Counted from the stretch's first letter, positions 1 through 64,000 are shown. The stretch: 64,000 nucleotides of DNA from Setoptus koraiensis (GCA_048013815.1 CM106585.1:17794001-17858000); one strand, 5' to 3'. Notes: generated by a model not told the origin, from the letters alone. Numbers and translations: made by a program.

Positions 1-3000
1 TTTATTATTTATTAATATTTTATTTTTTTATATTATATTTTATATTATTTATTTTTATTTATATTAATTTTATATAATTTATTTTATTTTTTATTATTAT
101 ATTTTTTAATTATTATATTATTATTAATATATATATTTTTTTATTATTTATTATTATTATTAATATTATATATATTTAATTTTTTTTATTTATATTTTTA
201 TTTTATATTATTTTATTTTTTTATAATATTTATATTATTTATTTTAATATATTTATTATATATTTATTTTTATTTTATTTTATTTTTTATTAATATATTT
301 TTTATATTATTATTTTTATTTTTTTATATATATATATATATTATATTTAATTTTATTTTTTTATTTATTATTTATTATTTTATTATAATAATTTATAATT
401 ATATTTATATAATTTTTATATTATTTATTTTATTTATATTTTTTTTAATTTTATTATATATTTATTATTTATTTTATTTAATTTTTATTTTATTTTATTT
501 TTTTTTATTTATTTATATTATTATTTATTATTAATAATTATTTTATTTATTATATTTATTTTTTATATTATTATTAATTTATTTTTTTATATATATTTAT
601 ATTATTTTATATAATTTATTTACTATATTTTTTATCTTTTTTTATTTTTATTTTATATATTATATATATCTTATTTAATTTAAATCTAATATATTGTATA
701 TGATTTATTTTTAATTTATCCTTTTTTATATTTAATTATCAATTTATTTTATTTATATATTTAATTTTTATTTACTAAAATATATGCTATGTATTGCTTT
801 TTTATATTATTCTTTTTTATTTTATTTCTAATATTTTCTATATATATATATATATTATATTATATATTTTTTCCTATATTTAATTTTTTATTATATATAA
901 TATATTATATTATCTTTATTGTTTCATATATAAATTATATCTATCTTTTTAAATTATTAGATTATTTATTTTATTTTTGATTTATTATTTATTTTATATA
1001 TTCTTTTTTATATTTTTAAATAAATATTTTATATTATATTTATAATTTATTTTATTTTTTTTTATATTTTTATTAAATTTTATATTTTTTAATTTATTTA
1101 ATTAATTTTTTTTTAATTTATATTATTTTAATATTTTATTTTTATTAATATTATTATTTAATTTAATATTTTTTATTTATTTTTTTATAATTTTAATATA
1201 AATTATTATATTATTTATATATTTATATATTATTTATTTTTATTTTATATTTTATAAATATTATTTTTTTTTTATAATAATTTTTATTTATAATTAATTT
1301 AATTATAAAATTTTATATATTATTTTTTTATAATATTAAATATTATTTTTATTATATATTTTTTTTTTATTTTATTTTTTATTTATATTATTATTTTTTT
1401 TATTATATTTTAATTTATTATATAATATTTATTATATAATATTATTTTTTTTTATTATTTATTTAATTTATATTTTATTATTAATTTTAATTTTTTATTA
1501 TTATTTTAATTTTTAATAATAATATTTTTTATTATTTTATTAATTATTTTTTTTTTTTAATATATATTATTATTATTTTTTATTTAATTTTTAATTATTA
1601 TATATAATATTTTTTTATTTTTTTTTATTATATTTTATTTTTTTTTTTTATATTTTTTTTTATATTATTATTTTTTTTATTTTTTTTAATTAATTTTTTT
1701 TTAAATATATAATTTTTATATTTTTATTATTATTTATTATTATTAATTAATTTTTTTATTTTAATTTATTTTATAATTTTATATATAATTATAATTTATT
1801 TTAATTTATTTATTTTAAATTTATTTAAATTATTATTTAATTTTTTTTTTATTATATATATATTTTATTTATAATTTTTTAATAATTTTAAATATTAATT
1901 ATTTTATTTTTTTATTAATTATTTTTTATAATTTTATTTTATTTATAATTTATATTTATTATTTTTTTTTATTTATTATATTTTTTTTATTTTATTTTTT
2001 TATTTTATTTTTATTTTTTTTTTATTTTAATTATTATTTTTATTTTTTTTTTTATTTATTTTATTTTTTTTTTTATTTTTTATTATTTTATAATTTTATA
2101 TTATTTTTATTATTTATATTTATATTTTATTATTAATTTATTATTTATTTATTTTTTTATTTTTTATTATATATTATTTTTTTTTTTTATTTTATTTATT
2201 TTTTATATAAATTTATTTTTTTTATATTATATTTATTAATTTTTTTTTATTAATATATTTTTTTATTATATATATTAATTTAAATTTTTTTTTTATTTTA
2301 TTTTTTATAATATTTAATTATATTTATTAATTATATTTTATATTATTTTTAATATATTTTATAATTTTTTTTATTTATATTTAATTTTATAAATTTATTA
2401 TTTATATATTAATTTAATATTATTTATATTTATTTTTTATATTATAATATATATATTTTAATATTTTATATTATTTTATATTTTTTTTATAATTATTTTT
2501 TTAATTATAATTTATTATTAATAATTATATATTTTATAATATTTTATATTATTTTTTTTATTATTTTTTTTATTATTTTTAATTTTATAATAATATTTAT
2601 AATATTATTATTTAATTTTATTTATTAATTTTTTTATAATTATTTTTATATATTAATATAATTATTTTTTTTTTATTTAATTTTTTTATATATATTATAT
2701 ATATTTTTTTAAATATATTATTTTTTATTAATTATTTATTTATTATATTATTTATTTTAAATTATATATATATATATATATTAATTTATTTATAATTTTA
2801 TTTTATATTTTATTTTTATTTTTTTTATTATATTTATATATTTATTTTTAAATTTTATTTTTATATTTATTTTTATATATTATAATTTAATAATAATATT
2901 ATAATATTTTTATATTTTTTATTTTTATTATATAATAAATTATTAATTTTATTTATTTAATATTTTTTATTTATTTTAATAATTTAATTATATTATTAAT

Positions 3001-5630
3001 ATAAAATTATATTATATTATATTTTTATATTTTATATTTATATATTTTATTATTTTTATATTAACTTTAATTAATAATTATATATTTTAATTTTAATATA
3101 TTATTTATAAATATTTATTAAAATTATTTATTTATTAATTAATTATTATTTTTATTTATTTATATTTTATTTATATTAATTAATTTTTATTTTTATTATA
3201 TAATTTTTTTTTTTTTTTTTAAAAATTATATAAATTTTTTATTTTATAATTTTTTTTATTTTTTATATTATATTTATTTTTTTTTATTTATAATTATATA
3301 TTTAATATTTTATTATTTTTTTATTTATTTATTTTATAAATTTTTTAAATATTATTTTTTAATATAATTTATTTATATTATAAATTATATTTTTATATTT
3401 ATATAAATAATTTTTTATTTAATTTTTTTTTTATTTATTAAATTATATATTATATTTATAATAAATTATTATTTTTTTTATTAATATTATTATTTTTTAT
3501 TTTTTATTATTTTATTATTTTATAAATTTTAATTAATTTTATAATTTTTTTATTTAATTATAATATTTATTTTTAATATATATTTTATTTAATTAATATA
3601 TTTATTATTTATTATATTATTATTTTATTATTATTATATATTTATATTTTATTATATTTTATTTTTATTTATTATTTTATATTTATTTTTTAAAATTTTT
3701 AATATTTATTATATATATAATATTTATTATTTATAATATTTATTATATATTTTTATTTTTTTTATTTTATTTTATAAAAATATTTATATTAATTTTTTAA
3801 TATATTTATTATTTTTATTTATTATTTTATATTTTATATTTATTTTATATTTTTTTTTATTTTTTTTATTATATATATTATTTTTTTAATTTATTTTTTT
3901 TATATTTAATATATTATTAAATTATTTTTTTTTATTATTATATAATTTTTTTTTAATTTATTTTTATTATTTTTTATTATTTATAATATATTTATTTATA
4001 ATTTTATATTTTATTATTATTAAAATAAATAATTATTATTTAATTTAAATTTATATAATATAATTATTTTATTTTAATTATTTAATATAATTTTTTTTTA
4101 ATTTTTTAATTATATTATTATAATATAATTTTTTTTAATTTTTTTTATTTTTTAAATTTATATATTTAAATATATTATTTTAATATATATTTATTTTTAT
4201 TTATTATAAATATATTATTTTTATATTTTTTATAAATTATTTTTTAAATATTAAATATATATTATATTTATTTTTAAATATTATAAATTTTATTATTATT
4301 TATTTATTTTTTTTAATTTTAATATAAATAATTATTTTATATATTTTTATTTTTTTAAATTTATTATATATTTTTTTTTTTTTTTATTTATTATTATATT
4401 AATTTTTTTATATATATTTATTATATTATATATTTTTATTTTTTTTATTTTAATTATTTATTTTTTTATATTTTATATTATTTATTTTTTTATTTAAATT
4501 TTTTTATTTTATATTTTATTATTAATTTAATATTTTAATTTTATTTTTTATTATATTTAATTTTATTTTTTATTATTAAATTATATTTAAAATATATAAT
4601 TTTTATATTAAAATATTATAATTTTTTTATATTTATATATTTTTTATATTTTATATTATATTATTTTTTTTATTTATATTTTTTATTTTTTAATATTTTA
4701 TTAATTTATATTATTTTTTATAAATTATTAATTTTTTTTATTTATATAAAATATTTATTTTATTATTTATTATATTTATATAAATTTATTATTTTATTAA
4801 TTTATAAATATTAATTATTATTATAATATTTATATTATTATTTATTATATATTTATTATAATTATTTTTATTTTATTTTATATTTATTTATTTATTTTAT
4901 ATTAATATTTTATATTTTTTTTTTTAATTAATAATTTTTATAAATATATATAATATTTATATTTTTTATTATTTAATTATTTTTTATTTTTATATTAATA
5001 TTATATTTTAATTAATTTATTATATTTTTTATTATTATTATAATAATTTTTTTTTTAAATTAATTTATTTTTTTATTTTTTTATAATATAATTTTTAATT
5101 ATATTTTTTTATTAATTTATATATATTTTTTTTTATTATATTTATATATTATTATATATTTTATTTTATTTATATATATTATTATATATTTTTTATAAAT
5201 TTTAAAAATTATTTATTTTTATTTAATTTATATTTTTATTTTATTATTTTTATATATTTTTATTTTTTTTATTTATTTATTATTTTATTTAATTTTTTTT
5301 TTATAATTTTTTAAATTATATTATATATATTTTATAATATTTTATTTTTATTATATTATTTAATATTTTTTTTTTATTTTTATATTTTATTTTTTATTAT
5401 TTATATTTTTTATAATATTTTTTTATTTTTATATTTATATTTTTTTTTATAATTATTATATTTATTATTTTATATTTTATTATTTAATTATTTATTTTTA
5501 ATAATAAATATTTTATATATTTTTATTATATTACATAATTATTATTTAATTAATTTTATTATTTATTTTTAATCTATTTTTTTATATAATTATTTTTATT
5601 TATATTTTTTAATTTTATATATATATTATA
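1..5630. other. Extreme AT-only low-complexity block (non-periodic, T-rich on + strand)
   Basis: Almost only A/T. C/G appear in a patch at about 620-995 and as a few isolated C (about 3065, 5534, 5574). No repeat unit is visible. Abrupt boundary with normal-composition DNA at about 5635. Confidence 0.95.
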
Positions 5631-5631
5631 T

Positions 5632-6714
5632 TTATACACGGTCTTTGATTAGGATGGCTGGTGCATAAAATCCTATATTTCCAAAAAGATTTCCGGCCAA
5701 ATATATAAACATTCCTAGATTTGTTACATAATTTAGATTGAATATTCTCCTGACACAACTCATGAAATCTGTTTTGATCTTTTCTTTTGTTATTTTTATT
5801 CTTAGTTCTTGAGCATTTACCCCAGCCTGTTTCAGTCCCTCACTTGCTCCCAGTTTCTCAGCCGTTTTATATCCTATTACTATTTCTTTTGATGCCTGCT
5901 TAGCTAATTGGCCCTCTGATGGTTTGATTGTCGGAACTAGGTTCACCTTGCTCGGATTTACATCCGTCTGTAGCTCACCTGTCTGGCTAACATCTGCACC
6001 AGTTATTGTTGATTGTTGCGTCACCGATGCAGGCACTTGACTAACTTTTCTTTTGCTGCCTGTCTTGAGGTTGTTGATAGTAAAATAAAAATTGGCTGGT
6101 GTCAAAAGAGATCCAAATAGAATTCCGCCAAGGGCAATATATGATGTTATGCGCATTGAATAGCGCCAATCATAATCCCTTATCAGGTAATCAACAACGG
6201 GACCGCCAAGTACTATGCTACCTGCCGCTGATCCTGCAACTGAGATGCCCACAGCTAGTCCCAGTCGGTAGTGGAAATATTCAGACACAATAACCAATTG
6301 TGGCATTGTCATTAAACAAAGGCCAATGCCTCCAACAATGCCAACGGGAAATATCAATGACTCAATGCTCTGCATGTAACTGCCAATAAATAAGCCAAAA
6401 AATATAGTTACACTTCCTGCTATAGTCACTGTTCGACTGCCTAGCCATTCAATAAGTACTCCTACAAATGGTCCAGGTATAAATGACATACCGAGTGCAG
6501 TAGATATCACCCAGGAAGTTTTGGCGCGGGTTACCTTGAAATCCTCCACAAAGGCCACATGAAAATTTGACAATGAATCACTTATTCCTTCTGCTATAAA
6601 ACTGTTCATGAATGTTGCGAAAACAATCACCCAACCATAGCCACCGTCTAAGAAAACCTCCTCCGCTTCTGCATCTGTGATGACCTCCTCGATTTTTGCT
6701 GAAGATTTTTCCAT
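5632..6714 (-). CDS. Monocarboxylate transporter (SLC16/MFS), N-terminal part; breaks off after about TM7
   Basis: DGGYGWVIV motif, 6 TM helices, long loop, then TM7 (LFGNIGFYAPAILIKDR). The stop lies at the AT-block junction and CGT|GTATAA could be a splice donor. TM8-12 are absent from the window. Confidence 0.85.
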   Translation of the reverse strand: MEKSSAKIEEVITDAEAEEVFLDGGYGWVIVFATFMNSFIAEGISDSLSNFHVAFVEDFKVTRAKTSWVISTALGMSFIPGPFVGVLIEWLGSRTVTIAGSVTIFFGLFIGSYMQSIESLIFPVGIVGGIGLCLMTMPQLVIVSEYFHYRLGLAVGISVAGSAAGSIVLGGPVVDYLIRDYDWRYSMRITSYIALGGILFGSLLTPANFYFTINNLKTGSKRKVSQVPASVTQQSTITGADVSQTGELQTDVNPSKVNLVPTIKPSEGQLAKQASKEIVIGYKTAEKLGASEGLKQAGVNAQELRIKITKEKIKTDFMSCVRRIFNLNYVTNLGMFIYLAGNLFGNIGFYAPAILIKDRV

Positions 6715-7337
6715 TTGCTAATTTTGTCTCTAAGGTGATGATTTTTCGCCTGATTTGCTTGACACATGTTTTTTCCTTCAAGATTAATAATTGTAAGCTG
6801 TGTGATCAAAGTGCTCAAAAGACTACTGCTCGTTTTCCAACTAACACATTTCAGCAACACATCGGAGTTGGAGAAAGCGCACTTGTGCACTGCAGATACT
6901 ACAGATTTACACGTCTTGATCTGTTATGTCATCTGCTACAACAAAGCATTATTCATTGTCATGTTCAGTGTGCTAATTGTTGATTATGCTGGACTCTTGA
7001 AAGCGTCCAGTATAAATACTTACAGAGTTACAACGTCTTTTTCTCGCTCAAGTGTGTGCAGATATCTTCAGTTTATTGTCCCATAACAAAAGAAAAACAT
7101 TCCGTCGGGTTATTTCATTTGAATAGTGAATGATGTAGCACAGAGGTGGTGTGAAATTCTTATGAACTCATAGAGGAAAAAACCTACTGATTTATCCCAT
7201 GGAAATCGGACATATTCATTGATCTGATTGCAGAAATATATGATGATCTGATTGCAGAAATATGATGATCTGAAACATCTAAACTTCATCGTCCGAGAAA
7301 ACAATTTCACTAGATCAACCACACAAACTAAAATCAC

Positions 7338-8762
7338 ATGGAGGATTCCAGGCGAGTGTGCCAAGTTCTATGGCCTGTCTTTTTGTGTGGCAGCATTGTT
7401 GTCTTTTACATTAAAACATTGGAATATTATGATTCATCACGAACTGAATTGCTGGATAGAACATGGACATACATAGGATTTAATTTCTACTCTGATGACA
7501 TATCTTTTATGGATAGGGTAAAACAGAATTTGATTATTGTTGGAATATTTTTCGCGATGGTAGTTGTGGTGACGCTGATAGTTTTATTTGTATTCTACAT
7601 GGGATGGTACACTTGCATCCGTTATTATTTTTATTTGCCCTCAATTATAATAATGTCCATAGTTATACCGGTTCATTTAAAACGTCTCATGAGCGCCATG
7701 GGTATTCAGACAGACATAATAACAATGGCGATTTTTGTGTATAATTTCACAGCTATTGGTTTCGTGTCAATATTTCAAAAAGGACCACTTTGTTTGCAAC
7801 AATTTTATCTGATCATCAATTCAGCGTCTGTCGCTATATTTATGGTGATATTTCTACCCGATTGGGTACCATGGCTCTCATTAGCTGTCTTGTCTCTCTG
7901 GGATTTGTTTGCTGTTCTCACCCCGTTTGGTCCATTGAAGCTGTTGATTGATATGGCCTCGAGTCAGGGAACAGTCGCAATGCCCGGCATGGTGTACTCA
8001 ACAAACACACACCATCAGTCAGTAGCAAGCACAAATAGCCAGGATAATAGTAGCACCAAGAGGAAATCGTTGACGCAGAATCAGGCCCCATCAACCGTCA
8101 AGTTACCTGGACCGATTGTTGGCACTACGGTGATAACACTGGCGAGCACTACCAAATCAGCTTCACATAAACCTCGATCAAGAGCTTCGGTCTTCAATCA
8201 TGTCAAGCCTCTCAGAGGTTCCACAAGAGCTGGCAACGGTAAGAATGTAACAAAGGTCATACCTAAGAGAATTAGGAGCAGACGGCTCCCTAATGATGGC
8301 ATACCATTGAAGTCGCGTGAAACTGCACCATCCCTAAAATTACCTCAGTTGAAAAAACTAAAGCCTACTCAGAAATCATTACAAAATAAGGGCGATCCCT
8401 CCAATCAAACCAACGAGAATGATAATACACCAAACGGCAAGACTGGCGAGGGCGAGCTCGAGCAATCAACTGAGCACTCCACTGGTGACGATGGAGCCAT
8501 CAATATAGGTCTGGGAGATTTTGTTTTTTACAGTCTCCTTCTGGGCCTTACCTCTCGTGGCGTCGACTGGTACGCAACCATAGCAAGCTTTGTGTCGATA
8601 CTAACAGGTGTAATAATAACTTTGATGTGCCTGACCGTTTACAACCAGGCCCTACCGGCGTTACCTATATCCATTGCGTTGGGTTTGATTACTTGCTCGA
8701 TTACCATTAATTTGGTTCCTCCGCTTGCCGATGTCTATGCGCATGAGCAGATATTCACATAA
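7338..8762 (+). CDS. PSEN: Presenilin (gamma-secretase aspartyl protease), divergent, intronless
   Basis: GPLCLQQFYLI, LWDLFAVLTPFGPL (catalytic Asp1), GLGDFVFYS (Asp2, GxGD), ALPALPIS (PAL motif), presenilin-like C-terminus. Confidence 0.93.
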   Translation: MEDSRRVCQVLWPVFLCGSIVVFYIKTLEYYDSSRTELLDRTWTYIGFNFYSDDISFMDRVKQNLIIVGIFFAMVVVVTLIVLFVFYMGWYTCIRYYFYLPSIIIMSIVIPVHLKRLMSAMGIQTDIITMAIFVYNFTAIGFVSIFQKGPLCLQQFYLIINSASVAIFMVIFLPDWVPWLSLAVLSLWDLFAVLTPFGPLKLLIDMASSQGTVAMPGMVYSTNTHHQSVASTNSQDNSSTKRKSLTQNQAPSTVKLPGPIVGTTVITLASTTKSASHKPRSRASVFNHVKPLRGSTRAGNGKNVTKVIPKRIRSRRLPNDGIPLKSRETAPSLKLPQLKKLKPTQKSLQNKGDPSNQTNENDNTPNGKTGEGELEQSTEHSTGDDGAINIGLGDFVFYSLLLGLTSRGVDWYATIASFVSILTGVIITLMCLTVYNQALPALPISIALGLITCSITINLVPPLADVYAHEQIFT

Positions 8763-9197
8763 CTGGAGGGATTTTCATTATAGAATAAATACTCAAATCC
8801 GTTAAGACAAGTCAATTCACCCTGCACTGAGTAAACCAGATTTTTTGCGTTCGTGCGCCTTCTGATGAACATAGTGGATTAATTTTTTCAGCAACTTGTC
8901 TCGCGAAGAATGAATCGCTTCAAAGGAAAGAAATTATGTCTCAGAGCAACGTGTTGTTCTTTGATAATAGTGTTAACCTAAGAGTATTCCAGGTTAATAC
9001 AAGGCAGCTTTACATCTGGGAAAGTACTCATATCGACTCGAACCTAGATCTATGGGTGTGCTGTCTGGCACACAGCGAACAGGTTTTGTGTCTTGCTCTA
9101 AATCGAAGCGAGCCAGCAGGCGTTACGTGTAAGATGATCTGACTGTTCATCCAATCAATATGTACAATCAATATAAATTGAAACTAGTTCGGGACGG

Positions 9198-10937
9198 CTA
9201 CCTAAATGCACTGTATAACGAGCTGCTGGGCACAACCGAACTGCTCCCCAACGATTTACCTTTTCGCAACGATTTACCTCTTGCCAATGATTTTCTTTTT
9301 CCCAATGATTTGGACCCAACAGTTTTGCTGGTCCGAACTGGGAAAATCATACTACCAGAGGACTGTTTGCCAGTAGAATTCGTAAAAGTGACCGCCGATG
9401 GGAATCCTGAGTGAATTGTCATTTGTGATTTAGATTCTGTTTGAAGAGTGCTCAATCTTGATTTCATACCTCCCAACAATGGAAAACAATATTTCAACAC
9501 TAATAGAATCGTAACAATTGTTACAATACTGATTGCCAAAATAATTAGACTCATATATAACGCGACCTTTTCACTTGAGCGCGATCGACATTCATTCAAA
9601 TTTCGAATTTCTGTTATATTCTTTCTTCCGCCATCGGCGAACAGGCAATTGGCCCGAATTCGTTCTCTTATCACATTATTTTTCGCTATTAGATTACAAA
9701 CAATATCACTTGTGCAATTTAAATCGTCTTGTGCCCATCTTAGTTTGTCGGTATTAGGATACTTTCCCACCATCAGAGTCTGCTGAAATATATAGCCCCA
9801 TTTGCACATGGTTATAATCTCATCCCCACGATTGGTTGTCTCGAAGAATTCATTTAAGTCGATATAGATGACTATTGGGCATCTCTTGACAACTTTTTCG
9901 CCATCTCTTATCATTCCCTGAGAGAAAAAGGTAGCAGGAATATCAGTGAATGACAGATGAGTTACGCCAACCTTTTCTGTGACATTTTCTTCCCTGCATA
10001 TAGATTCGTTGAATTGTATAACATCGTTACCAAATTGTCCATCTGTCATCATTGGTGGATCACCTTTGTTTTCCTCACGCCAGTATATGAAATTTATGTG
10101 CAAATTGTTTGTGGGTAGGTCAGGCGGTCTTATTCTGAATTTACCAAAAATTTTTATGCTCTTGCTCTTAAGGTCATAATAAGTGGAATCTGCCGGGTTC
10201 ATTAGATCATGGGGAGCGAATAATACATCTCTGCGTTCATGAATATGGTATGTGTAGGAATAACGAAATTCTATTAATTTATTTTGCAGAATTTTGTTCA
10301 ACCACATCCAGGTTGAATCAGTTACTTTGAAATTGTCGATAAACAATGCCGATGGTTTTCTTAACTCATCGGACAATGAGAAATTTACTTTTACTGCTTG
10401 ATTAATATTGGCGGGTGCAGTATTGTTTAGAACAACTTGCTCTATGTTACTCAAATTCAGTCCAGATCCAATTTCGCGTAGGTTGGACTCTTGAATGACC
10501 ATGAAATCTTCATTGACATTTAAATCGAATGCTCGAATATCTGTGCGTTCGATTGCATTCTTTTTGAACATTTCCTCGCAAGTGGGCTCATTGCTTTTGA
10601 TATAAATACAAGACAGCGCATAGCACTTCCCTTGTTGTTGCCCAGATTTATGTCTGGCGATGAGTAGATTACATAGAAAACCAGTCTGTGGAATCCGACA
10701 GACCCCAATGATACCATCATTTTGATACTTTACGTGAACATTAGGTATCAGTAATATCAGAATCAGGATTGATTCTAAAATTCCGCCAGTAGAGTATTTC
10801 AACTTTATGTCCATCAAATTTAATGCCTGCCGAAAATACGCAAGTTGCTCATATATCTGTAACCTATGAGGCGTTTTCCATCCTACCGGAACAAGATCCA
10901 ATAAGCTGGCCGTTTGCTGTTCACCTGTTACCAGCAT
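9198..10937 (-). CDS. Single-pass membrane protein of an unrecognised family (member 1); Lys/Ser-repeat tail
   Basis: 579-aa ORF; the likely start is the internal MDIKLK with a hydrophobic signal. Cys-containing ectodomain with IRPP and CPIVIYIDLN, TM near residue 470, tail KSLGKRKSLARGKSLRKGKSLG. Confidence 0.75.
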   Translation of the reverse strand: MLVTGEQQTASLLDLVPVGWKTPHRLQIYEQLAYFRQALNLMDIKLKYSTGGILESILILILLIPNVHVKYQNDGIIGVCRIPQTGFLCNLLIARHKSGQQQGKCYALSCIYIKSNEPTCEEMFKKNAIERTDIRAFDLNVNEDFMVIQESNLREIGSGLNLSNIEQVVLNNTAPANINQAVKVNFSLSDELRKPSALFIDNFKVTDSTWMWLNKILQNKLIEFRYSYTYHIHERRDVLFAPHDLMNPADSTYYDLKSKSIKIFGKFRIRPPDLPTNNLHINFIYWREENKGDPPMMTDGQFGNDVIQFNESICREENVTEKVGVTHLSFTDIPATFFSQGMIRDGEKVVKRCPIVIYIDLNEFFETTNRGDEIITMCKWGYIFQQTLMVGKYPNTDKLRWAQDDLNCTSDIVCNLIAKNNVIRERIRANCLFADGGRKNITEIRNLNECRSRSSEKVALYMSLIILAISIVTIVTILLVLKYCFPLLGGMKSRLSTLQTESKSQMTIHSGFPSAVTFTNSTGKQSSGSMIFPVRTSKTVGSKSLGKRKSLARGKSLRKGKSLGSSSVVPSSSLYSAFR

Positions 10938-11256
10938 TGCAAGCTTGACAGGATGATAAAAAGAAAAAAAAAGTAGAGATCTAAGATGACAACACAGACA
11001 ACTCGCGCCGGGTGAAAAAAAAAATGAAAAGATGTAACAGTCAGACGATATAGAAAGAGGTATGCGTGCACTTGAGCAGTCACTTGCAGTTATATAATAG
11101 TTGCCTAATTATTTCTGATCATCTATTCATGGTATTGAATGAAAAGAAAAGGTTAGCGAAAGGTTTCTTCCATATCATGATCAGTTCAAACAATAGAAAC
11201 ATGTTTCTTCCCTCAAGGTTTAGCTGTGAGAAAAGCTTAAAGAGGCAATTCTACCC

Positions 11257-11555
11257 AATCAACCAAACCAACTGAAATCACAAGGATGATTCCAGACGAG
11301 TGTGCCAAATTCGTTAGCCTGTCGTTTTGCGCTGCAGCATTGTTGTCTTTTCACATTAAAACATCGGAATATTCAGATTCATTGAATGAAAAAACATGGC
11401 CATGGATTCTCATAATAAAGTGAATACTTTGAATTTGTTGAGAAAATTTATTTATCAAGTCTATTCACCCTCTGCTGGCAAAACTCACGACGGAACTAGA
11501 TTTTTGGCGTTCATCGAATTCGTGCGATCTCTGACGAACGTATTTGATTAATTGT
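11257..11555 (+). pseudogene. Deleted duplicate of the presenilin locus: 5' end joined to 3' flank
   Basis: 11257-11400 matches 7314-7465 (start ATG changed to AAG; in-frame stop). 11403-11555 matches the presenilin 3' flank at about 8768-8885. The gene body is missing. Confidence 0.8.
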
Positions 11556-13234
11556 AGAAAATTCCTAAAATTGGCAACTGGAGCCAAAGTGGCTAATGTC
11601 TTGCTGGCGAAATTCGTCTCTTTTCTTATGTGTGGTTGCTGTTGTTGGTTGTGTCTGTTGACCAAATCGTCTAGATAAGCTCTGAATTTCTTGCAGCGAA
11701 CAACGGCGAAACGAAGCAACAGAGTAATGAATAGAAAACAAATTACAATAGCCACAAAGTAGCACATTAAGAATGCCCCCAGATTGAAGGTGCTATAATC
11801 AATTGAAACTATTGACATCATGATGAGTAAAGTAATAATTGATCCTAATATCATGCATACTAGTAAAATGACCATAGCGCAATTTTTCGTACTCATTATT
11901 GTCGTTTGGGACCCTAAGCCAAGTAAATCAGCCAACCGAACTGATTTTTCGTCAGGGAAACTCTCGCCTGATCTCGCCTGTTTTCTTCTCCTGTTATAAT
12001 TGGCCATCCTACTTGAATAGGCTTCCATTTGCGAAATGGATTGCTGTTGGTCTGCATTGCAGCAACAGCTGCATAAAAAGCAACAATAATTGCAAAAGCC
12101 TTTGCAAGTATTTTTGCAAAACAGCATCATCTCATTGATACAGATGAAAAACAACAATATAAAAATAATAACATACAATAAAATACCAGCCATAACACCA
12201 CCCAGTGATCCAATAATTAGGTCATCTACGACTGAGATAACTAAACGATTTCCAGAGTGAGTCTTGAGAGATTGAAGCATGTCTAATGACTCCATCAATG
12301 GAAATATCATAGGCAGTATGAGAAGCATATAGAACAAGAATATTATCTTGCTCACCGACAGGTCAGTCAGGGCCAAGCTCAGGTGTGTCAACAGGGGCAC
12401 GTCGACGTGAATTGCCGTTGTGTTGTTCTTATCGTAATTATTATCATTATTGAACTTCTTTTGCGCTGATTTTTCTTCTTTGCTACTTTGTTTCTTGTTG
12501 CTTTTACGAGAGTCACTTCTAGAGGTGGATTTAATTGGATATTGCCTCGATTTAAACATTTGATTCTCCATACTGGCCATGGGCGCCAAGTAGCCTATGA
12601 ATGATTTGATTTGAAACAGCCACAACTGCCTAGTTGACAATGATTCAACTCTCACTTGAGAAACAACAATATATGCGCTTGCCTTGAAACAATCATGACT
12701 CAATCTGATGGCTCCAAAATCTACCAAAGGTGTAAACCTACACAATACTAGCTCACATGTTATCTTGAAATCATTGAATGAATTCTCTGACCATGCTAAA
12801 CTATTATCTTTTGTGAAATAAATGTCTGTTTTGGTGTGACATCTCAGTAATTTTTTCACCATTTTCTCTGTCGGTGTTAAAACTAATCTCGTTAACCAGA
12901 TTCCTTGTGAAGTAAGAAATTCTATAATAATTTCCGTTTCAGGTCTGTAGGTACTCGTGCAAGGTCCAAAAGAGATTGTGACAAGATAATTGTAACGTTC
13001 CATTCCCCTCGTACAATCATCGTACACAATAGGTGCGGTATTTTGTAGATTCTTACAAAATCTTTTAATAACATTTATGACAGTAAAAGATATAATTAAT
13101 AATAAACATGGCACAATGATAGCTAAGAATAGTTTAGCTTTGAAGCTGTTCAACCAGCTCAAATCAGCACGTTCAAGACTTGTGGGATCATCATGTTGAA
13201 ATACAAAAGTTGTTGTATTAATTTGCATATTCAT
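11465..13234 (-). CDS. Polycystin-1-like fragment: TM - degenerate PLAT domain - about 4 TM
   Basis: TM1 is followed by IVYDD..YNYLVTISFG, then LVDFGAIRLSHD...VSQVRVESLSTRQLWLFQIKSFI (PLAT-like pattern), then further TMs ordered as in PKD1-like proteins. No REJ/GPS ectodomain and no channel domain. Confidence 0.55.
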   Translation of the reverse strand: MNMQINTTTFVFQHDDPTSLERADLSWLNSFKAKLFLAIIVPCLLLIISFTVINVIKRFCKNLQNTAPIVYDDCTRGMERYNYLVTISFGPCTSTYRPETEIIIEFLTSQGIWLTRLVLTPTEKMVKKLLRCHTKTDIYFTKDNSLAWSENSFNDFKITCELVLCRFTPLVDFGAIRLSHDCFKASAYIVVSQVRVESLSTRQLWLFQIKSFIGYLAPMASMENQMFKSRQYPIKSTSRSDSRKSNKKQSSKEEKSAQKKFNNDNNYDKNNTTAIHVDVPLLTHLSLALTDLSVSKIIFLFYMLLILPMIFPLMESLDMLQSLKTHSGNRLVISVVDDLIIGSLGGVMAGILLYVIIFILLFFICINEMMLFCKNTCKGFCNYCCFLCSCCCNADQQQSISQMEAYSSRMANYNRRRKQARSGESFPDEKSVRLADLLGLGSQTTIMSTKNCAMVILLVCMILGSIITLLIMMSIVSIDYSTFNLGAFLMCYFVAIVICFLFITLLLRFAVVRCKKFRAYLDDLVNRHNQQQQPHIRKETNFASKTLATLAPVANFRNFLQLIKYVRQRSHEFDERQKSSSVVSFASRG

Positions 13235-13718
13235 AAGAATCTATTCTATAATCAACTGCTCCATTGTTGATGCCCCTATATGCAGCTAGTAGATGATTGT
13301 GGCTTGCATCTCGATGCATCATTGAAATCAATTGGAGGTACGTAATCAGATGATTATATTCGAAACAATAATTGTTTTTATCGCCATCGTTGTCGGCCAC
13401 CATTGAATTGATCGATCCTTGCTCTGTTTTCTCTACATTTTGAAATATTGCGCCCATTGACAATAATCACGAGCTATAATTCTCATATCTGCCTTGTGCT
13501 GTACAAATGATCAAGGTTTTATTTGTTTTCGTTCGTTTTATCCGCTCTCTTTCTCTCTATATAGCATAAACATACTGCTGAAGTGACAGTACCCATGTCG
13601 CACGGTTACATTGATAGACAGAATCGTCAACCGTGTGTTCTTTTGGTGACTTAGGATGGTCCAACGAACGTTGGAGTGTTAAATTCTCCAACCACCTGAG
13701 GGACCTCGATAGACACAC

Positions 13719-14735
13719 TTGGAGCTCACTAGTTATCGTAATTCAAAAGTCACCATGGTTTACATAGACACAAAAAAAGTTTTGGCTTCGTTGATTGTAT
13801 GCTTCAAGCCTCATGTATTCTTGACAATATCAATTATACTAGTCATAATCCGATCTATATTCGCTGCCTTAGAGCGGGGCGCCAGCGATTATTTAAGGAC
13901 ACGCCAAGCAAGTGATATAACAATATTAATGATCTCTGTGATAGCCTTAATAGCATTCGGTTGGACAACATTCTTTGCTATGATGGTTCGGTATGAGTTA
14001 CAATCGGAACTGAATTCAACTCTCATATTGTTCCAATGCAGCAAACGAGGCCTAAGATTTCTGGGTGTTATCTTTTTTCATATATTATTACTATCGACTG
14101 TTTTATGGCTTACATCTAGCGCCGTTGAACATAGTGTTCCGAAAGATTTCTCCAAGCCACATCATAGTATATTTGTGCCTTCCAGTAGATACAATCAGCG
14201 GACAGCTTCAACTACGAGTGACAAGGCGCAAACAAAGCCGAAAATGATGCGCCTCGGCACTCAACTGGACGACACAAATATTGGTGACCGTAATCACTAT
14301 AATAAAATGTATGATCAGCAACATGGTCATACAACAACGATCGGTTCATATTCACACAAAATTGACCAGCAGTCCGGAAATAGTCTCCCAAATAGATATA
14401 AACCTAACGGTTATGATGAAAATAGAAAAGCACCCACGAAAAAGACTCATAGCTCCGTATCAAAAAAAGATGTCAGTCAAATATCATTTAGCAGCACGGA
14501 TCGTTTTCATATTGTTGCCATTTATACGATTTGGTTGACCGCTATAGTCTACTCGCTGACATATCTGATCTTGGAAAATATAGTTATGTGTTATAATGAT
14601 CTTACTCTCATTGAATTTGTTCACGGTGTTTTCTTGTATGGCGTGACAAAATTGACCGGAATCGACCTGAGCGATCTCCCCGCTGGTGAGATGCTTTTCA
14701 ATCCACTGATGCGACGTAGAGTGAGAATATGGTAG
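13719..14735 (+). CDS. Multi-pass membrane protein, apparent ZDHHC derivative lacking the DHHC cysteine-rich domain
   Basis: TM segments resemble ZDHHC2/15/20 TM1, TM2 and TM4. RFHI...N..TL aligns ungapped with the ZDHHC at 52205. No DHHC or Cys-rich motif. Confidence 0.55.
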   Translation: MELTSYRNSKVTMVYIDTKKVLASLIVCFKPHVFLTISIILVIIRSIFAALERGASDYLRTRQASDITILMISVIALIAFGWTTFFAMMVRYELQSELNSTLILFQCSKRGLRFLGVIFFHILLLSTVLWLTSSAVEHSVPKDFSKPHHSIFVPSSRYNQRTASTTSDKAQTKPKMMRLGTQLDDTNIGDRNHYNKMYDQQHGHTTTIGSYSHKIDQQSGNSLPNRYKPNGYDENRKAPTKKTHSSVSKKDVSQISFSSTDRFHIVAIYTIWLTAIVYSLTYLILENIVMCYNDLTLIEFVHGVFLYGVTKLTGIDLSDLPAGEMLFNPLMRRRVRIW

Positions 14736-14925
14736 AAATGGGCGAAATTTTGGAATGTTTTATCATTTATTAACGAAAGAAACCAAAATAGGTTTCGAAA
14801 CGAAAATTTCCATGTCATTCGATAACTATAAAAGTTTATGGCCAAGACAGACCTGCCTGTCTGCATAAAACTCCATAGCCCTGTTTGTTCGCACTAAGTC
14901 ATTTATTGTTTTTATTGTTGTTCAT

Positions 14926-17900
14926 TCAATGCATCAAACAGTCGCTTATCTGGCCATAATAATCCGAAGTTTCACCTACGGACAAAATTAAAGCAGGTAT
15001 CAAACCAAGAGAGGTGAGAACAATAATCGCAAACCAAAACATGTAGGACTGTGCAAAAACCTGAAACTGGCCCGAGGCGGTATTCTCCAGATTGAAGAGG
15101 CTCCTGGATGTTTTGAAAATCATTAACGTGTTTTTTTTGCGTGAATGTTATCAATGTGGCAAAATATAAAAAAAAAAAAAATGAAAGCAAAAATGAGATA
15201 GCTATCACGCCTAGAGGGGAGAGTTGTTATTGCTTATTTCCACTCACCAGTTAATGAGACTGTGCAAATATAGCACGAAGGGTAGTGAAACAACTGAAAC
15301 TGTGATGGTTAAGTTGAACCAGAAACTTCTTGATCTGGTCACAAGTACTAGTTGAGATGATACTAGAAGTATAACAACAAAATACAATATGGTTGAGTAG
15401 CCGTCGATTCCGGCCATCTTCCCGCTCTCCAAGAACGGTGTATGACTTCCCCATACAGTATACATTGAATAGAATACAAGTAGGGCTTGCAACACAGCCA
15501 ATACCATACTTAACAAGAAAATTTTCGTCGTCATAAGACTATTGTCTCTAATCAACCTATATAAACGGGGAAAATTCTCCAACAATTTCACTGGTATGTG
15601 CTTTTCAGTGAGTCCATAGGCGAATATAGGCAAAGATGTAAAGAATATATTGTACCCAATCAGCATCATGGGACTGTAGATAGTTCCTCCTGAGAAGCCA
15701 TTATAGAAGCCATAGAGAAATTGGGGCAATATAAATAGCATATTCTTGTAGAAAAAATAGTTGATTGTTCTAGCCGATCGCACATAGAACAAGTGGCCAT
15801 GGACAAACAATAGGCGACGCAACAATCTAAATCTGCCAATGGCAAAATCTGAACTATTTACCGCCTGTCTGCCCTCTTTTCCGCTAATACCTATGCCCAC
15901 GTGCGCCTCCTGTATCATAGACACATCGTTGGCCCCATCACCTATGGCCGCCGTAACTGGCGAACCTGGCGAATCTTTGATCATTCTGACAATTTCCGCT
16001 TTTTGCATAGGCGACAAGCGGCAACCTAGAACACTAGTGCAATTTTCGCATAACTTAGCCAGCAATAATTGATGATTTTTCATTGCGTAATACAAGCTTC
16101 TTCCATCTGCTATCAATGCAAATTTGTATGCACATTCAGTTTTTTCTTGCTGCTCTTTTAGGGCACGACGTCGCTTCAAAAAGCGCTCATTCAAATCTAT
16201 TTCAGATATTCCACTTTGGTCTGTTTTTTCTCCAGGATAAGGCTGACCATTGTTGTTGAGTGTTGACTTAAGTAATTTCTTTTCATTTGCCCCGACTGTC
16301 GCAGCATTTGTGTTGGCTTTATTTGCGTTAAATTTTTTTGCCCTAATCATGTCGACTTGTTGATTGTAGTCATTCAACAGTTTGCCGCACCTAATTGAAT
16401 CCTGCTGACGAACCAGCGAAAATTTTATCATTTCGTGATCTAACAATTTGCACAGATAAGCCACCGAGGTGGCAGTTTCAACCTTGTCCCCGGTCAATAG
16501 CCACACCTTTATTCCGGCCTTCTTTAAATCGGCTATAGTCTCCGGCACTCCGTCTTGGAGACAGTCCTCGACGGCCGTTGCTCCAATTAATGTGAGCCCT
16601 GTTTCGGCTCGCTCATGAACCAATGCTAGTCGTTGACTACGGCCGGCTCCCACAGTGATCATGGCATCTTTGACATCTTTCATAATTTTATCATATTCTG
16701 GTTGGCTCAATATTTTCTTGGCCACTAACAATGTCCGCAGACCTGCCTTGGCAAAAGCCTCAAAATGAGCCAGTGTTACATTGACAATTCTCTCCGTCGC
16801 GCTATCTATATCATTTAGTTTCAAACAATCCAGCATTTCTTCGCTGCCCTTGGTGGCCATGTACACCTTGCCAGTGCTTATGTCGCGATAAATAACGCTC
16901 ATTCGCTTTCTAATACTATTAAATTCGAATATGCACAATCTCTCATAGCGTTTAATTGTATAATTACTACTAATTTTGCTTTTCTCACTATCTGTTTTTT
17001 TCGCTATTTTTGTTGGAGATTGTACATGTTGATGCTTTTTGTTGTTGTCATTTTGTTTCGATACTGTTGGATCAGGTGAACTGCTGCCGTTGTTTATTAT
17101 TATGTAACATTCTCTATCATTTGATTTACACATGGTAACACCAAATTTGTGTGCCGCACTCACCAATGATTGTTCGTCTGGACTAGCCGACTGATATCCA
17201 TACTGATTGGCACATTTGTGTGGCAAACAATCCTCTAGTGGTCTTGTTTCGTTTATATTAACCGTAGAACACAATATGATACAGGTAAAAAAGTCAACCA
17301 TTTTCTCATTATGAGTAATATCTTTGATTAATTGCAATTTCTTTACTGACGGCATATGGGCACTCAATCCAGACGAGCTCATCGTTGATGTTGAACTAGG
17401 TGTCGGACTAGCTGATGGCTGCTTCTTGGACTTTTTATGGCTCTTTGATATCAGTGGGGAACTAGGAGTCAATGGAGATAATAGTGCCTGTCTATTTGTA
17501 TCTGTCTTTCGTAATCTACTAACTATCGACGGCACTGGTATGGGCTCCACTTCCGGTGGTTGAAAATAGAGACGCTGTTTCCTCGTTGATCTGTATAGCA
17601 ATCCAAAAGCCGAGCAGGCCCGAAATATCATCTGGTTCTCCGTTAATGTGCCCGTCTTATCAGAGAACAATACTTGAACTTGGCCCAATTCCTCATTGAG
17701 ATCCGAACTGTTACATTTCGCGTTCTCCCATCGAAATTTGCCAGAGTCACTAGAAACATTTTTAGATTGGTGGTGTGCGGGCACCTTTGTTTGTGCCTTA
17801 GAACCAACTGAATAGCTTTTGGTGAACACATCACTAGTGGCGCTTTGTTTCATCTTGAAATCATCTCTTTCTCGTTCACTATCGCTTGGATTGTACACTA

Positions 17901-19296
17901 GAGCTCGTAATTCCTTATCGTTTACCACCTCTAGAGTGCCAACAAATTTGACAAATTCCAATGTGACATACAATGATATCGGTACTAGATAATTGAATAT
18001 TAAAAAATGAGTTAAAAACAGTAAGTCAGGACGCTCATTGGATGCGCTAATACTATTCAGATACCAGACGTCGATGGGCTTAAACATAAATGTACCAGTA
18101 AGCGAAAATATGAGCAATAATATAAAACAAACAAGTAGAAATCTGTTGACTGTGTGCTCAATTGATGAGAATTTATTTGGTTTTAAACGTGAATTGTGGG
18201 CCACTTTTGTATCCATTCCAGTATAGATCGCCAAACAATAAATATGGGCGGTGTTTTTTAATCTGCTAGCTCGCAACAGTAAATTTGATTCATCAAGGCC
18301 AATCTCAGTACAATTACGGCCTAATTCAATTGTTGGCGGTGATTCTGTTTTATTGATCCCATTCAACGATGTTGAACTCTTGGAAATATTTAACTTGTTT
18401 TGCTTGGCGGCAGTCATTTTGCCGTTGTTCTCAGAAGAAACGCTTGATTTGCCACTATCAGACGCTCCACAATCATTGTTGGTATTACTCGATGCTGGCG
18501 ACCAGCTATCTAATAAGTTGTGAGCGGTTTTCTCATCTCTTGTTGCTCTCAGAGAACCATTGAATTCATAGAGTGTTGCGTTGGGTTTATCACATTCTAT
18601 AATAAATATTGATTCGTCTATTTTTTCAATATCGCCTATCTGATGTCTAACTTGAAAACAATTGCGCAATTTCAAATTTGTTTCACCGTCTAGATTTGCT
18701 GTTGTCACATGGCATCTATCGTCGCAACTAGAGGCCAGCAATATAGCGTCACAAGGTAGCTCTTCGTTGTTGGTTATGTAAACTATATCGCCAACCTGTA
18801 TATGCCTTGATTCGATTTGTATTATTTTCTTATCTCTCAAAACACAAACCAAGCGTCTATTGATTTCAACGTCGACCTTGTGACGTAAATAATCTTCATA
18901 GGCCTGCTTTATAGCTGTTGTCGAAACAACAAATACCAATGGTATTAGACTTGTTGATGGGCCTACAGGGCTAGAGGGCGATAGAGCCTGAAGGAGGGCT
19001 ACAATGAGAAAATAGAAATTGGCCAGACGTCTGAATTGTTCAAAAAGATTTTTAGGCAAAAAATTCCACAGTGTATATTTGCTGGTAACCAGCTCATTTG
19101 AAGGAAATTTGGGATATTTGCTAGCTCTGGATAGTATTTTTTTTGAATGTTTTCTATCGACAATGATAATCCTACTCAGCTTATCAGGTCCATTGTTTGT
19201 TTCGCTCGTTCTTTGTTCGTAAGACGGAATACCCTCCATAATACCAATAAATAAGCATAAACTTAACTGCACGAAATCGCCACCAGTATTGCCCAA
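14926..19296 (-). CDS. ATP11: P4-type phospholipid flippase ATPase (ATP11-like)
   Basis: FEQFRRLANFYFL, DGETNLK, DKTGTLTEN, TGDK, GDGANDVSMIQ, GKEGRQA. Large exon 19296-15248, phase-2 intron 15247-15104 (GTGAGT...CCAG), then a TM10 exon from 15103. The exact 3' end is uncertain. Confidence 0.93.
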
Positions 19297-19890
19297 TAAG
19301 AATGTTTATCAAAAATTGAATGAGGAAAGAAGATTGGAAACGGATGTCCCAGATAAAGAAAGAAATGCAACGATACTCTTGACAGTGTATAATTCCGGAT
19401 AAAATCTCGTGATTGGTAATTTTGATGGAACGTTCACAACCAGTGCAGATGCAAGAAAGAGACTTCTGATCAACCAATCGTCGGTCGTTTTGCATATCTG
19501 CAAAAATTAACTGACTGAATCGTTCATTGAGATTGAATTAACCACAAAAAATGCTCCAATGATAATTATACATTGCATTATAGACTTTTTATTCTAACCT
19601 AGCCATGCGTATCGTATACAAAACGTTAAGACACAAATACAAAGTATGTTTGAAACGCGGGTGATTGTAACACCTACTCGACTTTGGAGTTGAATGAGTT
19701 TTGATAATCAATTTCGAGATATTCTATAGAGTTGCAGTCGTAAATGTTGTAAACAATAATTTGTCACAATTGATACACTATTGTACTACTGTATTCAACA
19801 TACACGCTACGATAACGATAGAGAGGCACAGTTTTAACAGTGTTTTGGCTCGTCTATTTCGACCTATTTTGACAGTGAGAAAATAATCAT

Positions 19891-21357
19891 TTATCGGCTT
19901 CTAACAGATTTCGGGGCGACGATGCTCTTGACAGATTTCGGGTCGATGATGCTCTTAACAGATATCGCGCCGACGATGCTATTAACAGATTTCGGGGCGA
20001 CGATACTCTTGACAGATTTCGGGGCGACGATACTCTTGACAGACTTCTTGCCGGCCAGGCTTTTAAAAGATTTTGGGCCCAATCCTTTCGTTTCCTGCGT
20101 AGATTTTACACCGAGTGATGATGAAGTTTTCCTTGGACCAAGTCCAGTTTTAACAGCTTTTGTTTTTAGTGACTTTCGTGCACTCTTGGTCGTGTTACCT
20201 TGAAAGTCTACTCTGTTCATGCTCAAATAGTAAAGTAAGTATACCACAGTTGTACAAAATAACACTGCCAGTGATATCAAAGCTATAATAAGACCTAATT
20301 GACCGGCATCCAGTTGGCTCGAGGAATCAAGGTGGCACGTATTGTTAGTCGAACAATCTATGGAAATATTTCCAGTTCCTAACTGCTCGAATTTATAGCC
20401 TAAATTGGCCATTCGTTCGATAGCTCTGCCAGCATGTTCATCATTCAGTGCTTTATTCAAGTCCATCCTTATCGTTATTGGACAATTCTTAATAATCAGT
20501 TCGTGCTCATGTATCATTTTCTCGATGTCTCCAACAAATTCGAATCCAACCACACTTATCACCGTGTCGCCCTTTTTCATCAAATCGTTTCCACAGCAAT
20601 AATTTTCACATGGAAATCTGAGATGACCATGATCCTTGACCATGAATTTTCGTTTTTTTTCATCACCTGGTGGAATCAATTGCTTATCGGCATAATTAAA
20701 ACTAATTCTAAAAGTCATGGAGGCTGTTTCTGGTGGACGTATAAAAAAATATCGATTGAGCGAATTTCCTAATGAAATGTGTTCAGACGTCATGTTATAA
20801 ACAAGATCATCGTTGATTGTACTGTTGAATAGTTTCGACGGTGAAAACGGAGCTTCATTTGAATTTTCATCATAGGCCTCCTCGGGAAAATAATCGTTGA
20901 TTTCTCTATCATAGGTGTAGCTGAACGATACTAAATGTGTGGAGTTACTTGTGAAGTTGAAGTTTGGCGATAGCCCGATATTCATAAAATCAATCTTGAA
21001 ACTTTTATATTCGTCAGTGACATTTATATAACGAATCATAGGAATAAATTCATTCGATTCAGTAAAATTGGGCTTTATAAATAAAGTTACATGGCCGTCT
21101 GAATTATCGAGGCGATTGTTGGTCATGTTAACGTATTTGTCCGCTGTATACATTATCTTAACACCATGTTCTATTCTTCTATAAGCCAACTCTACAGAGG
21201 CAGCATTTTTTAGTTTTATCACATCGCGAGTCAAAATTCTACATGTGACGAAACCATCTCGTAAGTCAATAGTATTTGCACATACATATAGACACAAAAC
21301 TAGTCTTACTGACGACAGGATTGTCCTCGTTTGGCGCCCCTTGTATCTGGACCACAT
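19891..21357 (-). CDS. Single-pass membrane protein of an unrecognised family (member 2); KSVKSIVAP repeat tail
   Basis: Signal-like N-terminus, FFIRPP, CPITIRMDLN, GYKF, TM LGLIIALISLAVLFCTTVVYLLYYL, basic tail. Confidence 0.8.
   Translation of the reverse strand: MWSRYKGRQTRTILSSVRLVLCLYVCANTIDLRDGFVTCRILTRDVIKLKNAASVELAYRRIEHGVKIMYTADKYVNMTNNRLDNSDGHVTLFIKPNFTESNEFIPMIRYINVTDEYKSFKIDFMNIGLSPNFNFTSNSTHLVSFSYTYDREINDYFPEEAYDENSNEAPFSPSKLFNSTINDDLVYNMTSEHISLGNSLNRYFFIRPPETASMTFRISFNYADKQLIPPGDEKKRKFMVKDHGHLRFPCENYCCGNDLMKKGDTVISVVGFEFVGDIEKMIHEHELIIKNCPITIRMDLNKALNDEHAGRAIERMANLGYKFEQLGTGNISIDCSTNNTCHLDSSSQLDAGQLGLIIALISLAVLFCTTVVYLLYYLSMNRVDFQGNTTKSARKSLKTKAVKTGLGPRKTSSSLGVKSTQETKGLGPKSFKSLAGKKSVKSIVAPKSVKSIVAPKSVNSIVGAISVKSIIDPKSVKSIVAPKSVRSR
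19903..20047. repeat. Coding tandem repeat, 27-bp unit, about 5 copies (KSVKSIVAP on - strand)
   Basis: Unit AACAGATTTCGGGGCGACGATGCTCTT and variants. Confidence 0.95.
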
Positions 21358-22628
21358 TTGGAAATTAGTGTCTTCCTCACATTATTCCATGCTCCCAAAT
21401 AATTTCAGCTGGTTTATTAGCCTAGTTTAACAATAGACGTGACTATAATTTACGATCAATCATTCATTTAATAATCCAATTGATTATTGAATTTGATTAA
21501 TTATCAATCTAATAGACTAAATTTTTTTTTCGTGTGCTCATTCATTCAGATGGAGATTCGAGCGCGAGCTGGCGGAAATCAGGCGATTCTCGTCACTTTT
21601 GACCGAGCGTTCACAAGTATAGTGTTGGACTTGTCATTTATTATTTAAAATAGTACTTCAGTATTAAAATCCTAGACTGATTATACAATGTAACAATGTT
21701 CGATAGCTTATATTCACAATATCTATTATTATTTCCATTTCTATGGTTATTTTTTTTTATAATACTGTTTTATACTACTATTTTTGTATTACTTTTTATC
21801 CATGATAGGTTTGAATGTCGTTGATTTCTGTTGCATGCTTCAGCTGGTTGGTTATTTGTTGGTCTTTCGGTTGGTCCAGTTGCTTGGTCAGTTGTCAACA
21901 CATACACACGGGTGCAATGTTAGAACACAGATTCGTCGAGATGTTGTACTGTTGCGATATTGTAGCGTCGCATTTTATACGTACAAGCGTCTAGATTATG
22001 TCCTGTCGAGATTTTTTATGCCGAGATATCGACCCGGATTCTATGGCGAATGGCGGTGGCTTGATTAAATGTATAGTAAGTTTGGTGGAGACAGCTAATA
22101 GATATTCCTTGAATGATAATGCAATAAAATTGGATGTTGGTGGATTTCACAATGTTCAGTTAGCAAACCATCGATGAAATGTCGAGTTCCAAGGAAGATG
22201 GCAATCTAAAATGAGGCAACAAGGATGTGATCCTGACGTGTTAGGTTTTCCAGAATTCGCTCATCTATGCTAACTATATAACTATTATATAACTAATATA
22301 TTAACTAATAAATAACAGCATAGTAGAACTAGTATCTTGAATTAAGTCGTCTGTTTTCGTTTCATTCTTGTCATCTTCTGACTAGTTATTCTGCTCCTAG
22401 AAACAGTTCAGCAGTTGAAATATCAATGCCAGACACAATTATGCAGAGACTTTCTTTCATAGGACTTTTCATTTTTGAATTGTGCCTCACAATGGAGCAT
22501 TAATTGATTCCCATTGTGTTTTCTTGTCTGTCTACTTTTTATTTTTATTGATCATTTTGCACAAGTGTTTTTTGATGAAATACGAGATTTGAAATCAATC
22601 GCTTTCGACAATAATTACAATTGTAAGA

Positions 22629-23612
22629 TTACATGGGACTATTCGGCGGCGACATTGGTGACATGGGCGTCAATGGCTGATCACTGGTGTTGCCGCTGGA
22701 CACGGAGCCCTCTTCGTCGTCCGTCGGTGGGACTGGTGATGGTTCTCTGAATGAAGCCCCCCCACTGGCCATTAGGCGAGGATCCGAAGAGACGTTACTA
22801 GATATAATAGGCACAATAAAGGGTGGATTTGCATTTTGATTTGCCGGTTGGCCGCTGCCTGGTGCCGATTGTGGCGTCTGACGCACTCTATCTGACTGCT
22901 GCTGATTGGGAGCTGTGGTATTTACAGTTGATGGCGGTCCTGTGATTACTGGTGCCTGAGTTGATCTGGATCTCATTCTAACAGCGCGCCTGAAAACAGG
23001 AAAACGTCTATGTGGGCCCAATGGATTAAACATGGATCGTGCTGTACGACGTCCATGCATCGCTGATGAGAATATATTTCTACGTTCGCGATCTTCGTTC
23101 AATAAATCTTTCATGGCCCTAGTGAGAGACACAGGTAGATCATCTAGACCTTTCTTTAAGTTGGCCAATCCATCTTGAACGCTCTTGTTCAATGATTTAA
23201 TTTCGGTGCCAATCAATCTACTTCCGGCCGTTGGTTTATTAGAGGCAATCAACTGACCAATGGCCAGTGTATCCCTCAATTTTGTGTCGGTCTTATTTAC
23301 AGAAGCTGTGCTACTTCCATCAGGTACGTGGCGGGAAGTGGTGGGTTGGTTCGGCAAACTGTTGATCGTTCTTTGTTTCGACGCATCAGGCTGATTAGTT
23401 GTATCATTTGAATTTATTTTGTTGCCGCTTGAGTCTGCTGATTTTGCTGATGATGCTCCATTTGCTGCGGCCGGATTCAGTTTTTGTTGTGTCTCGTTCT
23501 TTTGCTCTTCATCTTTTTCTATTTGCCCTTCTTCTCTTAGGCGCCGCAACTCAAATTGGTTCGAATCGATTTGTCCCCCCGGAGATGGTGGTGGTGGCGA
23601 CGATGAAGCCAT
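22629..23612 (-). CDS. Hypothetical low-complexity Ser/Pro/Gln-rich protein
   Basis: 327-aa ORF with a short helical or coiled segment and an Arg-rich patch. No recognisable domain. Confidence 0.6.
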   Translation of the reverse strand: MASSSPPPPSPGGQIDSNQFELRRLREEGQIEKDEEQKNETQQKLNPAAANGASSAKSADSSGNKINSNDTTNQPDASKQRTINSLPNQPTTSRHVPDGSSTASVNKTDTKLRDTLAIGQLIASNKPTAGSRLIGTEIKSLNKSVQDGLANLKKGLDDLPVSLTRAMKDLLNEDRERRNIFSSAMHGRRTARSMFNPLGPHRRFPVFRRAVRMRSRSTQAPVITGPPSTVNTTAPNQQQSDRVRQTPQSAPGSGQPANQNANPPFIVPIISSNVSSDPRLMASGGASFREPSPVPPTDDEEGSVSSGNTSDQPLTPMSPMSPPNSPM

Positions 23613-24018
23613 AACGAGTTGTTGTCCTTTGCCAATGATGCCTTAGATTCGTATCACACTGAGTTAAGTTGTCGTTGACTCTATTCTCACTGAACCAAGA
23701 CTGATCCAATCAACAACTGGGAACAACAACAGTGCAAATTGAAATCCGTCGCGAGACTTTTAGTATTATTTTTCTGATCAGATATTATGTAATCTCAATA
23801 GTATTTACCATTTCGTACAGACACATAAGTCACGTGACAAATATACTCGTCTGTACTACTTTGGCGATTGTAACTATACACGATTTGAGGTTTGCCAGTC
23901 ATTCGTCCACATGTCGACAAATAATTATTCGAAAGAAATACAAGTATTTCTACAGCATATTGATTGAGTGCATTTTTTATTTTCGATTGAGGTCATATCT
24001 TATGCCTTCTTATTACCA

Positions 24019-24765
24019 TCAGCCATTACCTGAGAGGAAGCTGACTGGTTGCGTTGAAGAAGGTTTAGTTTTTAGGCTTTTCTTGCGAGATTTTTTGCTT
24101 TTTTTTGCCGGCGCGAAATATTCTGACATGGGTGCTGGTGACTTGGGAGTAACGTTTTCCGGCGGTGTTATGGTATCTGTATCAGGTGCAATGGGAGTTG
24201 GCGCATTTTCAGTTTCGTTGGGCAGGGATCTAATTACCGTACTACTAACGGGATAGTTGACTTGATCTCCATCTATACGTTTGTGTGTCAAAATAATGGC
24301 GTAAATGGCCAATGGAACTATAAAAATACTAATGGCTACTAGTGTGTAAAACAATGTAGGTAGTATGCTGCCATCCGGAAATGCATTCTTTATATATTCA
24401 CACGTAGAAGGTTCGTGTAAGGTAAAATATTTAATTTGATTGAATGCATAGTCAACATCAAAATAACATTTCATATCACCATCGACAGCAAGGTGGAAAT
24501 ATTTAGTTTTAGCATCACCTTTAATTTCTACATTTGATTTGATGTGATGAGTAAAATCTATAAGAAAAGAACTGTCACATTTCGCTAATTGTACCATTCT
24601 GTGCAAACCTCGAAAATAATTAGCCAGAGCCCTGTTGTCCTCAGAAAGATTTAATTTTTTTATATCGTACTGGCTGCAGCTTTCTTCGCTTTTCGAAATG
24701 AAACAACACAGTAGAAAAACTGCTATCACAATAGAATGGCCACCAAGAGCATGATATAATTTCAT
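24019..24765 (-). CDS. Hypothetical single-pass membrane protein with Pro-rich and basic tail
   Basis: Signal peptide, ectodomain with 4 Cys, TM ILPTLFYTLVAISIFIVPLAIYAIIL, tail KKSKKSRKKSLKTK. Confidence 0.7.
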   Translation of the reverse strand: MKLYHALGGHSIVIAVFLLCCFISKSEESCSQYDIKKLNLSEDNRALANYFRGLHRMVQLAKCDSSFLIDFTHHIKSNVEIKGDAKTKYFHLAVDGDMKCYFDVDYAFNQIKYFTLHEPSTCEYIKNAFPDGSILPTLFYTLVAISIFIVPLAIYAIILTHKRIDGDQVNYPVSSTVIRSLPNETENAPTPIAPDTDTITPPENVTPKSPAPMSEYFAPAKKSKKSRKKSLKTKPSSTQPVSFLSGNG

Positions 24766-25338
24766 GATGAATATGTCTTATTTTGTTACGATTGGCATTC
24801 AATAGTGAGCCAAAATTAAGTGATCGATCCGAATTCCAGCAAGATTCACGGTAGTAGAAGTACTAAGAGTGGTATCAGTAATCCATATTTGCACCCATAT
24901 GTTAACCATTACTACACTAGCATAAAACAATGTTATTATTAGTGTGATTTTCAGTACTGGCAGACGCACTCCCCGGTAACTTAGCATCATCACGAGACCA
25001 GTTATGAAACGAATCACAGTTTATTGAATTATTTCGTTTATTTATTTTTGCGTGCTGAAGATTAATTAGTTTCTCTGCGCATTCACCTCTTATCAGCAAT
25101 TTTATCCCATAGAAACTCGAATAGAAATTCATATTTTAACCAAATTCATATGTTATCACCATTCTTGGTGTGCTTGAATTGGATTTTGTTTAATTTATTG
25201 ATTCTTCAATTTGGCTTTACCACCAATAACAACAGTCGCATAATGTATTGAGCACAGTAATATAAAGAGAATGTTCAAGTTGCAGCTATATTATGCAATA
25301 ACAAAATAGTAAGAAAACTATTAATGGAATTAGCACTA

Positions 25339-27153
25339 CTATTCTTCATACAGCCAGCGTCCATTGAGCGCCCCAAATGTTTCAAATGAGTGGCTATCAA
25401 AATTATCGAGAGACATCAGTTCAGATCCGTAGTCTAATACATTATCATAGAGCAGTCTAGAATTGTTGTCTTCGTAAATGCTTTGTTCACAACGATCATT
25501 CAAATGTATCCCATCCTCACTTGTATTATATCCACCATCTAATTGTTTTGTATCAGAGCTTGCACGAGCCTCTGGAATGTCCACCTTCGTCTCAATACAA
25601 ATATCAGTATCTTCTAATGCGCTATTCATGTCCCTGACAATATTTTCAAAATTTGAATCATCGCTATATTCAAACAATTTTGGCTCACTGACAATCATTA
25701 TATTGTTACTTGTGACCTGTCTAGAATCGTTAGACTGGAGTGAGCAGTCATTATTATCACTTAGTTCAGTATTTTCCTTCTCGTCGTTGACACTATCACC
25801 AGGAATTATCTCTTTCGCATTTAAATCCTGATCTTCTTGTAACAGCAGCGAATCTTCTGATCGATTGTTGTTGTCATGATCTCGGCCTGATTGAGATAAG
25901 CAGTCGTCAGCAGTGGAGCTATTCTTTTCTTGCTCAGTCGTGTCGTTTTTATTCAAATCATCACCAATCAATTTTTTACTAAGCTCTGATAGTCTGTCTT
26001 TATACTGATCGACAAATCTGATAAGGGCTTGCTCTTTTTCCATTTTCTTGGTCATGCGTCGGCGTTTTTTTGGTGCCATACTGTGTGCAACAATACTGGA
26101 CTGATCGTCATCTCCGTAACTACCTTGATTACATAGCGAACTGATTGTCGTATGACCATCGCAACTATCTACATCTATCTCAGAATCGACTGTCTGACTA
26201 TTGTCTATGTCGAGTAGATTAATGGAGTCACCATTTGTTAACTCATATTGCAACATCATTGAATTGTTACTCAAAGCCAGTGATGGCGCCGGGGAAGGAA
26301 CTAAAGATAATGAGTCGGCTACTTGATCAAGCAGTTGATCGCAAATAACATTTGGGTTATCATCATAATTACTAAATCCGACGTCGGATTGTACTGTTGC
26401 TACTTGTGATTGGTGTTGCTGGAACATGCTTGAGCCATTGTTTTTATCTATATCTTGGGGGTCTAATTGAAATGAAAGATCGCTACTATGGAACAAGTTG
26501 ATTGTGTTGCTGGTGTTGTCGTAAAAGTATTGCCCAGTTTGAAGATCCTGGTGCTGCTGGAACAATTGATCTAATTGGGTGACTTCGTATTCGAAGCCGG
26601 CCACTGGTACAACAATCTGGGGCTGCAGTTGTGGTTGTTGTTGGTTGTTGAGTGTCTCCGATGTAAATGGTGCGAAATCTGTGCTACAATTGTTTTGCCC
26701 ATTATTATTACTATTAATATTATTGTAAAAATGACCAGTGAAATTGGTGCTATAGTTACCGGTAAAATTTCTGCTATTATGATGAGCTGTTGAAGTGGAT
26801 TGTTGAGCTTGATATTGAAGTTGAGTTGGCTGATTCAACTGATGACATTGTTGTTGCAATGTTGTTTGATGCAATTGTTGATTAGCTGTACCAATGGGTA
26901 TTAGACTATAGTGATCGGCAGGACAGTTTATTATATTGTTAGATCGAACCTGATGAATAGCAAATGGCCTGTAAAAATTAGTCTGACTAGATTGCCCATT
27001 TGTAAATTCGCGTCCATTTATTATATTAACACTTCCATTGATAGGATTTGACGCCGGTGTTGCTTGTATTTCGGCCAAACTCAAGCCTAAAGACACATCT
27101 TGATTAGTGATGATGTTGCACGGACAGTAATGAGAGTTGAACCGATGCGACAT
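25339..27153 (-). CDS. Hypothetical Gln/Asn-rich and acidic disordered protein with NLS-like motif
   Basis: 604-aa ORF: Q/N-rich N-half, PKKRRRMTKK, acidic C-half. Confidence 0.65.
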   Translation of the reverse strand: MSHRFNSHYCPCNIITNQDVSLGLSLAEIQATPASNPINGSVNIINGREFTNGQSSQTNFYRPFAIHQVRSNNIINCPADHYSLIPIGTANQQLHQTTLQQQCHQLNQPTQLQYQAQQSTSTAHHNSRNFTGNYSTNFTGHFYNNINSNNNGQNNCSTDFAPFTSETLNNQQQPQLQPQIVVPVAGFEYEVTQLDQLFQQHQDLQTGQYFYDNTSNTINLFHSSDLSFQLDPQDIDKNNGSSMFQQHQSQVATVQSDVGFSNYDDNPNVICDQLLDQVADSLSLVPSPAPSLALSNNSMMLQYELTNGDSINLLDIDNSQTVDSEIDVDSCDGHTTISSLCNQGSYGDDDQSSIVAHSMAPKKRRRMTKKMEKEQALIRFVDQYKDRLSELSKKLIGDDLNKNDTTEQEKNSSTADDCLSQSGRDHDNNNRSEDSLLLQEDQDLNAKEIIPGDSVNDEKENTELSDNNDCSLQSNDSRQVTSNNIMIVSEPKLFEYSDDSNFENIVRDMNSALEDTDICIETKVDIPEARASSDTKQLDGGYNTSEDGIHLNDRCEQSIYEDNNSRLLYDNVLDYGSELMSLDNFDSHSFETFGALNGRWLYEE

Positions 27154-27229
27154 TAGTTGTATCTATCTATTCATTTGAATTATCTTCAAATCCTACTACG
27201 CACAATATAATTTAGATCTGTGATCGATG

Positions 27230-27508
27230 TTAACCAACAACGAAACTCTTGCTTGTACTACTCAATCCTTTATTGGTGCCCGACAAGAGCTTATTTGCCT
27301 CACTATTCGCGGTTGTCGTCGTTGTAGTGGTGGTGGTATTTGTATTTGATTCTGGTTCACCTAGATTCTTTTTGGCTGGTATCCTATATACTCTGTGCTG
27401 ATAAAATTGGACGCAAATAATGTAAACAGCTAATATGATGCCTCCAGCAATTATAATAACTGCTATTAATAATACCAATATTAGCAGCGTATAACTGATC
27501 ACATCCAT
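27230..27508 (-). CDS. Small N-terminally anchored membrane protein
   Basis: 92 aa; long hydrophobic N-terminal helix followed by basic residues and a poly-Thr run. Confidence 0.55.
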   Translation of the reverse strand: MDVISYTLLILVLLIAVIIIAGGIILAVYIICVQFYQHRVYRIPAKKNLGEPESNTNTTTTTTTTTANSEANKLLSGTNKGLSSTSKSFVVG

Positions 27509-28384
27509 ATAATATTGCTGCTTCGCACAGCGACAATTCTCAACATCATAGGTTGATGGGAGATAATTCAGACAAATGACATTTAAAGTTGGGAGCGGGT
27601 GGATCCTTTATACGCTTTTCTATGTGCTAACGAGTCACTTGATGAGCATCGACTAAGTTGCTGAATATATAATCTATTTCTCAATTTTACCAGATCTCGT
27701 TCGTTTCCACTTGTTTATGAGGAATGTTGTCTTGTATCTTTTGTTGGGTTATATGAAAGAAACGAATACAATGCAGCTGAAAATGACCACATGATAGAAT
27801 ATGTATCGTCCACAGAGATAAACAACAACATCAATTAAATAGTATTACACCAATACGACTAATAGCGAAGCGAACTATTGTTTTCTTGTTGCCAGTCGCG
27901 ATGATCGTCTGGCGCGAGGCATCATGCCTTTCAATGACGCGTATCACGAGACTCAAATCTTTATCATCGAATCGATGAAAAAGTAGGCGACCAAAACAGA
28001 GCGAAATAGTAGCAGTGCTAACTGGCTGTTGGAATGATGATCTGAATTCGTTTCTGTGATGATCAACTCAAAAAAAAAATGTATCTCTCCGGAAACAGCC
28101 GGAAAATGCGCAAGTTAGTTACGCGTAAATTGGTGACTGGGTAGGATTAGTTGAGAACTTTCTCAGCTGACTCTTTAAGACAAACAAAAAAGAACCGATT
28201 TGCGATCGCTGCAGTTTTCTCTGGTGATGAAAAATAAACCTTCGATATATTGCCAAATATGTATTGTAGGCACGGTGAAATATCGAGGATAACAACAAGT
28301 GTTTATTCAAGTGATTTTATAACGAATGATTTAACATTTTGTGCCGATAATCATTAGAAAACAATCAATGGCTTTACAATAGTA

Positions 28385-31300
28385 TTATATATTTTGCAAG
28401 ATGTGTACTAGTTTCTTTGTTTGATCGTGCATTGTTCTCATGTAGAGTTTTGTTTGCCATAATGCATTAATCAATTGTTCATCACGTTTGTCATCGATTG
28501 GAATAATTGTGGTCAGAGGTGGATTAATTCTGAAATAGGCCACATTCAAACTAGAACACCACGCTTGGGCCCGATCAGTAACGTGATCCTCCGTTTGGCA
28601 TGACTGGCTAACTAAAATCTTGAACATCTCTCTAACTGCCCTGAGAGACCTTACCAATTCAACAGGCGAAAATACCGTGGCCAAAGCAGACGACGACAAA
28701 CCAACAAAGTCCGTGGGTCCGTTTGCTCTCGAAATAACTCGAGCTCTGCCAGTGCCCAACGAAACAACAAGGCCCAGTTCCGGCGCACGATCCGCATCTT
28801 GAATAATGGCTTTGTCTTTTTGGGACGCTTTTTTCTTTGCTCGTTTGTCGGTAGTAGTCTCTTCGGCTTTTCCGTTTGCCGGACTTGATGGATCCCAAGA
28901 CGAGGCAGCGGTATTTTTGCGAATCACGTCTAAACCTATATGATTGCAACATTCTGCATGCTTTATATCAGATTTTGTCGCACCGCTAGTTTGATTTTTG
29001 CTTTCTTTGCGTGACGCAATTTGACGGCAATAATTTGTCATAACCGACACTACATATGACGGAACTTTAGTGAATCTATTACCTTTTTCTTGCCCCTTTT
29101 CTGTGCCATACTTTTCTGGGGCGCTTTTCTGTGCTAACTTGCTGTCTCGTCCGTATTTGTCCAAACGATTTATTGAGTCTTTATTGTATGACGATGATGA
29201 CGACGAACCTTCGAATTGTGACATTGCGCCAGTTTCAGCTCTGGAGTCTCGATTGTTACTGCGACTTAGCGACAATGGATATTGATTTGGTCTGGCCAGA
29301 TTCCTATCTAGAAATTGGTGTGCACTCATATGACTGAAGAATTCACTCATCAAGTCCAGTGTGGGATTGTTTGCAATTAGACCCCCGTCCAGATAGGCTC
29401 CGTATGGTCGGAAATAGAAGGGCGCAGCGCCAGAGGCTCGAACTACTTGCCAGATGAGGGGATCGCTTTCGTCTTCGTGTATCACAACAGAGGATTGCTG
29501 TTGTTCTGAGCCTGGCGTATGGTCGTGAATTTCACTTTCTGTTGTATAACTGTTAATAACTCGCGCTACTTTGCCTAGTGTATTTTTACCGGAAATCAAT
29601 GTAGCGCTCTGAACTGATGATGATAATTTGATAGCAGCCGAATCTATTGCATTGAAATCAATGAAATCGTTAACTGTTGACGACGAATCGCTCAGTTGGG
29701 ACACATTCAGCACGGGCGGAGCCTGTTCTAAAGGTAAAATGGGCCCTGGTGGTTTAGGTGGTGCAGATGATGATATCGATGATGATGTAATACTACTAGT
29801 GTTGGTGGTGAATGCTTGCTCGTCGTCACTATCAGTGGATCGCTGACACTTGGGTGTCCGTTGGCGGCGTTTGGTTTGTTTAGGCGAAGAGTTGTGCGTT
29901 TGATTGTTTGTTGCTGTTGCTGTTGCTTTTTTCGATGTTGATGAATTATCAGACTTGGTGGTTGCTGTTTGTTGCTTGTTGATTTGCAGAGTTTTATCAG
30001 TTTTAATAACAGTAGGCAATGAATGAGACGAAATCTTGTAGAAGGGCGAATCGAAGCCGTGCTCGTTGAGTAACACCGTAGACGACTTGTAATTTCGAAA
30101 CATTCTCAACTGGCACGGATCTCTATCGGCCAATACTGTAGGAATGGCCATATTGCACGTCTTAATATCGGACATTTTTGTTTGGTGGCCCAATGTTCGT
30201 TTTAGTACTCGCTCTAAATAAGCAGCACTGTACGGTCTACTGCCAGTAAATATCTCATCTTTTGTGTCGAAACAAATGCGTCTCATGTCGGCCAAACTTT
30301 TGCCCTGTGCCAAACCAATGGCCATTAGCGAGCCAACACTGGTACCGCTAACCCAATCGAAATAGGACATAAATGGGTGCGGAAGTAACTTTTCAATTTC
30401 AATCAAAATCTGGGCCACTATCACGCCTCGCATTCCGCCGCCGTCAATGGCAAGCAATCTTGACTTTCTCACATGAGTCTTTTGCTTTGACGCTTTTGTG
30501 TCCTGCTGACTTTTGCTTTTGTTGTCCATTTGTTTTCCTCCAGCGAATGATTGCTCCAATTGTTCCAGTAGTCCATCAAACATGAATTTGTTATAATAGG
30601 ATTCATTTTGATAGCAAGGCCATCTATCGTACGAGTTACCATTATAGGTACCGTTTGGGCCGCAACCAGGCGTGCAGCAAGTGATGAGGGATTTCTTTTT
30701 TGCTGCCTTATTAGTGCTGCTGTTATGCTTCTTGTCATTAGTAACTCCTTTGCCTTTTTTATCCTTCACCTCACTTCCGGCGCTTCGCTGCTTCTCTATC
30801 GTGCTGCCAGGCTGCTTGCCTGTTGTGCCTGTTGTTGTTGCTGCTGTTGTGGCTTCGGCTTCGAATGATCGAGACAGCTCGTTTGTGCATCTTTCGGCAC
30901 CGATTTCTTGTAACATGGACAATATTAAATGCGAGGCCGATGGCTGATTTTCGTGCCGCTGACAAGCGCTAGCCGCATAATGACGAGCGCTGCGATTGGT
31001 GTTGTCGCGATGATTATAATCGGCATCGAAAACCAGCAATAACTGTACCATTGTTATATTATTTAATTTGCACGCCATTATCAATGGTGTCTCGCCAGAT
31101 TCATTTTCGCAATCGACCTCGGCCTCATAACACAACAAACCTATCACTATGTGCAATCTTTGCCTGCGAACCGCCACATGTAATGGCGTCTCGTGTCTTG
31201 TATTGACACTATTGATTGGTATTTCTAATCTGATTAGTTTGTCCAGCGATCTACGTGTCTTGCACCAATGCAACGGACAGCCACCTAAGTGCATGTCCTT

Positions 31301-32287
31301 GGTGTCAAGATCGTCGACTATTTGTTTGCTCAATTGGCTGGAAGTCAAACTGTCCTTCTGTGCTGTCGTCCTGGCAGCTTTTGGCGTCGAATGCTTCGGG
31401 CATCTCTTTTCATCTGCTTGCAGATTTTGATTTCCCTTAGTTTGTTGTTTTGATTTAGTTCTAGTCTCATCTGAATTACCGAATGCTTCCAAGTGGCTGC
31501 CAAATGGTGCCGATTGTGGGACAGCTCCAATAGATTGGTCGTTTGATCCCGAAGAGGCAACAACTGACGATTTCTGTCCAATTTTGCTAGAGTTCTTAGA
31601 ACTAGGCGCTTCATTTTTCTTATTCATTCCACTGTCGCTTTTAGGTGCTCCACTCTGACGAATTGCAGGCAACAATGTTGTCGCAATGTTTTTTTCGTCA
31701 GTGCTCGCATCGGGAACATTCTCATTATCACTATTCTCCTGTTGTATTGGTGGTAGTGAGAAAGACTCATCATCTTCCTTATCAGCTGTATGCTGCTGAT
31801 CTTTTTCCTTGTCCATTGTATCACTAATTATTGCTGAAATCAATACTTGGTTGGCTTCGTTGCCCTTGCTGTTTTGATCATTTTTTTTGCCACTTCCGGT
31901 TAGACGAGAGAAAAATCCCGCACCGATTGTTTTTTTCTGTTCATTTTTGTCTTTATAATGGTGCCTTCTCAGATGACAAATCTCATGCTGACAGTCCGCT
32001 GATGTATTTTTGAGTGAGTGCTGCTCTACTACTTCAAAATTGTTGAGCGAGTCTCGTGATGGGCTCGTATTAGCAGAGTCGCTTGAAGTGGCCGAGACGG
32101 GTGATATGTGACGATTGTTGTATTCGTCATTGATGTCCTTCAATAAGGGTGAATTTACAAAATTAGGTATCGCTGGCGTTGTGTCATAGTCGTCATCTTC
32201 ATAAATTCTCGAAATTGCTATTGCTACAACAAGCATTACTAGAGCTATGAGAATAAAGAATATGCACGCTACGATGAACACAATCAT
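28385..32287 (-). CDS. PLA2G6: Calcium-independent phospholipase A2 (iPLA2-VIA; ankyrin + patatin) with extra N-terminal TM
   Basis: Ankyrin repeats (GGCPLHW, ETPLHVAV, ETPLIMAC), DGGGMRG, GTSVG (GxSxG), YLDGGLIANNP, AWCSSLNVAYFRINP. Single 1300-aa ORF. Confidence 0.92.
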   Translation of the reverse strand: MIVFIVACIFFILIALVMLVVAIAISRIYEDDDYDTTPAIPNFVNSPLLKDINDEYNNRHISPVSATSSDSANTSPSRDSLNNFEVVEQHSLKNTSADCQHEICHLRRHHYKDKNEQKKTIGAGFFSRLTGSGKKNDQNSKGNEANQVLISAIISDTMDKEKDQQHTADKEDDESFSLPPIQQENSDNENVPDASTDEKNIATTLLPAIRQSGAPKSDSGMNKKNEAPSSKNSSKIGQKSSVVASSGSNDQSIGAVPQSAPFGSHLEAFGNSDETRTKSKQQTKGNQNLQADEKRCPKHSTPKAARTTAQKDSLTSSQLSKQIVDDLDTKDMHLGGCPLHWCKTRRSLDKLIRLEIPINSVNTRHETPLHVAVRRQRLHIVIGLLCYEAEVDCENESGETPLIMACKLNNITMVQLLLVFDADYNHRDNTNRSARHYAASACQRHENQPSASHLILSMLQEIGAERCTNELSRSFEAEATTAATTTGTTGKQPGSTIEKQRSAGSEVKDKKGKGVTNDKKHNSSTNKAAKKKSLITCCTPGCGPNGTYNGNSYDRWPCYQNESYYNKFMFDGLLEQLEQSFAGGKQMDNKSKSQQDTKASKQKTHVRKSRLLAIDGGGMRGVIVAQILIEIEKLLPHPFMSYFDWVSGTSVGSLMAIGLAQGKSLADMRRICFDTKDEIFTGSRPYSAAYLERVLKRTLGHQTKMSDIKTCNMAIPTVLADRDPCQLRMFRNYKSSTVLLNEHGFDSPFYKISSHSLPTVIKTDKTLQINKQQTATTKSDNSSTSKKATATATNNQTHNSSPKQTKRRQRTPKCQRSTDSDDEQAFTTNTSSITSSSISSSAPPKPPGPILPLEQAPPVLNVSQLSDSSSTVNDFIDFNAIDSAAIKLSSSVQSATLISGKNTLGKVARVINSYTTESEIHDHTPGSEQQQSSVVIHEDESDPLIWQVVRASGAAPFYFRPYGAYLDGGLIANNPTLDLMSEFFSHMSAHQFLDRNLARPNQYPLSLSRSNNRDSRAETGAMSQFEGSSSSSSYNKDSINRLDKYGRDSKLAQKSAPEKYGTEKGQEKGNRFTKVPSYVVSVMTNYCRQIASRKESKNQTSGATKSDIKHAECCNHIGLDVIRKNTAASSWDPSSPANGKAEETTTDKRAKKKASQKDKAIIQDADRAPELGLVVSLGTGRARVISRANGPTDFVGLSSSALATVFSPVELVRSLRAVREMFKILVSQSCQTEDHVTDRAQAWCSSLNVAYFRINPPLTTIIPIDDKRDEQLINALWQTKLYMRTMHDQTKKLVHILQNI

Positions 32288-33236
32288 TGTACATATTAAT
32301 ATGAACGGTCGTTGCCACTTAAAGTAAATAAAAAGTTAGGGAGATATAATCAATTTGAACAAAAACTAAATTTTTTCTTAGTAGTGTCAGAATTCGGAAT
32401 ATAAACAACATCAGATGGAAAAACTTTATGCATTACAAATACAACTTATGGTTTTTGTGTCGTAATGCCCGGCGCGAGAAATCGGGCGTTTCGAGAAGGT
32501 TTGATTGGTTGTTTGAGGTTCATTTGAGTTTGATCATCTGAGATTTTGTCACGCGGTATCCCATATCCAATCTATTCCGCCAATCAATAAAAATTTTGCG
32601 GCATAAGAATTTGATACCAATGCTCACTACGAGATCAAGAAGGTAGAATTAGCAGCCAAGCCATCAGAGAGAGCATAGATTTTTCATGAAGCTCAGGCCA
32701 CACCAAAATAGTTTGAGTAGATTCTCTCTAGAAACGACAATGCTAACTGCTCATTTTTCATCGATGGAAATCTCCACACAATGAGCTGGTACGCATATCA
32801 TCCATTTGTGACCTTTTGGTCACTGGGCAGGACAAGAAAAGTCTTATAAATTATTGGTAAAAGCAAACTAGATTTCAATGTTCGATAACAACTATCCCAG
32901 AACAGAGCATAAACAAAGGAATTGTTCGGAAACATAGTCAACTGAAGCAAGTCGAGATTTCAACTCTACAGTGCACAGTCTACACCCGTTGATTCGTCAC
33001 TGTCCTCCTCGTTTCACACTAGCATTACAAGAATTAGAAAACTATTGCATAACTATTAAGTTACTGAAGAAATAATGGTTCGTAGCTCTCGAATGTGTCT
33101 TAGCTATTTCGGTATAGCAAGGACTCCGAGAAATCATTTATCATCTTGCCACATTTATTTACATACACAGATTCTATCAACTTGTATTTTACGTCTATAT
33201 GCTACCTGACATAGCGGGACTACAATTTTGGCCACA

Positions 33237-36200
33237 TCATTTCGGTTTTTTTGATGCTTTGGGGGCAACTGTTGAAGATGCTTTAGGGGCAACTGTTGAA
33301 GATCCAACTGGTGTGGGAGAGCCACTTTTTTGTTCGTTCGGTAGCAAATCGCCAAATACGAAGCCAGTCAGTCGCCCTTTACCCGAGGCTGTTCCATTGA
33401 GCGTTGTATAAATAGTATTATTAGCCTCATATCCGCTCGATGTGATGGCCAGCTCAAACGTTTCGTATGCTGGTCCAATTTTAAGCTTGGCACTGCCCTT
33501 GAATTCCTTGCCGCCACCATGTGTATCTCTTCTCTTTTCTAATTGATCCAGGAGCGATTGTGGCATAGTTATCATTGAGTCATCGCCAGAATCCTCAAAC
33601 TCTCCCAATTGCTCTATGTCACTCTCTTTGGGTATGACTATTTTCAGACTGGCTGGCGCCGTTTGTTTCAGCGTCACCGAATCCGCTGATAAAGCGCCAC
33701 CCACCAAGCCTGTCCTAAAGCCCTCTGTTGCTCCAGCTATATATTCATTGAAAAAGAATCTTATGTTCGTTAGCTTGCCACGAGACAATACAAGACGTAT
33801 ATAGGCATCAGAGGCGGCCATTATGGCAGCACTGGCGCCCACTATGGCTCCTGTTTCAGAGCCTGCCTGTTCGCCGGCGGATTGGGCATATTGCAATAGA
33901 CGGTTAGACTCTTCAGTGTCCTCGTCGGCGATATTTGCATCTTTGGCGCCCGCCGAACGTCCCGCGACTCCGCCAATATTACTGCCCAATGTTATGCCTG
34001 AATATTATTGTAAAAGTGTTTGATTAGAAGTGTCGTTACTAACTCAAATGGTTGAAGTTTATAAATAAAGAAACGACGAAAGGCTATTTGCCCGATCCGA
34101 ACAATCAATGATTTCGTGGTCGCGTTCAACAAATTCACGATTTCTCGATATCCATTATTGGAGGCAGCAACAAAATCAACTCACCTATTGCTCTTCCGGC
34201 CTCCGCTGCTGCACGCCTCGTAATGATTATGCCAGCGTTTGGGCTCATTCTCAGGCCCACCTTGTAGCCCTCATTGATGGCTGCATAGAATGCACTCTTG
34301 GCGCCCTCCACCATACCAGCTTTGGCACCAACGCGCTGCTGTTTCTCTTCTCCGTCCGCTTTGTCGGGTCGTTCCATCTCTAATGTGGCATTTCTGGCAG
34401 CATTAAAGCCAATTTTCGAGCCAATATCAAAGCCCATCGCTGCGCCGGCAGCAAACGGATTTTTGATATCGCCAAATTGTATGGGATTGTCACCGAGAAT
34501 ATCTTTCAAATCCATCCATGAATCAACCTCGCTCACCTTACTTGCATCGCGAGTTTTCTCTCCGCCATGAATAGTCAAACCACGCCAGCCTGCCTCTAGT
34601 CTAGGTAAACACAATGTACACAATCTTTTGCCCACTATAGAATTAAGAGGCTGACGAGCTCTGTTCAATTCTTTCACTAGATTATGAATAATTTTATCTC
34701 TAATTTGAGTGGTGGGTCCCCTACTCAATATGAGACGCCATCTGCTGCCGATGACAAAACACAATGCTGGCACTTTGTTTTCGAATTCTGCTTGATCGCT
34801 CAATTTGGTTCCTGGTGATAATAATGGCGAGTTGCCATTACCATCGCTCTTGTGACGAAGCAACCTCGTGATATAACTAGGCAATGATTGCGAAAACTGT
34901 TGGGTAATTGTTTGCAAATGCTCACCGATGAGTTCATTTTGCTTTGTTTCGCCTCGCAGACGCTTTAAAATACCTGACACTACTTTAATTAATCTCTCCG
35001 GAGAGGTCAAATTCACAAATAGATTATGGTTCCACAGTGCATTGCTCGGCAATGGGCCCACCAATCTGTTTGGCTCTACAAAACCTCTCACTAGATTAAC
35101 CTTGCCACCAAGCTGTTTGTAGGTTTTGCCATTGCTGTTCGTGTCTTGTTTCTCTTTACCTGATCATGTCATCACGTATGTGTGTGTTATAATATTTATG
35201 TTTTTTTTTTGCAAAATTATAATCATAATATGACAAGGAGTAACATGATTAAATATCGAAGTATAACCAACAGGTTGTAAATCAGGTTCTATTCCATTCT
35301 AGACCATTCGATCGATGCTCACCTTTGTACTTATCGTCGAGACCCTCTTTCAGTCCATAATAAACACGTCGCAGTAAGTTTTTTTGTGCCCGTTCACTAA
35401 AAGGAAACGTATCGATTATTGCCGGCACTGTTGAATCTCGTCCCGATTGATTGAGGATGTCGCGTAAACCCAATGAAAAGGCATCCAAAAGTCTTGCAAC
35501 AAATATCGTCGGTGAGCTACTGGCTTTATCAATGTAATCTTTGTTCTTATCGCTCAAGTCGCCCAACCAAGATGCTAGTTCTCGGCCTATGATTGTCATT
35601 GTTAAGTCTGTTGTATTTAACACGACATGATCATCCTCTCGTCCAACTGATGATTGACCGGCAAGCCCTGCTTTAGATGTAGACGGGTTGGTGATTGGCG
35701 ATTCGCTTGCATTGTCTAATATTTCCATCAGAACCCGAGCCAGATTACTCGGATCAACCGTAGACTTATCGGCGGCATGAATAAATACACTAGAGGCCTC
35801 ATGAATTATCTGTGACCATCTACTAACGATTTTTCTTCCCAATTCTATAGTTGTACGGAGTAGATAAGCTATTTTCAGGCTATCATTCATGTGATCCATA
35901 GAGGCCTCTATCATACTGAAGGCTGTTGCCAGACGTTCTCCTGTAAGTAACACTCTAGGGTCACTAATCTTGTAGCCATCTTGATCATCTAAAATAAAAT
36001 TCAAATCTTTCTCCACCACTTTTGCATTGGCGGATGAACTATTACCAGATGACGGCTTATCATTTAGTTTACTTGAAACCTGATCATGCGGCCCGGTCAC
36101 TAGCGATCCATTTTTGGTTATAAAATGAAAGTTGAAAAATATAATGATGATCAAAATCGAGTTAAATTGATTAGGAGATTCATATTTATATTCAATTAAT

Positions 36201-36349
36201 TAGTTTAATATCGCTCGATAGTTACCTCCAACATCCGTTTTTTCGGCTTGGAGACAACTTGCGAATACAATGAGGACAACTAATAATATTATTTGCAAGA
36301 CAGATTGGAATATTTTCTGCCTGTTCCACCTGTTAATAGGATCCATCAT
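33237..36349 (-). CDS. Predicted 878-aa secreted protein with multiple glycine-zipper segments (4 exons)
   Basis: Exons 36349-36226, 36099-35323, 35159-34185, 33997-33237. All introns are GT-AG and phase 1, and the frame is continuous. Exon 1 encodes a signal peptide (MMDPINRW...IILLVVLIVFASCLQA). Confidence 0.75.
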
Positions 36350-36953
36350 GTTGAAAAATTTTTCTTAGATCTAACAATAATGTAAACAAATAATCTTGTG
36401 CAGTCTGTGACAGTGGTCTAGGTAAATTCTCTTTCAACTCAATCAACTTTTCTGCACCATTATCGAAGATCCTGCAAACTGAACAAGTCAAGTCAATCTG
36501 CATTACATTTTCACTAATAATGTTCCACCCACCGTATCTTGCCATAATCAACCGAGTGAATTAATTTCAATTAATTTTGCAAGATACAAGCTAGATATAA
36601 ACCCAGCTTATTATAGACCAAGAACGCAAGCAATGTAGGATATCGAATTACTTGAAAATAACATCTCAACATCTGATAGTTTTACTCCAGTGAAGTAATT
36701 CGCCGCTGCCACCCATGAAATATTACGATCCTCTATTAAGTCTACTTACCATCTCATCCAAGACAAGGCCAGTGCAGAAGTTCAATAGCTGAGTGCACAC
36801 TCTTGAGTATTTATCAATTTACAGGTTTCTTTTTGCTTTAGAAATGAAAAGAACCACACTGCGAAATGTTGACAATAACTCAGCATTGACTCAATGGATA
36901 AACATTAGTGGTTAAAAATTAGTCATTATAGAAACAATGACATTGTAGTGATA

Positions 36954-37235
36954 TCATTTTTTCTGACTAATAATCTTCTTGTTAGCAATTGACATTTTAG
37001 CTGTTGAGTCTACTTTGGAGCCAGTTGCTGAATCTATTGTATGAGGAACTAATATTTTACTGCTCTTTGCCATCTTAGAATAGTCGCTGGAATCGCTCTT
37101 TGATCCTCCATCCTTTCTTTTAGGGTTTTTATTGTTGGCCTTGTTAGATCGACAAGCGACCAAATATAAAGCGACGAGTAATGCACATAAGATAAATACT
37201 AGTGCAACTATAATTATGACCTCTGTTGTGGTCAT
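36954..37235 (-). CDS. Small N-terminally anchored membrane protein
   Basis: 93 aa; MTTTEVIIIVALVFILCALLVALYLVAC followed by a Lys/Ser-rich tail. Confidence 0.55.
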   Translation of the reverse strand: MTTTEVIIIVALVFILCALLVALYLVACRSNKANNKNPKRKDGGSKSDSSDYSKMAKSSKILVPHTIDSATGSKVDSTAKMSIANKKIISQKK

Positions 37236-38012
37236 TTTGACTATTTTACATTATTACATTATGATTCCATTTGTGTGCAGTCATAGTTATATGAATAAAT
37301 CTGTTATCTCTACAAAAGAAAAGTACTATCACAGACGATTGCATAGTATTTCCGACAACACCAGATCTATTAAATGCACATCGCAATACAGTTGTATACG
37401 CTCGAGGGAGGTAACTAGAGATGGGGAGAGAGAAGGAGGGAGACACTGACAAATAGACAAAGAGAATCGCACGCTTGTTTCTGGTACTATGGTACAAGAA
37501 TTTTCGGAGGAAGCCCACTTTGTAAAACATTCTTCCATAACGACTGTGAAAATAAAAAAGGCCACCAAATCCGATATTAAATGTTTATGACTTAAAACTC
37601 AAGGATATTTGTTCAATGGGTTTGAACAAATTTCTGGCCGTGAAACCTGATACTTAGACGCATAGAGGCAAATGGAATAGATTGGCAATTATTTCATCAA
37701 TAACGTTAATTTATAAAATGTCTAGCGAAATAATCTCTCGTGTCCAAGGATACCACAGTGTTAGAGCGCAGGGTAAAACGTAGTATGCCACCATATTAGA
37801 TTATGGTAAATCAAAGAATCTGGGTACTATTGATTGGTCTGCCAGTCAGCTCGATATTATCAGGGTGAGATGTGTGAGATTTCAATTGTGGGCTTGATCC
37901 TTGCCTTTGCTATTGCTGCAAATCCTTTCATTATATCCTTGCACCAGTTGATCTCTGCTTTCATCTGCAACTCATCAAGTTTTTCTATTCACGAAGGTCC
38001 AGAATCATCGAA

Positions 38013-39821
38013 ATGAAGTTTAATCTAGCTCATTTCCTGCAGGTTGCAATTGTTTTATCGGTAGTATTATGCCATCCATTCGCAGATAGTAGAAATGTTG
38101 GAAAACCAAATCGCAAGAATGTAAGACCTCCATTCACGGATGGTAGAAATTTTGGAAAGACAAATCGCAATAATGTAAGACCTCCATTCACTGATGGTAG
38201 AAATTTCGGAAAGACAAATAACAAGAATGTAAAGCCTCCATTCACTGATGGTAGAAATTTCGGAAAGACAAATAACAAGAATGTAAAGCCTCCATTCACT
38301 GATGGTAGAAATTTCGGAAAGACAAATCGCAAAAATGTAAAACCTCCATTCGCTGATGGTAGAAATTTTGGAAAGACGAATCGTAAGAATGTAACACCTA
38401 AGAATGTAAATTCTAAGAATGTGATACCTAAGAATGAAATACGTAAGAATGGAAAAGGTAAGTTTTACTCCTCAACGAAAATTCACATTAATCAATGTGA
38501 ACAATATTTTCTCGATAAAAATGTCTACAATAGATCTCTACTGTTCGTATCATTGATATTCTACTTGATTGAGCGACAATCAACAGGCAAGCCAACACAA
38601 CAACCTCGAACTAAGCCCAGAATCAACATCGGAGGTAGAGAGGAAAACATCATGTAGGTGAATAGAGACATGTTCATGCGAATAGACTGTGATTTCATTC
38701 GTAACTGACCAACGATCCCATGGCGGCGAAAGAAAGATTATGTCAGATTATGCAATTCTGCTCTTTCTTACAACATACAGCTTACCATTTATGGCCCAAA
38801 TGTATATTAATAACAACTACGGAGATGATTTAACATTCCGTTGTCAAGGCGTTATCATATCAGCCGACATAATACTAACGACAAAAGAATGCGGTCACCC
38901 GGACGATGATTGTTCTGGCTTCTGTTCCTTTGCTAAGTGGGACGTAACCAAATGGCAGACCGTCAAAACAAAGCCAGATAACGGAATGTTGTACACATTG
39001 CAAGTATTTCGTGCGAACGTTTCAGAGTCGTTATTTCAGCGAACACCGGATGGAAAGGCGGTCGATTGGGACTTATTCGAGTCGGAAAATGATTCAGGAG
39101 AATTACGAGCTTATGAACTAAAAAAAAGAATGGACCTAGACAGTCAGTGGGTTACAGAGGCGAGTCTTACTGGCCCTCATGAAAGCAGTGGAAGTTTCAG
39201 TGAATGCAGATTATACAGTTGGGGAGGAAACGGTAAGCTTAATTCAGTGAGAGTAAATGATGAGAAGACAACTACTTGTCACGAGCAGGGAGCGGACGTA
39301 AAACACCGCGTTTGTATGAGGGCTGAAAATGATTACAATTTGTGCAAGGTAAGAACGATCGAAATCCAATTTAAAACCGTGCCAAAAGCACAGCTTACAC
39401 GATAGAACTCGCTAGACGCATCCTAACTAATCATCACGTTGTGTTCGAATAAAAATTCAAGACGGACGGTGGTGGTGCTGTCATTTGCACACGTGAACAA
39501 GGAGGAATAAAACTGCGGGGAGAGAGACAGGAGCTCATTCTATACGGTATGGTGGGTGGCCTTAAACATGAGCAAAATTGTAATATCAAATACAATGCTC
39601 AAACTGATTTGATTTCCGTGATCAAAGTGGGCCACTACATAACTTATTTACGGGACCTAATATGGTTCAAATATAGCGATCACGTCAGTGGTAGACGTAA
39701 AAAAGAAATAGCAGAAGTTAACAATCCGTCCTTTGATGGTACAATAAGTCAATTCCCGTACAGAGTGCCGACAATAAAGTCAGATCTCTTCGATCCTGCG
39801 GAGGAACACGCTGACCAATAA
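38013..39821 (+). CDS. Non-catalytic trypsin-like serine protease homolog A with repeat-expanded pro-region (4 exons, 479 aa)
   Basis: Exons 38013-38457, 38587-38653, 38781-39348, 39462-39821 (GT-AG, phases 1/2/0). Signal peptide; RINIGG resembles an activation site; CQGVIISADIILTTKEC (TAAHC His lost); CKTDGGGAVIC (GDSGGP Ser replaced by Gly). Confidence 0.8.
38091..38453 (+). repeat. Coding tandem repeat: 54-bp unit x about 5.5 (RNFGKTNxKNVKPPFTDG) then 15-bp KNVxx units
   Basis: Directly visible, near-identical units with no spacers. Confidence 0.95.
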
Positions 39822-40142
39822 CTTTGAAAATGATTAATTGACACATCTTGAATGATTACGGGCCAGTGATGGTCACCGTTACTGTCAAGCTAGTCTTTCT
39901 CTTTGATGTTGATGTGCTCATGATATTTGTTTTGAATAAATTCGAGAGTCAGTAAATTAACGATGAACTCTCTGAATCTGATTCGTAGACAAACGATCTA
40001 TCAGCGGCAATTGGAGGATAATTTTGATCTCGATCTACAAGCTGACACGGATGATCCTATCGACACAGGTCATGTCGGAACGGTCATCGATCGAAACTAA
40101 CTCACTCATTAGAAATGATTCTTCGTTTTCCTCATAATTTGA

Positions 40143-40270
40143 TTTGATTGAGCGACAATCAACAGGCAAGCCAGCAAAACATCCTCGAACTAAGCCCAAA
40201 ATCAACATCGTAGGTAGACAGTGAGACATCATGTGAGTGAAAAGCGACACATTCTCATCAATCGACTGTC
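40143..40270 (+). pseudogene. Orphan copy of protease-homolog exon 2 with flanks
   Basis: Matches about 38566-38690. Splice sites are retained but there is an in-frame TGA (GGREE becomes VGRQ-stop). Confidence 0.8.
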
Positions 40271-41040
40271 CAGTTAGCGATCTAGATTTCTTTTCGGTTG
40301 ATTTAGCGTCACTACAGTTGAGCTATCATTGTCTATTTATTCAGAACCGAATGAACTTTCTTCTTTCTATTTAATCTATCGTTTTATTGGGTTGTTTTGC
40401 ACCCATATAATATGTCAATCAGTTGTTAGCTTTTGCGGCCCTCAAGACTTATTTTCCACAGATTATACGGCTAAGCAATTGCTGACTTACGACCAGTTGG
40501 AAATAGTTCGAAAGGGACGCAAAAAATAAGAGTAGTGCCCGGTAGTTTGTTAGTCCGACAGGTGAATCTGTTTTCGAGACTTGAGAACCGCACTCGTATA
40601 GCTCAATGCGGCAGCTGTCTACATATCTATAAAAGACGATGGATCGTGATAATTCAAACGTAAATCACGTTATTTTTCTTCGTCCCTTAATTAGGTAAGC
40701 TAAATATTGTATGCTCTTCTTATGAGCGGTATAATAATCGCCGTTACGCCAAATACATATAGACCCTGTGCAAAATATATGAGCGAATCAAGCACAAAGT
40801 CCGACAAGCGCCAATCGCAAAAGAACATTCCATCTTGCCTTGAATCTAGGAAACCCTTAAATTCGTCCAGTTCGTCCTGACTACTGATGCATAAGTCATC
40901 CTCATTGAAGGACTCACACGAAATAATTTCAAATATGTCAGTAAGGCTCTCCGAGGCGTTATAAATAAATGAAGTAGCGGATATCCATAAATCGTTGATA
41001 TTCCTCTCTCTCGCCTTGCGAGTTGTTGTTTTTGGATTGG

Positions 41041-41996
41041 TTACCAAGATGGTTCAAAGAATGATCGAATGAGATTAGATTGAATTGTAGACTGAAGAGA
41101 TATGTAGTAAGACGAATTAGCATGTAAATCTAACCTTATCAAAAACTCACTTGATTTACAGTCTCTTCACCAGTGTATACTGATGTGGCATATGTTGAAT
41201 CGGGGCATACTTCATGGGTGAGCGTCTCATTGTGTTGACCGTGGATTATTCTACACCTCGCATTTTCATCTTGCTCTTGCATCAACTTGAGAATCTTCTC
41301 TCGATTGAGCGCGCCATGCATGTCACGATCATGAGAATAAAATAGAAATCGTTGTATCTTCTTTCTGATTCTACAATTTCTCTGAAAGAAGTATATGCTT
41401 CTAGATTTTTCGTGCGGACGCCGCCGTCCAGACAAACTTTCGATGATGCGACTGCTGTTAGCGATGTAATTTTCTGAAGAAATTTCGCATGTTTCATCAC
41501 TCGAAAATAGATTGATGAATATGACTCCAGTCAATGGATTTTCTAGCGATTCTTTGATCATATAATCAATCTCTCGCTTGCCTGCTCCATCAACAAGAAG
41601 GAATTTCTCTCTATGATGTAGTTGTTGGTCAAACATTTTTTGCAAGAATGTCAGAATTTCACTGATTTGATTTCTGAATTTCTTGAATCTCGAACTTTTT
41701 GAAGAGATATTGAAATGACGAATGTAGAGTATGTTCGCGAAGTCCTGTAAGGACCTCTGCCTCTCTTTTATGCTTCCTTCTCTATCGATGTGCAAGGTTC
41801 CATATATGGGATGGAAAACTCCTTTCCAGCTCTTGGCGCAGCCCACCTTTAGTGGTATTATTATCGGACTATGTCGGATATTTGTTCGGCTCAAATAGTG
41901 GTAAGATCCAATAACTTGGATGCTAGCTTCATCTATACCGATGAAGTTAACAAGAATTACGAAGGCAAATATACAAAATGTACTTTTCACGAACAT
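41041..41996 (-). CDS. Hypothetical secreted protein (probably 2 exons)
   Basis: Signal peptide MFVKSTFCIFAFVILVNFIGIDEA. Donor CAA|GTGAGT at 41150 and acceptor at 41092 are both conserved in the inverted copy near 46600. No recognisable domain. Confidence 0.65.
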
Positions 41997-42113
41997 AGTG
42001 GAGGCTCTTTAGTTATTTTGCTGTTTGTACACGCTACCATATATTTTCTAGTCACTGGGCATGGAATGTTGCTTTCGATCGGAGTTGCAGAGTTGAATGT
42101 GAATACATATGAT

Positions 42114-42140
42114 ATTGCACAACTATTTATACAGTTCGGT
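42114..42140 (-). promoter_or_regulatory. TATA-box-containing block upstream of the 41996 ATG, identical in the inverted copy
   Basis: The 27-bp ACCGAACTGTATAAATAGTTGTGCAAT (minus strand) is identical to 46071-46097 and lies about 130 nt upstream of the start codon. Confidence 0.35.
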
Positions 42141-42997
42141 GCCACATTGGTCGGATCTGGACAAGCGCAGCCTATAGGCACTATTCATCTACCGATGGGG
42201 CGATTGATTAATTGGACAATGGAAATTCATTTGCGCCACAGACAAGCGGTCGTTCCGTTATGGCTAGGCTGATCAGCCCTATATTTCTGGTTTAATTATG
42301 ATTGTTCACTATTTTCATTTGCAGAGTTCATCATTTAGATCTCATTCAATGTTTGGAATGCAAGTTTGCTAGCCTTATATTGATATCATGTCATCATATC
42401 AAATCATGTTCACAAACATTTTTTCATATTACGATTCAAGTTTCCACTCTGACAGCATCGTTGTGTGACGATTATACAATGCAATAAAAATAAACAGTGT
42501 CAACGATGCCTACTCCTGTATCCGGCATCAACTAAATTAATAATGAAAGTTGTACCCTATTAAAGGAGAGGATGAGTATTATTGGCCTATTGATTCTGCA
42601 CTGTCCACCTTGTCATTTGTTGAGCTGGGCTTCAAATGGAAGAGCCGATTCATATGAGACCTATAATGATGGCTGGTTCAACATCATTCTATTCAAATAT
42701 CTATCCAAATGGTGTAATATTTCTATACAACGTAACACAACCGTTTATTACTACACGTATGTATGGCTAGTTTTATTGGCCTCGATGGACTTGATTATGT
42801 CACTAAATCGCGCTATATCGACCATCTCCCGGAGAGCTCATTCGATCATCATCCGCATATTTACGGAACATTTAGACATTTCCAATGAACCAAAGCGATT
42901 GTTCTCAACCAAGAGAACCAAGCTCGAATACCGAGTGACACATTCCAAACCCTCATTAAATTTACCATCCGAACTCCTCTTTGTGATCTCTAATATC

Positions 42998-44436
42998 TTA
43001 CTTTATTGTTCGCACTCTGTTCGGGAATTGATTTACTGTAGGATCGAAGGACGGATTGTTAACTTCTTGTATTTTTTTCGTATTTCTACCACTGATGTGA
43101 TCGCTATATTTAAACCATATCAAATCACTCAAATAAGTCATGTAGTTGCCCACTTTAATCACGGAAATCAAATCAGTTTCAGCACTGTATTTGATATTGC
43201 AATCGTACTTGTTTTTAAGGCTACCCACAAGACCGTATAAATATAGCTGCTGTTTCTCTCCTCGCAATTTTATCCCTCCTTCATCATATGTGCAAATGAC
43301 AGCACCTCCACCGTCCGTCTTGAGTATTTATTCATACATTTGAACACAATTTGATGATTAGTTGGGATGCTTTTAGCGGATTTCATGGTGTAGGCTGTTT
43401 TTTGGTCTCGGTTTCAATTTGATTGGTATTGCTCTTACCTGGCACAAATTGTAATCATTTTCGGCCCTCATACAAATGCGATTTTTCACGTCCGCTCCTG
43501 GCTCGTGACAGTTAGTTTGCTGCACATCATTTACTCTCAGCGAATTAAGCTTACCGTTTCCTCCCCAACTGTATATTCTGCATTCCCTGAAATCTTTACT
43601 GTGCACAAGAGAACCAATAAGATCCACCACATTAACCCACTGACTGTTTAGGTCCATCCTCTCTTGTAGTTCGTGTACTCGTAATTCCCCTGAATCTATT
43701 TCCGGGTTGAATAACTTCCAGTCCACTGCCTGTTCATCTGCTGTTCGCTGAAAGGCCGAATCTGTATCATTCGCATGAAATATTTTCACTGGGTCAAACA
43801 TTCCATCATCTGGCTCTTTTTTTACAGTCTGCCATTTAGTTACGTCCCACTTGGTAAAGGAACAGTCGCCATTGCAATCGCCATTGTCTGGATAATCGCA
43901 TTCTTTTGTTGTTAGTATTAGGTCGGCTGATACGATAACTCCTTGACAACGGAATGTTAACTTAGTACCAGAACTTTTGATCGCGTACATTTGGGCCATG
44001 AATGGTAGGCTGTATGTTGCAAGAAAGAGCAGAAGTGCATTATTTGATATTATCATATTCTAGTGCGGCCATGAGATTATCGGTCGGTTACGAATAAGAT
44101 CACAGTCGATTCGCAAGAATATGTCTCTATTCACTTACATGATGTATTCCTCTCTACCTCCCTTGTTGATTCTGGGCTTAGTTTGACGAAGCTTCGGTGA
44201 CTTACCTGTTGATTGTCGCCCAACGAAACAAACAGTAGAAATCTGTTGTAGACATTTTGATCGAAGCAAAAGTTTTTCACATTGTGAATGTGAATTTTTT
44301 GTTGTTGGGAGTAACACTTACGTATTGCATCATTCTTCTTTGTCTTTTCAACATATCTACTATCAACGAATGGATGGTATAATAATACCGATGAAACAAT
44401 TGCAACCAGCAGCGAAAGAGCTAAATTGAATCTCAT
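42998..44436 (-). CDS. Non-catalytic trypsin-like serine protease homolog B (4 exons, 357 aa)
   Basis: Exons 44436-44322, 44205-44139, 44009-43439, 43318-42998, with the same intron positions as copy A. RINKGG, LTTKEC, TDGGGAVIC. No repeat array. A TCA-to-TAA change shortens the C-terminus by 13 aa. Confidence 0.8.
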
Positions 44437-45954
44437 TTCAATGATTTTTGGCCTTCGTGGATAGAAGAACTCAATGAGTTGTAGATGAAATAAGAAATAA
44501 GCTGGTGCAGGTATATACTGAAAGAATCTGTAGCAAAAGCAGTGGCAAGTATCAAGTCCAAAATTAAAATCTGACAGATCCAGCCCGATAATATCGAGCA
44601 TCGTAAGCACTTACAGAATTAATAATTCCCTGACACTTTAATATACTACAATTTGATATGGTCGCATACTACGCTATACCTTGTGCTCACACACTTATCC
44701 TTGGACGTGAGAGATTATTTTACTAGAGATTTTATCAATTGAAATTATTAACGAGAAAATTGCCAATCTATTGCTTCTATGTGTCTCAAAGTATCGTCTC
44801 AGGTTTCATGGCCTGAAACTTGTTAAAATTCATCGAACAAATATCTTAACTTATGATGGGGCCATTCTATGTTGCGCACAACATTTTGGGGTCAGACCGG
44901 ATAGCCCGATATGGTCATAATACGATGAGATTACGAATGCAGCGGTTGCTGCAAAATGATTACAGTATGTCGCTCATGACAGATACTGTGATTAATATCA
45001 ATATGGACTTGGTTCTAGGAATCATGGTCATACAACGTGACCCATTCATTGTAATGAGCCTGATAACGAGTTGGTGTGGGTTTCATTCGTGGACACGGCA
45101 ATGACCGACATACTATTGATTTCAAGAACGATACTGGCATATAAGCGTTCGACATTGTATGATATCGGCTACATAAATGGTCATTCAGTGACAGCTCTGT
45201 TTTTCACGCCTATAATTTTGATTAGATTCCTCTGATGTGGGCGCATCTATCAGCCAATTAGTTCGCATTGTTTATGTGCGATTGCCAATCATTGAATGTC
45301 TATTAGGTATTTAGTGAATGCTTGCACGTGCATTGAGCACGTGTACTATAGTTGGTCAGTTTCATGGAGAATGGCCGTTCGTTGACAATACTGCTACGAA
45401 TCTGCAAATAGCCAGTCTGGTTTCTCACCAGTAATATGTCATAGTCCGATGTCACCTATCAAATCATGCTCGCAAGCTATCACTGTTGCTAGTAATATAG
45501 CTAATGGTATTGCCCGCTGTTGTATTTGATCTAATTTAGATTGAATTGAGTGCATTAGTGTCTGAGAATAGTGGTCAGTTCTATCACCAATACTTTGCGT
45601 TGTCACCTCATCCAATGAGTGGCAGTTGGGCTGACAAAAATTATACAAAGTGAATGCATCAGACACCAATTTTCTCTGCTGAAAATCATTGGACAAAATT
45701 AATAATCATACGCGCGTGATGCACGATGACCAACTATTACGAGATAGGCACGAGGGTCATCGATTGCACGACAACCGATTGCTCAATTAACCACTTATTC
45801 GTCTAACCGAAATTTGATTGAGTGTCTTCTAGCGAGACAAGAGGAGCAATAGACATCATTTGACTGGAACTTCTTTTGATAGGCCAGGCCAAATCGTCAT
45901 CGATATTTTTGCTTTTGGAGGCAGCGTTCACCGCGTTCAGATATGTGCATGATG

Positions 45955-47160
45955 GTACATGTTGTGGTCTGCGCATATTAATTGTTTGTCGTGTCCAACC
46001 ATTCAGTCGCCCCAATGGTAGAGGAATGAATGCTTATAGGCTGCGCTTGTCCGGGCCCGACCAATGTGGAACCGAACTGTATAAATAGTTGTGCAATCTC
46101 ACTACTGTACACATTCAACTCTGCGACTCAAATCGAAGGCAACATTCCATGCTCAGTGTCTAGAAGATCTAGAGTAACGTGCAAAAACACCAAAATATAT
46201 AGAGCGCTTCCTTTTATGTTCATGAAAGGTATATTCTTCTGCATAGTTCTTGTTCAGTTCAAATTAAATCAATACAGCTAGCACCCGAAGTAACATGATC
46301 ATTGATTTCATTCGAACTAAGTCTCACATAGATGGAACTGTGAGAAAGAATGTACTTTTCATGCAAATCATCATCGATATTTTTGGTTTCAAAAGCAGAT
46401 TTCACCTCATAAGCGATTCATTTAGAAGAACAATCCTCAATCGAACCAGCAAGACCAATATATGGATAACGTCACTCACATAGTTCAAAGTTTGTTCAGA
46501 TGGTGGCGTCAAAACACAGAACCTAACATTAGAGAATTCACAAACGATTTTTCGCCTTGATTCAATAAATTCGCTATATTGTAAGAGATTGTAAATCAGG
46601 TGAGTTTTTGATGGATATACATAAAAATTCGATCGATGTCTTTTCAGTCTGCTATCAAATTTAGTATCATCCTACCGAATCGTGTCAACGTGCAAATCCT
46701 TTGATCAGGATGGCTCACGCATAAGTCGTCGAGACGAAAAATTGAAAAATTTCCCAGATTCAACGCAACCGTTAGAACAAATCAATGAGAGGCGAGAAAT
46801 CGCGCTAATTTGTGATTAATGTTAGAATTAACGCTATTACTCGTCCCACATTGATCTGTAGAAAGCTGCTGCATTGAGCTATACCACAGTGGTATTACTA
46901 CTGCGATTCTCAAATCTCAAGAATAGACCAACCTCATGGACGACCAAACTATTAGGTACTACTAATGTTTTTTGCGCCCCTTTCGACGTATTTTCAACAG
47001 GTCATAAGCCCGCTACTGCTTAGCTGTATCACCTGTCTAAAATACTTCCTAAGGTGCGAAAAAGCTGACAACTGATCGATGTTGAATGCGAAACAGCCTA
47101 ATGAAACGATCGATTAAATAGAAAGAAGAAAATTCTTTTGGTTCTAATTAAAAAAACAAT
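45955..47160 (+). pseudogene. Inverted, decayed copy of 40325-42260 (secreted-protein gene and flanks)
   Basis: Exact reverse-complement blocks (46071-46097 vs 42114-42140; 47112-47131 vs 40357-40376). Start MFMKGIFFCIVLVQF is followed by an early stop and deletions. Confidence 0.8.
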
Positions 47161-48162
47161 CGCCATCTCTAGTCACACCCCATCCACGGATAAGAAATCT
47201 AGACACTGGCCACCTGGTTGGTCCATTATGATCTACGATATTAGCCAGTGTTGCGGCTAAAAAGAGGTCCTCGACTGTAAGTAATGTGACAAGTATTAAC
47301 ACTAACTATTGATAGTGATGCACACGGTGAAACTCCCTGAGCATAGATTCCGAATCATCAAATGAATAATTGATCTCGAACAGTTCTATTTGCAAGCTGC
47401 CATCTTGTCAGGATATCGAATTTCAGTTGCAGCGATTTTCAAAATTTTTAAATTGATTTAATTTACTGGCTTGAAAGTGATCTTTTTTTTTTCAACAATT
47501 TGGCAATGGCAATCGCTTCAATAATGTGTGTCGAAATCTTGAAATTTGCCATTATCACTTGCACGCTGCCGTTGCTAGAACACAGATATTTCATAGGATT
47601 TCGATTGGTTGTGTGCGATTTTCTGTTGCGAAATTGTGTGAAAGTTCCATAGTCTCCAATTGTTGACTCGATGAACTTTCGCAGCCAATATCCAGGTATC
47701 TGAGCTACATTTGCTTTTAGCGTAACAGCAATCACTGAGCATCTTAGAATATCGCCTGTAGTGTTGAAAATGTTTGTTTTACTCTTAGCTGGCTAGCTTT
47801 CCAACTGTTGTCTCGATAGATATGTTTATATGTCGAGAGGTTGTCGAGGTAAACAGATCTTATCCGTCTGATTCGCCTGTAATAAAAAGCACATCTCTCC
47901 TGATATTTGCTCAATTCGTGTGTACGTGTGAGTGTGTGAGTGAAGCGTGAAATGAGTGCCGACATAAATAGATTACCTTAGTCGACAACTTATTGGCTGA
48001 TTTTCATAAAGTACAATAGACGTTGGTTACCTGCCATGCGACTAGATGTAATCTTCAGCGTGCTCTTATTCATCACAACAACAGATGGCTTAGTTTCTTT
48101 TACATAGACCAAACAACAAACACCAATTATCATTAGTTGAGTTAATACAAATAAACATCGGA

Positions 48163-49296
48163 ATGCGTCTCGGAAGATCCCACCAAAACCTGAACCTGGC
48201 TCAACGGCGAATGCAAATATCTATCCAATTAATAGTAGTGATTTTGGTCAGTGTGTCCATAGTGCAAGAATTTGTAAAGTTTTCTAATGCTTTAGAATTG
48301 AACAGTCCGACTAGTTTTAAGATAACATCTGATCAAGTGAACAGTCTGGTACAGCAATTGAACAATGAAAACAAAGCGCAGCAACCAGCGACGTCAGCGC
48401 CTGATTCGCGTAGTGCCAATCTTAAACAACTGTCCTCAATTAACATCAATCAATCACTATTGGACCAGCTTCGTCAGGTGCAACAATCATCAGTTAGTCA
48501 ATCAAGATCGTCGGTTCCCGCCGATGGCCCGATTAATTCGAATAATAATAGCCAACAAAAAACTAACATCGACCTATTGAATCTTCTCAAATCGAATGGT
48601 CAATCTGTCATTTCAAATCATGATGATGATAATAGTGTCAAGCAAGGAAATACTGTTAGTGACAGAAACAAATCAGATGAATCCCAAAGCAGAGAACAAC
48701 AACTGATTAAGCAACTTGTGACGATGTCGCAACAGCAGGGAGCAGTTCAAAACAACTTGCCAGTCGGCTCAACTAATGTTGATGGCAAAAGTCGTTCATC
48801 AGCTCAGAGCATTGATCCCAAAGAATCTAAAGAGCTCAGTGGGCGACTTCAGCAACTAATAATGGCAACTTCCTCCTCTGGTACCAGCTCAAATAGCAAC
48901 CCGATTCAAGGGGGCTCTAGAGCAAGCGTGACAAACGGTAATGGTACAGCTACGGGAGAGAGTAAATCGGGATTGCTGGATATTGTAACTAATCCTATAA
49001 AAGATTTGGCCAAGGGCGTGCTTAATTATACTGACAATGAGAAGCAAGTAAGCAAAGAGAAAAAGGAACAGGAAAAATCAAAGAGCCCAGTTGATGATTT
49101 ACCGTTTGGTGATATGTTGAAGCCTATCTTAATGACGATGTTGGGAAAAAAGGGTGAATCAACTGACAAAAAAAATGGTTCTAGTGAAAGCTCTGATAAA
49201 AAGCCCAGTGAATCACAGGATTCGGCATCACAAAACAAGATAGAATATCGCGTAACAATAGAGACTGTTGATAAGAAAAATGCCAACAATTCATAA
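48163..49296 (+). CDS. Hypothetical secreted Ser/Gln/Asn-rich protein
   Basis: 377-aa ORF; signal-like MQISIQLIVVILVSVSIV; low complexity, no Cys. Confidence 0.65.
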   Translation: MRLGRSHQNLNLAQRRMQISIQLIVVILVSVSIVQEFVKFSNALELNSPTSFKITSDQVNSLVQQLNNENKAQQPATSAPDSRSANLKQLSSININQSLLDQLRQVQQSSVSQSRSSVPADGPINSNNNSQQKTNIDLLNLLKSNGQSVISNHDDDNSVKQGNTVSDRNKSDESQSREQQLIKQLVTMSQQQGAVQNNLPVGSTNVDGKSRSSAQSIDPKESKELSGRLQQLIMATSSSGTSSNSNPIQGGSRASVTNGNGTATGESKSGLLDIVTNPIKDLAKGVLNYTDNEKQVSKEKKEQEKSKSPVDDLPFGDMLKPILMTMLGKKGESTDKKNGSSESSDKKPSESQDSASQNKIEYRVTIETVDKKNANNS

Positions 49297-49331
49297 CATG
49301 TAACGTAACACTTTCAGAGAAACGATTTAAT

Positions 49332-51084
49332 TCATTCCGACAATGATTCCTGTTCGCTCACGTCGTCTATGTTCGAAACATACGATCTCTCTGATCCAAT
49401 CGATTCATTTGATCGATTTATTTCGGATTCCGCTGATTCTTGTGACTGTTTGCTGTCTTCTGCTGGAACCGGCTTGGATATCGGTGACGACATGGTAATG
49501 AATGGTTCAGTTCCTTGCCGTAACAAACCATTTTCCTGATCATCTTGAGCTCCTACGATCCTGTTTGATGATGATGCCCTAGAGGTTGTGCTCGGTCGTC
49601 TACCAATAGGCACTTGTTGAGGCGACTGTTCTCTTTGTTTCTTGGGGGGCTTTGATTTACTTTTTTTGCCAGTTCGACGATGACTGATCAATTTTATTTT
49701 CTTCCTTCTTTTTCTGCCGTTCTTCCTCTTACTTTTTGTATCATTTGTTGTGGCAATTTCTCTCTCTTCATTTCTTTTGTCTCTTCTCTGTTGTCTCTTT
49801 TTCTTTTTGTCATCATTGTAATTTTCATTGCTATCCGATTGCTCCACTCTGCCGATTGGATCCCGGTCAAGAATTCGGCTACTATCTTGACCACTTCTAT
49901 CACTGGTGGAATCAGATGTATTTGTCCCTCGGCTGCTCTCTTCCGGTTGAGACAAAAACTCTGTCTGGTCTGTCAACCAGTTAGATTCCATTACTTTCAC
50001 CACACTGGGCCTGGAACGTGGGTCTGGATTAAGCATACGCTTGACTAAATCTTTGGCTTGGTCACTTATACTATTCACTTTGTCAGCGGCAAATGACCAA
50101 TTATTGGCAATCTGGTTCTTTACTATTTCAGTTAAATTAAGGCTCTCGAAAGGCAACTTATTGTTAAGCATTACGTACAAAACAACTCCCAGACTCCAGA
50201 TATCACTTTGAGTCGGATCATAGGGTACATTGAGTAGGATCTCAGGGGGCACATAAGAGATGGAGCCTGAAAACAAAAGGCCGTTGTGGGGGAGAGGATA
50301 GTTCGAGGCAACAGTTAGACACTAGCAATTGTTAACATTTATCGATTATTTTGGAGAAATAGGGAATTCGTTGTTCCATTGTAACATCCAGTCTTTCTCA
50401 AATGGTATTTTGACACTTACCGCAATAAGTGGTGCTCATGAGTTTGTGTCTAGTTTCTGTGTCGTATATGATACAAGCAAACCCAAAGTCAGTCAATTTT
50501 ATAGAGCCACGATTGATAAGCAAATTCTCGCATTTAATGTCTCTGTGGGCAACACCAAGCTTGTGACAATAGGATAGGGCATCGGCGGCCTGTTTGAACC
50601 ATTCTCTGGCCTTTGGTTCAGTTAAAGCGCCGTTTGACACTATGAAATCTAACAAATCGCCACTATCGGCCAATTCCATAAATATATACAAGTTTGGCTG
50701 TATGAGAAATATCTCGTGCAGAAATATTATATTGGGATGGTTTAGTTTTTTCAATATCACAATCTCCCTTGGCAATAGTTTGTAAATGAAATTAGAAGTG
50801 GCTTTGCCTATATTGATAATTTTGACCGCACAATCTACACCATTGTGTCTGGCTCGGTGGACGCGCGAAAAACTGCCTGAGTTCAATTTCACGCCTATTA
50901 AAAAGCCGTGTTTCTGTAAGTCGTGAATCGACTCCAATGTGGTCACATCTTTCGAACTGGCGTCGCCCGGTTTGCTAGTCTGACTTGATTCTGACTGATT
51001 ATTATTATTGTTATTATTGGTTGATTTTAGGCTAGACTTAGAGCTTTTTGGCGGCGGTTCACGAAAATATTGTTCTTCTGACAT
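49332..51084 (-). CDS. TSSK: Testis-specific serine/threonine kinase-like (TSSK), 2 exons, 532 aa
   Basis: Exons 51084-50421 and 50266-49332; phase-1 intron GTAAGT...TTTCAG restores TYCGSISYVPPE. AVK, HRDIKCENLL, DFG, PYDPTQSDIWSLGV. Long charged C-tail. Confidence 0.85.
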
Positions 51085-52204
51085 GATTTCTCCTAGCCTT
51101 ATTTTTGGTTCTGAGAGAAAGACCTATCCAACCACGCATCAGGTCAACAGTTAGCCAAGACCAGCGGTGCTAGGATGATGAATATGACTTGGACAATGAT
51201 CACTCTTTCTATACAGTTCTCTCTAGACAGAAAAACAACAACAATCACCCTCGTGATCATCAATTAATCTGGTGGCGTGATGCTCAGCACAGAGGATACA
51301 CGCTAGGCAAAGTACAAAGAGTGAGTGAGTGAAGGCTCGAGATCTCCCCTACACAATGTTGTTTCTCATTAAGTATCAATCAACCAACATCATGCCATCA
51401 ATTTGAGAATTTCGTATCTGTTAAACCAAATCGATTGATGATACATGTTTTGGTTGACAAAAACCGTTGAATCTCATACAAACGATTTCGGGTAGTTCCA
51501 ACCACCGATCTTGTTCCACCCAATCATTATTGGAATCTAAACCACATAATCTAAAGCACTATTCTTATAATCATAAGAGGCGCAGAGACGAAGGAAAGAT
51601 ATGGAAAGGCCAAGATCTAGGTTAGTCAAATCAAACAGCTCAGTATGGTATAAAGTGATTGATTTCCTCTGAAAATATCGTCACTTGACATTATTCGCAA
51701 AAATTCGATGTTTCCGGTTAAAGAATGGTGCACACTAGGAGGATTTGTGCGGCTTCGGTTCAGATACAAACTGTTACAGTTAACTTATAACCAGAGAGAC
51801 TCGGCTCCAAAGTTCAGAGTCTTCAGAGTTTGAACCGATTTTGCTTTTTCCCGTAGATCATATCTATAAGGATTATTATCAGATTATGATTATCTATCAA
51901 AAAACAAAGTAATACGATCAGCAACTGTCAGTGCGATGATTCTTTTGATGCTGATTTTGACAAAACTGAATGCTGAAAAGAATCACTAGAGGCGCTGTTG
52001 AAGCTACATAATGAAGAATGAAGTGGCGCTCTCTAGTGATAAAAAGACTCAACCGAACAAATGCTTTTTCGAATTGCATTGTGCAACCTGTCAGCTGATG
52101 ATGATTTGTCTGTCCATCAGGATCCAAAATGTTGTAAAGGATTTATTTTTATTTCTCATTCATTTGCATAAAATACTCGCAATTAGATAGAGTGACAATC
52201 AATT

Positions 52205-53221
52205 ATGGGCAAGACATCTAGTTGCATTGGATTAATAATCCATGCAACTAAATTATTACCAGTGGCAGTGACATGTACACTGTTTTTCTGGGGTTGGTAC
52301 GCATACGTTTTTCAATTGGCTTTATCTAACATGGACTCATGGCTACAACAGTTCGTCTGCCTAACTTGTTTGCAAATTTTATATGTGTTAGCATTATGGT
52401 CTTATTTCCAGACAGTATTAACACCGATGGCTAAGATACCCTCCAAATTTTACTTAAGTGTTGAAGCTACAGATCAATTGGTTAGAGCAACAACAGAACA
52501 ACAAAGAGATGAAATATTAGCCTATGTAGCAAAGAGCTATGATTTGCCCGTAGCTTGCAGAACATACTCAGGTTCCATACGATATTGTGAGAAATGTAAT
52601 CTAATCAAACCAGACAGAGCCCATCATTGTTCAATATGCAAAGTATGTGTTCTTAGGATGGATCATCATTGTCCATGGATTAACAATTGTGTATCATTCA
52701 CCAATTATAAATGTTTTGTATTATTTCTTGGTTATACATTCGGATTATGCCTGTTTAGTGGCGCAACAACCCTACCATATTTTCTAAAATTTTGGCAAAT
52801 TACCAGCACTGATAATAACAACAATAACACCACCCAACCGGCTAGTGGATCGGCATTTGCAGCAAGATTTCACATATTGTTCCTATTCTTTGTATCTACC
52901 ATGATATCATTTGGACTAATGTTTCTATTCTTCTACCACATACATTTAGTGTTGAAAAATAGATCTACCCTCGAAGCGTTCCGTCCACCATTAATGCGTT
53001 ATGGGCCAGACAAGAATGCTTTTAATTTGGGTAAATATGAAAATTTTGTTCAAATATTTGGTAATAGCAAACTGTTGTGGTTCATACCTGTACAAACTAC
53101 ATTAGGCAACGGATTGAGTTTTAAACAAAGAAGACGATTAGAGACAGGCGATGAAGAGGTTCGTCAAGAACTATTAACGAACAATAATATTCTCAATAAT
53201 AATAATGACACAGAAGTTTGA
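52205..53221 (+). CDS. ZDHHC: DHHC palmitoyltransferase (ZDHHC2/15/20-like)
   Basis: [37 protein letters not shown] (TTxE-like), [16 protein letters not shown] (PaCCT-like), 4 TM. Confidence 0.95.
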
Positions 53222-53900
53222 TTTATTTATGTATTTAGTCACGCTATGAAAAGATAAAAAAAGTTCGAATTTTAAAATTTTCACTGTTTCTACTTGCGAT
53301 TTTTCTCTTTCCTTACCCAACGAATGAAATGTTAGTTTTCAATTTGACGTTTCATATTTTCTTCTTTAGGGTGATAATGTCATAATCAATGATTTATCAT
53401 TGTACGGATAGATTATGGGATCGCTTATTTATTTTGTATGATTTGTGATTGGGCCATGAGAGAATAAGAGTGTGACAAATTTACTATAAGGCTATCTGCG
53501 GCTGATTATTGCCCAACCTTGTGAAGCATTCATTATTTCATAATCTAATTTATCGATCAGTACGACTTTTACGACAATGATAGCAGCGAAGAGATGATTC
53601 ACTTCATGTACAAGGATTTGGCAACCAATCTGTATGAAGATATAATTATATTCAGACACGTTCTATAACTTTTTGTCAGACACATGCCCAGAAAAGTGTT
53701 GCCGCGTAGAGACAATTCGTTATGACGCAATCCGCTGAACTGTCAGAAGACTTTTTCTGTCCCTCCAATTGTTTTCCGAAGCGCGAGCTTAAATCCATTG
53801 TTTGAGCTCAGACAAAATGTGACAATTTTCTTGCCAATTTCCACTCATTATAAATATCTCAACAGTTGCACCGTGGTCAAACGTCGGTCACACGATAAAA

Positions 53901-55652
53901 ATGAATATGAACATATTGTCGCTTTCATCATTTGTTGTTTTGCTGATGCTAAATTCACTCTATTTTTGCAAAATCAGCTGCCTAAAACAGAGAGACAACG
54001 ATGATTATGGATGTGATCTCAAGAAGGTTGAAACTAGGGCTACATACGAGTGCAAAAGAAGATATCCCGGAGAGAAGTGGATAAATATAACCACTTATGA
54101 CAACAGTGTGAAGATCATTGATATAAAACTTGAAACAATTGCAGACACAACCAATGTAACTATAAACAATCCCGCCCCTAAACCATTTATCAACACTGTT
54201 CCATATACTATCAATGTGATATTTGGTAGCAATGATGTTTTGAGGAAGTTTGAAATCGATGATATCATCGCTACGCCAAAGTCAATCACTGATTTAAAGA
54301 ACGAAACTGATAGAATTGAGCATTTCAGAATGAGATTCCGTGATAAAATTGATGACAAAGTTAGAAAATTTGTTTATCCAGAAGAAAAAACACCCGCGCA
54401 AATTTGGTCAAATTATTTACCTATTTCGCCTTATTTTCTTTCTGGTTCTAATGATGCTAGTATGTCTCTAAAAACATACGAGCTAGAATCGTCGGAGATC
54501 TTTTTACATAATGGAGAGAAAAAGTTCGTCATAGTGCCACCATTGAAGGATCATACTACGACTATCAGTTTTCGATCGCTAACTGATATAAAAAACACTG
54601 CAGTTAATCCTAAGCACACTATCACCATCATAGATAAGAAGATTGAATTTGATTGTTCGAAGTGCAATTGCGACGATAAATCAAAACATGAAATGAGGGG
54701 TCACACTCGTTTTAATTTCGTGAATCTAGAGTTAATGGGTAACATAGATAAAATAATATCCAATGTTTGGTATTCTATACGCAACTGTCCTATAGAAATC
54801 GAATTGAATCTCAACTATCACCTCCAAACACAAAATTTTAGATATTCTATCTTGAGATTGATGGGGGCAGGCATGGAATTCCATCATATTGATTCATTTG
54901 CATCACCACCAACCAAATTGAATTGCAATCAAGCTGACATATGCCAAATGGTTCAGAGACTACCTGTGTTTAGGAGACATTTAAGGGGACATTGTTATAT
55001 AGGAAAGGATAAAAGGATTTGGCTTAAAGATGTGAAATCAGAAAATGAAAATCTTCGCCTGATCGAATGTGATGGTCCTCCGCAGACATCATTGGCCAGT
55101 TACGCTGATGAGTTTATCAAGCGACCCCTCCTAGAAGGGCAAAATAACCTCTTGTTAATAGATCCGGAGCGTGTTCCCGCATCAACCACAGAAAAGACCA
55201 CAGTGAAAGACAAAAATGACGATCAAAGACCTAGTTTTGTTGTCATAATTGTTGGTTTGTTTATATTGATTGGAGCATCAATGTTTTTTTTCTTAGTGTA
55301 CTATTTGAATAAGCGACAGCCACCCAAGGTAAGCTTACCACCGCCGATTATTGTAGTAAATACACCACCAAAACAGTTTCGAACTATTAAGTCGAAAAGT
55401 CATTCAAAGACATCCAGATCGAGACGCAAATCGAAATCAGGGAGAAAGTCGCCATTCGTTCCTATGAAACAGAAGAGCGTTATTTTTCAGGAGACACCAG
55501 TAACGATAGACATGTTCATACCGCAAGCAGGAAAATCTTTCAAATCGGTGAAGTCTGCGAAATCTGCAAAATCTGTAAAATCTGCAAAATCTGCCAAATC
55601 ACTCCATAGTGTCAGTTCTAAAGTGGACAAACTATTAGAAAGAATCGGCTAG
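53901..55652 (+). CDS. Single-pass membrane protein of an unrecognised family (member 3); KSVKSAKSA tail
   Basis: Signal peptide, FVIVPP, CPIEIELNLN, GMEF, LNCNQADIC, TM FVVIIVGLFILIGASMFFFLVYYL, basic KS-repeat tail. Confidence 0.8.
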   Translation: MNMNILSLSSFVVLLMLNSLYFCKISCLKQRDNDDYGCDLKKVETRATYECKRRYPGEKWINITTYDNSVKIIDIKLETIADTTNVTINNPAPKPFINTVPYTINVIFGSNDVLRKFEIDDIIATPKSITDLKNETDRIEHFRMRFRDKIDDKVRKFVYPEEKTPAQIWSNYLPISPYFLSGSNDASMSLKTYELESSEIFLHNGEKKFVIVPPLKDHTTTISFRSLTDIKNTAVNPKHTITIIDKKIEFDCSKCNCDDKSKHEMRGHTRFNFVNLELMGNIDKIISNVWYSIRNCPIEIELNLNYHLQTQNFRYSILRLMGAGMEFHHIDSFASPPTKLNCNQADICQMVQRLPVFRRHLRGHCYIGKDKRIWLKDVKSENENLRLIECDGPPQTSLASYADEFIKRPLLEGQNNLLLIDPERVPASTTEKTTVKDKNDDQRPSFVVIIVGLFILIGASMFFFLVYYLNKRQPPKVSLPPPIIVVNTPPKQFRTIKSKSHSKTSRSRRKSKSGRKSPFVPMKQKSVIFQETPVTIDMFIPQAGKSFKSVKSAKSAKSVKSAKSAKSLHSVSSKVDKLLERIG

Positions 55653-56408
55653 ACATATTATATCGACATTATTTTTTTGCATATCTCATAAATTAATTGA
55701 TTTGCTGAAATAAAATCTCTAATCACATAGCTGACTTCTCAGTCTGACCTCTCGAGTGACAACGTACGTTGCATAACGCCATTTCAAACGAAACAGGTCG
55801 CTTAAATTACATTCCGTCATTGATTGCTGGCATAAACAAATGTCACTTCGTGTGCGATGAACTAAAAACAGTAAGACACTGCATTTTTACTACCTTACCA
55901 ATTATCTTCATGTAATAATCATGTAAATACTAAATCATGTAAAAAAGACATTCTTCTCCACTTGATCGGCACTATGCTTTGATGCATGAGCTATCTAAAA
56001 CTGTTAGCTCCGAAAAGCTTGTGTTAAGAATTTAATAATATGACCTTATCTAGATGTGGAAAGTCGGTGGCAACAACTATATTCTGTGATTCTATAGCTA
56101 AGTGATCATATGAAGAAATATGATCATATTCAAAACGGTATCGACATCATAATCATCTTTTTGTTCTTACTATCCAATTACAACAAAGCGTCAGAAGATG
56201 GATCTGTTGTTCATCCATAGATAAGTAACAAACAAGTTGGCATTAATTGCATGATTGTTTGTGTCGAACATTATCATTGTATCGTAAAAGGACTCATGCG
56301 TCGTCACTGTTGATCTCTATTTTTAGATAATTTTGCAACAATACAATAACATAGCATAATTATACACTTGATTTGGCTACCCCGATAGCCAAATTATGAC
56401 TAATCTCC

Positions 56409-56460
56409 AGTTTATTACAGAGTAATAAACTAATTCACTGTTTATTACAGAGTGATAAAC
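56409..56460. repeat. Two tandem palindromes (30-bp period) GTTTATTAC-AGA-GT(A/G)ATAAAC
   Basis: The first copy is a perfect inverted repeat with a 3-nt loop; the second has one mismatch. About 90-140 nt upstream of the helicase ATG. Confidence 0.85.
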
Positions 56461-56551
56461 TACACACAAAAATACACACCCAAACTTCACATGATGTTGA
56501 CTATGGCACAACTGTAGGTTCAAAGAATACTCTGAAAAAATCATTGTTCTC

Positions 56552-58957
56552 ATGAGTGCGCTAGAGCTAATTATAATTTCAGCAGTTCTGTTGTTGCTGC
56601 TGATTATATATTTATTGATTCGAGCGAAACGTAGAATAAATCAACGAAAAAAATCTGCAGACCAATCGGTATCTCATGAACGTGATTGTCATTATGGTTA
56701 TGACAATCCAGATCAAAGTGCTCATCAGATCAACGTGGAGCCACAGGAGAATGTTTTAAAGCAAGATAATTCAAATGATGGCGATCTAGAGCTAAACAGT
56801 AAGGAGCAAGACGATTTAGAACGATTAGAAATAGCAAAGGAAGAAGATGAGTTATTAGATCTAAGGTTAATAGATATGAGGAAAAAGGAAGAAGCATTGA
56901 AAATGGAGAATTTGATCAAAGAAGAGAAACACCGGCAAGAAATTGAATTGTCCTTGGATAAAAAATTGTCTTTCTACGACGAATGGCTCGATCAAGATCT
57001 TGAAGAATGCGAACACAAACTGACAAAAATCGCTTGGAGGCAAGCAAACGATGGATGCCTCATCGCCGAGATAAAATTATGCGCCATTGAGCCCTCTTTT
57101 CTCCATGATGTTGGCAAATTAACTAGGCTAGAATTGTCCGAACACGATGAGAATGATGTCATGAAATGGTCAGCCATAGGTCACCTCTATGAAGGAAGTG
57201 TTTCAGATAAGAACCTCATAGAAATCAAGATGAAAGCAATGAAAAAATGTAAGCCGACAAAGGGCTTGTTCAAGATTGTCAATATCGATCGACGGATCAC
57301 TCACCACAAGAAGATTGATTTTCTTAAGGATCGAATAAAAAGAATTTCAACTGACAGTTTATTGTGCAAGCTGATTCTCGCAATCAACAAGAGTACAGTT
57401 TACTTTTCCAAACATCTAAACACTTTGCCGGATATACCGCTAGATGAGCTTGATGACGATCGTGACCTGATTTTTCAGTGTCAAAAAGAGGCCGTCAGAA
57501 ATGCTTTGCGCACTCGAGTTAGTTTAGTCGCGGGGCCACCGGGCACGAGCAAAACACTGACTTCAGCCACATTAGCACTGCATCTATTTAGAACAAGATT
57601 GGCAAGCAGCTCGAAAATTCTAATCTGCGCACCCACCAACGAATCTCTAGATAACATTGCCGATGAGATCTATAAGTCAGGCAAATTGAATGTCGTTCGG
57701 ATCGACTTTCAGTTGAATACCAACAGATTGAAAAAGCCTTACTATCTAGATAAACTCTTGATTGACAAGATTAGAAGTGCAATAGTTACGCCATCGTTAG
57801 ATATGGAGCAATCCATTTCTAGCTCATGTCTGCCCCAGGAGCCACTCGCAGAGTATTTGCACTTGTTGGCTTCGGACAAATTGGATTTTTCAACCGTTGA
57901 TTCTTGCGAAGTGAATAAATTGCTAGAACTAAAAACTAAATGCGAGAAAAGAATAATCGATGATTGTCATGTTATCTGCTGCACTTGTGATGCTGTTTTC
58001 AAATTGATCGAATATGGCCCGTATTTATTTGATTCAATCATAGTTGATGAATGCAATCAAGTGAGCGTTCCGGATGGTATATTACTTTTGCAGTTTCTAC
58101 CACGAAGAATTGTGCTTGTAGGCGACAACAAGCAACTGTGTCCCGTTATAAAGGATAAATTCAAGAGAAAATACACCCATTCAAATATCGTTTTTTATAA
58201 CAGACTTTTGAGTATAGGCTTCAAGCCAACAATGCTGGATGTTCAGTGTCTCATACATCCGGAAATATTTAAGTTTTCTAATGAACAATTTTACTACAAC
58301 AGCATCACAAGTGGTCTACCTTTCAATTATTCACAATGGAGAGGATTTCCAAATAGATGTCCATTTCCTAATCAAGAGAGGCCCATTTATTTTCATTGTC
58401 ATAATATTGATAACTTTAGAGAGAAGTCAAAATATTGCTTCGATACCTCGATTAATTGCGGAGAGTTAGACATTGTTTTCACCACAATAGAGGTATTAAT
58501 ATCAAGAGGTATTAGGAGAAAACAAATCGGAGTGATAGTGTCCACCAAGGAACATTGCCAATACTTGATAGATAAAATAACACCAAGAGACTTTGATGGA
58601 AACATCATCACCAACATTCCATCAGATGATTTTATCGAAGTGGACACTGTTGAGGCATTTCAAGGTCGCCACAAAGATTATATTATTGTGTCACTGGTGG
58701 AATCTACGAAATACACGAGCCCTTTAGCTGACATAAACAAACTTAATGTTATGTTAACACGTGCCGCATGTGGACTAATTTTGATCGGAAATGCGCTTAG
58801 TTTACTGCTGAAAAACTATATAATGTTCGACGTGTTGATCGAGAACTTGTCCACGAGAGGCCTATTGTTTGACCAATTATTGTCGGAGAAATCACGACCC
58901 ATCAGATGGAAACAGCGAAATCTTAATAAAGCAGTAAGGCCCAATACATTGTTATAA
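56552..58957 (+). CDS. UPF1-derived SF1 helicase with N-terminal TM anchor and coiled coil
   Basis: GPPGTSKT, ICAPTN, IIVDECNQ, VGDNKQL, FQGRHKD, LNVMLTRA; UPF1 1B-like WSAIGH. N-terminus MSALELIIISAVLLLLLIIYLLIRAKRR. Confidence 0.88.
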   Translation: MSALELIIISAVLLLLLIIYLLIRAKRRINQRKKSADQSVSHERDCHYGYDNPDQSAHQINVEPQENVLKQDNSNDGDLELNSKEQDDLERLEIAKEEDELLDLRLIDMRKKEEALKMENLIKEEKHRQEIELSLDKKLSFYDEWLDQDLEECEHKLTKIAWRQANDGCLIAEIKLCAIEPSFLHDVGKLTRLELSEHDENDVMKWSAIGHLYEGSVSDKNLIEIKMKAMKKCKPTKGLFKIVNIDRRITHHKKIDFLKDRIKRISTDSLLCKLILAINKSTVYFSKHLNTLPDIPLDELDDDRDLIFQCQKEAVRNALRTRVSLVAGPPGTSKTLTSATLALHLFRTRLASSSKILICAPTNESLDNIADEIYKSGKLNVVRIDFQLNTNRLKKPYYLDKLLIDKIRSAIVTPSLDMEQSISSSCLPQEPLAEYLHLLASDKLDFSTVDSCEVNKLLELKTKCEKRIIDDCHVICCTCDAVFKLIEYGPYLFDSIIVDECNQVSVPDGILLLQFLPRRIVLVGDNKQLCPVIKDKFKRKYTHSNIVFYNRLLSIGFKPTMLDVQCLIHPEIFKFSNEQFYYNSITSGLPFNYSQWRGFPNRCPFPNQERPIYFHCHNIDNFREKSKYCFDTSINCGELDIVFTTIEVLISRGIRRKQIGVIVSTKEHCQYLIDKITPRDFDGNIITNIPSDDFIEVDTVEAFQGRHKDYIIVSLVESTKYTSPLADINKLNVMLTRAACGLILIGNALSLLLKNYIMFDVLIENLSTRGLLFDQLLSEKSRPIRWKQRNLNKAVRPNTLL

Positions 58958-59044
58958 CCTCTTTGTCGATCGCAATATATTCGAGGCAGTCGAGTGGCAA
59001 TCAAAATTGAGATACTTTTGTGTTGTTTTGCGCACATACAATAC

Positions 59045-59700
59045 GACAGTGTCCACTTGTTGAGAGTGGCATCTCGGTAATATTATCACAAGGATAGCTA
59101 CCAATTGGGGCATGTCCGACGTTGGATGCAGATGGCAAACGGACGACTCCAGTTTGGAGTCTCCAAACCAGTGCCGTCACAATCGAAAAGCCATTTTTTC
59201 GCGTGCCAACTAGAGCCCGTGAGACAAGTGATCGACAAATAATTTATTTGAAATAAATGCTCATGGACCTTTGTCACACGACTCTAGAATTCCCGAGTGA
59301 CATCTTGCCTGATACTTGCGGTGTGATCTCCAGTCGATACACTATCACTGGTAGTCTATCAGACGCCGTGGAGATGCAAGGCCTGCTCGAGCACTTATCG
59401 GCTGCAACCGTATTTTTTTTTTCAATCGGCTGATCGTCATTTTTTTTTCATTCGGCTGCCTGCCCTGTTGAGCTCGCAATGTTACGAGCTGGCCTGTAAC
59501 TAAAGAGCCGTTGCATTCACGGCGTGCTTGCGACCGATGCAGTGCACTTTCACGTTGTGCGGACCGAGAAATGCGAAACATGCTGATTAAGTGTTTAAAA
59601 CTTGTGATCCACGGGGACAATGAAATGAAATTCTCATACACTTGCAGCATTCACCAAACAGCTTCTAGTCACCATTCCAGGGAATTGAACATCTATTAGT
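59045..59700 (+). repeat. Upstream segment of the helicase tandem unit, duplicated at about 62805-63560
   Basis: Shared blocks TGCAGATGGCA, CTCCAAACC, GAGCCCGTGAG, GCTGGCCTGTAA, plus an identical 28-mer at 59597-59624 and 63470-63497. Confidence 0.85.
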
Positions 59701-59714
59701 CGTATGCCGATTAT

Positions 59715-62216
59715 GTGACTCTATTTGCGAAAACTCTGAAAATTTTGCGATCTTGGCACCAGAAACAAATGGATTCCATTACGACAGAGACTCTTTTGTC
59801 GGTTAGCCTAAACATGCTGGTCAATAAGTCCAACGACGCTATTGAGGGATTACAATTCGATGACTGTAAAGCAAACTCAATCGACCTCGAAACGCTGGAG
59901 CCGGTTCTCAAGACAGCCTCTAATATCAAGTCGCTCAAACTTACAAATCGAAGTGGACAGAATGTTGTCAGGAGAATAGGGCCTGATGCTCACTACATCA
60001 TAACAGACAATTGTCCGCATTTGACAAGTCTCGATGTGTCCGGAGTCGCAATCGCTCCCAATGAGCTCTCCTCGATCAAAGCGAAATGTAACAAAATGAC
60101 AACGTTAAAGGTAACTGAAACCAAACTGGATGACCCAGAAGATCTGAAAATTCTCAGACGTACTGGCTATACAGACAGACGTCTTGTCATTACTTCGGCA
60201 GCAGAGAGAAGAGTGGAAGCATCATCGGGAGACGAATATCAATTGAGGAATGAACTGTCATCTAATGGCTGTGATTGGCTTACAAACGATCTCAAGGACT
60301 TTGAGCAAATGGTGACAAGAATAGAATGGGGTGCCGTTTCAAAAGGACTTTATGAGGATTGCATCGTGACAATAAAAACAGAGGAATTGTTCATCCAAGA
60401 TTTAGACAAAAACACCGAAATGAAATTCTCCCAATACAATCGCAGTGGCGGGACCGTATTCTCAGAAAGCTGTTGGTTCTTTCGTTGCGGTCATACACAT
60501 CCTAGCGGCCAATTATGCGTTGTATTCAAGGATGTATTAAAAAACTCCACCCCATTTATGCGCTTCATGTTGAAGCCAACTGAAGGTATATTCAAATTAA
60601 CTGATCCCAAGCTGCATAAGATACATCGAAAGAAGAGAGATTTACCGAACGCTGTTAAACGAATCTCTTCAGACTATCTGCTGCGTTCAATTATACTTGC
60701 AAAAGGAAATGAATATGCGACCCTAGGAAAGTGGAACACATTAAAATCTGTGTCAATAAACAAGATTACGTTCGACAATGATTCTGTTCAACTCGATGAG
60801 AATCAAATGAAAGCAATCAAAAACTCATTGTGTCACAGAATCAGTTTAATCATGGGCCCTCCTGGCACAGGCAAGACGTACACTTCGGCCTTGTTGGCTC
60901 TTCAACTATGCAAAACGAGAATCTCCAGCAACTCTAAGATACTTGTTTGTGCATCAAGTGATGCGGCCGTCGATAGGATAGCAGATAATATTCATGAATT
61001 GGGCCAGCACAGTATAGTGAAATTCGGTGGTGAGGATGCTAACAATTGTAATTGGAAACCCCACTATCTCGATGTGTCTCTTCAGAACAGGGCAATTCGT
61101 GACATAACCTCACTTGAGGGTCATGATAAAGATCTCGTACTAAGTATTAAGTATCTGGAGGAAAGTCGCAGGAGGATCTTCAGAAAGAGACGAGTGATTT
61201 GTTGCACTTGCAATGATATTCCTGATTTGATCACATATGGTCCCTTCATAATTGATTCTATAATTTTTGATGATTGCAGTCAGATCAACCTGCTTGACGG
61301 CCTACTAGTTCTGCAAACTATGCCTAGACGTATTGTGCTTGTGGGTGACGACGATCAATCTGTGCCGGTTAATCGAGATACCCCGCCGAAGGATCAAGAT
61401 TATTCGAGAGCAGCTTTCCACAGCAAAGTCACCAGTGCTGGTTTTAAGCCAATCATGCTAGATGCTCAATACCGAATGCATCCAGAGATAGCAAGATTTC
61501 CCAACGCACACTTTTACGGAGGAAAGATGAAAAACGGTATTCAAGCAAGCGATAGACAATGGACGGGTAGAAGAGGTGAATGTCCATTTCCCAACCCTGA
61601 CCAACCCATTTATTTTCATTGCCACACATCAGAGGAAATCTCGAGAGATGGAGGGATATCATGGATCAATGAAAGAGAAGCTGACGCTGTTGTGGCTACA
61701 ATTAAAGTTCTACTCTCGAGAGGTATAAAGAGGAGTGAGATTGGAGTTATAACACCCTCTGATGATCAAAAGAACCTTATCAGAGATCGAACGATGTCAA
61801 TAGATTCCAAGGGAGAGACAAGCAAAAGGGACAGCTCGGCCGATCATATTTATCGTATGCTTAAATTGAATTACCAAATGATGCCAAAAGAAAAATTTGT
61901 AGACGATTTCATAGATGTGGACACTGTTGATGCTTTCCGAAATCGCGATAAAAACTACATCATCGTGTCATTTGTTAGGTCAAAAGAGTGCTCAGGTTAT
62001 ATCACTGATCGTAATGTTCTGAATGTGATACTAACTCGCGCCAAGCACGGTCTCATTATCATCGGCAACGCGGTGGCTTTGTCCAGCAGCCCCCTGCTAA
62101 ATTCGTTCGTAAACTATTGTTCTGATGAGGACCTGCTTTACTCAGAATCGCTATCGAAAAATTCTCGGCCCGTCACATTAGATCAACTCATGGAGTGCAC
62201 CATTGTAACTCAGTAA
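59715..62216 (+). CDS. UPF1-derived SF1 helicase with N-terminal Cys-containing LRRs
   Basis: CPHLTSLDVSG / CNKMTTLKV LRRs. GPPGTGKT, IIFDDCSQ, QYRMHPEI, CPFPNPDQP, EEISRDGGISWINEREA, IGVITP, LNVILTRA. First ATG in frame is 59769. Confidence 0.9.
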   Translation: MTLFAKTLKILRSWHQKQMDSITTETLLSVSLNMLVNKSNDAIEGLQFDDCKANSIDLETLEPVLKTASNIKSLKLTNRSGQNVVRRIGPDAHYIITDNCPHLTSLDVSGVAIAPNELSSIKAKCNKMTTLKVTETKLDDPEDLKILRRTGYTDRRLVITSAAERRVEASSGDEYQLRNELSSNGCDWLTNDLKDFEQMVTRIEWGAVSKGLYEDCIVTIKTEELFIQDLDKNTEMKFSQYNRSGGTVFSESCWFFRCGHTHPSGQLCVVFKDVLKNSTPFMRFMLKPTEGIFKLTDPKLHKIHRKKRDLPNAVKRISSDYLLRSIILAKGNEYATLGKWNTLKSVSINKITFDNDSVQLDENQMKAIKNSLCHRISLIMGPPGTGKTYTSALLALQLCKTRISSNSKILVCASSDAAVDRIADNIHELGQHSIVKFGGEDANNCNWKPHYLDVSLQNRAIRDITSLEGHDKDLVLSIKYLEESRRRIFRKRRVICCTCNDIPDLITYGPFIIDSIIFDDCSQINLLDGLLVLQTMPRRIVLVGDDDQSVPVNRDTPPKDQDYSRAAFHSKVTSAGFKPIMLDAQYRMHPEIARFPNAHFYGGKMKNGIQASDRQWTGRRGECPFPNPDQPIYFHCHTSEEISRDGGISWINEREADAVVATIKVLLSRGIKRSEIGVITPSDDQKNLIRDRTMSIDSKGETSKRDSSADHIYRMLKLNYQMMPKEKFVDDFIDVDTVDAFRNRDKNYIIVSFVRSKECSGYITDRNVLNVILTRAKHGLIIIGNAVALSSSPLLNSFVNYCSDEDLLYSESLSKNSRPVTLDQLMECTIVTQ

Positions 62217-63632
62217 TTGTTGCTTCGCCAAAGAAAACACTTCATAAATAAATTGAACATTCATGAGGCCGTGCCTTGCAGCGTCAGTCAGCTAAGTTGC
62301 ATTTTGCGTATATTGTTGTTATCTTTTTCTCAGTTCAATCAAGCTCTGTACACTGCCTTATCATCTCTCGTTGTTGTTTTGCTCGCGATCATCAGATTGT
62401 AACATGATGCTCTCAATCCAAATGTATAGGTTATAGTCTTTTTGTTCTCCCGGCGAATTTTGAAAGGGGAGGATTACAGCCGAGGAGAATCATCTTGGCC
62501 TCAAATCAGGTAACGACTACCCTGGATTCAAGGGTATATATCAAAGTTGTAAGCAATCTAATCATACCTGTCATGTAGAGAACTGTGTATCATAAGATGA
62601 AGTTCAATCGAGTAGAAAATCATCATTCTAAGATGATTGGTTGGCTATTGATTGAGGAACGCCAATCGGAAGTGAAAAGGCTCGAATGCAATCTAGTTGC
62701 CGGCACATGTCACAAGCGACGTCACTTCGATCCCAATAAATATTTATATTTGAAGAAGTCAAGTAGTAGTCGAAACTGTGAGACTTTTGTGTTGCTTTAT
62801 AACTGACCGTGTCCATTTGTTGACAGCAGCACCATGATTATGTTCATAACGGCTCCGATGATAGGTTATCATTAGATGCAGATGGCAGGCACTTATTTAC
62901 GGAAGTAATTCTAGAATCACGTATATTTCGAAAACGAGACGGTTCGGAGTTAGTTCGGCGGAGCAAACTCCAAACCGGTAGCTTCACAATCCGCGAAGCC
63001 ATATTTCACGTGTAAAGGAGCCCGTGAGTTAAGTCTCAGTTCTTCACGAAAAAGACTTTATTCGATGAAGTTCGTTCACGTGAGAATAATGAGCGATTGA
63101 CAAATAAATGTTGATAAGTTGTACTTGTGAGTACATGAACTCCGTGATCCGACTCTGGATTCCAGAGTCTGGAATGCCTGAAACTCAAATGGTACTTGTG
63201 TGATCTCTAGTACACATGTAGGCACACTGCAGAGAGGCGAGGTCTTCTCAAGCACTACTTGCGCCTCGTCGGCGTCAAATTTCGGTCACAATCATCATTT
63301 GTTTCATTCGGATACATGTCCCGTGTTGAGCGGCTCAACTTGAGCCAACAATGTTGCAAGCTGGCCTGTAATGATGAAGCCGTTGTTTTCATGGCGTGCT
63401 TGTGACTTGTTGCATTGAACTTTCATATTGCGCGGACTTGGAAAAAAGAAGCACGCCGAGTTATTGTTCAAAACTTGTGATCCACGGGGACAATGAAGTG
63501 AAATTCTCATACCCTTGCATCAAGTCAATATTCCCGTAAATTAAAGTTTAATTATTAAACACATACTGGTATTCCGATTGTGTAATTCTGATTGCAAAAA
63601 TTCTCATTGCGGAATCTCAGTACCCTTAGCAA

Positions 63633-64000
63633 ATGGACCCCATGACAAATGCAGCCCTTGTGTCAGTTCGCCTTAACATTCTAGTGAATCAGTCCGACGA
63701 GGCAATCGAGGAATTACAATTCGACGACTGCGAAGCAAACTCGGTCGACCTCGAAACACTGGAGCTTATTCTCAAGGCAGCACCCAATCTCACGTCACTC
63801 AAATTTACAAATCGAAAAGGACAGAATGTAATCAGGAGAATAGGGCCCGATGCTCACTACATCATAACAGACAATTGTTCGAAATTGATAAGCCTCGACG
63901 TGTCTGGGGTGTCAATCGCTCCAACTGAGCTCTCATCGATTAGGACGAAATGTAATCAAATAACAACACTGAAAGTAACTGAAAGTAAACTGGATGACCC
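63633..64000 (+). CDS. Third helicase-array gene (LRR N-terminus), truncated by the window edge
   Basis: Open frame MDPMTNAALVSVRLNILVNQSDEAIEELQFDDCEANSVDLETLE...IRRIGPDAHYIITDNCSKLISLDVSG, colinear with 59769 onward. Not in the ORF track because no stop falls in the window. Confidence 0.88.
   Translation, partial: MDPMTNAALVSVRLNILVNQSDEAIEELQFDDCEANSVDLETLELILKAAPNLTSLKFTNRKGQNVIRRIGPDAHYIITDNCSKLISLDVSGVSIAPTELSSIRTKCNQITTLKVTESKLDD

What the first reader, a model, noticed from the sequence alone, without database searches (positions are those of the whole stretch)
56552..64000. Tandem array of UPF1-derived helicases with swapped N-terminal modules
Seen: at least three adjacent, co-oriented intronless genes. 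Two complete ones share UPF1-specific signatures (WxxIGH 1B, RISxDxLL, CPFPNxxxPIYF, EEIS..G.S.IN..EA) and similarity to each other. The UPF2-binding CH zinc domain is replaced by a TM plus coiled coil in one and by Cys-LRRs in the other; the third gene repeats the LRR N-terminus. Known: UPF1 is usually a single-copy NMD factor, while related SF1B helicases (MOV10/Armitage, ZNFX1) act in small-RNA and antiviral pathways. Inference: a lineage-specific, diversifying RNA-surveillance or immunity module uncoupled from NMD. This is the best candidate for an undescribed system here.
Basis: partly seen in the sequence, partly recalled or inferred. Interest (0 to 1): 0.82.

Follow-up and report, generated by a model that had tools for sequence, protein, structure and literature searches.

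The report
Tandem UPF1-like pseudo-helicases with new heads
Three neighbouring genes encode relatives of the RNA-quality-control helicase UPF1 that have swapped its regulatory zinc domain for a membrane anchor or a leucine-rich-repeat head and have lost key ATP-hydrolysis residues while staying under purifying selection, so they probably work as RNA-binding adaptors, not as motors.

Summary
Window 56552-58957 (801 aa), 59769-62216 (815 aa) and 63633-64000 (cut by the window end) are co-oriented, uninterrupted ORFs. The first two are 35% identical over about 680 aa. The third repeats the head of the second at 73%.

Their cores are closest to canonical UPF1 by sequence, tree and fold, and cover UPF1's whole helicase region. 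The CH zinc domain and the SQ tail are absent. Gene 1 has an N-terminal signal anchor and an acidic linker. Genes 2 and 3 have about four RI/CC-type LRRs, and no F-box was detected.

New here:
- Residues invariant in 50 UPF1 representatives are replaced (Walker A, DE, the motif IV Arg, FQGRE).
- A relative (Logan run SRR33593474) has a gene 1 orthologue with the same architecture and further motif loss. It also has a head-less member with all motifs canonical, and a tandem neighbour.
- dN/dS is about 0.22, so the genes are maintained and not visibly diversifying.

Best reading: a lineage-restricted UPF1-clade family, uncoupled from NMD, whose helicase fold acts as a binding module. The immunity idea is untested, and no transcription data were obtainable.

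The scan had already noted related F-box/LRR plus UPF1-like genes elsewhere in this genome (for example s1-307570).

The parts
56552..58957 (+). Gene 1, 801 aa: signal anchor, acidic linker, then a UPF1-like helicase region with degenerate ATPase motifs (GPPGTSKT, QCLIHP, FQGRH)
   Evidence: orthologue P0241 is 55% identical with the same architecture
56564..56623 (+). N-terminal hydrophobic segment (residues 5-24), followed by RAKRRINQRKK. Predicted N-out/C-in signal anchor, which puts the helicase in the cytosol
   Evidence: Mean Kyte-Doolittle 3.04 over 19 residues. The orthologue has 3.57 at the same place. Topology is inferred from the positive-inside rule
56642..56971 (+). Acidic, helical, low-complexity linker (residues 31-140)
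   Evidence: 37% identity to the orthologue, with indels, dN/dS 0.62
56972..58954 (+). Helicase region of gene 1: stalk and 1B-like barrel (residues 141-305), RecA1 plus 1C (306-540), RecA2 plus the family C-terminal motif LSEKSRPI (541-801)
   Evidence: 56%, 64% and 70% identity to the orthologue, dN/dS 0.22. tblastn of UPF1s reaches back to residue ~200
59769..62216 (+). Gene 2, 815 aa from the ATG at 59769: LRR head plus a UPF1-like helicase region with DD in place of DE and FRNRD in place of FQGRE
59769..60173 (+). Head of gene 2: about four RI/CC-type leucine-rich repeats (residues ~25-135). No F-box detected
   Evidence: Weak Pfam hits to LRR_NXF1-5 (E 1.8e-4) and LRR_6. Repeated matches to ribonuclease inhibitor. 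Beta-alpha repeat pattern in a low-confidence model whose best fold matches are mostly short LRR domains. Atlas leads to FBXL-type LRRs
60210..62213 (+). Helicase region of gene 2 (residues 148-815): stalk, 1B-like barrel, RecA1, 1C, RecA2
   Evidence: Model residues 148-807 align to human UPF1 293-911, Z 29.2, 571 residues. Foldseek E 9e-39
63633..64000 (+). Gene 3, first 122 codons: a copy of the gene 2 LRR head. The rest lies beyond the window
   Evidence: 73% amino-acid identity, no gaps. dN/dS 0.22, dS 0.62
59467..59660 (+). Conserved non-coding block upstream of gene 2. It includes a 24-mer (59601-59624) repeated exactly upstream of gene 3
   Evidence: 34-38 of 50 bases identical per 50-column block of the alignment, against about 58% identity at synonymous sites. 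No Rfam match
63340..63535 (+). Matching conserved block upstream of gene 3 (limits approximate; exact 24-mer at 63474-63497)

Best explanation
The three genes are members of a lineage-restricted offshoot of the UPF1 branch of SF1B helicases. They keep the whole UPF1 helicase region (stalk, 1B barrel, RecA1, 1C, RecA2) but have lost the CH zinc domain that binds UPF2 and the SQ tail, so they are not the NMD factor.

A targeting head replaces the CH domain. In gene 1 it is an N-terminal signal anchor plus an acidic linker, which should tether the helicase fold to the cytosolic face of a membrane. In genes 2 and 3 it is a short RI/CC-type LRR domain, presumably a protein-binding head.

Residues needed for ATP binding and hydrolysis are replaced, and replaced differently in each member and between orthologues, while the rest of the fold is under purifying selection. 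The most likely mechanism is therefore that the helicase fold serves as an ATP-independent or very slow RNA or RNP binding module, which the head brings to a membrane or to a partner protein.

Shown: architecture, kinship, motif changes, selection, conservation in a relative. Inferred: loss of ATPase activity, membrane topology, RNA binding, adaptor role.
For: Kinship:
- PDB sequence search gives human UPF1 200 and 163 bits against Sen1 103 and 87, and ZNFX1, IGHMBP2 and DNA2 at 77 bits or less.
- The exhaustive representative search gives only UPF1-type proteins below the two family members, and 39 of the next 50 carry PF09416.
- In the tree the family is a 100/100 clade inside a 95/96 group with canonical UPF1s. 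That group excludes the SETX-like, IGHMBP2-like and archaeal UPF1-like rows.
- Fold: gene 2 residues 148-807 align to UPF1 293-911, Z 29.2.

No CH domain.

Motif decay at positions invariant in 50 UPF1 representatives:
- gene 1: GPPGTSKT, QCLIHP, FQGRH
- its orthologue P0241: GPPGTGVT, VNESNQ, QYLIHP, FQGRY
- gene 2: FDDCSQ, FRNRD
- P0242 keeps every motif.

Maintenance:
- dN/dS is 0.22 for gene 2 against gene 3 and 0.22 for the gene 1 helicase region against its orthologue, where RecA2 is 70% identical.
- Both strain variants in gene 1 are synonymous.
- The strain contig of run X3 shows 3 differences in about 5 kb of coding sequence, against 5 differences plus indels in 0.43 kb of spacer.

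The membrane anchor is conserved in the orthologue. A tandem neighbour is also present in the relative.
Against: - No biochemical or expression data exist. The four runs laid behave as DNA, with contigs that cross the spacers at even depth.
- Gene 1 of this genome still has the Walker A lysine and the DE pair, and gene 2 has an intact Walker A, so residual ATPase activity is possible.
- RNA binding is assumed from homology only.
- The LRR head is supported only by weak profile hits and a low-confidence model (pLDDT 47).
- The family's position relative to canonical UPF1s is unresolved, and long branches are involved.
- MOV10 and HELZ were not in the tree.
Confidence: 0.55

Rival explanations
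1. They are working RNA helicases with unusual motifs: specialised, CH-less UPF1 paralogues that translocate on RNA at a membrane (gene 1) or with an LRR-bound partner (genes 2 and 3).
For: Gene 1 keeps K in Walker A, DE in motif II, Q in motif III and R in motif VI. Gene 2 keeps Walker A, the motif IV Arg and the motif VI Arg. The relative's P0242 has every motif canonical, so the family includes likely active members. The whole fold is under purifying selection.
Against: Every member except P0242 lacks at least two residues that are invariant in 50 UPF1 representatives. The gene 1 orthologue has lost the Walker A lysine and the motif II Asp while staying 64-70% identical elsewhere. That pattern shows ATPase activity is not what selection maintains in that lineage.
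Confidence: 0.22
2. Genes 2 and 3 are SCF ubiquitin-ligase substrate adaptors (F-box plus LRR) that use the helicase fold to recognise an RNA or RNP, like the F-box/LRR plus UPF1-like genes that the scan noted elsewhere in this genome.
For: The LRRs are of the Cys-containing or RI type common in FBXL proteins. Scan notes report many F-box/LRR plus UPF1-like fusions in the same genome (not checked here). The first ~14 residues of genes 2 and 3 (ITTETLLSVSLNML in gene 2) loosely resemble the first F-box helix (my reading of the sequence).
Against: No F-box family is reported by Pfam, even at E up to 10, for either head. Only about 25 residues precede the first LRR, too few for a ~45-residue F-box. 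No upstream ORF looks like one.
Confidence: 0.1
3. The array is a fast-diversifying antiviral or transposon-sensing module, comparable to ZNFX1 or MOV10.
For: Tandem duplication with variable heads, and expansion of related genes across the genome. Paralogue contigs at 85-95% likeness pile up on gene 2. RI-type LRRs also occur in NLR sensors (established knowledge).
Against: dN/dS is 0.22 in the head that would be the variable sensor surface. Gene 1 has a one-to-one orthologue about as conserved as presenilin. Nothing points to induction or to viral targets.
Confidence: 0.1
4. They are untranscribed or decaying duplicates of no function.
For: No RNA evidence could be obtained. The catalytic motifs are degenerate.
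Against: The ORFs are uninterrupted for 801 and 815 codons. dN/dS is 0.22 in two independent comparisons. The orthologue and its membrane anchor are conserved across species. The only variants in gene 1 are synonymous. A conserved upstream block is shared by genes 2 and 3.
Confidence: 0.03

Closest known systems
UPF1 / SMG-2 / Nam7 (NMD helicase, SF1B)
   Same: The whole helicase region is shared: stalk helices, 1B barrel with W..GH, RecA1, 1C, RecA2. UPF1 is the best sequence, fold and tree neighbour.
   Different: No CH zinc domain and no SQ tail. A membrane anchor or an LRR head sits in place of the CH domain. Only 82 (gene 1) and 94 (gene 2) of the 162 columns conserved in at least 90% of UPF1s keep the UPF1 residue, and invariant ATPase residues are replaced. 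There are several tandem copies instead of one gene.
MOV10 / MOV10L1 / Armitage (UPF1-like helicases of small-RNA pathways)
   Same: UPF1-like SF1B helicases without a CH domain. Armitage works at the mitochondrial outer membrane (established knowledge), which resembles a membrane-tethered gene 1.
   Different: Armitage is recruited by partner proteins and has no anchor of its own, and it is an active ATPase. No MOV10 sequence was available for the tree, and MOV10-type clusters were no closer than other SF1B clusters in the Atlas.
F-box/LRR plus UPF1-like half-helicase genes noted elsewhere in this genome (s1-307570 and others)
   Same: Same genome, UPF1-like module with lost ATP-binding residues, LRR-containing head, tandem arrangement.
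   Different: By those notes the other genes carry an F-box and only the first RecA half. The genes here are full length, have no detectable F-box, and one has a membrane anchor. I could not read those sequences, so the relationship is not tested.
ZNFX1 (antiviral, UPF1-like helicase)
   Same: SF1B core. ZNFX1 is reported at the mitochondrial outer membrane during infection (established knowledge).
   Different: Much weaker similarity: 63 and 47 bits against 200 and 163 for UPF1. No NFX1-type zinc fingers.
Inactive helicase homologues used as scaffolds (for example S. pombe Cwf11, the Aquarius homologue)
   Same: An SF1B fold kept under selection after loss of the ATPase motifs (established knowledge for Cwf11; here).
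   Different: Different subfamily and a different cellular setting. This is an analogy only.

Membership tests
UPF1 (NMD factor) orthologue | SF1B core with both RecA domains (AAA_11 plus AAA_12) | tested here: met
   Pfam E 4e-29 and 2e-29 (gene 1), 9e-22 and 6e-43 (gene 2)
UPF1 (NMD factor) orthologue | Closer to UPF1 than to other SF1B subfamilies | tested here: met
   PDB phmmer 200 and 163 bits for UPF1 against 103 or less for the others. Tree: 95/96 group with canonical UPF1s. MOV10 and HELZ were not included
UPF1 (NMD factor) orthologue | 1B beta-barrel and 1C insertion in RecA1 | tested here: inconclusive
   Pfam UPF1_1B_dom is not detected. However, the model has six strands at residues 180-278 (pLDDT 45-60), and residues 148-807 align to UPF1 293-911. 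The W..GH motif is kept
UPF1 (NMD factor) orthologue | N-terminal CH zinc-knuckle domain that binds UPF2 (PF09416) | tested here: not met
   No Pfam hit. No tblastn hit of eight UPF1 N-termini anywhere in the window. The gene 1 N-terminus is confirmed by its orthologue
UPF1 (NMD factor) orthologue | Invariant ATPase residues (GK[TS], DE, motif IV Arg, FQGRE, motif VI Arg) | tested here: not met
   Gene 1: G to S, R to L, E to H. Gene 2: E to D, Q to R, G to N, E to D. All at positions invariant in 50 UPF1 representatives
UPF1 (NMD factor) orthologue | C-terminal SQ-rich region phosphorylated by SMG1 | tested here: not met
   Both proteins end about 45-65 residues after motif VI, and no SQ cluster is present
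F-box/LRR (FBXL) SCF adaptor | F-box motif (~45 residues, binds Skp1) | tested here: not met
   No F-box family at E up to 10 for the heads of genes 2 and 3. No upstream ORF resembles one
F-box/LRR (FBXL) SCF adaptor | Cys-containing or RI-type leucine-rich repeats | tested here: inconclusive
   Profile hits below threshold (LRR_NXF1-5 21.5 bits against a cut-off of 30.5; ribonuclease inhibitor E 0.024) and a low-confidence model with beta-alpha repeats
ZNFX1 | NFX1-type zinc fingers, with ZNFX1 as the closest helicase core | tested here: not met
   No zinc-finger family found. 9q9z scores 63 and 47 bits
MOV10 / Armitage | Groups with MOV10-type helicases in a phylogeny | not tested
The Atlas ranks a MOV10 cluster no better than other SF1B clusters

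The most novel reading that the evidence does not exclude
This animal lineage has turned a UPF1-derived, ATPase-dead RNA-binding fold into a modular family. The same fold is joined to different targeting heads: a membrane anchor here, LRRs here, and F-box/LRR elsewhere in the genome. Together these would form an undescribed set of RNA- or RNP-directed adaptors that deliver bound transcripts or UPF1 partners to membranes, partner proteins or the ubiquitin system.
Probability: 0.25. Interest if true: 0.8.

Novelty: new variant of a known kind. Interest (0 to 1): 0.6.

Why it matters
UPF1 is normally a single, strongly conserved gene whose activity depends on its CH domain and its ATPase cycle. 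Here the UPF1 fold has been duplicated, stripped of both, fitted with new heads, and kept under purifying selection in at least two species. This gives a natural test of what a UPF1 helicase region can do without ATP hydrolysis or UPF2 control. It is also a candidate for a membrane-tethered RNA-binding device in an animal. The related species even supplies a built-in control, P0242, which has intact motifs.

Tried and rejected
- Word-indexed protein searches returned only canonical UPF1s. They missed P0241 and P0242, which the exhaustive search found, so they cannot be used as negatives.
- Exact look-ups of the window's own gene 1 and gene 2 products found nothing.
- Both sequencing-run searches gave runs that behave as DNA when laid on the window. 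Contigs cross the spacers at even depth, so transcription is untested.
- Scans of viral contigs and JGI metagenome contigs with family-specific peptides ([KQR]PIYFHC, PRRIV.VGD) found no relative. A viral or environmental origin is therefore unsupported.
- Rfam and tRNA scans of the window and of the conserved upstream block were empty.
- F-box detection failed.
- The structure of the LRR head alone had pLDDT 47, and its fold matches are only leads.
- The organism could not be named. The closest named presenilins are from animals, and scan notes mention Vav-like and neuron-navigator-like genes.
- Three literature searches found no description of such an architecture.
- I considered a transposon or Helitron helicase and rejected it. 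The cores sit with UPF1 in the tree, and the only repeat structure seen is the tandem duplication itself.


Full report
**What is there.** Three co-oriented, uninterrupted ORFs fill window 56552-64000.
- Gene 1 is 56552-58957, 801 aa.
- Gene 2 is listed from a GTG at 59715. Its likely start is the ATG at 59769 (815 aa), because gene 3 begins at the homologous Met.
- Gene 3 starts at 63633 and is cut by the window end after 122 codons.

Gene 1 and gene 2 are 35% identical over 681 residues (E 7e-120). The head of gene 3 is 73% identical to that of gene 2 with no gaps. No other copy lies in the first 56 kb.

Neighbouring genes are ordinary eukaryotic ones and are also uninterrupted: presenilin, a P4-ATPase, a patatin-ankyrin lipase, a DHHC palmitoyltransferase and an MFS transporter. 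The closest named presenilins are from animals.

**Kinship.** Both complete proteins carry AAA_11 and AAA_12.
- Against all PDB sequences, human UPF1 scores 200 bits (gene 2) and 163 bits (gene 1). Sen1 scores 103 and 87. DNA2, ZNFX1, IGHMBP2 and Aquarius score lower still.
- An exhaustive HMMER search of 1.84 billion representatives found two proteins well above everything else: P0241 at 386 bits and P0242 at 288 bits. Below them comes a continuum of UPF1-type proteins at about 210 bits or less. Of the next 50, 39 carry the UPF1 CH domain and 27 the UPF1 1B domain.
- In a maximum-likelihood tree (LG+C20, 37 rows) the four family members form a 100/100 clade. It lies inside a 95/96 group with the canonical UPF1s of animals, fungi, plants, trypanosomes, Entamoeba and Stentor. 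That group excludes the SETX-like, IGHMBP2-like and archaeal UPF1-like helicases.
- The family's position within that group is an unresolved basal polytomy with other long branches. An AU test disfavours placing it with the sampled animal UPF1s (p 0.02). The group was named after the tree had been seen, and long-branch attraction is a real risk. Given how narrow the family's distribution is, a fast-evolving lineage-specific offshoot remains the simpler reading.
- MOV10 and HELZ could not be included.

**Architecture.** An AlphaFold2 model of gene 2 has mean pLDDT 62: the helicase core is at 70-90 and the head is below 50.
- Model residues 148-807 align to human UPF1 residues 293-911, that is the whole helicase region. 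VIA-align gives Z 29.2 with 571 of 602 residues aligned, and Foldseek gives E 9e-39.
- The model has six strands at residues 180-278, followed by a long helix, where UPF1 has its 1B barrel and stalk. The alignment keeps the UPF1 W..GH motif.
- Pfam's 1B model does not reach significance.
- No CH zinc domain exists in either protein or anywhere in the window.
- Both proteins end about 45-65 residues after motif VI and have no SQ-rich tail.

The heads that replace the CH domain:
- Gene 1 starts with a 20-residue, very hydrophobic segment (mean hydropathy 3.0) followed by RAKRRINQRKK, then an acidic helical linker. By the positive-inside rule this is an N-out/C-in signal anchor, which leaves the helicase in the cytosol. 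This topology is an inference.
- Genes 2 and 3 start with about four repeats of the ribonuclease-inhibitor or Cys-containing LRR type. All the support is weak: LRR_NXF1-5 at E 1.8e-4 and LRR_6, repeated matches to ribonuclease inhibitor at E 0.024, and a beta-alpha repeat pattern in a pLDDT-47 model. That model's best fold matches are mostly short LRR domains such as tropomodulin, Skp2, D3 and NXF1.
- No F-box was detected.

**Relatives elsewhere.** P0241 and P0242 both come from Logan contigs of run SRR33593474. The same run holds the closest presenilin, at 59% identity, in the same divergent MFS-presenilin arrangement as the window. It is therefore a related species. Synonymous divergence for gene 1 is about 1.0.
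- P0241 is the orthologue of gene 1. It is 55% identical over its full length and has the same anchor, linker and helicase region.
- P0242 has no head and begins at the stalk.
- The first 190 bases of the P0241 contig encode the C-terminal end of a further family member, directly upstream on the same strand. Tandem arrangement is therefore shared, though the order differs.
- Family-specific peptides were not found in viral or JGI metagenome contigs.
- Notes from this scan report many F-box/LRR plus UPF1-like genes elsewhere in this genome. I could not read those sequences.

**Catalytic motifs.** In 50 diverse UPF1 representatives the following are invariant: the Walker A G-K-T, the DE pair, the motif III Gln, the Arg of YRMHP, Q-G-x-E-K of FQGREK, and T-R-A of motif VI. 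The family reads as follows:

| Member | Walker A | Motif II | Motif IV | Motif V |
|---|---|---|---|---|
| Gene 1 | GPPGTSKT | VDECNQ | QCLIHP | FQGRH |
| P0241 | GPPGTGVT | VNESNQ | QYLIHP | FQGRY |
| Gene 2 | GPPGTGKT | FDDCSQ | QYRMHP | FRNRD |
| P0242 | canonical | canonical | canonical | canonical apart from Y for F (YQGRE) |

Every member except P0242 lacks at least two invariant residues, and the two orthologues differ in which ones they lack. The losses they share (the motif IV Arg and the motif V Glu) probably predate the species split. The loss of the Walker A lysine and the motif II Asp in P0241 came later.

**Selection.**
- dN/dS is 0.22 for the LRR head, gene 2 against gene 3 (dS 0.62).
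- dN/dS is 0.22 for the helicase region of gene 1 against P0241, and 0.62 for the linker.
- RecA2 is 70% identical between the orthologues despite the motif decay.
- The two strain variants in gene 1 are synonymous. The X3 strain contigs differ from the window at 3 places in about 5 kb of coding sequence, but at 5 places plus indels in 0.43 kb of spacer.

The genes are therefore maintained, and what selection maintains is the fold, not ATP hydrolysis. Nothing here shows diversifying selection.

**Interpretation.** These are CH-less, UPF1-clade paralogues. Most likely they act as RNA- or RNP-binding modules with little or no ATPase activity. Gene 1 would be delivered to a membrane by its own anchor, and genes 2 and 3 to a partner by their LRR head. 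Loss of activity, RNA binding and topology are all inferred.

Rivals are active but atypical helicases, SCF adaptors with a cryptic F-box, an immune sensor array, and dead duplicates. The last is the least likely.

Of its interpretation, 'UPF1-derived', 'lineage-specific' and 'uncoupled from NMD' are supported. 'Diversifying' and 'immunity' are not.

**Limits.** No RNA data could be obtained, because the runs found behave as DNA. The rest of the genome could not be searched for a canonical UPF1 or for a family count. The LRR head rests on weak evidence. The two word-indexed searches missed the true relatives and are not valid negatives.

Noticed in passing
window 1-5632: A 5.6-kb stretch made of A and T only (GC 0.000 in most 200-base bins, T-rich), with a degenerate repeat and no clean period. 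It abuts, and appears to cut short, the MFS transporter ORF: 360 aa here against 678 aa in the relative's syntenic contig L001. It could be a real insertion or centromere-like tract, or an assembly artefact.
   Followed up: partly
window 59467-59660 and about 63340-63535: A non-coding block 110-300 bases upstream of the gene 2 and gene 3 start codons is more conserved than the genes' synonymous sites. It includes an identical 24-mer (CTTGTGATCCACGGGGACAATGAA). It has no Rfam match and is not found upstream of gene 1. It may be a shared promoter or 5' UTR element.
   Followed up: partly
L003:1-190 (+), Logan contig of SRR33593474: The C-terminal end of another family member lies directly upstream of the gene 1 orthologue in the relative. 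It contains IIIGNA...LLYSEILSEKSRPLTL, much like gene 2. The tandem array is therefore shared, but the gene order differs from the window.
   Followed up: partly
window 60248-60450 and 60974-61243: Run X7, labelled as a different organism (C), holds two short low-depth contigs (203 and 270 bases) that match gene 2 with 0 and 1 differences. This looks more like carry-over or a mixed sample than a conserved orthologue.
   Followed up: no
window 53901-55652 (+): A 583-aa ORF just upstream of gene 1 has a signal-peptide-like start, a membrane segment near the C-terminus and a Ser/Lys-rich repeat tail (SAKSVKSAKS...). It has no Pfam family.
   Followed up: no
L002 (Logan contig of ERR13998745): An uninterrupted 878-aa canonical UPF1 with a CH domain, on an AT-rich contig (GC 0.33), was the best-scoring UPF1 for gene 2. 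It is from a different, unidentified organism and is not sister to the family in the tree.
   Followed up: partly
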